64,000 nt of DNA from the human T2T-CHM13v2.0 reference genome, Homo sapiens: assembly GCA_009914755.4 (NCBI GenBank), contig CP086569.2, positions 11,456,001 through 11,520,000 of the forward strand. The letters are read 5' to 3'. Every line of letters starts with the position of its first letter. Within the stretch, counting starts at the first letter, position 1. Position numbers and translations under genes: made by a program. Below are positions 1 to 64,000 of this stretch, one piece after another. The notes beneath the pieces were generated by a model. That model was given only the letters and a program-made list of their open reading frames with translations. It was not told the DNA's origin and made no database searches.

Positions 1-397
1 CCACAGCAAAGGCAGAAGGAGGAGTTAGAGAGGGAGGTGGACAGAACAACAAACAGGAGTTGGCTTTCATTTTTTCACGCGTGCCATTTTCTTTAGGTTT
101 TTCTAGTTTATGGAGTCTCTTTGTTCCAGTTGAGCACACAGATAAACTAGAGATCTCACAAGGCTTTTGCTGAGAACATCAAAGCCTTTAACCTCTGTTG
201 GGCCAAATATTTAGACCAAAAATATAGACAGACACACAAAAGCCAGAACCGGACCAGATTGAGTAGCTCAGTGGCTACAGCTTTTATTCCCTTTATTCTT
301 TAAGGATATGAACTCAAACCAGATTCAGGGTTCTAACCCAGCCAGGACCCCCCTGGGGTGAAACTGAAATCCCACCGTCTAGACAAGGTTGGGGGTC

Positions 398-696
<299 letters not shown>

Positions 697-817
697 CCTG
701 CTTGTCCTTTTCATTTAATCCTGATCTCCGAATACAGGAGAGTAGCTGATTTGGTGTTCACTAACAAGCACAGAAGATTTGTTACATTTACAGTGTCATT
801 CTTGGCAAAACCTGAAG

Positions 818-1034
818 TTTTGCCTCCCGGGTTCACGCCATTCTCCTGCCTCAGCCTCCTGAGTAGCTGGGACTATAGGCGCCCGCCACCTCACCCAGTT
901 AATTTTTTGTATTGTTAGTATAGACGGGGTTTCGTCATGTTAGCCAGGATGGTCTCAATCTCCTGACCTTGTGATCCGCGCACCTCGGCTTCCCACAGTG
1001 CTGGGATTACAGGAGTGAGCCACCGCTCCCAGCC
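818..1034 (-). mobile_element. Partial Alu SINE, inverted, lacking its poly-A end.
   Basis: 'ctcccgggttcacgccattctcctgcctcagcctcctgagtagctgggactataggcgcccgccacc ... ctgggattacaggagtgagccaccgctcccagcc'. Confidence 0.85.
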
Positions 1035-1121
1035 AGAAGCTCTAATTTCAATGATGATTGTGCTTTTTCTCTCTTCCTCAGCATCTGGCTCATGATAAAA
1101 TTTCAGGTGTCTTGATGGTAT

Positions 1122-1343
1122 CTAAATCAGTTGTTGATTTGGTCCTGGAGAAACACAAGCATAACCTCTATGCCAAGTTATAATTTTACCTATTTCCCAA
1201 CTTTTTGTTATTGGATCTCTCCACCAAACCAGTTGTTCTGCTTCTGTCTTTGCAGCTGGTTTCTGTAGATGCTGTTCAGCTGCTGGTAACATCTGGCCTT
1301 TGGGCAGTCTCAAAAATTTGAAAGTTAATAATGCAAGATTCAA
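1122..1343 (-). pseudogene. pol: pol remnant, integrase C-terminal (SH3-like) region.
   Basis: ORF '...LVWWRDPITKSWEIGKIITWHRGYACVSPG' has the W-x-GP...WGRG-ACV pattern of retroviral integrase C-termini and sits downstream of RNase H. Confidence 0.55.
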
Positions 1344-1439
1344 TTGTGTATGGGCTATCCCATAATCCCTGTTTCTCCCTCTTTTTTTGTTTTTATTATC
1401 GGTTGTTCATCTGTATGAAATCTTAACTGAGCATTTTCA

Positions 1440-1620
1440 ATTAACTGTGTGGAATGACCCATGTATGAAGAATCAGAAATCACATTAACAGGCATATCAA
1501 AAGCAGTCAACACCTCAATTACAGCTACAAGCTCTGCCTTTTGAGCTGAAGTATAGGGTGTCTGGAAAACTTTAGCTTTTGATCCAGAATAAGAACCTTT
1601 ACCATCACTAGACCCATCTG
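1440..1620 (-). pseudogene. pol: pol remnant, RNase H segment.
   Basis: Manual translation of the reverse complement of ~1500-1560 gives 'QTPYTSAQKAELVAVIEVLTA', the conserved RNase H 'SAQ-AEL-A' motif. I translated only a short stretch. Confidence 0.5.
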
Positions 1621-1983
1621 TGAAACAATGAAAACACTTAGCAGGCTGCAGGTTGTTTACTGCAGGAATTGTAAATGCAAACCTTTCACAGTCTTGCTCA
1701 GCTAAAAGGGTAGTAAAGAAACAGTCTTTTAAATCTGTGACTATTAAAGGCCAATTTTTTGGAATTATAGTAGAGAAGGGAATCCTGGCTGTTATATTTC
1801 CATAGGTTGTATAACTGAATTGATGGCTCTTAAGTCAGTTAACATTCTCCATTTACCTGATTTTTTCTTAATTATGAAAACTGGAGAATTCCAAGGGGAA
1901 AATGTTGGAGCTATGTGCCCATTTTCTAATTGTTCAGTAACTAATTTCTCTAAAGCATCCAGTATCTCTTTGCTTAGCAGCCA

Positions 1984-2256
1984 TTATTCTATCCAAATTG
2001 GCTTATCTGTTAACCATTTTAAAGGTATAGGTTCTGGAGGCTTAACTATGGCCACCATCAAAAATGTTATCCTAATCTTTGGCAGGAACTTTGTCTTTCC
2101 GTTTGAAGCAGTTCTTTCAAAACTTGCAATTTTTTTTCTACTCCTATACCAGGGACATGCCCCATTTCGTGCATCATATGTTGACTTTGAGGGCTGTATT
2201 ATTGTTATGGAATTAGAACTTGTGCTCCCCATTGTCATAATAAATCTCTCCCCCAT
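1984..2256 (-). pseudogene. pol: pol remnant, reverse-transcriptase N-terminus directly after protease.
   Basis: ORF contains 'PLKWLTDKPIWIEQ' (compare HERV-K 'PLTWKTEKPVWVNQWPL' at the start of RT). Only ~450 bp lie between this and the RNase H motif, so RT is internally deleted. Confidence 0.6.
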
Positions 2257-2453
2257 AAATTTATAGGTACAGAAGTTGCAATTGGTTGAACAGTCCCAGG
2301 TTGTCCATTGGGCCCTTCACAATGCAAAGTATAGCTACTCTGATACACTTCTGGAGCTTTAACAGTTTCCACTGTGTTAAATTGAGTGGGCTGAATTGGC
2401 CACATGGACGGCCAGTGCTGTAGAGAAATAATTGAAATGTCCACTCCTACCAA
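2235..2453 (-). pseudogene. pro: pro remnant, retroviral aspartic protease C-terminal region.
   Basis: ORF ends in '...PINLWGRDLL', the conserved GRD(L/N)L protease motif, located between dUTPase and RT. Confidence 0.55.
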
Positions 2454-2589
2454 AAAAAAAAATAGTATCTACCAAACCTTTAAAGTTCTTTCCCTGGATA
2501 GTTATTTCACAGGTAGGATGTTTATCAGTAATTTGATTTAACCAATAAGCTGCCTTGCCTTTTTTGTTTGTGCTTCCAAATCCTCCGGT

Positions 2590-2859
2590 TCATTTAATTT
2601 CACTTTTTCCCATTCCCACATATGGCACATTCAGGAGCTGTGCTATGAGCACTCCTGGCTGTGCTTTCCAGGGAACAGAAGTAGATATCACAATTTGAAT
2701 TTCTTCATTGTAATCTGAATCAATGACTCCAGTGTGTATTTGTACCCCTTTTAAACTTAAACTAGACCTTCCTAAAAGTAATACCATTGTCCCTGCTCGC
2801 AACGGTCCACAGACTCCTGTTGGGGCCTTTTGCGGGGGTTCCCCAGGCAGAAGGCTCAC
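2590..2859 (-). pseudogene. dUTPase domain of a betaretroviral pro ORF.
   Basis: 'LLGRSSLSLKGVQIHTGVIDSDYNEEIQIVIS' matches the dUTPase motifs (GRSS..KG / GVIDSDY.GEI) characteristic of HERV-K and MMTV-type pro. Confidence 0.7.
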
Positions 2860-2949
2860 AGCTTTTGTGCAGCATAGATCTACTGCAGCACTATGGGCTG
2901 TGGTGGGGGACAGATAACGTATGGGGGTGAGGGAATGGCCTGAGATGGA

Positions 2950-4440
2950 AATGCCCTGGTTTAGAACAGGGCCTGGGATGGACCCCTCAGGGAGTTTCCC
3001 AAAATCGGGTTCCCTTCTTTATCAAACTTAGAGTGACACTGATTAGCCCAAAGTTTTCCTTTTTTACATTTTGGACATATTTCAGGATCAGCAGTTTTGT
3101 TTTTTCCCCTATCTGGTGGCCTGACTCGGTGATTTTTTTTTTTTACATTCTTTTTAGTATGACCATGCTTCCCACAGTTAAAACAAGCTCCAGGAAATAG
3201 AGTATTTCCTTTATCCACTCTCAGTCTTGCCATTGCCTGTGCCAACAAAGTAGCTTTATGTAGATTATCTCTGATATCATCACAGGCCTTGTTATAATCA
3301 ACTAAATGTGCTTTCCCTCTGATAGGTCGCAGAGCAGCCTGGCCATAAGTATTAGCATTGTCAAAACCAATAACTGCAACACTATATCCTAAGCAGCCAA
3401 ATCTGCAATCATCTTTTTAGGAGACTCCTGTAACCAAGCTATAAAATCCACATATGGTTCTCTTGGTCCCTGTTTTATAGCACTAAAGGAAGGGTATTGT
3501 TCTCCACATGAAGTGATTTATTCCAAGCTCTAATGCACACTCCTCTAAGCTGTTCTATGGCATCATCCTGCATGACCACTTGTGCATGTAAACCAGCCCA
3601 GCCACCAACCCCCAGAAGTTGGTCTGCAGTTATATTAATTTGAGGTTGGGCCCAGGCATTGCGAGCAGCCTGAATGGAAGCTTCATCTGCCTACTAAGTT
3701 TTAAATTGTAATAACTGAGCAGGAGTTAGACAAGCTAGAGTAAAAGTGTCCCAGTCAGTAGGAATCATCCGACTGGAAACAGCAACATTCTTTAACAGTC
3801 CCATTTCAAAAGGAGAACCTGTTCCATACTGATTTATAGCTTGTTTAATTTTTTTGAGTAATTTAAAAGGAAAAGGCTCAAATGTAGCTATAATATTTCC
3901 CTGTTGATCTGGGGGGTGTATTCAAACAGGGAACTGCCAAGCCTCTAAATCCCACTTTTGTCTAGCTTGCTGTATTCCTGCCTGAATAGAACTAAGAGCA
4001 GTCGCTCAAGGCGCTGCTCGAACAGTCACCAGGGCAACTACTTTTCACCCAGTGTCCTCCAGAAAAGAAAGATCTGGAGGGTCGTTTTCTTTAAAATAGT
4101 AATGAGGGTGTGCAGAAGGATAGGGATGAACCTCTCCCTCCTTTTCTGCTTTAGCTTTAGGTGACAAGTAAACCTGGTCTGTAACCTCTACTGTTACTTT
4201 GTTATACTCTCCTTCCTCCTCATCAGTATGAAAAAGTTCCAAGGTAGAACGAACCACAGCCCACACTTGTCCTATTGCTACCCTGATGCTTCCGAGCTCC
4301 CCTTCTTACTCACCACGGGGATTGCTTTAATAGTACTCTGGTGTCCTCCAGCTAGTTCCACTTTCTCCAATCGTTGCTCCAGCGATCCTTTGACCTGTAT
4401 TCGAGCCCCCATGAATGGGCACCACTTGCTGAGACCAGGT
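2950..4440 (-). pseudogene. gag: gag of the downstream HERV-K-like provirus (matrix, capsid, nucleocapsid with two zinc fingers), interrupted by stops and frameshifts.
   Basis: 2961-3248: 'MLAQAMARLR...CFNCGKHGHTKKNC...CPKCKKGKLWANQCHSKFDKEGNPILGN', two CX2CX4HX4C fingers, compare HERV-K 'CYNCGQIGHLKKNC...[28 protein letters not shown]'. 4045-4266: 'TLELFHTDEEEGEYN', compare HERV-K matrix 'ALEPFQTEEDSVSVSD'. Confidence 0.8.
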
Positions 4441-4469
4441 CGGTTGGAGAGACCCTAACCCAGCAGCAC

Positions 4470-4900
4470 TAGAGGAATTAAAGACGCACACACAGAAATA
4501 TAGAGGTGTGAAGTGGGAAATCGGGGGGGGGGGGGGCGTCTTACAGCCTTCAGAGCAGAGTCCTGAACAGAGATTTACCGACGTGTTTATTAACAGCAAG
4601 CCAGTCATTAGCATTGTTTCTATAGATATTAGATTAACTAAAAGTATCCCTTATTCTTAAGGCACAGATCACTCATGCTATTGTTTGTGGCTTAAGAATG
4701 CCTTTAAGTAGTTTTCCACCCTGGACGGGCCAGGTATTCCTTGTCCTCATTCCAGTAAACCCACAACTTTCCAGCGTGGGTGTTATGGCCATCATGAACA
4801 TGTCACAGTGCTGCAGAGATTTTGTTTATGGCCAGTTTTGGGGCCAGTTTATGGCCGGATTTGAGGAGGCTTGTTCCCAACAGTTCCTCAGGGTAAGGGT
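4470..4900 (-). promoter_or_regulatory. Putative 5' LTR and leader of the downstream provirus. In provirus orientation it contains an AATAAA signal, 'aataaacacgtcggtaaatctctgttcaggactctgctctgaaggctgtaag', and the 14-G homopolymer at 4523-4536.
   Basis: It lies immediately 5' (provirus sense) of the gag matrix region and 3' of the truncated upstream gag copy. It is non-coding and carries a poly-A-signal-like AATAAA followed by U5-like sequence. The boundaries are approximate. Confidence 0.45.
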
Positions 4901-4903
4901 GCC

Positions 4904-6560
4904 CTAACTCCTGTGGGGACCTTCTTTGGTGGCTCCCCAGGAAGTAAGGAGATGGGAATTGTGCTGTAGAGGTCTACAGCAGCACTGCTTGCTGAGGCGG
5001 GGGACAATTGCTGTACATTTGTAAGGGCAGTGGCTGTGCTGGGTATGCCTCAGTTTGTTGAGGGACTTGAGGCGGGTCCCTCTTCCTATTTCCTGAAAGA
5101 GGTTGTCCATCTTTGCTAAATTTAGAATGACACGGACTTGCCCGGTGATAGCCTTTCTTACACCAGGGACGTACATTGGGACTTTTCTGTTGATTGACGG
5201 TAGTAGTTTTCGTCTTTTGAATTCCTTTCTACATTCCTTTCTTGTGTCCAATTTGCCCATAATTAAGGCAAGAGCCTGAGAAATGAAGCATATTTTTTCT
5301 TACTCTTAATCTAGCCACAGCTTGAGCTAAAAGAATAACCTTATGTAAGTTATCTCCAATGCCATCGCAAGCCTTAATATATTTAGTTAAATGGGCCCTC
5401 TCTGTCTGGGATCTAATAGCAGTTTGACACTCTGCATTAGCATTATTGTATGCAAGAAGCTGTATTACAACATCCTGAGCTGTTTTGATCATTTACGGCT
5501 TTATACACAGCCTCTTGGAGCTGAGCAATAAAATTAATATATGGTTCTTTAGGTCCTTGTCAGACAGAACTGAAATAAGGATACTTTTCCCCTGTAACAT
5601 TTATCCTTTTCTATGCATGTAAGCACATGAAGCACAGCTGAACAATGGCAACATCTTCCATTAGTGCTTGATTCTCTAATCAACCCCAATTAGGGCCAAC
5701 TCATATTAACTGATCAAAGAAAACAGGCACAGGTGGCTGCACTTGTGTGTTTTCTTTTGCCTGAGTTTGAGCTTCATCAGCCTACCAAGTTTTAAACTGC
5801 AAGTACTGAGATGGAGTGAGAACAGGTTTTGTCAAAGTATCCTAATTATATGGTAGTAATCTATTATCAAGAGCCATATTTTTAAATAAAGTTTGCACAA
5901 AAAGAGAGTTCAGTCCATATTGACTAATGGCTTGCTTAAATTCTTTAGTAACTTAAAAGAGAAAGCAGCCTAATTAGCTATATTCTGTCCTACTTGCTGG
6001 ATTATAGTAACGGGAAATTGCCATGTTTCAAGGTCTCCCTTGGCTTTAGCTTTTTAAATAGAATTTTGTCTACCACCACCAATTGCTCCAGGTTTTAATG
6101 TTGTAACTACAGGAGCAGTAAGTTTTTCAGCTAATTTATTTTCTCACCCATTTAGAGGAGAGAGAGGAGGTGGCCATTCACTTAATTCAGCAGGTGGAGC
6201 CAACGGGCTAGTAAAACATACTTTTTAAAGTTTTTCTTTCTTTTCTTTAATCTCCTCTGGTAGCTGCTCCCCACACTCAGAATTTGAAGTTAGTTTTTTA
6301 CACTCATCCTCCTCTTCCTCATCTGAGTCTGCCTCATTATCTGTTTGAAATGGCTCAAGGGCTGCCTTTATTAGTGCCCACACTGACCATACAGAAACTA
6401 GAATTTCTGCTCCATCTTTATATGCCTTTTAAAAAATATCTTCCAATTCTCTCCCATTCATCCAACTTCATAGTCCTTTGTTCTGGAAACCATGGGCAAA
6501 ACTGCTTTACTGTACTAAAGAGTGATAACAAATTCTAAGTACTAAATTTCATTCCCCATC
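4904..6560 (-). pseudogene. gag: Second, more 5' HERV-K-like gag copy (matrix through the first zinc finger), truncated and degenerate, ~2.1 kb upstream (provirus sense) of the first.
   Basis: 5229-5492: 'LLAYNNANAECQTAIRSQ...KACDGIGDNLHKVILLAQAVARLR...CLNYGQIGHKKG', compare HERV-K 'MAYENANPECQSAIKP...KACDGIGGAMHKAMLMAQAITG...CYNCGQIGHLKKNC'. The reverse complement of ~6300-6560 gives 'MGNEI*...LFSTVKQFCPWFPEQ', compare HERV-K 'MGQTKS...LFQIIEQFCPWFPEQ'. Nucleotide-level paralogy to the first gag at +2.1 kb, for example 'gcttcatcagcctaccaagttttaaactgcaagtactgag' at ~5775 versus 'gcttcatctgcctactaagttttaaattgtaataactgag' at ~3675. Confidence 0.75.
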
Positions 6561-6640
6561 TTTGTATGTCCTCGGGTGTCTTTTGATGTTGTGTCCTCTG
6601 CTTTCACATGCTCCAGCCTTCCTTCACCGGGTCTTTGTCA

Positions 6641-6657
6641 CCCCATGTTGGGCGCCA
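6641..6657 (-). promoter_or_regulatory. Retroviral primer-binding site complementary to tRNA-Lys, read 'tggcgcccaacatgggg' in provirus orientation.
   Basis: 15 of 17 positions match the canonical Lys PBS TGGCGCCCGAACAGGGA. It sits ~80 bp 5' of the gag ATG at 6558-6560 (minus strand), as expected for a K-type ERV. Confidence 0.6.
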
Positions 6658-6659
6658 GG

Positions 6660-6995
6660 AATGTTGGAGTGATCAGACCCAACACTAGATCATGGGGGTG
6701 ATGAAGTCCAGCAGAGTCAAAGGAATGAGAAAAAGACAGTTTGAGAGAGAAAGTGGGACCAGGAGACCATCACGAGTGTGGAGTCTGCAAAGTCCCCAAG
6801 CTCTGGGAGCCCACGCTATTTGTTGGTGCTCAAACAAACAGCTGGTGAGGATTTAGGGGTTGAAAGGAAACGGTGTATCAAGTGAATCAGAAACATATGG
6901 CCCTGCCTCAGCTTCTCTTCCAACACTCAGCTTTTCTCCCAACACATTCCCCTTATGAACAGGAATAAAATAGGGATGCTTGTTCTCACCACTCC
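6660..6995 (-). promoter_or_regulatory. Partial LTR (U5-proximal part) of the upstream HERV-K-like element.
   Basis: Non-coding sequence directly 5' (provirus sense) of the PBS. It differs from the 4470-4900 LTR-like segment, and the L1 ORF2 fragment begins at ~6997. Confidence 0.4.
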
Positions 6996-6996
6996 T

Positions 6997-7900
6997 GTTT
7001 AACAAGTCCTAGCCAGAGCAATCAGGCAAGAGAAAGTGATAAAAGGCATCCAAATAGGAAATGAAGTCAAATTATCTCTCTTCACTGATTATATGATTCT
7101 ACACCTAGAAATCCCTAAAGACTGTGCCAAAAGACTCCTAGAACTGATAAAAAAAACCTTCAGCAAACTTTCAGGATTAAAAAAAATCAACATATAGAAA
7201 GAAGTATCATTTCTGTACACCAAAAATGTTTAAACTGAGAGGTAAATCAAGAGTGCAATCCTGTTTACAACAGCAACCCCCAAAATAAAATAAAAGAAAA
7301 GAAGAATATATCTAAGCAAGGAGGTAAAGGATATCTAAAAGGAGAACTACAAAACACTGCAGAAAGAAATCATAGATGACAAAGGAAATGGAAAACTATT
7401 CCATGCTCATGTATTAGAAAGATCGATATTTTTAAAATGGCTATACTGCCAAAAGCAATCTACACATTCAACACTATTCCTGTGAAACAACCAATGTCGT
7501 TTTTCACAGAATTAGAAAAAAATATATTCTAAATTTCATATGGATTTTTAAAGAGCCCAGACAACCAAAGGAAACCTAAGCAAGAAGAATGAAGCTGGAG
7601 ACATCACATTACTTGACTTCATACTATACCCTAAGGCCACAATAGACAAAATAGCATGGTAGCTATATGAAAACAGACACAAAGACCAATGAAACAGAAT
7701 AGAGAACCCCAAAATAAACATGCACCTACAGCCATCAGCTTTCCCAGGATAACACAAAGAGAGCCAAGTGGCACCTGCACATTACACTGTGGAAGAAAAA
7801 CCCAAGCTCAAGAAACCCCAACTTGTATTATGGGAAGTTCACTTGGCTGTACCCTTCCCAAGAGGGAGAAATTATCTGCATTATACTAGACAGTAAATAA
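6997..7900 (+). mobile_element. Old L1 ORF2 fragment (RT-to-C-terminal region), degenerate.
   Basis: The translation reads '[49 protein letters not shown]...' and '...[34 protein letters not shown]', both L1 ORF2 signatures, but with many stops. Confidence 0.8.
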
Positions 7901-8369
7901 ACTTTTCCTTTGTTCCAGAAGGAGGTACTGGTTTTCTATTCCAAGGCTGTTTTCTATACAAACATGCTTGAAAACAATCATTTGGAACAAGAAAGTCAGC
8001 GTCCATACTTGCAAAATGTGCGGAAATTAAAGAGACCCAAAAACTGTTTCTCTACCAATTTCTATTTTTTTAAAATCACATTTTCCCCATATAATATGCT
8101 TTTAATATGTGATAATATTCTGAAATTGTCTTAGCATTTAACCCCATTTCTGAGTCCAGAAGGATACAATAAATTTAATTTAATTTAGTAACACCTCAAA
8201 TAGTAGTGATTGTAATAGCAGAGCTAGTTTGTAGCATAAAGAAAAAATAATATTATTAGGTGACACAAATAATGCTAGCCACCATTTCTAAGTGTCATGG
8301 TAAGTACAGTGATTATTTTCTTTTTTTCTGACTCTTGTTTATTTTATTTTTTATTTTTTTCCCCATAGG

Positions 8370-8520
8370 TTATTGGGGTACTGTGGTATTTGGTTCCATG
8401 AATAACTTCTTTACTGGTTATTTGTGAGATTTGGGTGCACCTATCACCCGAACAGTGTACACTGCACCTTATTTGTTATCTTTTATCCCTCGCCCCCCTC
8501 CCTATTAAATAATAGACAAA
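8370..8520 (-). mobile_element. L1 3'-UTR fragment, inverted, from an older L1 family.
   Basis: 'ggtactgtggtatttggttccatgaataacttctttactggttatttgtgagatttgggtgcacctatcacccgaacagtgtacactgcacc...ccctcgcccccctccc' is the older-family counterpart of the L1 3' end seen at 33370-33540. Confidence 0.6.
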
Positions 8521-11500
8521 AAATAATGGGTTTAGAATAAATGAGTTCATATGAACTGTCAAACGTATGTGGGAAAAGTGGAATCAGTTTTTGAGAAAAA
8601 ACAAAAAACTCAACAGAAATGCTGATTAAAGCATCATCCCTTCATGGCTAGAGCTGCCAGGACACTAGAACACCAAAATTAGCTAGGGAAATTTTGTAGA
8701 AGTCCCAGATGTACTAAATGTTCTGTGAATACACAGAGACATAATAATAACTGTTACCTGAATGTAGAGTAAAGATGAGAAGGCATTGGTCATGGTGGCA
8801 GCTACCTCAGGAGTTACAAAGCAGACGTGGTTCCAGGACAGTGTATGTCAAGGCAAAGCTGTCCTCGGAGGCTATTAGGAGCTGGTTACGGCACAGACAT
8901 TGTAAGTCAGATGGTCTCATTACTTTCAATGACAAAACCAAAATTACTTTTGTATCAGCCTAATACAACGGCCTGGCAAGAGCACAGAAAAAGTCCCTGT
9001 GGCTGTTAGGTGGGGACCTCTGATGCAGCACAATTCCTTCATCCCCTTCTCCAACACCCCCTCTTCCAATTCCACTGAAGAGAGAATCTGATGGAAGTGC
9101 TGTGTAAGCAGGCTCAGATATATCTACCACTATAGATAGTACAGGTGATTCATAAATCCAAGCCTATCAAATACATCATAAATAAGTTACACGTTTAATT
9201 TTTTTTTTCAAATTAGGGATCATGATATAAAAGTTATCAGAATCAAAACTGTCACTAATGCTTAAAAAGAAAAGAAAAAACCTGGACAAATAGATTCAGA
9301 GAAGGCCTTGAAGAGAGGGTTCTCATGCTTCTAGGCCTGATATGAACTATCACAAAATACCACAAATTCCACAACCTTGCACAAAGGCCATAGCAAGCTT
9401 ACACAAAATACACTTCTGTGAGGACATCTATCCAGCAACCACCTGCTCAAACTTCAACTGACATCGACCTTGTTGTTGGTCTTTATAGTCGAAGGTAACT
9501 ATATCAAAACAATTATAGAAGCCTCTTCATTTTTCCTTTATTTATTTTTTTCTACTCCCCCATACTTCCAGGTTTCCAGGTTGATCATTTTTCTTTTAAA
9601 GACCTTGTCTTCCTTTACCATTTGAATCTATATAGTTTGCTTTGTCATGTATATTCCCATTGCAGTGCCCTCCTCCCTAAGATGTGTTTTTTCCTTTAGA
9701 GAGCCTTTCTCTGTTTGTTATTTAGGTTTACAATGAGAAGGCATGTAAAGTACTTTTACTGTCTTCCTAGGAAAAAATCACTGACTTACAGTATTTATAT
9801 TTATTTATTTACATTCCTGGGGATGAGGAATTAAAGATTTCACAAATTTTCTTATTGAGAAGATCCAAGTTTTCATGTGAGCAAAACTGAATATGTAAAT
9901 TGATATGTAAATTATGCTGCAGATAATATGGTCAAATGTTTACTTGTATTTAATTTGTTACACATGAATATTGCATATGTAAGATAATATACTAAGAAAT
10001 TATCACATTTAATGAAATGCTTTAATCAAATTCCTGATTGAATTTTTGGTATCAATATCTTTTTCATTGTTTAATCCATCTTTTGGGTGAACAGGGCTTT
10101 ATAGGCCAAAGTTCTCACTTCTATCTAAATAGTCTGAGTTACAGAACTTTTTGGATTTATTATGTTGTCACAGGAAGTTTCTTATTGCTGTTTAAAGGAG
10201 TCTCTCTCAATATGATGCAGAATCCAAAAGCACTGAAGGGCATATATCCTGAGTTTCTGTTACTGAAGCCAAAGGTTGCCAATTTCTTGTAGATCCTGCT
10301 ACAGTTAAACTTCATTTAAGTAATCATTAAAAGCTGTGTTTATTCCCTCACTTGAAATTTTGATTTCACACTATTAGGACTAATCCACTAAGTCTTTGTT
10401 AAGTTATGTTCCTCTTTTTCTTGTAGCTTGACTTTGATGATCTCTATATGCAACATCAATTGACATAAATTAAAGTACATTCAGGGCAAGAGAGTTTCTT
10501 TAAATATTACTTTGTTATTCAAAATAATCACAAAAGCACTCATCGTAGGAAAACTTGTGAGGACTCAAATATAGAGAAATACCTTTTCTTTCTAAGGCAT
10601 AATTCTGTAAAGAAATTCACCTTAATTTGAATATACATGTGAAAATATCCTTGTTCAATAATAGTCTATATTCACTCTGTTTTCTTCCCTCATAGACCAG
10701 CCGGTTCACTATTATTCTCCAAATGATGTGTGCCTCTCTAGATTCCAGGCTATCTGCATATCTAATTTTTCCCATAAATTACTGTTTTGAATTGCACTGA
10801 ATTCAATTTAAGGGGATGTCATTTATAAAAAGTGCAAATATATACTGCACGAGGGATCTTAAAAATCATACACATGGTTTGATCCATAAGCTCATATGAG
10901 CGTGCAATGTCAACTTTTTTCATGTTTTTTTAAGTCCACTTAAATTCTATTTTAAGCCACCATCTGTCTGTGCTGTTAGGGCAGTTAGCCTTAAATCATT
11001 TTAAGATGCTCCCTTCTAAGTACTGTGATAGTGATAGAGATGTCACCAGTCAAGTGTCCTAGGAAGCCGACTCCGAGTTGGAGATTTGCATGCAAGGAGG
11101 TTGAAATGATACTCCCAACACCTGTGGAAGAGTTAAAGCAATAGGATTGGGTGGAGCAGGAAGTTGGCTGGAATGCAATCACTATCATGGCCGCAGTCCA
11201 CTCTACAGGGATCTTGGTGAGTTTACCTAATGACCTCGAATTGGAGCAAGCAAAAAAGGCCATTATATTTCTGTACCAAGCAGTTCTCGGATGTGGGATG
11301 CCTTGAGAAGGGACATGGACTTGGATGAAGGAACTTTAGTGTGCTGTGAGTATTGTTGACAGGAGTCAGCTGTCAACACTCCCAGGAGCAGGGGAATTAT
11401 GCTTTAGTCACGGAGGCGGCATCTAGTGTCAGACCACAGCCTTGTTAAACAGAGCCAGAATTTGGAGGATGGATGGTGGGTTTAATATTTGGGGCTTGAC

Positions 11501-11993
11501 ATCTTGTCCCCACAAGCTGCTGCTGGCCTCTTCCTTGTCCATTTCTGTGTGGCTTGTTTAGGCCCCCCAGCTTCCTGCTTCTTTTTTACCATATTTGGAA
11601 TGCAAAAATCTACACGTAATTTGGCCCATGGTCCCTTCTGCTTAGACATATCCTTGTAGCTATTTTTTTTTAAAAGATGACTATGCCTTCCAGAATATTT
11701 CTAAGAAACTGCCGAAGTCACCACTGCTCACCAAGAGGCCTTCGTTTTTTCCTCTTCTTAACCATGGGAAAGGAATGTAGGAGTGTAGGGAGTGGATATT
11801 TTCTAACCTGGAAAAAAACTCATTTTACCCTATATAATTTTTTTAGCAAATTCCTTCTTTGCACTTACTCTACAATCTTTCCAAATTCTCCCAAATGCTC
11901 AAGCTTTTAAAAAACAAAAGACAGAAAGGATAGCAAGTTATTAATTTTTCCACCAAACCTTTTCTTTCTATTCGTTTACATCAGTGAGCTTAG

Positions 11994-12412
<419 letters not shown>

Positions 12413-14739
12413 CTTTGTAATTTTTACATCATATATCCCATGTTAGACCAAGAGCTTGTAAAAGCCGGAAGACATACACCATTTATAGTTCAATTAGAGA
12501 TGTTCACTGATAAAACTGATTCTTCCATCTGAGGGTGGTATTTGTAGTTACAGTAATGTAAATGACAATCTAAGTTATGTTCTATAAACTGTGTCACTGA
12601 CATCTCAATCTACAGCTAACTTTAATTTTTTAAAAGCAGAGGAGTGGGTTGTATAGGTTTAGAAATATATCCATTAAGCTAGTTAAGTGAGATAGATTCA
12701 AACCTTCAACTCACTGGAATATTTACCAAATTGTCTATTCATTAGCTAAAGGAACCATATAAACAAGGTACTTTTCAAAATTCAAAATTATGTAAGGTTT
12801 TATTTCCTTTTTATGCTGTTATGAATTGGATTGTAGAGGTTATAAGGTAAAATAAGATTACTTTTACAGTAAAACATACAACACATTGTCACAAGACGGC
12901 AGCCTTTGAACATGAATTTATTCTCAGGCATTCCTTGAAATTTTGAGACAGTTTCTTTAATTAACACAACTAAATAATAAAACACTACAGAGGATTTAAG
13001 AAGATACTTTGACTTACGCATATTGTTACTTTTTTATTACTGCTAGTGGAAGATGTAATCGATAAGGAAGGTAAGGGCTGAATTTGTTTTATCTGAAAAG
13101 ACAAATTTATTTGGGTTTTAGCTTTCAAACATCAAGATAGTAGGTCAATGTCTAAATGAGTGTATCAAAGTTCTCACACTAGCACATGTAAATCCACCTC
13201 TTATCTACCCAAAACTCTAACCAAGCAAAGGCAAGTTGGAAGAATCAGACAAATGTAAGTGCCTAGGATACATAAATGCCACTGGATTTTATGTTTTTAA
13301 CTTTCAACCTCCCAAGTTTCAGTAAGAGACATGTTATTTGGAGAAGTTGCTAAAGTGTAGTTGTATGATGTCTCTGTGTACAGTTAGTCTGGACCTCTTT
13401 CTGTCCAGTGGTTGCCCTCAACTGATTGGAGTCACCTCTCTAAAGATCATGCTTATGTCCCTGGAGCAGTCCACAGCACTATCAATGTCTGATCTCCACC
13501 TTTTTCCAATTAATATTTCTGTACTTACTGAATTGGAAAACATACAGGTGATTTTTTCCTGGTCACTTGTGGTTTTACAACACTCCCCCCACTTCCCCAC
13601 CACTGCCCCAGGTTATTTTGATGCCAGCCAAAGTGTGAGAACTACTGGCAGCTGCTGGCAGACAGCAGCAAAGGCCCAAATCCTCGGTGTGATTTCAAGA
13701 CCCATATCTGGTTTTCAGCCATATTTCCTTCTCCTTCTCACAGCTGAGCCTACTCCTCCTCCCTCACCACCTGTAGGCTATGCTTTCCAGCCTGTGTCCA
13801 GGATTAGTCCTGATGTAAGGCACGTGGGGTTTAAGGATCTCTCTCTTCAGTCTTATTTCTGCACCATCTCTGACAGATATATTCCAGTTGTGATCATGGG
13901 GCTACCTCCTTTTCTTTCCAGTCCCATGCTCGTTTTCTCTATCACATTCTACCTTGTAATAACCTAAATCTTCTGGTGGGCAAGCTTCTTCCTCAATCAA
14001 ATTTGTGTTTATGATTGTGTTGGGGATTGGCTTAGTAATCCAGGTACTGCTACTGCCTTGAAAGCGGAGACTGCATCCTTCTGTCTGGATTTCTTGAGTT
14101 TCTGGATTGTAAACCTTATTAGGGCCCATTTTTCCTAGAATTGGAGCCTCTACTTTGTTCTTGCTACCTTAGTTCACCCAGAAAGCATGATCTCTGCCTG
14201 AATTTCAAAGTGTTGGCTAGTTTAAATATACTTTTTTGAGACTTTTGTCTTCCTGCAGGGTGATTTTTTCATCTTGCATACCATTGCTAATCTTTTTATC
14301 TTGAATGTAATTGAAATAGTTTTAATCTGTGTTACCAGCAACAAGAACCCCCTTTATGAGATGGAGAGGCCAGGTCAGTCTCATAACATGTGTCCCCATC
14401 CGTGTGTTGAATTTATGTCAGAGCCAGGTTCTTTCCTATTTGATGTCTCTCACCAAATTCCAGTGTTTATGTCCTAGGAGGTGCCCAATAAATTCTAGAG
14501 TTGATACAAGCTGTAATTTTAGAGAAATTAAATTAGCAAGTAGAATTAGATTATATACAATCTAATCAACTTTTCTTTTTCTTTCTGAGGATGACCAGGA
14601 TTTGGGCTTCAGTGACAATAGCTGTCCCCTAAATATTTATACTCAGAATCTAGGATTACCAGTACAATGTTGAATAGAGGTGATGAACACACACATTCCT
14701 TTCTTGTCCTAATCTATGTAGTTTAAACATTTACGCTTT

Positions 14740-15470
14740 CACCATTAAATGTAATATTGTTTATATGTTTTGTTGTGGATGCTTTCCATCACTTTGAGAA
14801 AATTTCTTTTTCTAGCTTGCTGAGAGGTTTTTTTTTTTTAATCAGCAATAGATATTTCTCCAAAGAAAATATCCAAATGACCAACAGATACATGAAAAAG
14901 ATGCTCAGCATCACTAATCATCAGGGAAATGCAAATCAAAACCACAAAGAGATATTGCCTCAAACCTGTTAGAATGGTCTTATTAAAAGAAAAAGATAAC
15001 GAGTGATAACAATGGGGAGAAATTGGAACACTTGTACAGTGTTTCTGGAAAAGTGAAACTGTGCAGCCTCTATGGAAAACAGTACGGTGGTTCCTCAAAA
15101 AAATTAAGAAACTAGAACTACCATATGATCTAGCAATCCACTTCAGGTTATTTATCTGAAAGAATTGAGATTGGGATGATTCTCAGGCTCATTGCAGCAT
15201 TATTTACACTAATCAAAATGTGGAAATGAGGTTAATGTCTATTGGCAGATGAATAGATAAAGAAAATGTGGTATATTCATACAACGGAATATTATTCAGC
15301 TTTAAAACAAGAAAGCCCGCCAATATGCAACATGGATGAACCTAGAGGACATTAATGCTAAGTAAAGTAAATCAGTCACAGAAGGACAAACTGTATGATT
15401 CCATTTGTATAAAGTATCTAAGATAGCCAAATTCATTAGAATCACAGATTAGAATGGTGATAGCTCTTTA
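14740..15470 (+). mobile_element. L1 3'-terminal fragment (ORF2 C-terminus and 3' UTR), older family.
   Basis: 'catcagggaaatgcaaatcaaaaccacaaagagatattgcctcaaacctgttagaatggtcttattaaaag ... ggaaaagtgaaactgtgcagcctctatggaaaacagtacggtggttcctcaaaaaaattaagaa' is the canonical L1 ORF2 C-terminal region. Confidence 0.85.
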
Positions 15471-16780
15471 AGTTGAAATCAATTTTGCATTCCTGGGTTT
15501 TGTAGTTTTGCTATCAGGATTCTGACTCATAAAACAAGTTTGGAATTTCCCCCTTCTTTATTTATGAAATAATTTAAAAATTTTATTTTTTTAAACGTTT
15601 GAAAGAATTCACCAGCAAAACTCTTTAGATCTGGAGTTTACTTATTTTTTATTTCTTTAGTTTTATGTTTTTATGTGCAGGTATTTGACAATTAATTTAA
15701 TTACTTTAAGAAATGTCAATTACTTCATATGTTCCATTTAATCTTGTGAATTTTTTGATAAGTTGTTTTCAAGGAATTCACCCTTCCATCCAAGTAATGA
15801 AAATTAGTAAAAATGTTTCACAATATTCCATTATCTTGTTAATGTCTCTTGTGTCTACAACTGTACAATCTCATTAATCCCTGATATTTATAATTTGTGT
15901 TTTCTTTCTTTCTCACAGAACAACTTTTGGCCATGATGATTTTCTCCTGTTTCTGTTTTCTGTCTCATTGATTTCTAATTTCTGTTTTATTTCTTTTCTT
16001 CTACTTGTTTTGGACTTAATTTGCTCTCTTGTTTTAGATTTTCTTTTTAAGGTAGTAAATTAGTTCACTGTTTTGAACTTCTCTTTTTTAGAATAAGCAT
16101 TTATACGAAAAATTTACTCTGGGTCTGCTTAACTTTATCCCATACATTTTGATATATTATATTTTTATTTGTATTCAGTTCAATGTATTTAAACGTGTTT
16201 CTTATGATTTCTTCCTTGAGCTAAAGGGCATTTTAAGATGTATTTAAATCTTCCAATAGTGTAGACTTTCCTGGGTAGCTTGTTTTTACCCATTTCAACT
16301 CATTTTCATTATGGTCAGAAAGCATACTTTCTATGATTACAGTGTTTTGAAACTTCTTGAGAGATATTTTGTAGTCTATAGCCTATTGATAAATGTTTCA
16401 TGTGTAGCGTAATAGAACATATATTCTATTGTCTTGGTCAATATCGATTAGGTCAAGCTGTTGTCAAAATTATTTTATCTTAATTTTCTTTAGTTATTCT
16501 GTCAGCAATACAGCATTATGTCTTCATAATTACTTGACATTTTATCATTATGAAATAGCTATCTGTTGTAATATTGCTTGTTTGGAGGTCTACTTTTTCT
16601 TATATTAATATAGCCACATAAGATTTCTTGTGCTTGTTGTTTCCTTGGTATACTTGGAAATTATTTTACTCTCAACTTATCTATACCATAATATTTGGCA
16701 TGCATCTCTTATAGGTACTTTTATTATCCAGTTGGACAATCTGTGTTTTATTTGGAGTATTTAAATTACATTTGAAATAA

Positions 16781-17122
<342 letters not shown>

Positions 17123-20100
17123 TTGCTCTTATGTGCTATTTGTTCCATCATTTTTTGCTCCTCTGTTCTTTCTTTCATGCCTTTTTATATTAACTGAACA
17201 ATATTCAGGGTTCCATTTTAATTCCTTTATTGGCATTTTAGAAGAATATCTTCATATAATGTGGTGGTTCTCTAGGGATTATAATAAACATCCTGGGCTT
17301 ATTGCAGTCCACTTAGTGTTAATATTCAGCGTTTTCATGTAACATAAAGAAAAGTTGCGGCAAAATTGTTGCGTTTAGTCTCCTGTCAGAGCTATTAATT
17401 TAGAATATTTTACATACATTATCAATAGTACACTTAATTTTTTATTGAAACCATCAGTTGTTTGTTATAAAACTAAAAGAAAAAAGCCTTAGTTTTTCAT
17501 GTTTATGCACATGCCATTCCTAGAGCTTCTCCTTGCTTCCTGTAGGTCAGAATTTCCATCTGTTGTTATCCTTCTTTAGCCTAAAAAATTTCCGTTTGCA
17601 TTTCTTGTATCTAGGTCTGCTAATAACAATTGTTTGAAGCTTTCTTTTATCTGACTAAATCTTTCTTTTCTCAAGAATCACTGTTTCTAGTGATAGAATT
17701 TGGAGTTGACAGTTTTCTTTTATTTTGAAGATATAGTTTCATTGCTTTTTAAAGTGTCATTTCTGATGACAGGTCATCTGTCTATTTGTTTCAACGTATG
17801 TAAATTATTTTCTCTCTCCCTTTAGCTACTTTCAAGATTTACTCTTTTTTTGCCCAGTGGTTTAACTATGATATGTCTATATTTGATTCCCTTTATTTTT
17901 ATTCTGTTCTTTGAGTTTCTTAAACCTGTAAGTTGATATATGCTGACAATTAGGAAAACTTTTGGTCTTTACTTTTTCAAATAGCTTTTTCTGTCTCATT
18001 TTCTTCTCTACTCTTTCTAGGACTCCAATTATATTAGTGCTAGACTGGCCCTATTTTTATTATTTTTCTTCCTTTGTATTAACTGTATTGGGAAATTGTT
18101 CTTGATCTGTTTTTAAGTGCACTGATAGTTTTTTCTGCCATCTTTAATTTACTGGTATGTGCATACAATGACATTTTTATATAAGATATTCAGTCTCTCA
18201 GTTCTAAAATTTGTCCTATTATCTCTTTATCGTTTTTACTTCTCTGTTGAGATTCTCCAAATATTCCCTCTTATGACCATCTATTCCTTAAATCCTTGAA
18301 TATGCTTGTAATATCTTATTTTAAATTTCTTATCTTCTAATCCCAGCATGTGGGCCATTTCACTGTCTTAATCCATTGTTTACTTTTTTTGTTATGCATC
18401 ATATATTCCTGGTTTTATGTCTAGGCAGGTTAAATTATATGTTAGATTATGTGTATGATATTTTGTAGAGATAAGTTCTTCTATTTTCCTTTGAAGAGTG
18501 ACTCTTTTCTAACGTTAGTCTTTTTTCTGTAGTCAAACACCAAACTTTCACTCCTGAGCTATATGCAATGGTTGAAATCTCTGCTCTGTACTAGCAATTT
18601 AGCTGTTGTTTTCTGCTGGATTCTATGGAGTCTCTTTTTATCAATGTGAAATGTAGCAGCCATCATATATCTGAATGAAGTTTAAGTGCTGATTTTAGAT
18701 TTTTACTCTGTGACATTCTCCTCTGTGACTTTCAGTTGTGTAAGATTTCCTCCCGTGTCATTCAAATTTCCCAGTTCTTCTTTTCTGTCAGCCTGGAACT
18801 CTGTGCTCTTATTCCTCAAGCTAGTAAAACTCACCGCTTTACTCGTAGACATCTAATTTTGCACAGACTGGGAAGGGTCATCAGGTGTGAAGTTGCGTTG
18901 ATGCAAATTTAAATCATTGCAATTTTCTTTATTCAGTGGTCAGATACTTCATCAGTGGTTGAATATTCTACTATTTCTGCCTGTTTTCTGTTTCTCATTG
19001 TCATCAAATGTGTATTTAATTTTTTTTAGAGTTAATAGTTTTTTTCCCTGCATTTGAGTTAGACCTGAGCTACTACCATATTCTGTAATTCAAACTTTTT
19101 GTCTAACAATGTTTTAAAAAACTCTTTATTTGGAGGGAATTCTCAAATTTCTAAATACTCTACAAACATTAGGACCAGGGCTCACATTCCCAGTTTCCTT
19201 TGTAGACAGATGTACATATGGAAAATGACCTCAGCTAATGAAGCATACCCACATAGTTGAAACTCAGAAAAGTGTTAAGAGGAACTGTAGATATCATTTT
19301 AGTTGATGCAAGGATGGCAAAAAATAACCAACTTTCACTGGTGAACTTTGTCTTCAATCATTGTTTTCCCATGGGTAAGTGGCTAATTTTCTGGCCTAGA
19401 GGTGGAATTGGTGTGTTGGTAACAATTGATTTGATGATAACCTGCTTTTGTCTTTTTAAAAATTGCTAATCCACCATTGTTTCTTGTCCTGTTTTATACT
19501 TATGCCGTGTATAATCTCTCATGTAAAATTTAGTTCTTTGTTTCTCAGCTTAAACTAGATTTTGATGAGCAGTTTTCACCTTCAAATGAAAGAAATGGCT
19601 TTGGTTGATGTTAGACAAAAATAACAAGAGGGAATTAAAGAAATATGTTTGTCATCTTGTAATATTAAATAAATGAAACTGAAAATTCAACAATTCTGCT
19701 TCTAAAAAAATAGAAAGTTTCTACTGTTTTTCGTTATTTTTGAAGCTATATGATTAAATGAAATTTCTGCCTCATGGAAGGTTTTTAGAACTATGTAATA
19801 ATACCATACAGACCATTGGGAGAGAAATGAATAAAGACTGAAAGAAGTAAGCACTGTGTGGTAACGTAGATGGCACATAGTTTGTGCGTGGAGACCTAAT
19901 ACCTTTTACCACGGAATTTATACAATAAATGTTAGTTTCCTGTGAACCTGCTAATTAATATGACTTTCTCAGACATTTCCTTAACCTAAACAGTTTAGGT
20001 TTCCTGTAGATAGACTGCATGTATTCTCATCTTTAACCTTTCCATAATCTTCCCTAATTACAGATGTCATTGGTTCTTAATAGCAAAAGAACAGCAGTAG

Positions 20101-21009
20101 CTTATAAAGTTATATTATTTGTTTTTTACTAATATGTGAAGTGATTTTGTCTTTCATTTCACCTCTAAAGCTAATTATGTCTTCTAAGTTAACAAAAATT
20201 CCAGATCATACCATCATTAGTTTAAACTTTACAATGAATTCATTCTTTCCATTTATTACTAGCCTGCATTATAACAATATTTAGCTAATGAATTCTCAAA
20301 ATATTTCTTGAAAGGTGAAAGAGTACCTCAAGTAAGTGGTGTAATTAATTTATTTATCAGAATTTTAAATTAAGTGTTCTGTTTAATCTCAAAGAGGTAC
20401 CAATGAAGTTAGGGCATAAGGAGTCCGTGGTTAATAAAATGGCAAGAATTAAAAAAGATTATTACATTTTTTCCTCATACTATGATGGCTATAATTTTTT
20501 AAAACAGTAGAAATGTTTAATTTTTAAAGGCTACTAGTGTCTATTTAATTCAAAGATGTGAGGTCTTCAGTTCAATTTGTTGTTTGAAATTTGAATAGCT
20601 GTTTCTTGCTGTTGTTCAATACAGGTATTAAACAGTCCAGGCAGGCCTCTGGAGTTACATATATGTATGTGGCTATGTGTGTATATATACATAGAAGTAT
20701 AAATAGCATACAATTAATTTACCTAAGACTTTTGCTTTTGATGAAAATTCTTCTAAAAGTGAATGTAAATTAATAGCATATGGAGCCTACAAAAATTGTC
20801 TAATAGGGAAGTAGGAAAATATAATTTGTGAAGAAATAGTTCACTAAAACAGACTTTTTATTTTTACATGTAATAACTTTATATTGAAGGGTTTCCAGAA
20901 ATATAAAATGTTATAGGGCACTTATACTGAGACACACGAAGGAGACAAGGGATAGAGCTAGGATGGAAATGAAAAGAAAGGACAAATAGAGATAGATACT
21001 TAAGTTGAA

Positions 21010-21250
21010 ATGAAACACTGCATGTTCTCACTCATAGGTGATAATTGAACAGTGAGAACACGTGGACACAGGAAGGGGAACATCACACACCAGGGCCTGT
21101 TGTGGGGTGGGGGAGGGGGTAGGGATAGCATTAAGACATATACCTAATGCTAAATGACGAGTTAATGGGTGCAGCACACCAACATGGCACATGTATACAT
21201 ATGTAACTAAACTGCACGTTGTGCACATATGCCCTAAAACTTAAAGTACA
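21010..21250 (+). mobile_element. Short 5'-truncated L1 3' end with poly-A.
   Basis: 'ctcataggtgataattgaacagtgagaacacgtggacacaggaaggggaacatcacacaccagggcctgttgtggggtgggggagggggtagggatagcattaag...gggtgcagcacaccaacatggcacatgtatacatatgtaactaa...aaaaaaaa'. Confidence 0.9.
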
Positions 21251-23184
21251 AAAAAAAGTCATCAAACAGGTGGTAATTTTAAAACATGTCTTTTCCAGGC
21301 AGCAAATTTTCTGAATGTATCGCAAAAGAAGATAAATTGTGTGTCTATGTAGATCATGTCAATGAAATAAACAATAAAGGTTACTTATTGGAATATTGAA
21401 AGTGGTTGATAATAAATTAATTACTTATATTTATGGTAAAAGCAATAAACTTGATTTTTAGGGGGTTCAATGACTTCCTGAAAATATCCTCTCACAGATT
21501 TTCTCAGAGTGTCTAGTTGGCAAAAGCACAGCTCCAAATAGCTATTTCTGTCAATGTCTACAGAATATTTACAGTTCGGTTTCCAAAAGTTTCCATTTAT
21601 ACTGACCTTACAAATTTGTAAAATGAATGCCCAACAGGAAAAAATATTAAATGATAAAATTAATTGGATCCTACAAGTGAAAATCTAGGCAAGGAAAATC
21701 TTCCTTCTTAATGAATGATTTTTACGTCTCTTCATTCTTGTCCTTCTAGGTAGAGCAACACTCTGGAGACCTTCTTTTGAGGCATTTCACCACCAGAGTA
21801 AGTGTGATGTATGAATAATTAGTCCACCCACAGGCAGCTGGTGAAATTGAATTGGAAGTTATTTCTTAACTGGCATATCTTGGAGTAAAATTCATCTAAT
21901 AACAGTTTTCATAAGAGAGCATAAGCTTAAAAGACAACATTTTTCATTCAACTTTACCAAACAAAGTGCAAATTTAGGTGTCCAGTTGTGAAGTTTGGTT
22001 GTGTATGGATTGTACAGTGAAGGTACCAGTGGACAACAGTTGCTCATCAAGCAAGTTTATACAAAATCTTTTGGACAAGTCCAACTCTAGATAAAATTCT
22101 AAAGTATTTCGTGCTTGTGTTCAGAGTTTCTTTTTCTCTCTCCAAGGTAACACACATATCAAAAGACATGGATTGTGGGTAGAACTTCCTAAAATTGCTG
22201 GTGAGAAGTGTGCCATGCATAAACATACTTCACTAGCTTGAATTTTCTGTTAGTCTCACAGGAAACAATTACAATCCTGTATGTTTTTCTATCTCCACAC
22301 ACTCCTGAACATAGAAAGACCAAGTAACATCCCTGGTTAAGATGTGTACAGGTTACAAGACATGTCTAAATATATTCACCAAGAGGTTTATTATTTTCAC
22401 AGTGGCATTCACTAAATCAGTTGTCAGTATAGCATTACTCAAGGAATAAGCAGGGTCTTTAATTTATCAAAGTTTGGAGTCCACCCCAAGTTGGATCACT
22501 GAAGCACATAACTATAGATAAGGTCACTCAAAAGCACAAATCCAGGTAATAAATATTCAGTAGTAGTTTATATGCATTTAGCAATTTGAATGCTGGGAAA
22601 TGTAGCCCAGAAAATCAATCGACCTTCAACTATTAAAGAGGCATTCATGGCACCTGCACTTTGAATCTTTTCAGACGAAGGTTAAACAGGAGACACGGTA
22701 GCTCACGTATACTGCAAAACCCCTTCCTCTTTCCCTTTTTATCTATGAACCTGCCCTTTTCAATGTTATCTAGATGCCTGAAGGTATGAATACCCTTGAT
22801 CTTAGTAAAAAATGGTACCACCCATCAGCAAAATCTCACTGATCAGTGTCTATGTTACCTCACTGAGTTAGCCTTTTGTGTTGTTGTGGCCCAGGATGAC
22901 AATGTTGACAGAATCCAAACCAGTAGTTGGAAAGTTAATGTTAGATGCGTCTTTGACAATTGATGGAATGACCTGAAATCAAATGTGAGGCAGTGGAGAC
23001 ACAAGAATGCTATTCAGGCAGTGAGTGATCTGTGGAGATACTAAATGAAATATCTGGAAGGAATTGTAATCTTGAAACTATGCTTTTATGTGTTTTTTGA
23101 TGTAAACAGTTTCTATTTATGGTGGAGCTGCAGTGTCCATTTCCCATGATGTTCCCATAGTGTTAACTAATACAGTCATGTGTC

Positions 23185-23545
23185 ACTTAATGACAGGGGT
23201 GTGTCTGAGCAATGCATTGCTGGACAATTTTATTATTGTATGAACATCACAGAGTTTACTTACACAAACCTAGATGCTATAGCTGATTATATGCCTAGGT
23301 TAGGTGGTATAGCCTATTCCTCCTAGGCTACAAACCTGTGCAGCATGTTACTGTACTGAATACTGTAGGCAATTGTAACACAACAGTTAAGTATATCTAT
23401 AGTTACTAATATCTATACAGTAAGTGTATCTATACATGTCTAAACATACAAGAGGTACAGTAAAAGTACAGTGTTATGATTTTATTGCACCACTCTCATA
23501 CATGTGCACTATCCTTGACCAAAATGTTGTTATGTGATGCATGAT
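23185..23545. repeat. Ancient interspersed repeat, family not assigned. I recognise a common human repeat consensus containing 'gtcacttaatgacagggg...ctaggctacaaacctgtgcagcatgttactgtactgaatactgtaggcaattgtaacac'.
   Basis: Pattern recognition only; I cannot name the family with certainty. Confidence 0.4.
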
Positions 23546-24042
23546 TGTAACAAAAGAATTAATTAAATATAATATTGAAGTGCCTATTGAGATTTCAATG
23601 AAGAAAGGAATATTTGTAAATTCTGATTACCTTAAGTGAGAATTGACTTTCTTCCTGTTTCCATGGCTGTTCTTGTGAAAGAGCATAGCTTTCCAAAGAC
23701 CTGAAATCTCTAACAAATCTTGCAATTCTCTATTGCCTGCATTATGAAGGTCACCTGGTGTCAAATGAGGCAAAATGGTAGATTATAAAGACCTGTACTT
23801 TATTGTCAGTTCCTAAACATAGCAAGCATTGGTCTACCTTGAACATTTCTGCCATTATAAATGAGCCTTGGGTCATGATTTTCTGCCCTTTTATCATAGA
23901 CAAGATTTAATTTAGGAGATGTCCTTTTAATGTGTAATGTGAATAGTAAGTGCCACTTATGAAGCCTATTTTCTTCCAGCCATTTTAATTGTCAAATCTG
24001 TCCAGTCAAGATGCATTGTTAGAGGCTTCACTGACAACACCG

Positions 24043-24075
24043 TCTGTGTGTGTGGGTGTGTGGGTGTGTGTGTAT
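24043..24075. repeat. GT-rich microsatellite (GTGTGTGG-type).
   Basis: 'gtgtgtgtgtgggtgtgtgggtgtgtgtgta'. Confidence 0.8.
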
Positions 24076-24480
24076 ACATACATATGATTGACCAGGATTT
24101 ATTGTAAGTCAAAACAGTCTCAAATTTCTTAGGAAAATACAGCTTCCTTAGCCATTCCCTTGGAGCTCTGAGTTGAGGAGCTGGTGATGTGTATTTCTTT
24201 TACATGTTCTCCACATTATCCCCATGCAGGCCTTCCATGGGCTTGGTTTTGGAACCAGTGATAAGGAAGATCATTAGAACTGTTGTTCTCAAAAAGCTTC
24301 CTCCATTCTTCTGTATAAGCAATTGCAATTTTCCCAGACCATTATTTCTTCTTTTGAAATGGAAAATTTTGAATAATAACTGGTTAGTATAATCCCATAA
24401 AATAACAAAGTTTGAGCCCTATGATCTGTGTTTTAGGCTAAAGTTGTGTTTTATGCTAAATCATCATTTACTCCTTGTAT

Positions 24481-24655
24481 GATTTTTTTTTTTTTTTTTT
24501 TGAGACAGAGTCTCACACTGTCACTCAGGCTGGAGTGCAGTGGCACAATTTTGGCTTACGGCAAGCTCCACCTCCCAGGTGCACACCATCCTTCTGCTTC
24601 AGCCTCCTGAGTAGCTGGGACTACAGGTGCCCACCACCACACCTGGCTAATTGTT
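24481..24655 (-). mobile_element. Alu fragment (right monomer only), inverted, preceded by T20.
   Basis: 'ttttttttttttttttttttgagacagagtctcacactgtcactcaggctggagtgcagtggcacaat...cctcctgagtagctgggactacaggtgcccaccaccacacctggctaat'. Confidence 0.85.
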
Positions 24656-26319
24656 TTTTAAGATTAAGGGCGAAATAAGAGCTGCTCCCCTATATTACAA
24701 TCATAAATCAGAATTATTAAAGCATGCTATTTATTTATTAGAAACACATACTCCAAATTTAGCATCTAAGACATGACAGCCTTTCAAGAGACATCAATTT
24801 ACTTTTTAGGGTCTATAGCTATATTTGTATTCATGTTATTGGTGTCCATAGTGTTTCATTAGATGTTCTGGGTAAATTAATAAATGACAATAATGTATGT
24901 GATAAGGGGAACAACCTAGGCCTCCTGGAGGGCCCCTTACAACTCAGCTGGTGTTAGCAGAAATGCCTGGGTGTAACAGTGAGAAACAACCTTTCAAAAG
25001 TGTTGAGCAATTTTTCAGGCAGAGGAATATGTATACCAATCCAGGCAGCAAGATAAGTGGAGGTCAGTTAAAAGATCAGGGTGTGATTACATTTTTTTTT
25101 TAGGTTTCTACTGAGAGGAAATATAACACTCAGTTATTATTTTCTCCGCATATCTCTGGTTATTTTGTCACAACCTTTTATGTAAGCTACTACCAAACAC
25201 TGGGTTATCCAAGATCTATGGGTCGTATTCAATATTTGCTTTTCCCTCAACTACTAACACATTTGATTCTCTTTGTAACTGTCTCTCCTATTTCTCCTTT
25301 TAACCTGTTTTCTCCAACCACACTGAGTTAATAAGCCTCCTATATACTCTCATAACCTGTTTTATCTAAAGAGATTTCCTTTTTCTACTATTATACCCAT
25401 CTCATTCCCTAATTTATTTATTCTTATTTCTCTCTCTATTTTTTATTCTTTTAGGCACAGCTCATGTCTCATGACTTTCAAAAAGTTTTTCTTCTGATAT
25501 TCCCAGCTCGAATTAGGTACATCCCAATCAGTTTCCTTAGACTTACAACTCTGCAAATTATTGGCTTGCAATCTGTCTTAGGCTGGGAATTAGCTCCTTG
25601 TAGGCAGGGGCTAGAATTTATTTACACTTATGTCCATAATGCCTGACACAGGAACTATTCTCACATACAAATTGTAGGGCCATAATTCCTGAGAACATAT
25701 GTATATTGTAGTGACTCATAAAGGCTTGAAATAAATTTTTAAAATGATTAATTGGGAAGTCCATGAACTTGACATCTTGATGTAGAAGAAAAGCAAGGGC
25801 AGATGAAGAAGTTATACATGATACTTGAAATACCAGAAGAATATAATCAGAGAGCAATAAATTAATCCTAGATTTTTAGATGTGAAGAAGTTCTGAGAAA
25901 TATTTGAAGACATGGCTCTAGGGATGAGTACATAACACAGACCAGTAGCTAGAGTTAGAGCTTTTCAGAGTGAAGAAATTGCATTGCAGGGGGAAGGACT
26001 GTTGTATACTAAATAGAAATTGTCATTAAATGGAGACTAAGCAAGAGGCTGATGATCTGTGGATGACAGATGCATAAAGGTGTGGAGATAGAGGTAAATG
26101 CCATAATGTACAAAGAAGATATTTTTGTGCCAGAAAGAAATAATAGATCTAGAATGTAATAAAAGATAAATAGTTAACTACATTGTAATGTGGTCTGAGA
26201 ACTCACTGAAGGCATAGCCATTGATATTAACTTCCACTTCGCTTCCAGACAAAAGATTTTAAATATCTTAAAAATTCCATTTGATATTGTATGATTCATC
26301 AAGACAGAAAGTAAAGCTG

Positions 26320-26530
26320 TAGTTGCCCTGGGAGGGTGGGGAATGGGGAGTCACTTTTTAACGGGTACAGGATTTCAATTTTACAAGGCAAAAATAATTA
26401 TGGAGATGGGTGGTGGTGATGCTTGCACAACATTGTGAATACATTTAATGACACTGAATTTTATACTTAACAGTGGTTAAGATGCAAATTGTTGAGTGTG
26501 TTTTGCCACAGTTAAAAAACGGAAAACAAT
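26320..26530 (+). mobile_element. L1 3'-UTR fragment (older L1MA/L1PB-type 3' end).
   Basis: 'ctgggagggtggggaatggggagtcactttttaacgggtacaggatttcaattt...gatgggtggtggtgatgcttgcacaacattgtgaatacatttaatgacactgaatt' is a typical old-L1 3' UTR. Confidence 0.7.
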
Positions 26531-29500
26531 AGTATTTGAAGATATAGCCCATTTCATCTGGTAGCTAGCTGTATGTGTCTGCTCAGCCGTGGATAGGTAT
26601 TTATGCTGTTTCTGAACTGGAGGTTACTGGTATTCTCTAAGGTATAGGAAAATTGATCTTATGTGGCTAACTGAGGTGGATATAGTTGTGTCATTCAGAC
26701 AGTAATGATATAATCATGATAGATTACATTTAACACAACTTACATGTGTTATACTTTAGAAAACACTTCATAGATATTATTACTTCATACCACTTTCCCC
26801 TTACCATATTTGTCTCTCCTTTCTCTGCTGACTTCAGAAAATGTCTCTTCCACACTATTCAATTCATCTCCTTAGTTTGTCAAAATTTTACGTCTCAGAG
26901 TCTCCAAAAAAAAATTCCAGACAAGTCTCATCAGCTTTTGGTTATTGATTAATCAATATCCTTAGAGGCTTCCCCTTCTCAATTCAACATAGCTTCCAAA
27001 TACACTTGCCAGTAAAACAAAGTTGTTTATATGGTTTTGTATTTCTTCCTGCTGAATTATGAACATTTTTTCATATTGACATTGATTTCCATCTGGCCAT
27101 GAAATACTCAAGGTGAAGAAAATGAAACAAAATTGTTAATATTTATCAAGAGCCAGGTACTGTTTTCAGTGTCCTAGAAGCATAAACTAGTGTAATGCTC
27201 ACCAGCTCATATGAGAGGCAAAAATGGATGAAATTATAAAACCAAGACACAGAGAGTTAAGGGAAATTTCCCAAGATCACACAGCCACTGAGGATATGAA
27301 CTAGATTTTGACTTCAGGCTATTTACCCCAGAACCTGTGCTTTCAACCATCATTTGTACTGCTTCCCTAAATTACACTTGACTACACTGTGACATCAAAT
27401 TTCACCTATGACACTGACTATCTGGGGAACTTTGCAACTTATTCTGAATATGACTCAGTTTTCTTTTCTGTACAGAGATAAAGTCAGTATATACTCTATA
27501 GATTCTTTATAAGGATTATATGAAATGACACATGAGAAGGCTTTAAAAGGACTTGGAAAGCAATAAGCTTTTTTGTTTTCAATCATTTTTCAATAGGTTA
27601 TCAGTGTTGTGAATGGTTCATGAAAAATGATTTTGGGCTCAGTGAGTAACTGAAATGTTGTTGCTTAATAGTGTGTTTAATATTAATATAATAGTAACAA
27701 ATGTTGTTATTGTTGAGTAATACTTATTTGGCTTTTCACTGCTTTTCTTTTCTAGTGTTTTAGTCAGAGACTTCTTAAGTCTCCTCAAGTGTGTACACAT
27801 TTCTTAAGTTTGTTGGAAAGTACCAAATTTAAGATATCTTGCATTTTTTTCTTCCTTAGTAAACACTAAATTCCATCACGCAGCAGAAAAAGGGCTCTGT
27901 TATTGTTGGTACAATGGTTTAATATTCACTTGTATTCCCTGTATCGTAGTTCTGATTTAATTGCTATTTAGAATAAAATTTGTTCCTTATTATATGCATT
28001 CATAATTATAAAATTTGTGTTTTAATGCCTTCTACACATATACTGTGCTTTTCTTTATTTCCTTATATCTCTTACTGTTTCATGATCCTGGTATTTGAAA
28101 TCTCATTAAGTGTTGTTTGGGGATTTGCTGGGAATGTCATCTACATAGTAATGTCTCAAGTTTGTAGCATCTTTAAAACATAATAGGAGATGGAATTCAC
28201 AGCAGAGTAATAAACCTCCCGCTTTAGGCAATGTATTTGTGATTGGTATGACTTTGTTCCCAGAGGGCAGTTAGCAACACAATATTAAGGCTATGTGTAC
28301 AAGGAAAACAAATTTTAAAAATCTCCTTTAAAAAAACAGTTTCCTATCCTAACCAGTATCATGCACAGAATCCGTTTCCATCTCTTCATATGGAAGCAGC
28401 TCTGGGTGGACATCTAGAAAGTTGGATAACTATTTATCACATATGATCTGTAAAGGGAGAGATTTACAAGAAAGTGTTAAATTTAATCCATAGGAAAGCA
28501 AAGTCAAAAATCAATGAATTTTCCATTTGTAGTTTTCCCTAGGGGCTCCACTCTCAAGATGGCTTATATGCGTTAGAACTAATTGACTAGGCACAATTGT
28601 TTGTTAGTGACATAAAAGCAAGGTGAGCATTTCTGCTTTATGAGTCCAAGCACAGGGGCATTGGTTTTCTTTGGAAGGATATCATAAAGGCAATGTTTAT
28701 GAGTAATCCCTCATTGTCTTTCCTTCTGTAGCATTCAATGGTATGTACTATAATTTAGAAATGAAAACTATTTAAAGACCACTTGCTAAGTTTCATGTAT
28801 TTCAAATTCTCAGATCCTAAGTGTTTAAATATGCCTATATTTCTTCATGAAAAAAAACATAATCTTTGCCAAGTTAGAAAAAGAAAAAGTCATATTCCCA
28901 TTTTTATCTAAATGTAATCAGAAATTTGGACAGTTTTTAGCCTTCAATACATTATGTAATTTGGGTAACAGGTTGAATAAAAGTAAGGAACTTCAGTTAA
29001 ATTCAGAGAGAAGCTAGTAATTATTTCTAAGACTCAAATGTATAGAACAGATCTCTGATAGTAAGGGTAAAACCCTCAAAGGTGACCCAAAATGGGTAAT
29101 TGTGGGATTATTTTGGGAGGAATCATCATAGATTCTTACTGCTATAAATACAGTCAAATGTCAGATAAATATACTCCACTGAAATGTTTTCTAGGAATGA
29201 TGTTGGAACCAATGTTGGTAATTTTGAAAGTCATGGAGAGGATTTCAGATGATAGAAGTCGGGCAACTATCCCAGGTTTAATAAATAAGTAAATTGTGAG
29301 TTCCAAAAATGCTGTATCAATGAGCCTCATATTGATCCTGAGCACAATTTCAGGAAGGTCCATTAAATGGGTCTTTGGAGAGCACTTAGGATAAAAGGCT
29401 GGCAGCAGGGATTCACTAAGAGCAATGGTGCCAAGCTTGTCTCTTTAGCATTGTTATGTGACTGATAAAGGTAGGCTATAGCGATACACAATACAGATAT

Positions 29501-31364
29501 TTCCAGGGTAAAGCTGTCGAGCTGCTGTAATTTTCCTTGCCTCTTCACTATCTTCTCCTATAGTTGACTCCCAAGGAAAAGATAGTTGACTTTTAATCTA
29601 GAAATGTATGTTAATTAGCAAAAACAAACAAATGAAACCATAAACTATCCTTTAGGCTTCTCTCTGCTCAGTTATTAGATCATATGAATGTGCCCTTAGG
29701 AAACACAGAAGACCCACACTACTATAGAGACAAATTTCTTACATTCTCTGCTGTTTAATGCTCTTCAAAAGACTTACCATACTTCACTAATTTGATTACC
29801 AACTACTTGAACACAGGGACCAATGTGCTTATTAAAAATTTTGCATATTATGAGGGCATTAACTTTTAAGTATTCGATTGTTAAGACAATGCATATTATT
29901 ATAAACCATAGAAGGCACACTTATTACCTCCTTAAGAACCAGTCTCTATTTCTCTGGTTCATAGATCTCCAAGGTCATAGAGGGATTTTACATTTGTGTC
30001 TTCAATTGGCCCTCTTCAGCCCTAGGATAAATAGTGATTAATCTAAGCCAATGGTTTTCAGCTCTGTCTGACCCAATGCCTCTACTTCACAAGAAACTCT
30101 TCAAAGACCCCTTCGCTATTCTAAACTATTAGTGAGAACACAATGTATGCATTCAAGTTGTTGAAAATATTAATGTTATGCTGAAGCTAACAAAGGAGAA
30201 ATAATTTACTGTCAATATATAATCCAAAATGTATATAATTGTGCCAGAACATTTACATATCAAATACAATAGAACATAATGAAATTTTCATATCTTCACC
30301 AATACTTTGATACATTGTAAATAAAAAGCTACAGATATAGTTTCATTGAATAACCAAATGCCAAAACTGCCATTTCTATTGTTGACATGATTGATCTGCA
30401 TTGGTAAATGTAATAGATACTTTCTGTTTGGCCCTTGTCCCCTGTTATACTCCCCTATTTACTGGCTTTCGTCCAAGTGGAATGGTCCATATTGAATATC
30501 TCAATCGGTTCCCTTGCTCATTGCCTTCTATGCATGTTCATGAGATTAAAGGGAAGGAGGTAATGGGATTGGGGGTTATTGCCTAAACTCCCTCTCTGCT
30601 AGGTCTCCTTGACCAATCTTTTTCATAAGAAAATTAGTGTTTCCTTGTGTGATCAGGGCAGTTTACTCTCAAGAACTCTGCCTGCTGCTACTAACCCAGA
30701 GTTATTGTGGGGTGTGATTTCTGTGATTCCTTCACCCTTCTCCCCTGACATTTTCGTAAGTAGTCTCTTTGGAAATAAACCCATGTTAAATTATCTTAGT
30801 TTGTGTGTGTTCTATTTTTCCTATTGAGACTCTGAAATGAGTATCTAAATGAAAAAATCTACCGTCTTTTCTCATATACATAGTAGTTTCGTTCTTGCAA
30901 AATTCATGGCATATTAAAACCATGCAAAAGTATTTGGCACTTAGGCAGTTACATTTGGGATTGTATAATTAAACAAAGCAGGTTATTCGCCTTCATTACA
31001 TTAGAAAGTCTTTCAGGACATGCAGCAATCCTTAATTAGGAGCGGCTATCCCATGTTACTGGACATATGGCATCCCTGTTTTCCAATCCTTAAAGTTTTT
31101 CCTTAAAGTTCCAAAATGCCATCACTTATTATTTCCTGCCATTGGATTTTGTCACATGAAGTTGTAAGGCTGGGAATGCCATAGCCATCTTGAAAACATA
31201 GGTAGAAAGATAAGAGAATCACAAAGAAGTGGATCATGTTGAATTAACTAAGCATTGATACCATCTATTTGTTGTGTGATTTGGTAAAAGTTGCTCCTTG
31301 TTTTTTTCTTCAGTTAGTTGACTATTCTGTTACTTGAAGCTAAAAACTTTTTTCTTTTCTTTCT

Positions 31365-31662
<298 letters not shown>

Positions 31663-32104
31663 ATTTTAACCAATAGCAAAGCACATTATTTCATTACATT
31701 TTTTCAAAAGTTGCAAGTAATTTCAATTAAAAATATTATATAACATGTTTAATGCAATACAAATACTTTTCAATGTACAATGAGGTTAAGTCTTGATAAG
31801 CTGATTATAAATTGAAAATACAGTAAGTTAAAAATGTATTTAATACCTCACTTACAGAATATCACAGCTTAGCCTGGCATACCTTTAATGTGCTCAGAAC
31901 ACTTATATCAGCTGACAATTGGGCAAAATCATTGAATACAAAACCCACTTTATAATAAAGCATTGGATATTTTATGTAATTTGTTGAATATTGTACTGAA
32001 AGTGAAAAGCAGAATGGTTATATTCTATTCAAAGCTATCACTTTTGCTTCATCATAAAGTAAAAAAAATCATAAATTGAACCATTATAAGTTGTTGACCA
32101 TCAG

Positions 32105-32215
32105 TGTATATGTATGTGTGTGTGTACCTATATAAACATGTATGTTTATATATATATTTGTGTGCGTATATATCCTCGGTGTGTGTGTATGTGTCTGAGA
32201 GTGTGTGTGTGTGTA
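32105..32215. repeat. TG/TA-rich low-complexity microsatellite cluster.
   Basis: 'gtatatgtatgtgtgtgtgtacctatataaacatgtatgtttatatatatatttgtgtgcgtatatat...gtgtgtgtgtatgtgtctgagagtgtgtgtgtgtgtatg'. Confidence 0.8.
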
Positions 32216-34628
32216 TGAAATTGTAGGAAAGTAAAATTTCTTATCTTATAGCTATAGCATGTTAACATGTTGGTACCTATCCTCCTGAGATGTGAAATTT
32301 TACATGGATAGATGTGTACATTTACAGTTGTACACAAAGAGAAACATATTCTGTAGGCTCTTTGTTTTTCCACAGTTTCATTCAACACTATCTGGTTTAT
32401 ATGGATGACTACATATATAATGCTAGGATGAAGTTTCTTCTCTATAACTGTGAAACTTCCTTGATTATCAACCCTTGGTATATTCTTAGAATAGGATTTT
32501 ATTTTAGAATTAAGATCCTTGTTTCAGGACTCTAGACTGTTAACACACAGAGCCAATAATTATTCAGAATGGTTGGGTTAGTTCACATTCCCACAGATGA
32601 GACATCAAATGTCCAGGCTGCACAGCCTCATTAACACTAGATTTTCTGGACATTTTATATAGTATTTCATCTTATATAAAAAGTAGAATTCTAATTTAAT
32701 TATGGTTGTTAATTTATTTTTATCTTTTTAGTCATTATGAAAATGTTTAACTATATGAAAAGCTAGGAAAGAGTATTATTTTTTAAGGTAGTACTTCAGA
32801 AATATGTGTGATACTTAATTTTTAAAAATTAACTCTAAAAGAAACTTGAAATGTCTGTTCAATGAAATAGGTTATAAATACTGGTCACATTAGTGAAAAA
32901 TATTTGTTTAAAATTAAAATATCTGCAGCAATCCTGTAGATATTAATAATTTTTAAAGAATGACATCTTCAAAATATAAATGTTCTAAACTTATAATCAG
33001 TTAAATATGTCTCTATTAATACATATAGATACATATATCTAAATAAATTTGAAGACTTCAAATTCCAGGTACAATATAATTTTTTTCTATCCTGTGATTT
33101 GTCATTCAGTATTTTGTAATTTGAACAGAAATATTTTGCCCTAACCACATGTCTGTCTTTTCTCTTACCTAGAAATGTTCTTTTATGCAAAATTGTTTTA
33201 AAGGTCAGTTTGCATGTTTGAAAGCATCTTGTAGAATGTTACACAATATATTGCATATTTGGTTACATTGTTTTAACTGTGTAAATAGGGTTTAAATCTA
33301 TGATGCACTTTAGTGCTGATCATGATGCAAAGCAAATTTATCTGTATAAAATCTTCTGTTAATTTTTTTTATTATTATATTTTAAGTTTTAGGGTACATG
33401 TGCACAACGTGCAGGTTTGTTAGATATGTATACATGGGCCATGTTGGTGTGCTGCACCCATTAACTCGTCATTTAGCATTAGGTATATCTCCTAATGCTA
33501 TCCTTCCCCCCTTCCCCCACTGCACAACTGTCCCCAGTGTGTGATGTTCCCCTTCCTGTATCCATGTTTTCTCATTGTTCAATTCCCACCTATGAGTGAG
33601 AACATGTGGTGTTTGGTTTTTTCCTTGCAATAGTTTGCTGAGAATGATGGTTTCTAGCTTCATCCATGTCCCTACAAAGGACATGAACTCAACATTTTTT
33701 ATGGCTGCCCGGTATTCCATGGTGTATATGTGCCACGTTTTCTTAATCCAGTCTATCATTGTTGGACATTTGTGTTGGCTCCAAGTCTTTGCTATTGTGA
33801 CTAGTGCCACAATAAACATACATGTGCTTGTGTCTTTATAGCAGCATGATTTATAATCCTTTGAGTATATACCCAGTAATGTGATGGCTGGGTCAAATGG
33901 TATTTCTAGTTCTAGGTCCCTGAAGAATCATCACACCAAGTTCCACAATGGTTGAACTGGTTTACAGTCCCATCAACAGTGTAAAAGTTTTCCTATTTCT
34001 CCACATCCTCTCCAGCACCTGTTGTTTCCTGACTTTTTAATGATCGCCATTCTAACTGGTGTGAGATGGTATCTCGTTGTGGTTTTGATATGCATTTCTC
34101 TGATGGCCAGTGATGATGAGCATTTTTTCATGTGTCTTTTGGCTGCAAAATGTCTTCTTTTGAGAAGTGTCTGTTCATTTCCTTTGCCCACATTTTGATG
34201 GGGTTGTTTGTTTTTTTCTTGTGAATTCATTTGAGTTCATTGTAGATTCTGGATATTAGCCCTTTTTCAGATGAGGAGGTCGCAAAACTTTTATCCCATA
34301 CTGTAGGATGCCTGTTCACTCTGATAGTGGTTTCTTTTGCTGTGCAGAAGCTGCTTAGTTTAATTAGATCCCATTTGTCAATTTTGTCTTTTGTTGCCAT
34401 TGCTTTTGGTGTTTTAGACATGAAGTCTCTGCCCATGTTTATGTCCTGAATGGTATTGCCTGGTTTTTCTTCTAGGGTTTTTATGGTTTCAGGTCTAACA
34501 TGTAAGTCTTTAATCCATCGTGAATTAATTTCTGTATAAGGTGTAAGGAAGGGATCTAGTTTCAGCTTTCTATATATGGCTAGCCAGTTTTCCCAGCACC
34601 ATTTATTAAATAGGGTATCCTTTCCCTA

Positions 34629-34733
<105 letters not shown>

Positions 34734-35258
34734 CTAGCACTATGCTGTTTTGGTTACTGTAGCCTTGTAGTATAGCTTGAAGTCAGGTAGCATGATGCCT
34801 CCAGCTTTGTTCTTTTGGCTTAGGATTGACTTGGGAATGTGGGCTCTTTTTTGGTTCCGTATGAACTTTAAAGTAGTTTTTTCCAATTCTGTGAAGAAAG
34901 TCATTGGTAGCTTGATGGAGATGGAATTTAATCTATAAATTACCTTGGAGAGTATGGCGATTTTCACGATATTGATTCTTCCTACCCATGAGCATGGCAT
35001 GTTCTTCCATTTGTTTGTATCCTTTTTTATTTCATTGAGCAGTAGTTTGTAGTTCTCCTTGAAGAGGTCCTTCACTTCCCTTGTAAGTAGTATTCCTAGG
35101 TATTTTATTTTCTTTGAAGCAATTGTGAATGGGAGTTCACTCATGATTTGGCTCTCTGTTTGTGTGTTATTGGTGTATAAGAATGCTTGTGATTTTTGCA
35201 CATTGATTTTGTATCCTGAGACTTTGCTGAAGTTGCTTATTAGCTTAAGGAGATTTTA

Positions 35259-35672
<414 letters not shown>

Positions 35673-35675
35673 TCA

Positions 35676-35768
<93 letters not shown>

Positions 35769-36518
35769 TTATTGAGTATTTTTGCATCAATGTTCATCAA
35801 GGATATTGGTCTAAAATTCTCTTTTTTTTTGTTTTGTCTCTGCCAGGCTTTGGTATCAGGATGATGCTGGCCTCATGAAATGAGTTAGGGAGGATTCCCT
35901 CTTTTTCTATTGATTGGAATAATTTCAGAAGGAATGGTACCAGTTCCTCCTTGTACCACTGGTAGAATTCGGCTGTGAATCTATCTGGTCCTGGACTTTT
36001 TTTGGTCGGTAAGCTATTAATTATTGCCTCAATTTCAGAGTGTTTTATTTGTCTATTCAGAGGTTCAACTTCTTCCTGGTTTAGTCTTGGGAGAGTATAT
36101 GTGTCAAGAAATTTATCTATTTCTTCTAGATTTTCTAGTTTATTTTTGTAGAGGTGTTGATAGTATTCTCTGATTGTAGTTTGTATTTCTGTGGGATCGG
36201 TGGTGATATCCCCTTTGTCAATTTTTATTGCATCTATTTGATTCTTCTGTCTTTTCTTCTTTATTGGTCTTGCTAGTGGTCTGTCAATTTTGTTGATCTT
36301 TTCAAAAAACAGCTTCTGGATTCATTGATTTTTTGAAGGGTGTTTTGTGTCTCTATTTCCTTCAGTTCTGCTCTGATCTTCGTTACTTCTTGCCTTCTGC
36401 TAGCTTTTGAATGTGTTGGCTCTTGCTTCTCTAGTTCTTTTCATTGTGATGTTAAGATGTCAATTTTGTTTCTTTCCTGCTTTCTCTTGTGGGCATTTAG
36501 TGCTGTAAATTTCCCTCT

Positions 36519-37400
36519 TCACACTGCTTTGAATGTGTCCCAGAGATTTCGGTATGTTGTGTCTTTGTTCTTGTTGGTTTCAAAGAATATCTTTATTTCT
36601 GCCTTCATTTCCTTATGTACCCAGTAGTCATTCAGGAGCAGGTTGTTCAGTTTCCATGTAGTTGAGTGGTTTCGAGTGAGTTTCTTAATCCTGAGTTGTA
36701 GTTTGATTGCACTGTGGTCTGAGAGACAGTTTGTTAAACTTTCTGTTCTTTTACATTTGCTGAGGAGTGCTTTACTTCCAACTATGTGGTCAATTTTGGA
36801 ATAGGTGTGGTGTGGTGCTGAAAAGACTACATATTCCGTTGATTTTGGATAGAGAGTTCTGTAGATGTCTATTAGGTCTGCTTGGCGCAGAGCTGAGTTC
36901 AATTCCTGTATATCCTTGTTGACTTTCTGTCTCGTTGATCTGTCTAATGTTGACAGTGGGGTGTTAAAGTCTCCCATTATTATTTTGTGGGCGTCTAAGT
37001 CACTTTCTAGATCACTAAGGACTTGCTTTATGAATCTGGGTGCTTCTGTATAGTCTGCATATATATTTAGGATAGTTATTTCTTGTTGAATTGATCTCTT
37101 TACCGTTATGTAATGGCCTTCTTTGTCTCTTTTGATCTGTGTTGGTTTAAAGTCTGTTTTATCAGAGACTAGGATTGCAACCCCTGCCTTTTTTTGTTTT
37201 CCATTTGCTTCGTAGATCTTCCTCCATCCCTTTATTTTGAGCCTATGTGTGTCTCTGCAGGTGAGAAGGCTTTCCTGAATGCAGCACACTGATGGTTCTT
37301 GACTCTTTATCCAATTTGCCCGTCTGTGCCTTTTAATTGGAGCATTTAACCCATTTACATTTATGGTTAGTATTTTTATATGTGAATTTGATCCTGTCAT
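36519..37400 (-). pseudogene. ORF2: L1 ORF2 N-terminal part (endonuclease domain and start of RT); a 293-aa open stretch.
   Basis: '[34 protein letters not shown]...' is a hallmark of the L1 endonuclease. The downstream RT is interrupted. Confidence 0.85.
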
Positions 37401-37463
37401 TATGATGTTAGCTGGTTATTTTCCTCGTTAGTTGATGCAGTTTCTTCCTAGCCTTGATGGTCT

Positions 37464-38296
37464 TTACAATTTGGCATGTTTTTGCAGTGGCTGGTACCAG
37501 TTGTTCCTTTCCATGTTTAGTACTTCCTTCAGGAGCTCTTTTAGGGCAGGCCTGGTTGTGACAAAATCTCTCAGCATTTGCTTGTCTGTGGAGTATATTA
37601 TTTCTCCTTCACTTATGAAGCTTAGTTTGGCTGGATATGAAATTCTGGGTTGAAAATTCTTTTCTTTAAGAATGTTGAATATTGGCCCCCACTCTCTTCT
37701 GGCTTGTAGAGTTTCTGAGGAGAGATCAGCATTTAGTCTGATGGGCTTCCCTTTGAGGGTAACCTGACCTTTCTCTCTGGCTGCCTTTAAAATTTTTTCA
37801 TTCATTTCAACTTTGGTGAATCTGACAATTATGTGTCTTGGAGTTGCTCTTCTCGAGGAGTATCTTTGTGGCATTCTCTGTATTTCCTGAATTTGTATGT
37901 TGGCCTGCCTTACTAGATTGGGGAAGTTCTCCTGGATAATATCCTGCAGAGTGTTTTCCAACTTGGTTCCATTCTCCCTGTCACTTTTAGATACACCAAT
38001 TAGACATACATTTGGTCGTTTCACATAGTCCCATATTTCTTGGAGGTTTTGTTCATTTCTTCTATTCCTTTTTCCCTAAACTTCTCTTCATGCTTTATTT
38101 CAATCATTTCGTCTTCCATCGCTGATACTGTTTCTTCTAGTTGATCACGTTGGATACCGAGGCTTATGCATTTGTCATGTAGTACTTGTGCCATGGTTTT
38201 CAGCTCCATCTGGTCCTTTAAGGACTTCTCTGCATTTGTTTTTCTAGTTATCCATTCGTCTAATTTTTTTTTCAAAGTTTTTAACTTCTTTGCCAT
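37464..38296 (-). pseudogene. ORF1: L1 ORF1 split into two ORFs (91 aa and 186 aa) by an in-frame stop or frameshift.
   Basis: 'MAKKLKTLKKKLDEWITRKTNAEKSLKDQMELKTMAQVLHDKCISLGIQRDQLEE' is the ORF1 coiled coil. '...RFTKVEMNEKILKAAREKGQVTLKGKPIRLNADLSSETLQARREWGPIFNILKEKNFQPRISYPAKLSFISEGEI' is the ORF1 RRM and C-terminal domain. Confidence 0.85.
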
Positions 38297-40859
38297 TGGT
38301 TCAAACTTCTTCCTTTAGTTCGGAGTACTTTGATCTTCTGAAGCCTTCCTCTCTCAACTCATCAAAGTCATACTCCGTCCAGCTTTGTTCCATTGCTGGT
38401 GAGGAGCTGCATTCCTTTGCAGGAGGAGAGGCACTCTGATTTTTAGAGTTTCCAGTTTTTCTGCTCTGTTTTTTCCCATCTTTGTGGTTTTATCTTCCTT
38501 TGGTCCTGGATGATGGTGACATACAGATGGGGTTTTGGTGTGGATGTCCTTTCTGTTTGTTAGTTTTCCTTCTAACAGTCAGGACCCTCAGCTGCAGGTC
38601 TGTTGGAGTTTACTGGAGGTCTACTCCAGACACTATTTGCCTGGGTATCAGCAGCGGTGGCTGCAGAACAATGGATATTGGTGAACTGCAAATGCTGCTG
38701 CCTGATCGTTCCTCTGGAAGTTTTGACTCAGAGGGGTACCCGGCCATGTGAGATGTCAGTCTGCCCCTACTGGGGGCTGCCTCCCAGTTAGGCTACTCAG
38801 GGGTCAGGAACCCACTTGAGGAGGCTGTCTGCCCGTTCTCAGATCTCAAGCTGCATGCTGGGAGAAACACTACTCTCTTCAAAGCTGTCAGACAGGGGCA
38901 TGTAAGTCTGCAGAGGTTATTGCTGTATTTTGTTTGTCTGTGCCCTGACCCCAGAGGTGGAGCCTACAGAGGCAGGCTGGCCTCTTTGAGCTGTTGTGGG
39001 CTCCACCCAGTTTGAACTTCCTGGCTGCTTTGTTTACTTACTCAAGCCTGGGCAATGGCAGGCGCCCCTCCCCCAACCCCACTGTAACTTTGCAGTTTGA
39101 TCTCAGACTGCTGTGCTAGCCAACAGCGAGGCTCTGTGGGTGTAGGATCCTCCAAGCCAGGTACTGGATATAATCTCCTGGTGTGCCATTTGATAAGCCT
39201 GTTGGAAAAGTGCCGTATTAGGGTGGGAGCGACCTGATTTTCCAGGTTCCATCTGTTACCCCTTTCTTTGACTAGGAAAGGGAATTCCCTGACCCATTGT
39301 GCTTCCCAGGTGAGGTGACGCCTTGTCCTGCTTTGGCTCATGCATAGTGAGCTGCACCCACTGTCCAGCACTCCCCAGTGAGATGAACCTGGTACCTCAG
39401 TTGGAAATGCAGATATCACCTGTCTTCTGCATCACTCATGGTGGGAGCTGTAGACTGGAGCTGTTCCTATTCGACCATGTTGCCTCCATCCTCTAATTTT
39501 TAACTTTCAAAAGATTAGATACATTTACCCTTTTCTGAATTTTAATTCCTGATACAAAGATTGTGAAATCTCAAGAGGATAATGAATCAGCTTCTGATTA
39601 TATTCTGGAATTACGATTTGATCACCCATCCAAGAATGCGTATTCACTTTCCTTTACATTACACACATGCATAATACCATGCTGAGTGATGCTGGAAAAA
39701 GTGAGTCTTCAGTAATGCCCTCATAAATTACAGTCTCATTACACCGAGGTATTTTCTTTTTAACCCTTTTTTTCTTTTCTGCTGTGAATATGTGCCTTCT
39801 AAGAGGTGAAAAACTGGGAAAAACTGAAAAAGAACCTTCATCTAATTCAATAACTACCTTTTGTATCTTCTAAGAATTTTTATCTCCAGAAAGCTCTAAT
39901 CTTCATTCCTTTAAAGCTTTATTTCTCTCTCCTTTCCAACATCAGACTTTTCTGTTTGTTTTCTACACCTTTTTTAGAGATGCCTACAATAGAAAAAAAC
40001 TATGACATATTCAATACATCAGAAAAGTTTGCATTGCCCTAGAAAAGAATGAATTATCTGTTTATAAAGAAAAAAACAATAAAAATATGAAGCAAGAAAG
40101 CACAGAAGGTAGTAACCACATTTAGATGTTTATCATGGAATCATCTTTATAATCCATCTGTTACAATTCCACAGAGCAAATTACAAGTAATTGTGAAGTT
40201 TCCCCTCATTTTATAGGTTTGGTCTTATAAGGCATACAACACAAATTTTAATACTTTTCTTTTTGGTATTTGGATCTTAATTTGGTCAAGTGGCCGCTGG
40301 GTAGATGATGGAGCCTCTTGAGACATACAGTCTTCTTCTAGCTTTGTTGATGTGAATATTACTGTGTAGTTTTCATTCACTTATTATTTTACAAGGCATG
40401 CTTCATTAAAAATATGTCAGCATCTCATTGACAAATCACAAAATTTAAAAGGCACAAGAAAAAAGCAATTTATTTGAAACATTCCTGTGTGAAAGTAGTC
40501 ACCACTCTTACTATTCTTCAAATATTTTTATTATATTTAAACACAAGCCTAGTTTTACCTCGAGTGTCTGACCTTGATGATATTGTACACTTTAAACTTG
40601 GAAAAAATTGAACTCTATTGGAAATTTCCTACAGATCAGCTTTTCTAGATGCCAAGCGCCTTGTTTCAGCTGCGGTGATGACAGCAAATTGGGTTCTCAG
40701 GAATTCTGGCCACTGGCATCATCTCAGTTGTTTATAATTGAAGTTGGCTCTGACGAGAACTCAGCTTAGATGCATGGTTGGACTGCTGGGCTTAAGGCTA
40801 GCCTTCCAGGAGGTTGCATTGAGGTGTAACTAGGCAAAGAAAGAAGGAGTTTATTGAGG

Positions 40860-41235
40860 CACTACTGACAATAGCAGACTTGGAACCAACCCAAATGTCC
40901 AACAATGATAGACTGGATTAAGAAAATGTGGCACATATACACCATGGAATACTATGCAGCCATAAAAATGATGAGTTCTTGTCCTTTGTAGGGACATGGA
41001 TGAAGCTGGAAACCATCATTCTCAGCAAACTATCACAAGGGGGAACATCACACACTGGGGCCTGTTGTGGGGTGAGGGGCTAGGGGAGGAAAAGCATTAG
41101 GGGATATACCTAATGAAAATGATGAGTTAATGGGTGCAGCACACCAACATGTCACATGTATACATATGTAATGAACCTGCACGTTGTGTACATGTACCCT
41201 AGAACTTAAAGTATAATAAAAAAAAAAAGAAGGAG
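40860..41235 (+). mobile_element. 5'-truncated L1PA 3' end (~375 bp) with poly-A.
   Basis: 'caacccaaatgtccaacaatgatagactggattaagaaaatgtggcacatatacaccatggaatactatgcagccataaaaatgatgagttc...gggtgcagcacaccaacatgtcacatgtatacatatgtaatgaacctgcacgttgtgtacatgtaccctagaacttaaagtataataaaaaaaaaa'. Confidence 0.93.
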
Positions 41236-42837
41236 GTTGGGCAAAATTACCAACAATCTTCATCTATGAATTTTTATGAGTAGGTGCTTCTCACACCATC
41301 AGGCACTCCAAGTTGGAGAAACAAGGGATGTTGAATTGAAAGTTTAATTGTTTAGGCTTGATAGTCAGATTAGGGAAGTTTTGGGTACACCTTTCCCACT
41401 CTAGAGCCCTCTCCCTAACTCAGGGTCAATTTGGGACATGGGCTCAATGGAAAAGAGTGCCAAGATCAATTAGAAATATCCATCATGAACATAGGAGGCA
41501 GGCATTCTGGCCAAGGGGTGCGTCGTCCCACTTTGTAATCCAGAGTGCGATTTCTTCTTGCTCTCTGTCCCTCCATAAATAAGCGTTGGGTGAAGGACAA
41601 GCTAGTTACAACTGAGGATGGAATGAGATTCTAGCAGAATTGCAAAATGAACTGAGAGCCACGAAAGTGTTCCTCTGTGAACAAGCAGAGAGATCTGTGG
41701 AAGGCAAAGGAAGAGGAGCCAAGAGGCCAGATAACATTCCTGCTTCCCCTACATTGTGAGAGTGAAATTATCCGCAAAGTATATCAGTAACTAACCAGAG
41801 GCTTTTTAGAGAGTAAGACTTCTGATAGATACCTTAATAGCTGAAGTTGCTCTTCAGTACTGCACATAACCTGTGGACAGATTTTCATCATTATTAATTC
41901 ATTTATTCAACAGATAGATATTAAATTCAAGCCATAGTTCTAAACTATGCAGTCAATTACAAAAAAATAATGAAGGGCATTAGCTGTGCCTCATAGGATG
42001 TTAAAACTCTAGGTGCTGAATGAGACAAATAGGGTTCCCACATCAAGTGCCTGGGCTCCTGTTATAACCTGGACTGTGCTTCCAATGACTTCTCTTGTTT
42101 CTGTTTTGGTAAACTCATCATTTGGCTTAGTCCCTATCCTTGCCATGCTCACCCACCAGTAGGTGGACCTCCTTGACCATAACTACAGGCATAGATCTTT
42201 CATTGTTTCTTTTCAAATGTTTGCTTACTTTAGAGCCGCAGTCAAATGTTGTTTGGACCATAAGACTCTGAGGGTGTGTGTGGTTGAAACTGTCTTGAGA
42301 CTCAAAGAGCTATTGAGGAAGGGATTTGGTAGCTGAACTCTTTTTAAGTTTTTCTCTGTCTCTCACACATCTGGGGCTGAATAGCTTAACATATTGTTTA
42401 ATTTCTACGTCAATGATAGTTTAATAGGCATTCATGCAAATCAGTTGTGCTGGGAGTTTATTATCCTACTCCAATAGCAAGTAACGCATTCCTTAAATTT
42501 AGTGTACGTATAAATTCTACATGGTAAGTGAAGCTGTCTTTATGAATTGCTGCTATAGAATATACTAGATTGTGTAGGTTTTAGTACAATCCAGGTAATT
42601 ATCAAGCCTTTGTAATATTTTCAGGAAAGTGATCCTTTCACTTCAGTTTATGGAACTTGGAAAGTTTTCAATGGCCACCCACTTGTTAGATCATAAACTT
42701 AATTCTATGTATCTGAATTTATTTTTCTATTTATAAATTTATCTGGATGTTTTCTCAAAGGTTTCCCAGATTAAAAAAACCTATGGCTTTGTAAAATAAA
42801 AACAGAAGTAATAAGAATTGTGTTAAAAAACAGAATC

Positions 42838-43145
42838 AGGCCAAGCATGGTGGCTTATGCCTGTAATGCCAATACTTAGGGAGGATCATTTGAGGTCAGG
42901 AGTTCAAGACCAGCCTGGGCAACCTGGCAAAACCCCACCTGTATTAAAAAAATACACAAATTAGCTGGCGTGGTGGTGAATGCCTTTATTCCTAGCTACT
43001 CAGGAGGCTAAGGCAGGAGAATAGCTTGAACCCCGGAGGCTGAGGTTGCAGTGAGCCAAGATAGAGCCACTGCATTCCAGCCTGGGTGACAGAGTGAGAT
43101 CCTGTCTTAAAAAAAAAAGAAAAAAAGAAAAGAAAAAGAAAGAAA
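42838..43145 (+). mobile_element. Alu SINE, direct orientation, with an A-rich tail.
   Basis: 'ggccaagcatggtggcttatgcctgtaatgccaatacttagggaggatcatttgaggtcaggagttcaagaccagcctgggcaacctggcaaaaccccacctg...'. Confidence 0.9.
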
Positions 43146-43203
43146 ACCAGAATCATACAATGAGAGAGATTGAATAGCCCTTTTAATTGTCCATAATGGA
43201 TAC

Positions 43204-43277
43204 ATTTCTTTTTCTGTGTAATAGTTTATCAGCATGAAAATTTTCTTTTTCTGTGTAATAGTTTATCAGCATGAAAA
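43204..43277 (+). repeat. Perfect tandem duplication of a ~36-bp unit, 'tttctttttctgtgtaatagtttatcagcatgaaaa' x2.
   Basis: Read directly at 43204-43240 and 43241-43277. Confidence 0.9.
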
Positions 43278-43301
43278 AAAAGAGTCACTGAACACTGATA
43301 A

Positions 43302-43695
<394 letters not shown>

Positions 43696-46600
43696 TGAAG
43701 CATACTCCTAACACTGGAAAATTTCTTCAGCAGCCAGAATTAATCTGATTTTGAGACTGGAGCAAAGACTAATTTGGTATGTGTTCATTCATATTAGTAA
43801 ATCTCCATGGTGTTCGAACTGTATAATACCAAATCTAAAATAAGTCAAAAGAGTTGAACAATATCTCATCTCTGAGAAAAAATGCATTATTTTCAACAGA
43901 TTTAAGACTGAATTTAAAATCCAACTGCCTATTCTAGTGTATGTTTCTCTAGAATAAGGCCAAGCCCTACAAATTCTGGATAGTGTCCTCCAAGTTGTGT
44001 TTCAGTGATAATTGATAAATCTATGGTTTAGATACATATGGAATTCCATATAACTCTAGCTCCAGCCTTTGTGAGTAAAAATTGGCAGTGATCATGGCCT
44101 TAATGGGGGCATGTCGTTAATTGGAATTTTCGGTACCAAAAGTCGTCTTCTTAGTAGTTTACCAGAGTACCCTATAATAATATCCATAACTCATTGCTCA
44201 CTTGTCTGTTTTGATTTCTTTTTTAAAAAGACAATTTTAAACTTAGAGGATTTGTACCTCAAGTCACATATGTGGCACATTTATAAAATAATCATGACTT
44301 TGCATATTTTTCCTTTGATATCTTAGCTATATATCCAAGCCATTTATGTTTTTTAATTGCCACAAATATTGCACTGAAATAGAGCTCTAGTTGCAAAAAT
44401 GCCTGGTATAACATTTCTTCTTGTTCTTGAAAGTTATTTTAATACCCCATGTTTAAGATATTCCTAGACAACTATATGTAACTATAATTATTTCTGCTAG
44501 GTAGAAACATCTTTGTGGTCAACATTTGTGAAGTTCCTTGTAAATAAAAATATGCTTGAGTAGAAATAGTATTTTGCAAATATTTCCCTAAATAGAGCTA
44601 CTGATTTTACAAAGAATTAAAGACTCCAACCTCTGTCTTTGTCTTTCAAATTAGGTTTATAGGAACATCTCATTACAATGAGCCAAAAGCCTATCTGATC
44701 ATTAATGAGATAATTTTGACACTTCCAAATGACACAGCTAATTTGTAGTAGGTTTTTGAAGTGCAAATTACATGTTTCTGTTTAAATAATGACAGTAAAA
44801 TATGGACACTATCTAGTCACACTCTATATACACAACTACAACATGTCTCTAGAAGAAAAGTTTGATTTTTAAGGTCTCATCCACAAAATGAAGTGTTAAT
44901 AAGCTGTATCTTTATTCTCACTTTTAAGTAATTTCTTCTTAACCATCGTATAACACTACCAAAGTTTGTACGGAGATAAAATAAATCATGGTGAGAAATC
45001 CAGTTCTTTAAAAAATCATTTTACCTTCAATCACTTTTAGGATATATATGGTTTTAGAGTAAGGACAAAAATTTATAAACATTGTTAAATTATGCAACTG
45101 TTTTTGAAGATGTTTCAAAATTACATTTTCCTTATTTTACAACTAGTTTTCTTGTATTCACAAATGAGACACATGAGAATTATTAATGCAAAAGCAAAGC
45201 ATATCAACAAAGTTTATAATGTAAATAGTTTAGTTCGGAAAGAATGTAATGAGTGAATTATCAAAGGTATTTTATTGGTTCCTAGATTTACCATAGAAGA
45301 AAATAAAGCAGCCTTATAAAAATTTCTCAGCACTGAGTCCATTTAAGGTCTATTTTGTATGCTGTAAGTTCTACAAAATGTTATTGCCGGTAAAAATAGG
45401 GTGCCTATCTAAAATTGTCTTTTTAAAGGTTCTCTCTTATTCTTCTTCCCTTCCTATGTGTGCACAGAATACTGTCATCGTCTTGATTGGAACACTGTGT
45501 CTCTTTCTCAGAGGGTATACGTTTGTAGAAGGGAGAAAATATTTGTTAATTTTCTTCCTATAAGATAAGGTCTCAATGGTTGAAGGTCAGTTAACAAACA
45601 TTTTTTTGTCTTCATACTATTATCTTGGAATTACCAACTGGCTTCTATTTAGATTTTGAATAATGAAAGAAAAGAACTAGCATTTGTTAGAACTTACTGT
45701 GTTCCAGAAACTTTATTGATACCATTTCTTCTCATTATCACATTCGTTCTTTCAATTAGTATTATTTTTTTTCATCTTAATAAGGTGGGACCAGAGGTTT
45801 TGTAATATCTACTAACCCACTGTGGATTTCATGGCTTGCAAGAGGAAGAAAGCATGGTGGAACTCAGGTTTCTCTGATTCCAAATTCACGTCCTTTCATG
45901 TCTCCATGAAAAATAGAAAAGATAAGTTGGGCTCTATTCTAACAAGAGAAACACAATTTTCCGTCAGTTAAATGAATAATTCTTAAACCACAAAAATAAA
46001 ACGTAGCAAAACCTCAATTCAAGAGTAGACATAAAGCTTGTGGCATGGGTAGAAGGGAATTATGTCTAGTGACATAGATTTGCTATGCTTATCTGACGAA
46101 AAATCTCCCTCATGATTTTCAAATCAGATGCATAACTGCATTTAATGAGTGTCACGAATCATTAATATCAGTCTCTGAAAACAGGATCATTAAAAATGAT
46201 TAAGATTTTCAACAACAAAGATTTTATCTAAATATTAAGGAAATTATATTAAATGGCTCCATTCCCTGAGCAGTCTAGTTAATAATTCAACTTGTTCAAA
46301 GCTATAAAATATGGCAACTTAAAAAATTATGAAAGTTTTTCTAACATTTTGCTTAAGGTAGTTGGCCATTCTTCCTCTTGGGAATAAGAAGGGCAGATTT
46401 TCTGTCGAAGCATTTTGCTATTGTTATTTCAATTTCCATTTATGGAAAATAGATAAAATAGCAATTTTTTAGTTATAAATTTAAAGTCTAAATGGAGATA
46501 ATTAAGTATCTCCATTAATTAAGTAAAGATTAATTTTTCAAAAAATAACATTTACTAAATTCTAATCAATCGATTGACTATTTTTATCCCTGGCTCAATG

Positions 46601-46789
46601 TAACTCTCTTTGACATACTCTTGTCTTAATTCTAGTTTATGTCAACAATGTGTAATCATAGATGACTCTTTGCCATTTTGATCTCTTAGTTCTATAAACA
46701 CCTTTGATCTAAGGATAATGTTTTCCAACAGAATTATTTCTACTCAAAATTCTGAGATGGAATTTGTGGATTTAGTCTCACCCCAATCA

Positions 46790-47640
46790 ATTTTTCAACT
46801 CTCAGGACACCAGATGGTGTCCTACAATTCAATTCAATCCTGAGACTATCTATCTGGAGATAGCATCAGATCCCACAAGTTCAGGGGTCAGGCCCACAAG
46901 ACTGCCCCCCCACCATTAGAGAGAAGTTGTGGGCCTCCCATACTCCTGACCAACTGGCTATAAATTAGGACTTCCATGGATTCCTTCCCCAGGTTCTATA
47001 ATTTGCTAAGATGGCGCACAGAACCCAAGAAAGCACTTTGCTTACAGTTACTGTCTGATACAAATCAGGAACTGTCAAATAGAAGAGACACATAGGGCCA
47101 GGTATGGTGAAAAGGGGCACAAAGCTGCCATATGACCTCTAAGTATATCATAGTATCACCTTCCCAGCACCTCAGAGGTGATGGAGGAGAGGGCTGACAG
47201 TTTCAACCATCTAGTTATGCCTTCATGTTTCTGGTGTCGAGCACCCACCCTGAAGCTATACAGGTCTCCAGCTACCACTCATGTCATGTCAATAGCATAA
47301 ACTCAGGTATGTCTAAGAGGGACTTATGACTAGTAAAGGATGGTCCTCTCATCTCTATCAGGAAATTTCAAGTTTTAGGAGCTCTGTACTGTGAACCGGG
47401 GAGGAAGACCAAATAGGACATACACTAGACCAGTTGTGCTAACTACTGTGTGCCTCAAAATTGCCTACAGTTGTGTTACAATAAGAGATTGCTGAGACCT
47501 GCTATTGGAATTTCAGATTTGGTAGATCTGGGGGTGTAACCTGAGAATATGCAGTTCTAGTAAGTTCCCAGGTGATGCTGTTGCTGCTAGCACAGGGACC
47601 ACACTTCCAGAGGGACTGAGTGAAGCATCGTCGTTACTTA
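46790..47640. repeat. Possible ancient LTR or MER-type interspersed repeat. It contains 'aagttcccaggtgatgctgttgctgctagcacagggaccacacttc', a motif I associate with old non-autonomous LTR or DNA elements.
   Basis: Pattern recognition only; family and boundaries are uncertain. Confidence 0.25.
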
Positions 47641-49189
47641 TAGTAGCAACTTCTCTGTAGTCACAATTTCATTCATCCCATTCTCTGAGCTCCTCCTTTA
47701 ATCATTCCCTTTCATACGCTGACATAAAATTTTTCAATCTCTCTGAGACCTCCAAAATATATTTTGTCATATTCATAATGACCCTTACCTACTGATGTAC
47801 TCTGTTTCCTGTTCTCCTGCCTAAATTCCATGGCCAACCATTCCCAGGAAACTTCAACTTCCTTCTTTCTCTTTCACTTTGCTGAACCTAACCAGGAAAA
47901 TAACCCTGGTTACATCCAAATTTCCACCAAATCCCCACATATATTTTAGCAACTAGCTATATGGATCAAATTGAAAAATATCCCACTTGAAACTGAGAAT
48001 CTGAGTGCCGCCTATCAATCAATCATACTACATATGTTCCAATCTATTCACTCTCTAATTTACCTAGTTTTGTATCTTATCCTGTCTCTAATCCCTAACA
48101 CTTCCCCATAAATCCTCAATGTCTTTTTGGTTGTGCTTCCCTGAGAACATTGAATCACCCAAAGACAATTTCCACAGACTCCTGAAACCATTTAAGTTCA
48201 CTTTCCCATGTCTACACCCACATACTCTCTATTTTCACCTATTATTATCTGTGAAATAACTGGCCCCTATCTTTATATTGTCTGATGATGATTTCTATAT
48301 TACAGGTGAAGAAAATGAGAATAGGGTTAGAGCTACTTTCTCATTATAGCATAGCTTAGAATCAAACCCACGCAGTCCACCACTGAAACTGGGGTTCCAA
48401 GTCAGTGTATTTGGAGAAGGAGAGCTAGTAGAAAAACAATGATGAAAAGATCCAGGATGAAGTTTCTGATGGAAGAAAAGGACATTTTTACTATTATGAA
48501 CTCCTTGAAGTAAACCCTAAGCATTCTCATCTAGACAAATATCCATTCATCCACTCCAGTGAGCTGATTAAGTTTTAGGATTTTAAGGGTCAGTGAACAA
48601 TTATTACTCTTTCAGCAATTAAAGAAAGATTAATATGAATATTATATTGGAGAAATTTCATTTAAAACATATTTGACTGATTTTTGGCAATTGTCTTCTA
48701 TCAGATCATTACCAATCCATATGAGTTGGTAGGAAGGGAGAAAACCCAAAACTTAACCAGATGCCTGAAGTTAGGGCATATTTTATAGCCAACCCAGGGG
48801 GGAAAAATGCTCAAAAGGGGAAAGATGAGGACAGAAAATACATTTCAAGGATTTTAACTTTTTGACAAAATGTCAATTATGTGCAAGAAAAACTGATTGT
48901 GTGAATATAACTTTGTCATTTACATCTGCCAATTTATTCAGAAATATATAATCTATAAGTTTTTTTAATAGTAGTTTGTTAACACAAAATTTATTCATCA
49001 AAGTATCTAAAACATTCTAAAAACACTAAAAATTTTCAATTTAAAGATTAAGCTAAACAGCTCTGTATATATAAGTAAGCTCAAACAAACGTGCATGCTC
49101 TCCAACAATAACACTGCTACAGATATTGACTGGTGGTTTTGGTTTCATTTCATTTTATAATGGCAAATCTGGTTAAGACCCAGATTCTG

Positions 49190-51300
<2,111 letters not shown>

Positions 51301-53099
51301 CACACACACACACAAAAAGAAAAAAAAAAAGGTTCTCAAAGAGGTCAATATGTATATAATCTATTCTTAAAAAAAATTTCTCCAATTGTTTATTGAAATA
51401 TCACACAGGCTCTGCCTTTTTTATACCCTTAAGAAGTAAGTATATTTATGTGTAGCTTTTATAAGTGAAAGCTCAGATTGTCTACTCTGTTCTGGTACCA
51501 CTTTAGTTTAATTATTGGAAAATATTTAATAAAAATGAATTACTCAACAAATGGAAAATTTGAACTTCGCATACTAAATTTTTACTTCATATTATCAACT
51601 CTTGAAAAATAAGTGTGTCTATTAGAAATGACACTCATTTGACTATACCATAATATATTTCAGACTTTTTATCTTCAGCTACAGAATTTCTCTGTCCTTT
51701 GAATTATGTTAGTGGGCATTATTTTGCCAGTATTGGTGATCCACCTCCACTAATTCGCAACTCTATTATCTTACCCCCAGGGATGCATTTCCATAGTTCT
51801 GCCTTGTTATGAGTGTCATTTTTTTTCTTCTGTTTTGTTGACTGCCATTCAAGTAGTTTTGGCTTTATGAGAGATTTTCACTTTATTGTTTATCACCTCC
51901 TCATTTTTTTAGCTTCTCATAATTTACTGTATTATATCTGCCTGGGCTTTTGGTTCCTTTACAGATTTGTTTCATTTTATTTTTAGCTTATGATACTTCT
52001 AAAGTCTGTACCCTTTTAATTTTCACTTGCTTCATCGTCACATTCTTTTGTTTTGTTTTTATTTCAAAATACCAGAAAGTAGGATGTCTCAGCATATTGG
52101 TGAGTGGAATAGTTTATTTATAATCCAAAAAAATCCCATACATTTTGAGAGCTATCTGCTTCTGAGTAAAAATTTTATATATAAATTCTTGAAAAAAACC
52201 TTAAACTTCTGAGGGATTGAATGAGATTTTAAAAATCATTTTATACAACAACAGGTGCAAAATTTGTATTCCTCTACTCAAGAGAAATAATGAACATTTG
52301 TTATTAGTTTACTAACATCTAAAAGTTAATGTATTCAATTATACATTAATAAAACACAGTTAGGCTTAAGAGGTGGAAAAGTGTAAAACAAACAAGTGTA
52401 TAATTTACCTTTATTCATATGAAACATCTTTTTGTCTCCTGAAAATAAAGATTAACCAGTGGTGTGCTGAGGCGGGAGGGGGTGTGTTGGAGGGAGAAAA
52501 GCCATGATTTGCCAATTTCAGCACAAAACTGAAAATGGTTATTAATCTTTACTAGCTCCAGATATCTTTTAACATATATTGAAATATATGACCCTTAAAA
52601 AGAAAACATATATATAGATTTTGACAAAACTTTGCAGTTCCACTCATGGATCCCTGTGTAAGAATCACTTTTCTATGTGTGTTTGCAATTTAAAGAGTTC
52701 AGACTTTATGATTCACAGGTAACAACTAATGATTTAATCTCAACACTTAGGCTTTTATAATATGGGAGTCAGGTGTTTAACTGCTGTAGTAGTAACTACT
52801 TCTTCTCAGAGAAACTTAGTAGCTAAGACCAGGGAAATGTCTCTTGGTGTGCAACACACCTCTTCTTTCTGAACCTAGAGTATAAGAAGCTAACTTTGTC
52901 TCAAAGTTTATATGACTTTTGCATGTGCAGTTACTAGCTATTTTCTTTTGGAACTGTAGGACTTGGAGACCTTTCCCTCTACCCTCTGAGGGTATGATAA
53001 CAGAGTCTATTGAATAAATGGATAACAAGCATGTCAAAAGAAGAAAATGTGTACACATTTATTACACTCATGGGGGAATCATGGAAAGAAAAGTGGAAT

Positions 53100-53135
53100 C
53101 AAAAACAAAACAAAACAAAACAAACAAAACACCAC
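53100..53135. repeat. (CAAAA)n / (AAAAC)n microsatellite.
   Basis: 'aaaaacaaaacaaaacaaaacaaacaaaac'. Confidence 0.8.
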
Positions 53136-53357
53136 CAAGAAAAAACCCCAGTGAGATTTAGGAGCTTATAAGGAAGGCAGGAGGAAGAATGTAGGAAACT
53201 TAGGGGAGAGCAAATGATTTTTGGGAAAGATGACCAGACCCCTAGGAGAATAGATGATAGTTTGTGGCAGTCTGTCTTGGTGTGGAATGGACTCTTAGTC
53301 TTGTCTCCTGTGATATGAGGAGTCAATTTTCCCTGGCTGATGAAACTCCTAGGAAGG

Positions 53358-53515
53358 AGATGAATGTCTTTGTGCTGACAAGACAGTATCTTGAAGCTTT
53401 GTTTTCCAATTCAGTTCTAAATCTGCAGTGTATAAAAATCTCCTCATCATGCTTTGGATGTTATGGTAGATAAATGGTATCTTTACAAAGATGCATTCAT
53501 TCTGGTATTGAAAGT
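53358..53515 (+). repeat. Copy 1 of a ~150-bp local low-copy duplication; copy 2 is at 54097-54258.
   Basis: 'gatgaatgtctttgtgctgacaagacagtatcttgaagctttgttttccaattcagttctaaatctgcagtgtataaaaatctcctcatcatgctttggatgttatggtagataaatggtatctttacaaagatgcattcattctggtattgaaagt' versus 'gatgaatttatttgctttgtgctgacaagacagtatgttgaagttttgttttccaagttagttctaaatctgcagagtatcaaaatctcctcattgtgctttggatgttatggtacataaatggtatcttcacaaagatatattcattctggtactgaaagt'. By eye the two are roughly 88-90% identical. Confidence 0.85.
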
Positions 53516-54096
53516 TCCTTTTGGAGGATCTCTCTTGAGGAACGTAAAGAGAGTGCAGAGAAAGCATGTCCCGCAGTTGTTATTTTTCAAATATTTTCAG
53601 TTCGATGTAATCAGTACACCAAAGCAATCCATTCAGGACTGACATTTCCTGAACACCTTCAGAACTCTTTTTATCCCATGTTATTTCTATGAGATCACGT
53701 GATTTAAGAATAACTTTTACTTGCCACTTACATATATATTGAAAAGGCAAACTTTCCTTTCATAATTTGCTAATTTTGGCAAAGTACTTTAACAAAAGTT
53801 AAATTAAGTGAGTAAGTGAAATTTTCTGTTCTATTGTTTTGAAAACAATTCTAGAAACAGTCCTTGTAAGAACAGCAAAAAGAAAAAGATAATTCTCAAC
53901 TGCAGCTTCAACCATTCTTTGCGTAACAATGTATCTAATTAAAAGGCAAAACTCTCTATTTCAGGTTTATATATATCAATTGCTTGATTAGAACGTAAAT
54001 TATTTACCCCACATAATCTGGTGTCAAAAAACTTATAATAAAATTACTTTGATTTTATTGCTTATAAGTTTGTGAATTTAAATCTCAACTGACAAT

Positions 54097-54258
54097 GATG
54101 AATTTATTTGCTTTGTGCTGACAAGACAGTATGTTGAAGTTTTGTTTTCCAAGTTAGTTCTAAATCTGCAGAGTATCAAAATCTCCTCATTGTGCTTTGG
54201 ATGTTATGGTACATAAATGGTATCTTCACAAAGATATATTCATTCTGGTACTGAAAGT
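54097..54258 (+). repeat. Copy 2 of the ~150-bp local duplication; copy 1 is at 53358-53515.
   Basis: See copy 1. Confidence 0.85.
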
Positions 54259-55639
54259 GCATACTTCAAATTCTTCATGAACAGTTTTATTGAAAAAATA
54301 TGTAGACAAGCCATTAATTATACACAGTGATCTGGAACAAATTCTTACAAGAAGCATAGCGTGTCTTCCATTAACTGTATACAATTTATAAAAAGTTACT
54401 GAAAGCCTTCCTGAGGTTAAACAATAAATCTTTTAAATTTAACCACTGTGCTCCCTCAAAGGTAATTTTTTCTTTATGACACTCACTTAGGGGATACAGT
54501 CAGATCTCAGCCTACTTTAAACAACTAGGCAGTATTTTTAGTGCACTTTTCTGTTTGTTAAAAAGCTAGTTGTCAAGAATAAGTTGCTCAATTATCTTCC
54601 TCAATTACTTTTTATTTTGTTTTATAATTATTATTCTATTTTGGTTTTCCTTTAGAATTGTGGACTACCTTGAATCAGAAATTGCAGAGAATATATCAAT
54701 ATGTAAGAATGCACTCTTCAATCAAACTAGATCTCGAAAGTGTTTTGTTGTAGTTTATACCTTGAATTCAAAGGCCATTCTATACAAGGCACTTGAATAA
54801 TTTTCAAGCTCTTATATTTCATAATAGTACAGAATTTATTGTTCTTGTATTTGCAAGGAGATAGACCAGATAAAATATCACTTTATTTTTTACAGTGTTG
54901 ACTTTGATATTCTAAACTTGTCAGTTTATACAGATCAATGAAGACTCTGTACATGTAAAATTCACTATAATTTTTTTCTGGTATGACAGTCCAAACAAAT
55001 AGTAACTACATACCCAAACAGGTAAAGTAAAAATATACAATAGCTTGACAAAAAAAAAAAAAAAGAAGAAAAAAGAAACCCCTATACATTCCTTAACATT
55101 CTAAAACTCTGAGGACCAAATTGAATTCAAAAGAAACATTTCTGGTGGGCACAGAAAGGGCTAAAAAGCTAAAGTATATAATAAGTAAATTCCTCATTGC
55201 TATAAAATATATGACCAGCATGACATTTCAATACATGTTCAAGTTTTCTGAAAAAAGTTCTAGGATAATAGGATTTCAACTTTTGATTCTACAGATATCA
55301 TTCTTGTGATTGGTATGGTAGGATCATCCTCTTCATGTATTAGTGGATTCAAATGAAAAAAAAATCAGGCAGCTAGTTCCTTTCCAAGAAGCCTTAGAGA
55401 TTGTTGTACATAAAAATGTGAGCCATATTTCTGATTCAAATTTTAATTAGAGAATTCTCTTTATTCCCTCTTCTGCATAAAATTATGCACTTGCACTCTG
55501 CTCTCCAGACAAGTAAAACTTCTTACCTGCTATAATTTGAGATAATCAAGACTCAGAACATATTACCTCCTAGCTGAAAGTCCCAACAAACTTCTCAGGA
55601 CAAAAACAACAAAAAGTTAAATACACAGAGATAGAGTAT

Positions 55640-55860
55640 AAAACAGTGGTTACCAGGGGCTGGGGGTGAGAAGAGAAAATGGAGATAGAGAATTCGAAGG
55701 ATGCAAAGTTGCAGATATGTAGAATTAATAAATTGAGGTATCTAATGTACAACATGAGGACTGTAAGTATTAATATTTATTGTATATGGCATTTAACTGA
55801 AAGGGTAGTTTGTAGGTACTCTTTCCTCACACACATATCCAAAAGAAAGGTAACTGAGAT
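55640..55860 (+). mobile_element. Old L1 3'-UTR fragment.
   Basis: 'aacagtggttaccaggggctgggggtgagaagagaaaatggagatagagaattcgaaggatgcaaagttgcagatatgtagaattaataaattgaggtatctaatgtacaacatgaggactgtaag' is typical of the older L1 3' UTR. Confidence 0.65.
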
Positions 55861-55861
55861 T

Positions 55862-56203
55862 TTCAAAGGGAATGCTTCCAGGTTTTGCCCATTCAGTATG
55901 ATATTGGCTGTGGGTTTGTCATAAATAGCTCTTAATATTTCGAGATACATCCCATCAATATCTAATTAATTGAGAGTTTTTAGCATGAAGGTTGTTGAAT
56001 TTTGTCAAAGGGCTTTGCTGCATCTATTGAGATAATCGTGGTTTTTGACGTTGGTTCTGTTTATATGATGGATTACATTTATTGATTTGCATATGTTGTA
56101 CCAGCCTTGCATCCCAGGGATGCAGCCCATTTGATCATGGTGGATAAGCTTTTTGATTTGCTGCTGGATTTGGTTTGCTAGTATTTTATTGGGGATTTTT
56201 GCA
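55862..56203 (-). mobile_element. L1PA ORF2 internal fragment (inverted), truncated exactly at the satellite boundary.
   Basis: Near-identical to 35440-35790 of the full-length L1 in this window: 'tcaaagggaatgcttccaggttttgcccattcagtatgatattggctgtgggtttgtcataaatagctcttaatatttcgagatacatcccatcaata...tgatcatggtggataagctttttgatttgctgctggatttggtttgctagtattttattggggatttttgca'. Confidence 0.9.
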
Positions 56204-56394
56204 CTCCACTCCACTCCATTCCATTCCATTCCATTCCATTCCATTCCATTCCATTCCATTCCATTCCATTCCATTCCATCTCATTTCATTCCACTCCCTT
56301 CCACTCTACTCCACTCCATTCCACTTTACTCCAGTCCACTACACTCCATTCCATTCCATTCCATTCCATTTCATTCCAATCCATTCTATTCCAT

Positions 56395-59300
56395 TCTTTT
56401 ATTTCGTCAGGAACTCACTCTGTCACCAGGCTGTAGTGAAGTGGCACAATCTCAGCCCACATTTCATGTCACCGTGCCATTCCATTCCATTCCATTCCAT
56501 TCCATTCCATTCCATTCCATTCCATTCCATTCCACTCCACACCACTCCATTCCACTCTACTCCACTCTACTGCATTCCTTTCCATTACATCCGATTCCAA
56601 TCCTCTTTATTCCACTCTACTCCACTACACTCAACTCCACTCCACCCCACTCAATTCCATTCCACTCTAATCCATTCCATTCCTTTCTTTCGATAGAATC
56701 TCACCTGTAACCCAGGATGGAGTGCAGTGGCACAATCTCAGCTCACATTTCATTTCACCATTCTATTACTTTCTATTCCATTCCATTCCATTCCATTCCA
56801 TTCCATTCCATTCCATTCTACTCCATTCCTCTCCACTCCACTGCACTCCATTCCATTCGATTCCAATCCACTCAACTCCACTCCGCTACATTCCATCCCA
56901 TCCCATTCCATTCCACTCAATTTCACTCCACTCCATTCCATTCCACTCCATCCCATCCCATTCCACTACATTGCATTCCACTCCACTCCACTCCACTCCA
57001 CTCCACTCCACTGAATTCTACTCCATTCCATTCCATATCATTCCATTCTATTCCTTTCTGTCGACAGGATCTCACTCTGTCACCCAGGATGGAGTGCAGT
57101 GTCATAATCTCAGCTATCATTTCATTTCACGATTACATTCCATTCCATGGCATTCCATTCCATTCCATCTTTTCCGATTACACTACATTCCACTCCATTC
57201 CTCTCCTCTCCGTTCCATTCCATTCCATTGCATTCCATTGTATTCCATTCCATTGCAATGCATTCAATTCCATTCCATCCCATTCCGTTCCACTCCTGCG
57301 AGCTCCACTCCACTCCACTCCACTGCATTCCATTCCATTCCATTCCATACCATAACATTCCATTCAACTCCACTCCACACCACTCCCCTGCATTCCATTC
57401 CCTTCCATTCCATTCCATTTCACTCCATTGCATTCCATTCCTTTCTTTTGACAGGATATCACTGTGTCACCGAGGCTGGAGTACAGTGGCACAATCTCAG
57501 CTCACATTACATGTCAACTTTCCATTGCATTGCATACTATTCCATTGCATTCCGTTCAATTCCATTCCATTTAATTCAATTCCATTCCATCCCACTCCGT
57601 TCTACTCCACTCCACTGCATTCCACTACATTCGATTCCATTCCACTCCATTCCACTCCTATTCACTCTACTGCGCTCCACTCCATTCCACTCCATCCACT
57701 CCATCCCATTCCATTCCGCTCAATTCCACTGCTCTCCACTCCACCCCACTCCACTCCACTTCATTCCATTCCATTCCATCCCATTCCGTTCCGCTCCTTT
57801 CTATTTCAATCCACTTCATTCCAGTCCACACCAATCCAGTCGACTCCATTCCATTCCATTCCATTGCATTCCATTCTACTCCACTCCACTCCACCGAATT
57901 CCACTCCACTCCACTCTACTCCATTCCACTCCACTCCATTCCACTCCACTGCATTCCATTCCACTCCACTCCACTCCATTCCAGTCCATTCCACTCCACT
58001 AAACTCCACTCCCCCCTATCCCATTCCACTCCTTTCTTTCTACAGTATCTCTCTCTGTCACGCAGGCTGTAGTGCAGTGGCACAATCTCAGCACCCATTC
58101 CGTTCCGTTCCGTTCCATTCCGTTCCATTCCAGTTCGTTCCACTTCACTCCACTCCAGTGTACTACATTCTATTACATCTGATTCCATTCCACTACATTG
58201 CACTTTTCTCCACTTCACTGAAATCCACTCCACTCTATTCCATTCCATTCCTTTCCACTCCTCTCCACTTTGCTCCACTCCACTTAATTGCATTCCATTC
58301 CATTCCATTCCATTCCATTCCATTCCATTCCATTCCATTCCATTCCATTCCTCTCCACTCCACTCCACTCCATTCCATTCCACTCCATTCCACTCCACTC
58401 CACTCCACTCCTCTCCACCCCATTCCACTCTACTCCACACCACTCCACTCCGTTCCACTCCACTCCACTGCATTCCATTCCATTCCACTCCATTCCATTC
58501 CACTACAGTCCATTCCAGTCCACTTCATTCCATTCCACTCCACTCCAGTCCACTCCACTCCATTCCACTCCACTCCACTCTGCTCCAACCCATTGCACGA
58601 CTATCTTTCGACAGGATCTACCTCTGTCACACAGGCTGTAGTGCAGTAGCACAATCTCAGCACCTGTTAAATTCCTTTTCATTCCATTCCACTGCATTCC
58701 ATTCCAATGAGTTCCACTGCACTTCACTCCACTGCACTCCACTCCATTCCACTCCACTCCACTCCATTCCGTTCCACTCTACTCCACTCCACTACATTTC
58801 ATTCCATCACATTCCGTTCCACTCCACTTTACTCTATTCCGTTACATTGAAATCCATTCCATTCCAATATTTTCTTTCGACAGGATCTCACTCGGTCACC
58901 CAGGCTGGAGTGCAGTGCCACAATGTCAGCTCACATTTCATTTCCCCATTCCCTTCCCTTCCATTGCATTCCCTTCCTTTCCCTTCCATTCCATTCCATT
59001 CCCTTCCATTCCATTCCACTCCACTCCACTCCATTCTTTTCCATTCCACTACACTCCATTCCATTCCAATATTTTCTTTCAACAGGATCTCACTCTGTCA
59101 CCCAAAATGGAGTGCAATTACAAAATCCCAGCTCACATTTCATGTCACCATTCCATTCCATTCCACTCCCCTAAATTCCATTCCACTCCACTCCACTCAA
59201 CTCCACTCCACGCCACTCCACTCCACTCCACGCCACTCCAGTCATTCCATTCTACTACATTCCATTCCATTCCTTTATTTCAAAATGGATCTCTCTCTGT

Positions 59301-62000
59301 CACCCAGACTGGAGTGCAGTGGCACAATCTTAGCTCACATTTAATTTCTCCATTCCATTCCATTCCATTCCATTCCATTCCATTCCATTCCATTCCATTC
59401 CATTCCATTCAACCCCATTCTATTCCATTCTATTCCATTCCACCCCATTCCATTCCATTCCCTTCTTTCGATGGGATATCACTGTGTCAAAAATGGCTGG
59501 AATACAGGGGCAAAATCTCAGCTCACATTTCATTTCACCATTCCATTTTTTCTTTCCTTTCCATTCCATTCCATCCCACTACACTCAATTCCACTCCACT
59601 CCCCTCCCCTCCCCCATTCCATTCCATTCCATCCCATTCCATTTCACTCCATTTCTCTCCACTCCACTCCCGTCCACTCCACTCCCCTCCACTCCATTCC
59701 TTCCACTCCATCCCATTCCATTCCATTCCATTCTATTCCACTCCACTCCACTCCACTCCACTCCACCCCATCCCATCCCATTCTATTCCATTCCATTCCA
59801 TTCCATTCCATTCCATTCCATTCCATTCCACTCCATTGCATTCCATTCCTCTCTTTCGAGAGGATCTCACTCTGTCACCCAGGCTGGAGTGCAGTGGCAG
59901 TATCTCAGCTCACATTTCAATTCACCATTCCATTCCATTGCATTCCATTCCATTCCATTGCATTCCATTGCATTTAATTCCATTGCATTCCATTCCATTG
60001 CAATGCATTCAATTCTATTCCATCCCATTTCATTCCACTCCTGCGAACTCCACTCAACTCCACTCCACTCCATTCCATTCCATTCTATTCCATTCCATTC
60101 CATTCCATTCCATTCCATTCCATTCCATTCCATTCCTTACCATACCATACCGTTCCATTACACTCCACTCCACTCCACTTCACTCCACTCCATCCCATTC
60201 CATCCCATTCCATTCCACTCCATTCCAATATAATGCACTCCACTCCGCTCCATTCCATTCCATTCCATTCCACACCTGTCCATTCCATTCCTTTCTTTTG
60301 ACAATATTTCACTCTGTCACACTGGCTGGAGTGTAGTGTTACAATCTCAACTCATATTTCATTTCATCATTCCATTCTATTCCGTTACATTCCTTTCCAT
60401 TCTATTCATTTCCATTCCACTATATTCCATTCCACTCCACTCCACTTGGCTCCACTTCATTCAATTTCATTCCGTTCCACTCCACTCTACTCCACTCCTC
60501 TCCACTCCACTACATTCAATTCCATCCAATTCCATACCACTCCACTCCCCTCCATTTCATTCCATTCGATTCCATCCCATTCCATTCCATTCTACTCCAC
60601 TCCCATCCACTCCTATCCACTCCCTTCCATTCCATTCCTCTCCACTCCATTCCATTCCACTTCACTCCTATCCACTCCACTACATTCCAATCCATTCCAC
60701 TCCAATCCATTCCATTCCTTACATTCCACACTATGTCACTCTGTTACCCATTCTGGAATACAGTGGCATAATCTCAGCTTACATTTCATTTCGCTAATCC
60801 ATTCCATTCCATTCCACTCTATTCCACTGCACTCCACTCCACTCCTTTCATTCCATTCCATTCCACTCGACTCCATTCCACTCTCTGCCACTCCATTCCA
60901 CAGCACTCCATTCCATTACAGTCCATCCCATTCCATTCCACTCCACACCACTCCACTCCACACCACTCCACTCCAATCCATTCCATTCCATTTCTTTCTT
61001 TCAACAGCATCTCACTCTGTCACCCAGGCTGGCGTGCAGTGGCACAAATTCAGCTCACATTTCATTTCACCATTCCATTCCATTCTATTCCATTGCATTC
61101 CATTCCTTTGCATTCCATTCCATTGCATTCCATTCCATTCTATTCTGCTCCATTCTATTCCACTCGACTCTATTCCACTCTCCGCCACTCCAGTCCACTC
61201 CACTCCACTCGATGGCATTCCATTCCATCCCATTTAATTCCACTACAATCCACTCTACTCCTCTCCAATCAACTCCACTACACCATAATCCATTCCATTC
61301 CATTCCATCACATTCCATTCCACTCCATTCCACTCTACTTCATTCCACTCCACCACATTCCATTCAACTCCACTCCACTCCAGTCCATTCCACTCCACTC
61401 CACTCCATTCCACTCCGTTTCACTCAACTCCAATCCACTCCACTGCTTCCGATTACAATTCTTTCTTTTGACAGGATCTCCCTCTGTCCCACAGGTTTTT
61501 ATGCAGTGGCACAATCTCATCACCCATTCCAGTCCATTCCATTCCATTCCATTTCATTCACCTCAAATCCACTCCAGTCCACTCCACTCCCTTCCACTCC
61601 ACTGCATGCCACTCCGTTCCATTCCATTCCACTCCACACCACTCCACTGCTCTCCAATCCACTCCAATCCATTCCACTCCAGTCCATTCCAATCCATTCC
61701 ACTCTACGCCATAACATTAAGCTCCACTCCACTCCATTCCATTCCACCACACTCCACCCCATTCCATTCCACTTGATTCCATTCCACTGCACTCCATTCC
61801 ACCCCCATCCACTCCATTCCAGTCCACTCCACTCAACTCCATTCCATTCCACACCAATCCGTTCCACTCCATTTCACTCCACTCCACTCCACTGCAATCC
61901 ACTCCACTCCATCCCAGTCCACTCCTTTCTTTCCAGAGGATCTCCCTCTGTCACACAGTCTGTAGCACAGTGACACGATCTCACCACCGATTCCATTCCA
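56395..62000. repeat. HSat3 sub-block A: diverged CATTC/CACTC pentamers with 16 embedded copies of an Alu-derived ~50-75 bp segment, 'ttctttcgacaggatctcactctgtcacccaggctggagtgcagtggcacaatctcagctcacatttcatttcacc' and variants.
   Basis: Copies begin near 56418, 56700, 57072, 57453, 58055, 58620, 58888, 59090, 59295, 59480, 59868, 60310, 60733, 61008, 61475 and 61945, with irregular spacing of roughly 185-600 bp. Confidence 0.85.
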
Positions 62001-62049
62001 TTCCATTCCATTCCATTCCATTCCATTCCATTCCATTCCATTCCATTCC

Positions 62050-64000
62050 ATTCCATTCAAATACACTCCTTGCCACTACATTCCTTTGCATCCGATTCCA
62101 TTCGAATCCATTCCACTCCACTCCACTCCATTCAATTCCACTCCACTCCACTCCATTTCATTCCACTTGAGTCCATCCACTCCTCTTCACTCTATTCCAC
62201 TCCACGCCACTGCATTCCACTCCACACCACTGCATTCCACTCCACTCCACTCCATTCCATTCCACTCCACTCCATTCCATTCCATTCCAGTCCAGACCAT
62301 TCCACTCCATTCCACTAAATTCCACCCCACTTTATGCCATTCCATTCCACTGCAATCCATTGCACTCCTCTCCACTACTCTCCACTCCTCTGCACTCCAT
62401 TCCACTCCATTCCACTCCACTTCTTTCAACTCCACTCATCTCCATTCCAATTCATTCCATTCCATTCCACTGCACTACATTCCACTGAATTCCACTCCAC
62501 TCCACTCCTCCTTTTCATTCCATTCCATTCCATTGCATTCCATTCCATTCCATTCCATTCCATTCCATTCCATTCCATTCCATTCCATTCCGCTCAGGTT
62601 GATTCAATTGCATTCTATTGCATTCTATTCTATTGCATTCAATTCCATTCCATTGCATTGCATTCCCCTCCCATTCATTCAATTAGAGTCTATTCCATTC
62701 CATTCCTTTCCATTCCATTCCATTCCAATGTGGTTGATTCAATTCCACTCTCTTCCATTCCATTCCATTTCATTCCATTCCATTCCATTCCATTCCATTC
62801 CATTCCATTCCATTCCATTCCATTCCATTCCACTCGGGTTCACTCAATTCCATTCTATTCCAATCCATTCCATTCCATTCCATTCCATTCCATTCCATTC
62901 CATTCCATTCCATTCCATTCCATTCAGTTTGATTCCATTTCATTCCATTCCTTTCCTTTCCATTGCATTCCATTCCATTCCATTCCATTCCATTCCATTC
63001 CATTCCATTCCATTCCATTCCATTCCATTCCATTCCACTCGGGTTGATTCCATTCCTTTCCTATCCATTCTATTTCATGCCATTCCACTCGGGTTGATTC
63101 AATTCCATTGTATTCCATTCCATTCCATTCCATTCCATTCCATTCCATTCCATTCCATTCCATTCCATTCCACTCGGTTTCATTCAATTCCTTTCCATTT
63201 GTTCCATTCAATTCTGTTCAATTCAATTCCATTCCATTCCTTTCCACTCGGAGTGATTCAATTCCATTCTATTCCTTTTAATTCCATTCCATTCCATTCC
63301 ATTCCATTCCATTCCATTCCATTCCATTCCATTCCATTCCATTCCATTCTATTCCATTCCATTCCATTCCATTCCTTTCCACTCTGGTTTATTCAATTCC
63401 ATTCTATGAAATTCCATTCCATTCCATTCCATTATATTCCATTTCCTTCCATTCCAATCCATACCACTATTGTTGATTCAATTCCATTCTATTCCATTCC
63501 ATTCCACTCCATTCCATTCCATTCCATTCCATTCCATTCCATTCCATTCCATTCCATTCCATTCCAATCCATTCCATTCCATTCCACTCCACTTGTTGAT
63601 TCAATTCCATTCTTTTCCATTCCATTGAATTCCATTAAATTGCATTCCACTCCATTGCATTCCATTCCACTCCACTCGGGTAGATTCAATTCCATTGCAT
63701 TCCATTGCATTGCATTCCATTCCTTTCCATTCCATTCCATTCCATTCTATTCCATTCCATTCTACTCTTTTTCCTTTCCATTCCTTTCCATAGCATTCCA
63801 TTCCATTCCATTCTATTCCATTCCATTCTATTCCACTTGTGTTGATTCAAATCCATTCCATTCCATGGCAATCCATTCCATTCCATTCCTTTCCTTTCCA
63901 TTCCATTCCATTCCATTCCATTCCATTCCATTCCATTCCATTCCATTCCATTCCGCTCGAGGTGATTCAATTAAATTCTTTTCCATTCTATTCTATTCCG
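62050..64000. repeat. HSat3 sub-block B: purer (CATTC)n runs of 50-90 bp alternating with a 'cc(a/g)ctcgggttgattcaattcc' element (the classical Sat III CAACCCGAGT motif on the other strand). There are no Alu-derived inserts.
   Basis: Motif copies near 62590, 62740, 62830, 62925, 63040, 63090, 63173, 63245, 63380, 63465, 63590, 63675, 63835 and 63955. Confidence 0.85.

What the first reader, a model, noticed from the sequence alone, without database searches (positions are those of the whole stretch)
62050..64000. Switch of satellite subfamily within the same array: a CAACCCGAGT-type Sat III directly abuts the Alu-containing block.
Beyond ~62000 the Alu-derived element disappears. The array becomes clean (CATTC)10-18 runs separated by 'ccactcgggttgattcaattcc' elements roughly every 50-160 bp, and 61985-62045 is a perfect (CATTC)12. 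Two HSat3 subfamilies with different monomer architecture are therefore juxtaposed in under 100 bp. Such junctions are where array-homogenisation domains meet.
Basis: partly seen in the sequence, partly recalled or inferred. Interest (0 to 1): 0.5.

Follow-up and report, generated by a model that had tools for sequence, protein, structure and literature searches.

The report
Junction of two HSat3 satellite subtypes
Two different, old versions of the primate (CATTC)n "satellite III" repeat lie end to end here, one carrying Alu fragments and one carrying the classical CAACCCGAGT spacer; the switch is real but sits about 460 bp further along than reported, and this kind of mosaic is already well documented.

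Summary
The window ends in a (CATTC)n-type satellite (56,203 to 64,000) that starts abruptly inside an antisense L1 fragment.

- **Block A (56,203 to ~62,508):** 16 copies of one truncated Alu 3' end. Each is followed by a CATTC run and then a CACTC-rich body (40% of pentamers).
- **Block B (~62,516 to 64,000):** 7% CACTC, 41% perfect (CATTC)n, and 14 spacers of the form CCACTCGGGTTGATTCAATTCC(ATTCTATTCC), 50-161 bp apart. Block A has none.

The switch is real (change-point LLR 40.7; highest of 500 permutations 10.3). It lies at 62,503-62,516, not 62,050. The perfect run at 61,990-62,058 and the CACTC-rich stretch 62,060-62,508 are the last block-A unit.

Both types are multi-copy families:
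- The exact Alu/satellite joint occurs in at least 120 metagenome contigs. None is this locus.
- The core of block A is 93-95% identical to contigs that imply a nested repeat of about 4 kb.
- The only diagnostic published 24-mer recurring in those contigs is that of HSat3A4.
- Block B is closest to HSat3B2/B1.

Alu-associated HSat3 and adjacent HSat3 subfamilies are already described in T2T work. The window's Alu fragments resemble copies elsewhere more than each other, so this is a fossil join and not an active homogenisation front. Ordinary; low interest.

The parts
55860..56202 (-). Left flank of the satellite: an antisense L1 ORF2 (reverse-transcriptase region) fragment, cut off at the start of the array.
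   Evidence: It is 89% identical over 346 bp to + strand 35,441-35,785 of the minus-strand L1 at about 33-39 kb. That L1's ORF1 and endonuclease domains were found with Pfam. Assigning the flank to the RT region rests on my recollection of the L1 sequence.
56203..62508 (+). Block A: Alu-bearing, CACTC-rich HSat3-type satellite made of 16 variable units of 200-590 bp.
   Evidence: TRF reports period 5. CACTC makes up 40% of CATTC+CACTC pentamers and 12.8% of bases lie in perfect (CATTC)n runs of 3 or more copies. Alu fragments lie at 56408-56472, 56683-56758, 57054-57130, 57441-57508, 58032-58092, 58604-58661, 58871-58944, 59073-59148, 59287-59348, 59495-59538, 59852-59925, 60291-60366, 60736-60792, 60991-61070, 61459-61519 and 61937-61983.
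57404..61331 (+). Core of block A with close paralogues elsewhere; it corresponds to one unit of a nested tandem repeat of about 3.9-4.3 kb in those paralogues.
   Evidence: Unique 22-mer anchors are colinear with L063, L091, L074, L102, L037, L005 and L032. In L063 and L091 the order jumps from the equivalent of window 61,331 back to 57,404. Substitution identity is 93-95%. L063 shows a self-offset of about 4,280 bp.
61937..61983 (-). Last Alu 3'-end fragment, antisense on the + strand.
   Evidence: Matches the probe at 83%. There is no later match.
61990..62058 (+). Perfect (ATTCC) run of 13.8 copies. It is the CATTC run that normally follows an Alu fragment in block-A units, not the start of block B.
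   Evidence: Read directly from the sequence. Block A has five perfect runs of 11 or more copies, three of them right after an Alu fragment.
62059..62508 (+). CACTC-rich body of the last block-A unit.
   Evidence: 4-9 CACTC per 100 bp, as in the rest of block A. It contains no block-B spacer. Sharing of 16-mers with the block-B library is only 0.04-0.11.
62503..62590 (+). Transition zone. The compositional change-point is at 62,503-62,516, followed by a (CATTC)n run up to the first spacer.
   Evidence: Change-point LLR 40.7 against a highest value of 10.3 in 500 permutations. The pentamer run is common to both types, so the breakpoint cannot be placed more finely.
62516..64000 (+). Block B: classical Sat III-type array of (CATTC)11-14 runs plus 14 spacers with consensus CCACTCGGGTTGATTCAATTCCATTCTATTCC. 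It is cut off by the end of the window.
   Evidence: Spacers start at 62590, 62725, 62830, 62920, 63035, 63085, 63170, 63244, 63379, 63464, 63587, 63672, 63833 and 63953. CACTC is 7% of pentamers. 41.1% of bases lie in perfect runs.
63037..63046 (-). Exact CAACCCGAGT 10-mer (ACTCGGGTTG on the + strand), copy 1.
63087..63096 (-). Exact CAACCCGAGT 10-mer, copy 2.

Best explanation
The region is a fossil boundary, at about 62,505-62,516, between two independently amplified and now decayed sub-arrays of the primate (CATTC)n satellite family HSat3 (satellite III).

**Block A.** This is a composite type. One Alu inserted into a CATTC/CACTC array, was truncated to its last ~65 bp plus tail, and was then amplified together with the flanking pentamers. 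The type is a large multi-locus family, most like the Alu-associated HSat3 of the acrocentric short arms and the Y chromosome (HSat3A4-like).

**Block B.** This is the classical Sat III architecture: pure pentamer runs punctuated by the CAACCCGAGT-containing spacer. It belongs to the HSat3B clade and is closest to B2/B1.

**How they came together.** The two were brought side by side by array-scale processes such as unequal exchange or segmental duplication of satellite blocks. They have since diverged without local homogenisation. The join has no sequence-encoded function of its own.

**Shown versus inferred.** Shown: the two architectures, the position and sharpness of the switch, the single origin of the Alu fragment, the multi-copy status of both types, and the absence of local homogenisation. 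Inferred: the subfamily names and the mechanism that juxtaposed the blocks.
For: **The switch**
- Change-point at 62,503-62,516, LLR 40.7 against a highest value of 10.3 in 500 permutations.
- Spacer core: 13 hits, all in 62,591-63,968, and none in block A.
- Alu fragment: 16 copies, all at or before 61,983.

**The Alu fragment and its single origin**
- The fragments align to positions 224-288 of a recalled Alu consensus, in antisense. Full-length Alus in the same window match the same probe.
- The same truncation joint (GCTCAC|ATTTCATTTCAC) is seen in the window copies and in 549 fragments from 120 contigs.

**Block A belongs to a multi-locus family**
- At least 120 contigs carry the exact 25-mer joint, forming 53 or more 31-mer clusters. 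None shares the window's left flank.
- All are CACTC-rich and almost devoid of the block-B element.
- The core 57.4-61.3 kb is 93-95% identical to several contigs, which are 97.7% identical to each other and imply a tandem unit of about 4 kb.
- The HSat3A4 top 24-mer is the only subfamily marker recurring in them: 11 hits in 10 contigs.
- Four of them abut a 68-bp-period repeat that looks like beta satellite.

**Block B belongs to a separate family**
- Two unrelated contigs (L121, L122) have the same spacer-plus-run architecture.
- They share 22.5% of block B's 16-mers against 4.2% of block A's.
- The HSat3B2 top 24-mer matches block B with 1 mismatch, and B1 with 2 mismatches. Neither comes within 3 mismatches anywhere in block A.

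**Such joins recur**
- L033 reads block-B type, then Alu-bearing type, then the 68-bp repeat.
- L049, L104 and L120 share another junction, 87-96% identical among themselves, between an HSat3A1-like block and the Alu-bearing type.

**Literature**
- HSat3 often includes ancient TE fragments, and 14 HSat2,3 subfamilies occur in adjacent arrays (10.1101/2021.07.12.452052; PMC4022460).
- Sat III is made of GGAAT and GGAGT repeats in differing proportions (PMC7767330).
- ACTCC repeats concentrate on acrocentric pericentromeres (PMC11305138).
Against: - No published subfamily-specific 24-mer matches the window exactly, so the A4 and B2/B1 labels are nearest-neighbour guesses from 14 marker k-mers only.
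- The head (56.2-57.4 kb) and tail (61.4-62.5 kb) of block A have no close paralogue among the contigs. Pentamer background makes ordinary alignments uninformative: the control alignment of block B against the core scores as high as the tail against the core.
- Only 1.5 kb of block B is visible.
- The species and chromosome of the window were not determined. The contigs' human origin is presumed, not shown.
- An assembly mis-join cannot be excluded from the sequence alone.
Confidence: 0.8

Rival explanations
1. One reading: the subfamily switch lies at about 62,050, immediately after the last Alu fragment, and the perfect (CATTC) run is the first part of the new subtype.
For: - The last Alu fragment ends at 61,983 and a perfect run follows at 61,990-62,058.
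- Splitting the array at 62,050 still gives a positive LLR of 19.1.
Against: - 62,060-62,508 is CACTC-rich like block A and has no spacer.
- The best change-point is 62,503-62,516, with LLR 40.7.
- Perfect runs directly after an Alu fragment are a regular feature of block-A units.
- The distance from the last Alu fragment to 62,510 is 573 bp, within the 200-591 bp range of unit lengths.
Confidence: 0.05
2. There is one subfamily only. Block B is a locally re-expanded, slippage-purified stretch of the same array, not a different lineage.
For: - Both blocks derive from the same pentamer, lie on the same strand and are contiguous.
- Pure (CATTC)n runs also occur in block A.
- Generic alignments between block B and block A reach about 83%.
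Against: - Block B's 22-32 bp spacer is a specific non-pentamer element. It is absent from block A and nearly absent from 347 kb of block-A paralogues.
- The same spacer is present, with the same architecture, in unrelated contigs L121 and L122.
- It overlaps the marker 24-mers of the published HSat3B clade (PMC4022460 Table 1).
- Slippage cannot create the same spacer 14 times.
Confidence: 0.07
3. Assembly artefact: two satellite-containing reads or contigs were mis-joined within a shared (CATTC)n run.
For: - The join lies in a pentamer run about 75 bp long that is common to both types (62,516-62,590). That is exactly where a mis-assembly could occur.
- Satellites are error-prone to assemble.
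Against: - There is no discontinuity, strand flip or gap at the join.
- Equivalent joins between the Alu-bearing type and other HSat3 types appear in several independent contigs, so such joins are biologically common.
- This cannot be tested without reads.
Confidence: 0.05
4. Functional boundary: the two blocks differ in protein-binding capacity (for example GGAAT-based TEAD or HSF1 platforms), and the junction delimits a chromatin or transcription domain.
For: - Block B has about twice the CATTC density of block A (11% against 5.8% of 5-mers).
- HSat3 is reported as a TEAD/HSF1 binding platform, with some subfamily-specific motif profiles (PMC11526998).
Against: - Nothing in the sequence marks a boundary element.
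- Both blocks are decayed copies of large families.
- No expression or binding data are available here.
Confidence: 0.03

Closest known systems
Alu-associated HSat3 of the acrocentric short arms and the Y chromosome (HSat3A4; clones pTRS-47, pR-1/2/4, pE-2)
   Same: - Pentamer array intermingled with Alu fragments and showing no local homogenisation, as described in 10.1101/2022.12.01.518724.
- CACTC (ACTCC)-rich, like the acrocentric pericentromeres (PMC11305138).
- Paralogous contigs carry the HSat3A4 marker 24-mer, and some abut a 68-bp repeat that looks like beta satellite.
   Different: - The window copy has no exact A4 marker 24-mer; the closest is 2 mismatches.
- It is 5-7% diverged from the nearest paralogues.
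- It is short (6.3 kb) and bounded by an L1 fragment and another HSat3 type.
- The clone sequences themselves could not be compared.
HSat3B2 / HSat3B1 (B clade; pTRS-63 and HUMASAT3 for B2)
   Same: - (CATTC)n runs punctuated by a CACTCGGGTTGATTC-type spacer.
- Block B's extended spacer TTGATTCAATTCCATTCTATTCCA differs by 1 base from the B2 marker TTGTTTCAATTCCATTCTATTCCA.
- The B1 marker TTGCATTCCACTCGGGTTGATTCT is 2 mismatches away.
   Different: - No exact marker match.
- Only 1.5 kb is visible and no higher-order unit can be seen.
- The published B2 units are 1.4-1.5 kb (PMC4022460 Table S1).
Classical satellite III of 9q12 (pHuR98; HSat3B5)
   Same: It shares the CAACCCGAGT 10-mer next to GATT. 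The sat III primer AATCAACCCGAGTGCAATCGAATGGAATCG in PMC2171959 shows this.
   Different: - The 9q12 type has CpG-containing ATTCGATTG pentamer variants next to the spacer. Block B has CATTCCATTCCACTCGGG and only 10 CpG in 1.5 kb.
- The B5 marker 24-mer is 2 or more mismatches away.
HSat1B (DYZ2), an Alu-containing composite satellite
   Same: An Alu-derived piece forms part of a tandemly repeated satellite unit.
   Different: HSat1B is an AT-rich 2.5-kb unit with a large AluY part and is unrelated to (CATTC)n (10.1101/2022.12.01.518724). Here only about 65 bp of the Alu 3' end sits within pentamer repeats.

Membership tests
HSat3 / satellite III (family level) | Array derived from the (CATTC)n / (GGAAT)n pentamer. 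| tested here: met
   TRF reports period 5 over 56,205-63,954. CATTC and its one-step variant CACTC dominate the 5-mer spectrum in both blocks.
HSat3 / satellite III (classical definition) | Pentamer runs interspersed with a specific 10-bp sequence (CAACCCGAGT type) (PMC8125562). | tested here: met
   Met for block B only: 2 exact and 12 degenerate copies at 62,590-63,974. Not met in block A, which has none.
HSat2 | Marker 24-mers of HSat2A1, 2A2 and 2B (ATTCGATTCC / GATGAT-type units). | tested here: not met
   No match with up to 3 mismatches anywhere in the window.
HSat3A4 | [quoted passage not shown] | tested here: inconclusive
   - Only the single most common marker was available.
- The window has no exact hit; the closest is 2 mismatches, in both blocks.
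- Contigs sharing block A's Alu joint carry it exactly 11 times.
- The full list as held is cut to 2A1.
HSat3A4 / Alu-associated HSat3 | Alu fragments intermingled with the pentamer array. | tested here: met
   16 antisense fragments matching positions 224-288 of a recalled Alu consensus. The same truncation joint occurs in 549 fragments elsewhere.
HSat3B2 | Exact matches to B2-specific 24-mers. | tested here: inconclusive
   The top marker matches with 1 mismatch at 63,473. Matches with up to 3 mismatches number 8 in block B and 0 in block A. The full library was unavailable.
HSat3B1 | Exact matches to B1-specific 24-mers. | tested here: inconclusive
   The top marker matches with 2 mismatches at 63,028, in block B only.
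HSat3 subfamily assignment in general | Classification with the complete subfamily-specific 24-mer set or the chm13_hsat tool, and the chromosomal location. | not testable with these tools
   The held copy of Dataset S2 is truncated. No primate genome assembly is searchable here.
Locally homogenised array / higher-order repeat domain | Neighbouring units are more similar to each other than to units elsewhere, or a regular higher-order period is present. | tested here: not met
   - The window's 14 usable Alu fragments are 77.6% identical to each other.
- Their nearest neighbours are in other loci, at 95-99% for 10 of the 14.
- No dominant long offset appears in 14-mer self-comparison.

The most novel reading that the evidence does not exclude
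The 6.3-kb block A may be a datable, one-off transfer. In this reading a piece of an acrocentric/Y-type Alu-bearing HSat3 array with a ~4-kb nested repeat was copied between an L1 fragment and a B-type Sat III array. It split off before the source array was last homogenised: the window is 5-7% from the paralogues, which are 2.3% from each other. Such a relic would give a fixed outgroup for timing the expansion and interchromosomal spread of that HSat3 subfamily.
Probability: 0.25. Interest if true: 0.25.

Novelty: already known. Interest (0 to 1): 0.1.

Why it matters
It matters little beyond correct annotation. The result shows that the window ends in a mosaic of two HSat3 types, gives the true breakpoint (about 62,510), and shows that neither block is locally homogenised.

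- Mosaic HSat3 subfamily organisation, Alu fragments inside HSat3 and the CAACCCGAGT spacer are all described in the satellite and T2T literature.
- If the block could be placed on a chromosome, the diverged block-A copy might serve as an outgroup for dating the Alu-bearing subfamily.
- As a side effect, the work shows how much human HSat3 sits in public metagenome and MAG records.

Tried and rejected
- **Published k-mer library.** The copy of Altemose 2014 Dataset S2 held here is cut after subfamily 2A1. Only the 14 top markers from Table 1 could be used, and none matches the window exactly.
- **14-mer self-comparison of the array.** No clear higher-order period and a noisy sharing matrix.
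- **Testing head and tail as partial repeat copies.** I aligned the head and tail of block A against the core to test whether they are partial copies of the ~4-kb unit. This was rejected as uninformative, because the control (block B against the core) scores as high.
- **The 28-mer just before the junction (62,481-62,508).** It looked like a specific anchor in L063, L091 and L040, but it is generic and sits in unrelated contexts.
- **Finding the same locus elsewhere.** Exact-product look-ups of ORFs spanning the A/B junction and the L1/array junction are not on record. No fetched contig shares the left flank.
- **Rfam scan of the window.** No family reached threshold.
- **Pfam on the left-flank translation.** No hit. 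The L1 identity was shown instead by DNA similarity to the L1 at 35.4 kb.
- **Deliberately not run.** The large protein-database searches would only have returned translated satellite ORFs at high cost.
- **Locus guess.** An interstitial HSat block on chr10 (hg19 18.80-18.93 Mb) with no subfamily assigned, and a 3A4 block on chr1, are listed in PMC4022460 Table S8. I considered both as candidate loci but could not test them.
Full report
**What is in the sequence**

Positions 1-56,202 of the window are ordinary Alu- and L1-rich primate DNA. I found about ten Alus with a recalled Alu consensus. A minus-strand L1 at about 33-39 kb has recognisable ORF1 and endonuclease domains.

At 56,203 the sequence changes abruptly into a period-5 satellite that runs to the end of the window. 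TRF reports 56,205-63,954, consensus TCCAT, 68% matches. GC skew is about -0.7 throughout.

The 343 bp just before the array (55,860-56,202) are 89% identical to + strand 35,441-35,785 of the L1 mentioned above. The array therefore abuts a truncated antisense L1 fragment.

**Block A (56,203 to ~62,508)**

A probe for the Alu-like element finds 16 copies, starting at 56,408, 56,683, 57,054, 57,441, 58,032, 58,604, 58,871, 59,073, 59,287, 59,495, 59,852, 60,291, 60,736, 60,991, 61,459 and 61,937. They are 200-591 bp apart, and there is none after 61,983.

They align in antisense to positions 224-288 of the Alu consensus, that is the last ~65 bp plus a T-rich remnant of the tail. They all share the same truncation joint, GCTCAC|ATTTCATTTCAC.

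Each unit reads: Alu fragment, then a CATTC-rich run, then a body in which CACTC alternates with CATTC. CACTC makes up 40% of the CATTC+CACTC pentamers in this block. Only 12.8% of its bases lie in perfect (CATTC) runs of 3 or more copies.

**Block B (~62,516 to 64,000)**

Here CACTC falls to 7% of pentamers, and 41.1% of bases lie in perfect runs, eight of them 11-14 copies long.

Fourteen spacers with consensus CCACTCGGGTTGATTCAATTCC, usually continuing ATTCTATTCC, start at 62,590, 62,725, 62,830, 62,920, 63,035, 63,085, 63,170, 63,244, 63,379, 63,464, 63,587, 63,672, 63,833 and 63,953. They are 50-161 bp apart.

The 15-nt spacer core with up to 3 mismatches gives 13 + strand hits, all at 62,591-63,968, and none in block A. 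It gives 16 hits in the whole window, against 0.9 expected from shuffles. Only two spacers carry the exact 10-mer (63,037-63,046 and 63,087-63,096).

**Where the switch is**

A likelihood change-point on the ordered series of 786 CATTC/CACTC occurrences puts it between 62,503 and 62,516, with LLR 40.7. The highest value over 500 permutations was 10.3. The LLR for a split at 62,050 is 19.1.

The 100-bp profile shows 62,101-62,500 still holding 4-9 CACTC per bin, as in block A.

The perfect (ATTCC) run of 13.8 copies at 61,990-62,058 is the usual CATTC run after an Alu fragment. Block A has five perfect runs of 11 or more copies, three of them right behind an Alu fragment. The 573 bp from the last Alu fragment to 62,510 is a normal unit length.

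So 61,937-62,508 is the last block-A unit. The change to block B takes place between 62,508 and the first spacer at 62,590, inside a pentamer run common to both types. 'Under 100 bp' is therefore correct at the corrected coordinate.

With 16 fragments in about 5.8 kb, about 5.6 would be expected in the final 2 kb. Their absence has a Poisson probability of about 0.004 (my arithmetic).

**Related sequences elsewhere: block A**

These total 347 kb and are presumably host DNA.

- None is near-identical to the window and none shares its left flank.
- They form 53 or more clusters by 31-mer content.
- All are CACTC-rich and almost free of the block-B element.
- They contain 549 Alu fragments with the same joint. 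This argues for a single Alu capture followed by amplification.

The window's 14 usable fragments are only 77.6% identical to each other, yet 10 of them have a nearest neighbour 95-99% identical in another contig.

Unique 22-mer anchors show that window 57,404-61,331 is colinear with L063, L091, L074, L102, L037, L005 and L032, at 93-95% substitution identity. In L063 and L091 the order jumps from the equivalent of 61,331 back to 57,404, and L063 has a self-offset of about 4,280 bp. That suggests a nested tandem repeat of about 3.9-4.3 kb in the source array. These are short-read contigs, so I treat this with caution. L063 and L091 are 97.7% identical to each other.

The window therefore holds an older, more diverged copy of a unit that is tandemly repeated elsewhere.

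Of the 14 marker 24-mers in Table 1 of Altemose et al. 2014 (PMC4022460), only the HSat3A4 marker recurs in these contigs, with 11 exact hits in 10 contigs. Four contigs abut a repeat with a 68-bp period. That is the unit length of beta satellite, which is enriched on acrocentric short arms (10.1101/2021.07.12.452052).

**Related sequences elsewhere: block B**

An exact 21-mer from the extended spacer found two contigs binned into a Streptococcus parasanguinis MAG (L121, L122). They have the same architecture, with 13-14 spacers per ~1.1 kb and few CACTC.

They share 22.5% of block B's non-periodic 16-mers but only 4.2% of block A's. In 250-bp bins the shared fraction rises from 0.04-0.16 before 62,500 to 0.24-0.54 after it.

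The nearest Table 1 markers are HSat3B2 (1 mismatch at 63,473) and HSat3B1 (2 mismatches at 63,028). Neither comes within 3 mismatches anywhere in block A. All five B-clade markers overlap the spacer region, whereas the A-clade markers do not (reading of PMC4022460 Table 1).

**Such joins recur**

L033 reads B-type spacers, then the Alu-bearing type, then the 68-bp repeat. L049, L104 and L120 share another junction, 87-96% identical among themselves, between an HSat3A1-like block (CATTCGAGTCC motifs) and the Alu-bearing type. The Alu-bearing type is thus a mosaic piece that adjoins different HSat3 types in different places.

**Comparison with what is known**

- Satellite III is defined as well-conserved ATTCC pentamers interspersed with a specific 10-bp sequence (PMC8125562). 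[quoted passage not shown]
- HSat2,3 were divided into 14 subfamilies occupying distinct, often adjacent arrays (PMC4022460; 10.1101/2021.07.12.452052).
- HSat3 'often include[s] fragments of ancient TEs' in its units (10.1101/2021.07.12.452052, citing Bandyopadhyay 2001).
- ACTCC (= CACTC) repeats concentrate on the acrocentric pericentromeres (PMC11305138).

Every element of the finding fits these descriptions.

**Interpretation**

The best reading is a fossil boundary between an Alu-bearing, CACTC-rich, HSat3A4-like block and a classical B-clade (B2/B1-like) block. Array-scale exchange or duplication created it, and it has since decayed.

The rivals are unlikely, for the reasons given with each:
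- a switch at 62,050;
- a single subfamily with a locally purified stretch;
- an assembly mis-join;
- a functional chromatin boundary.

Block A shows no local homogenisation.

**Limits**

- The species and chromosome of the window were not determined. No primate assembly is searchable here, and exact-product look-ups failed.
- The full subfamily k-mer library was not available, so the subfamily names are nearest-neighbour labels.
- Only 1.5 kb of block B is visible.
- The Alu consensus, and the assignment of the left flank to the L1 RT region, come from my own recollection. They are backed by matches to Alus and an L1 inside the window.

**Verdict**

It is an ordinary, already described kind of satellite mosaic. 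Interest is low.

Noticed in passing
window 55,860-56,203: The satellite array begins abruptly inside a truncated antisense L1 ORF2 fragment, which is 89% identical to the other L1 at 35,441-35,785. Whether the L1 resumes beyond the array, which would make the satellite block an insertion, cannot be seen in this window.
   Followed up: partly
window 57,404-61,331; L063, L091: This core of the Alu-bearing block is 93-95% identical to contigs in which the same unit appears circularly permuted. That implies a nested tandem repeat of about 3.9-4.3 kb elsewhere in the genome. The contigs are 97.7% identical to each other, so the window copy is the older, more diverged one.
   Followed up: partly
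L121, L122 (JAGZKI010000091.1 and JAGZKI010000089.1, Streptococcus parasanguinis MAG); L001-L120: Primate HSat3 satellite DNA sits in public microbial records. Two contigs of a Streptococcus MAG are pure Sat III, and at least 120 metagenome contigs carry the Alu/HSat3 joint. This looks like host contamination, as the T2T-Y paper warned.
   Followed up: partly
L033 1,989-2,632; also L066, L069, L080: Four Alu-bearing HSat3 contigs run directly into a tandem repeat with a 68-bp period that looks like beta satellite. This points to an acrocentric-short-arm type of neighbourhood for those paralogues. The window has no such repeat.
   Followed up: partly
L049, L104, L120: Three contigs share, at 87-96% identity, a different junction between an HSat3A1-like block (CATTCGAGTCC motifs) and the Alu-bearing type. 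That junction is itself duplicated at several loci.
   Followed up: partly
window 43,205-43,277: A perfect two-copy tandem duplication of a 37-bp unit (100% match) in otherwise non-repetitive sequence.
   Followed up: no
window ~33,000-39,000 (minus strand): A long L1 element with open ORF1 (186 aa, RBD-like and dsRBD-like domains) and an endonuclease-domain ORF (293 aa). The T-rich + strand shows up as strong negative AT skew.
   Followed up: partly
L123 (Marinomonas sp. PE14-40 chromosome, NZ_CP130700.1) 103-123: A single exact match to the 21-nt block-B probe in a complete bacterial chromosome. About 0.3 chance matches are expected in 596 Gb, so it is probably coincidence.
   Followed up: no
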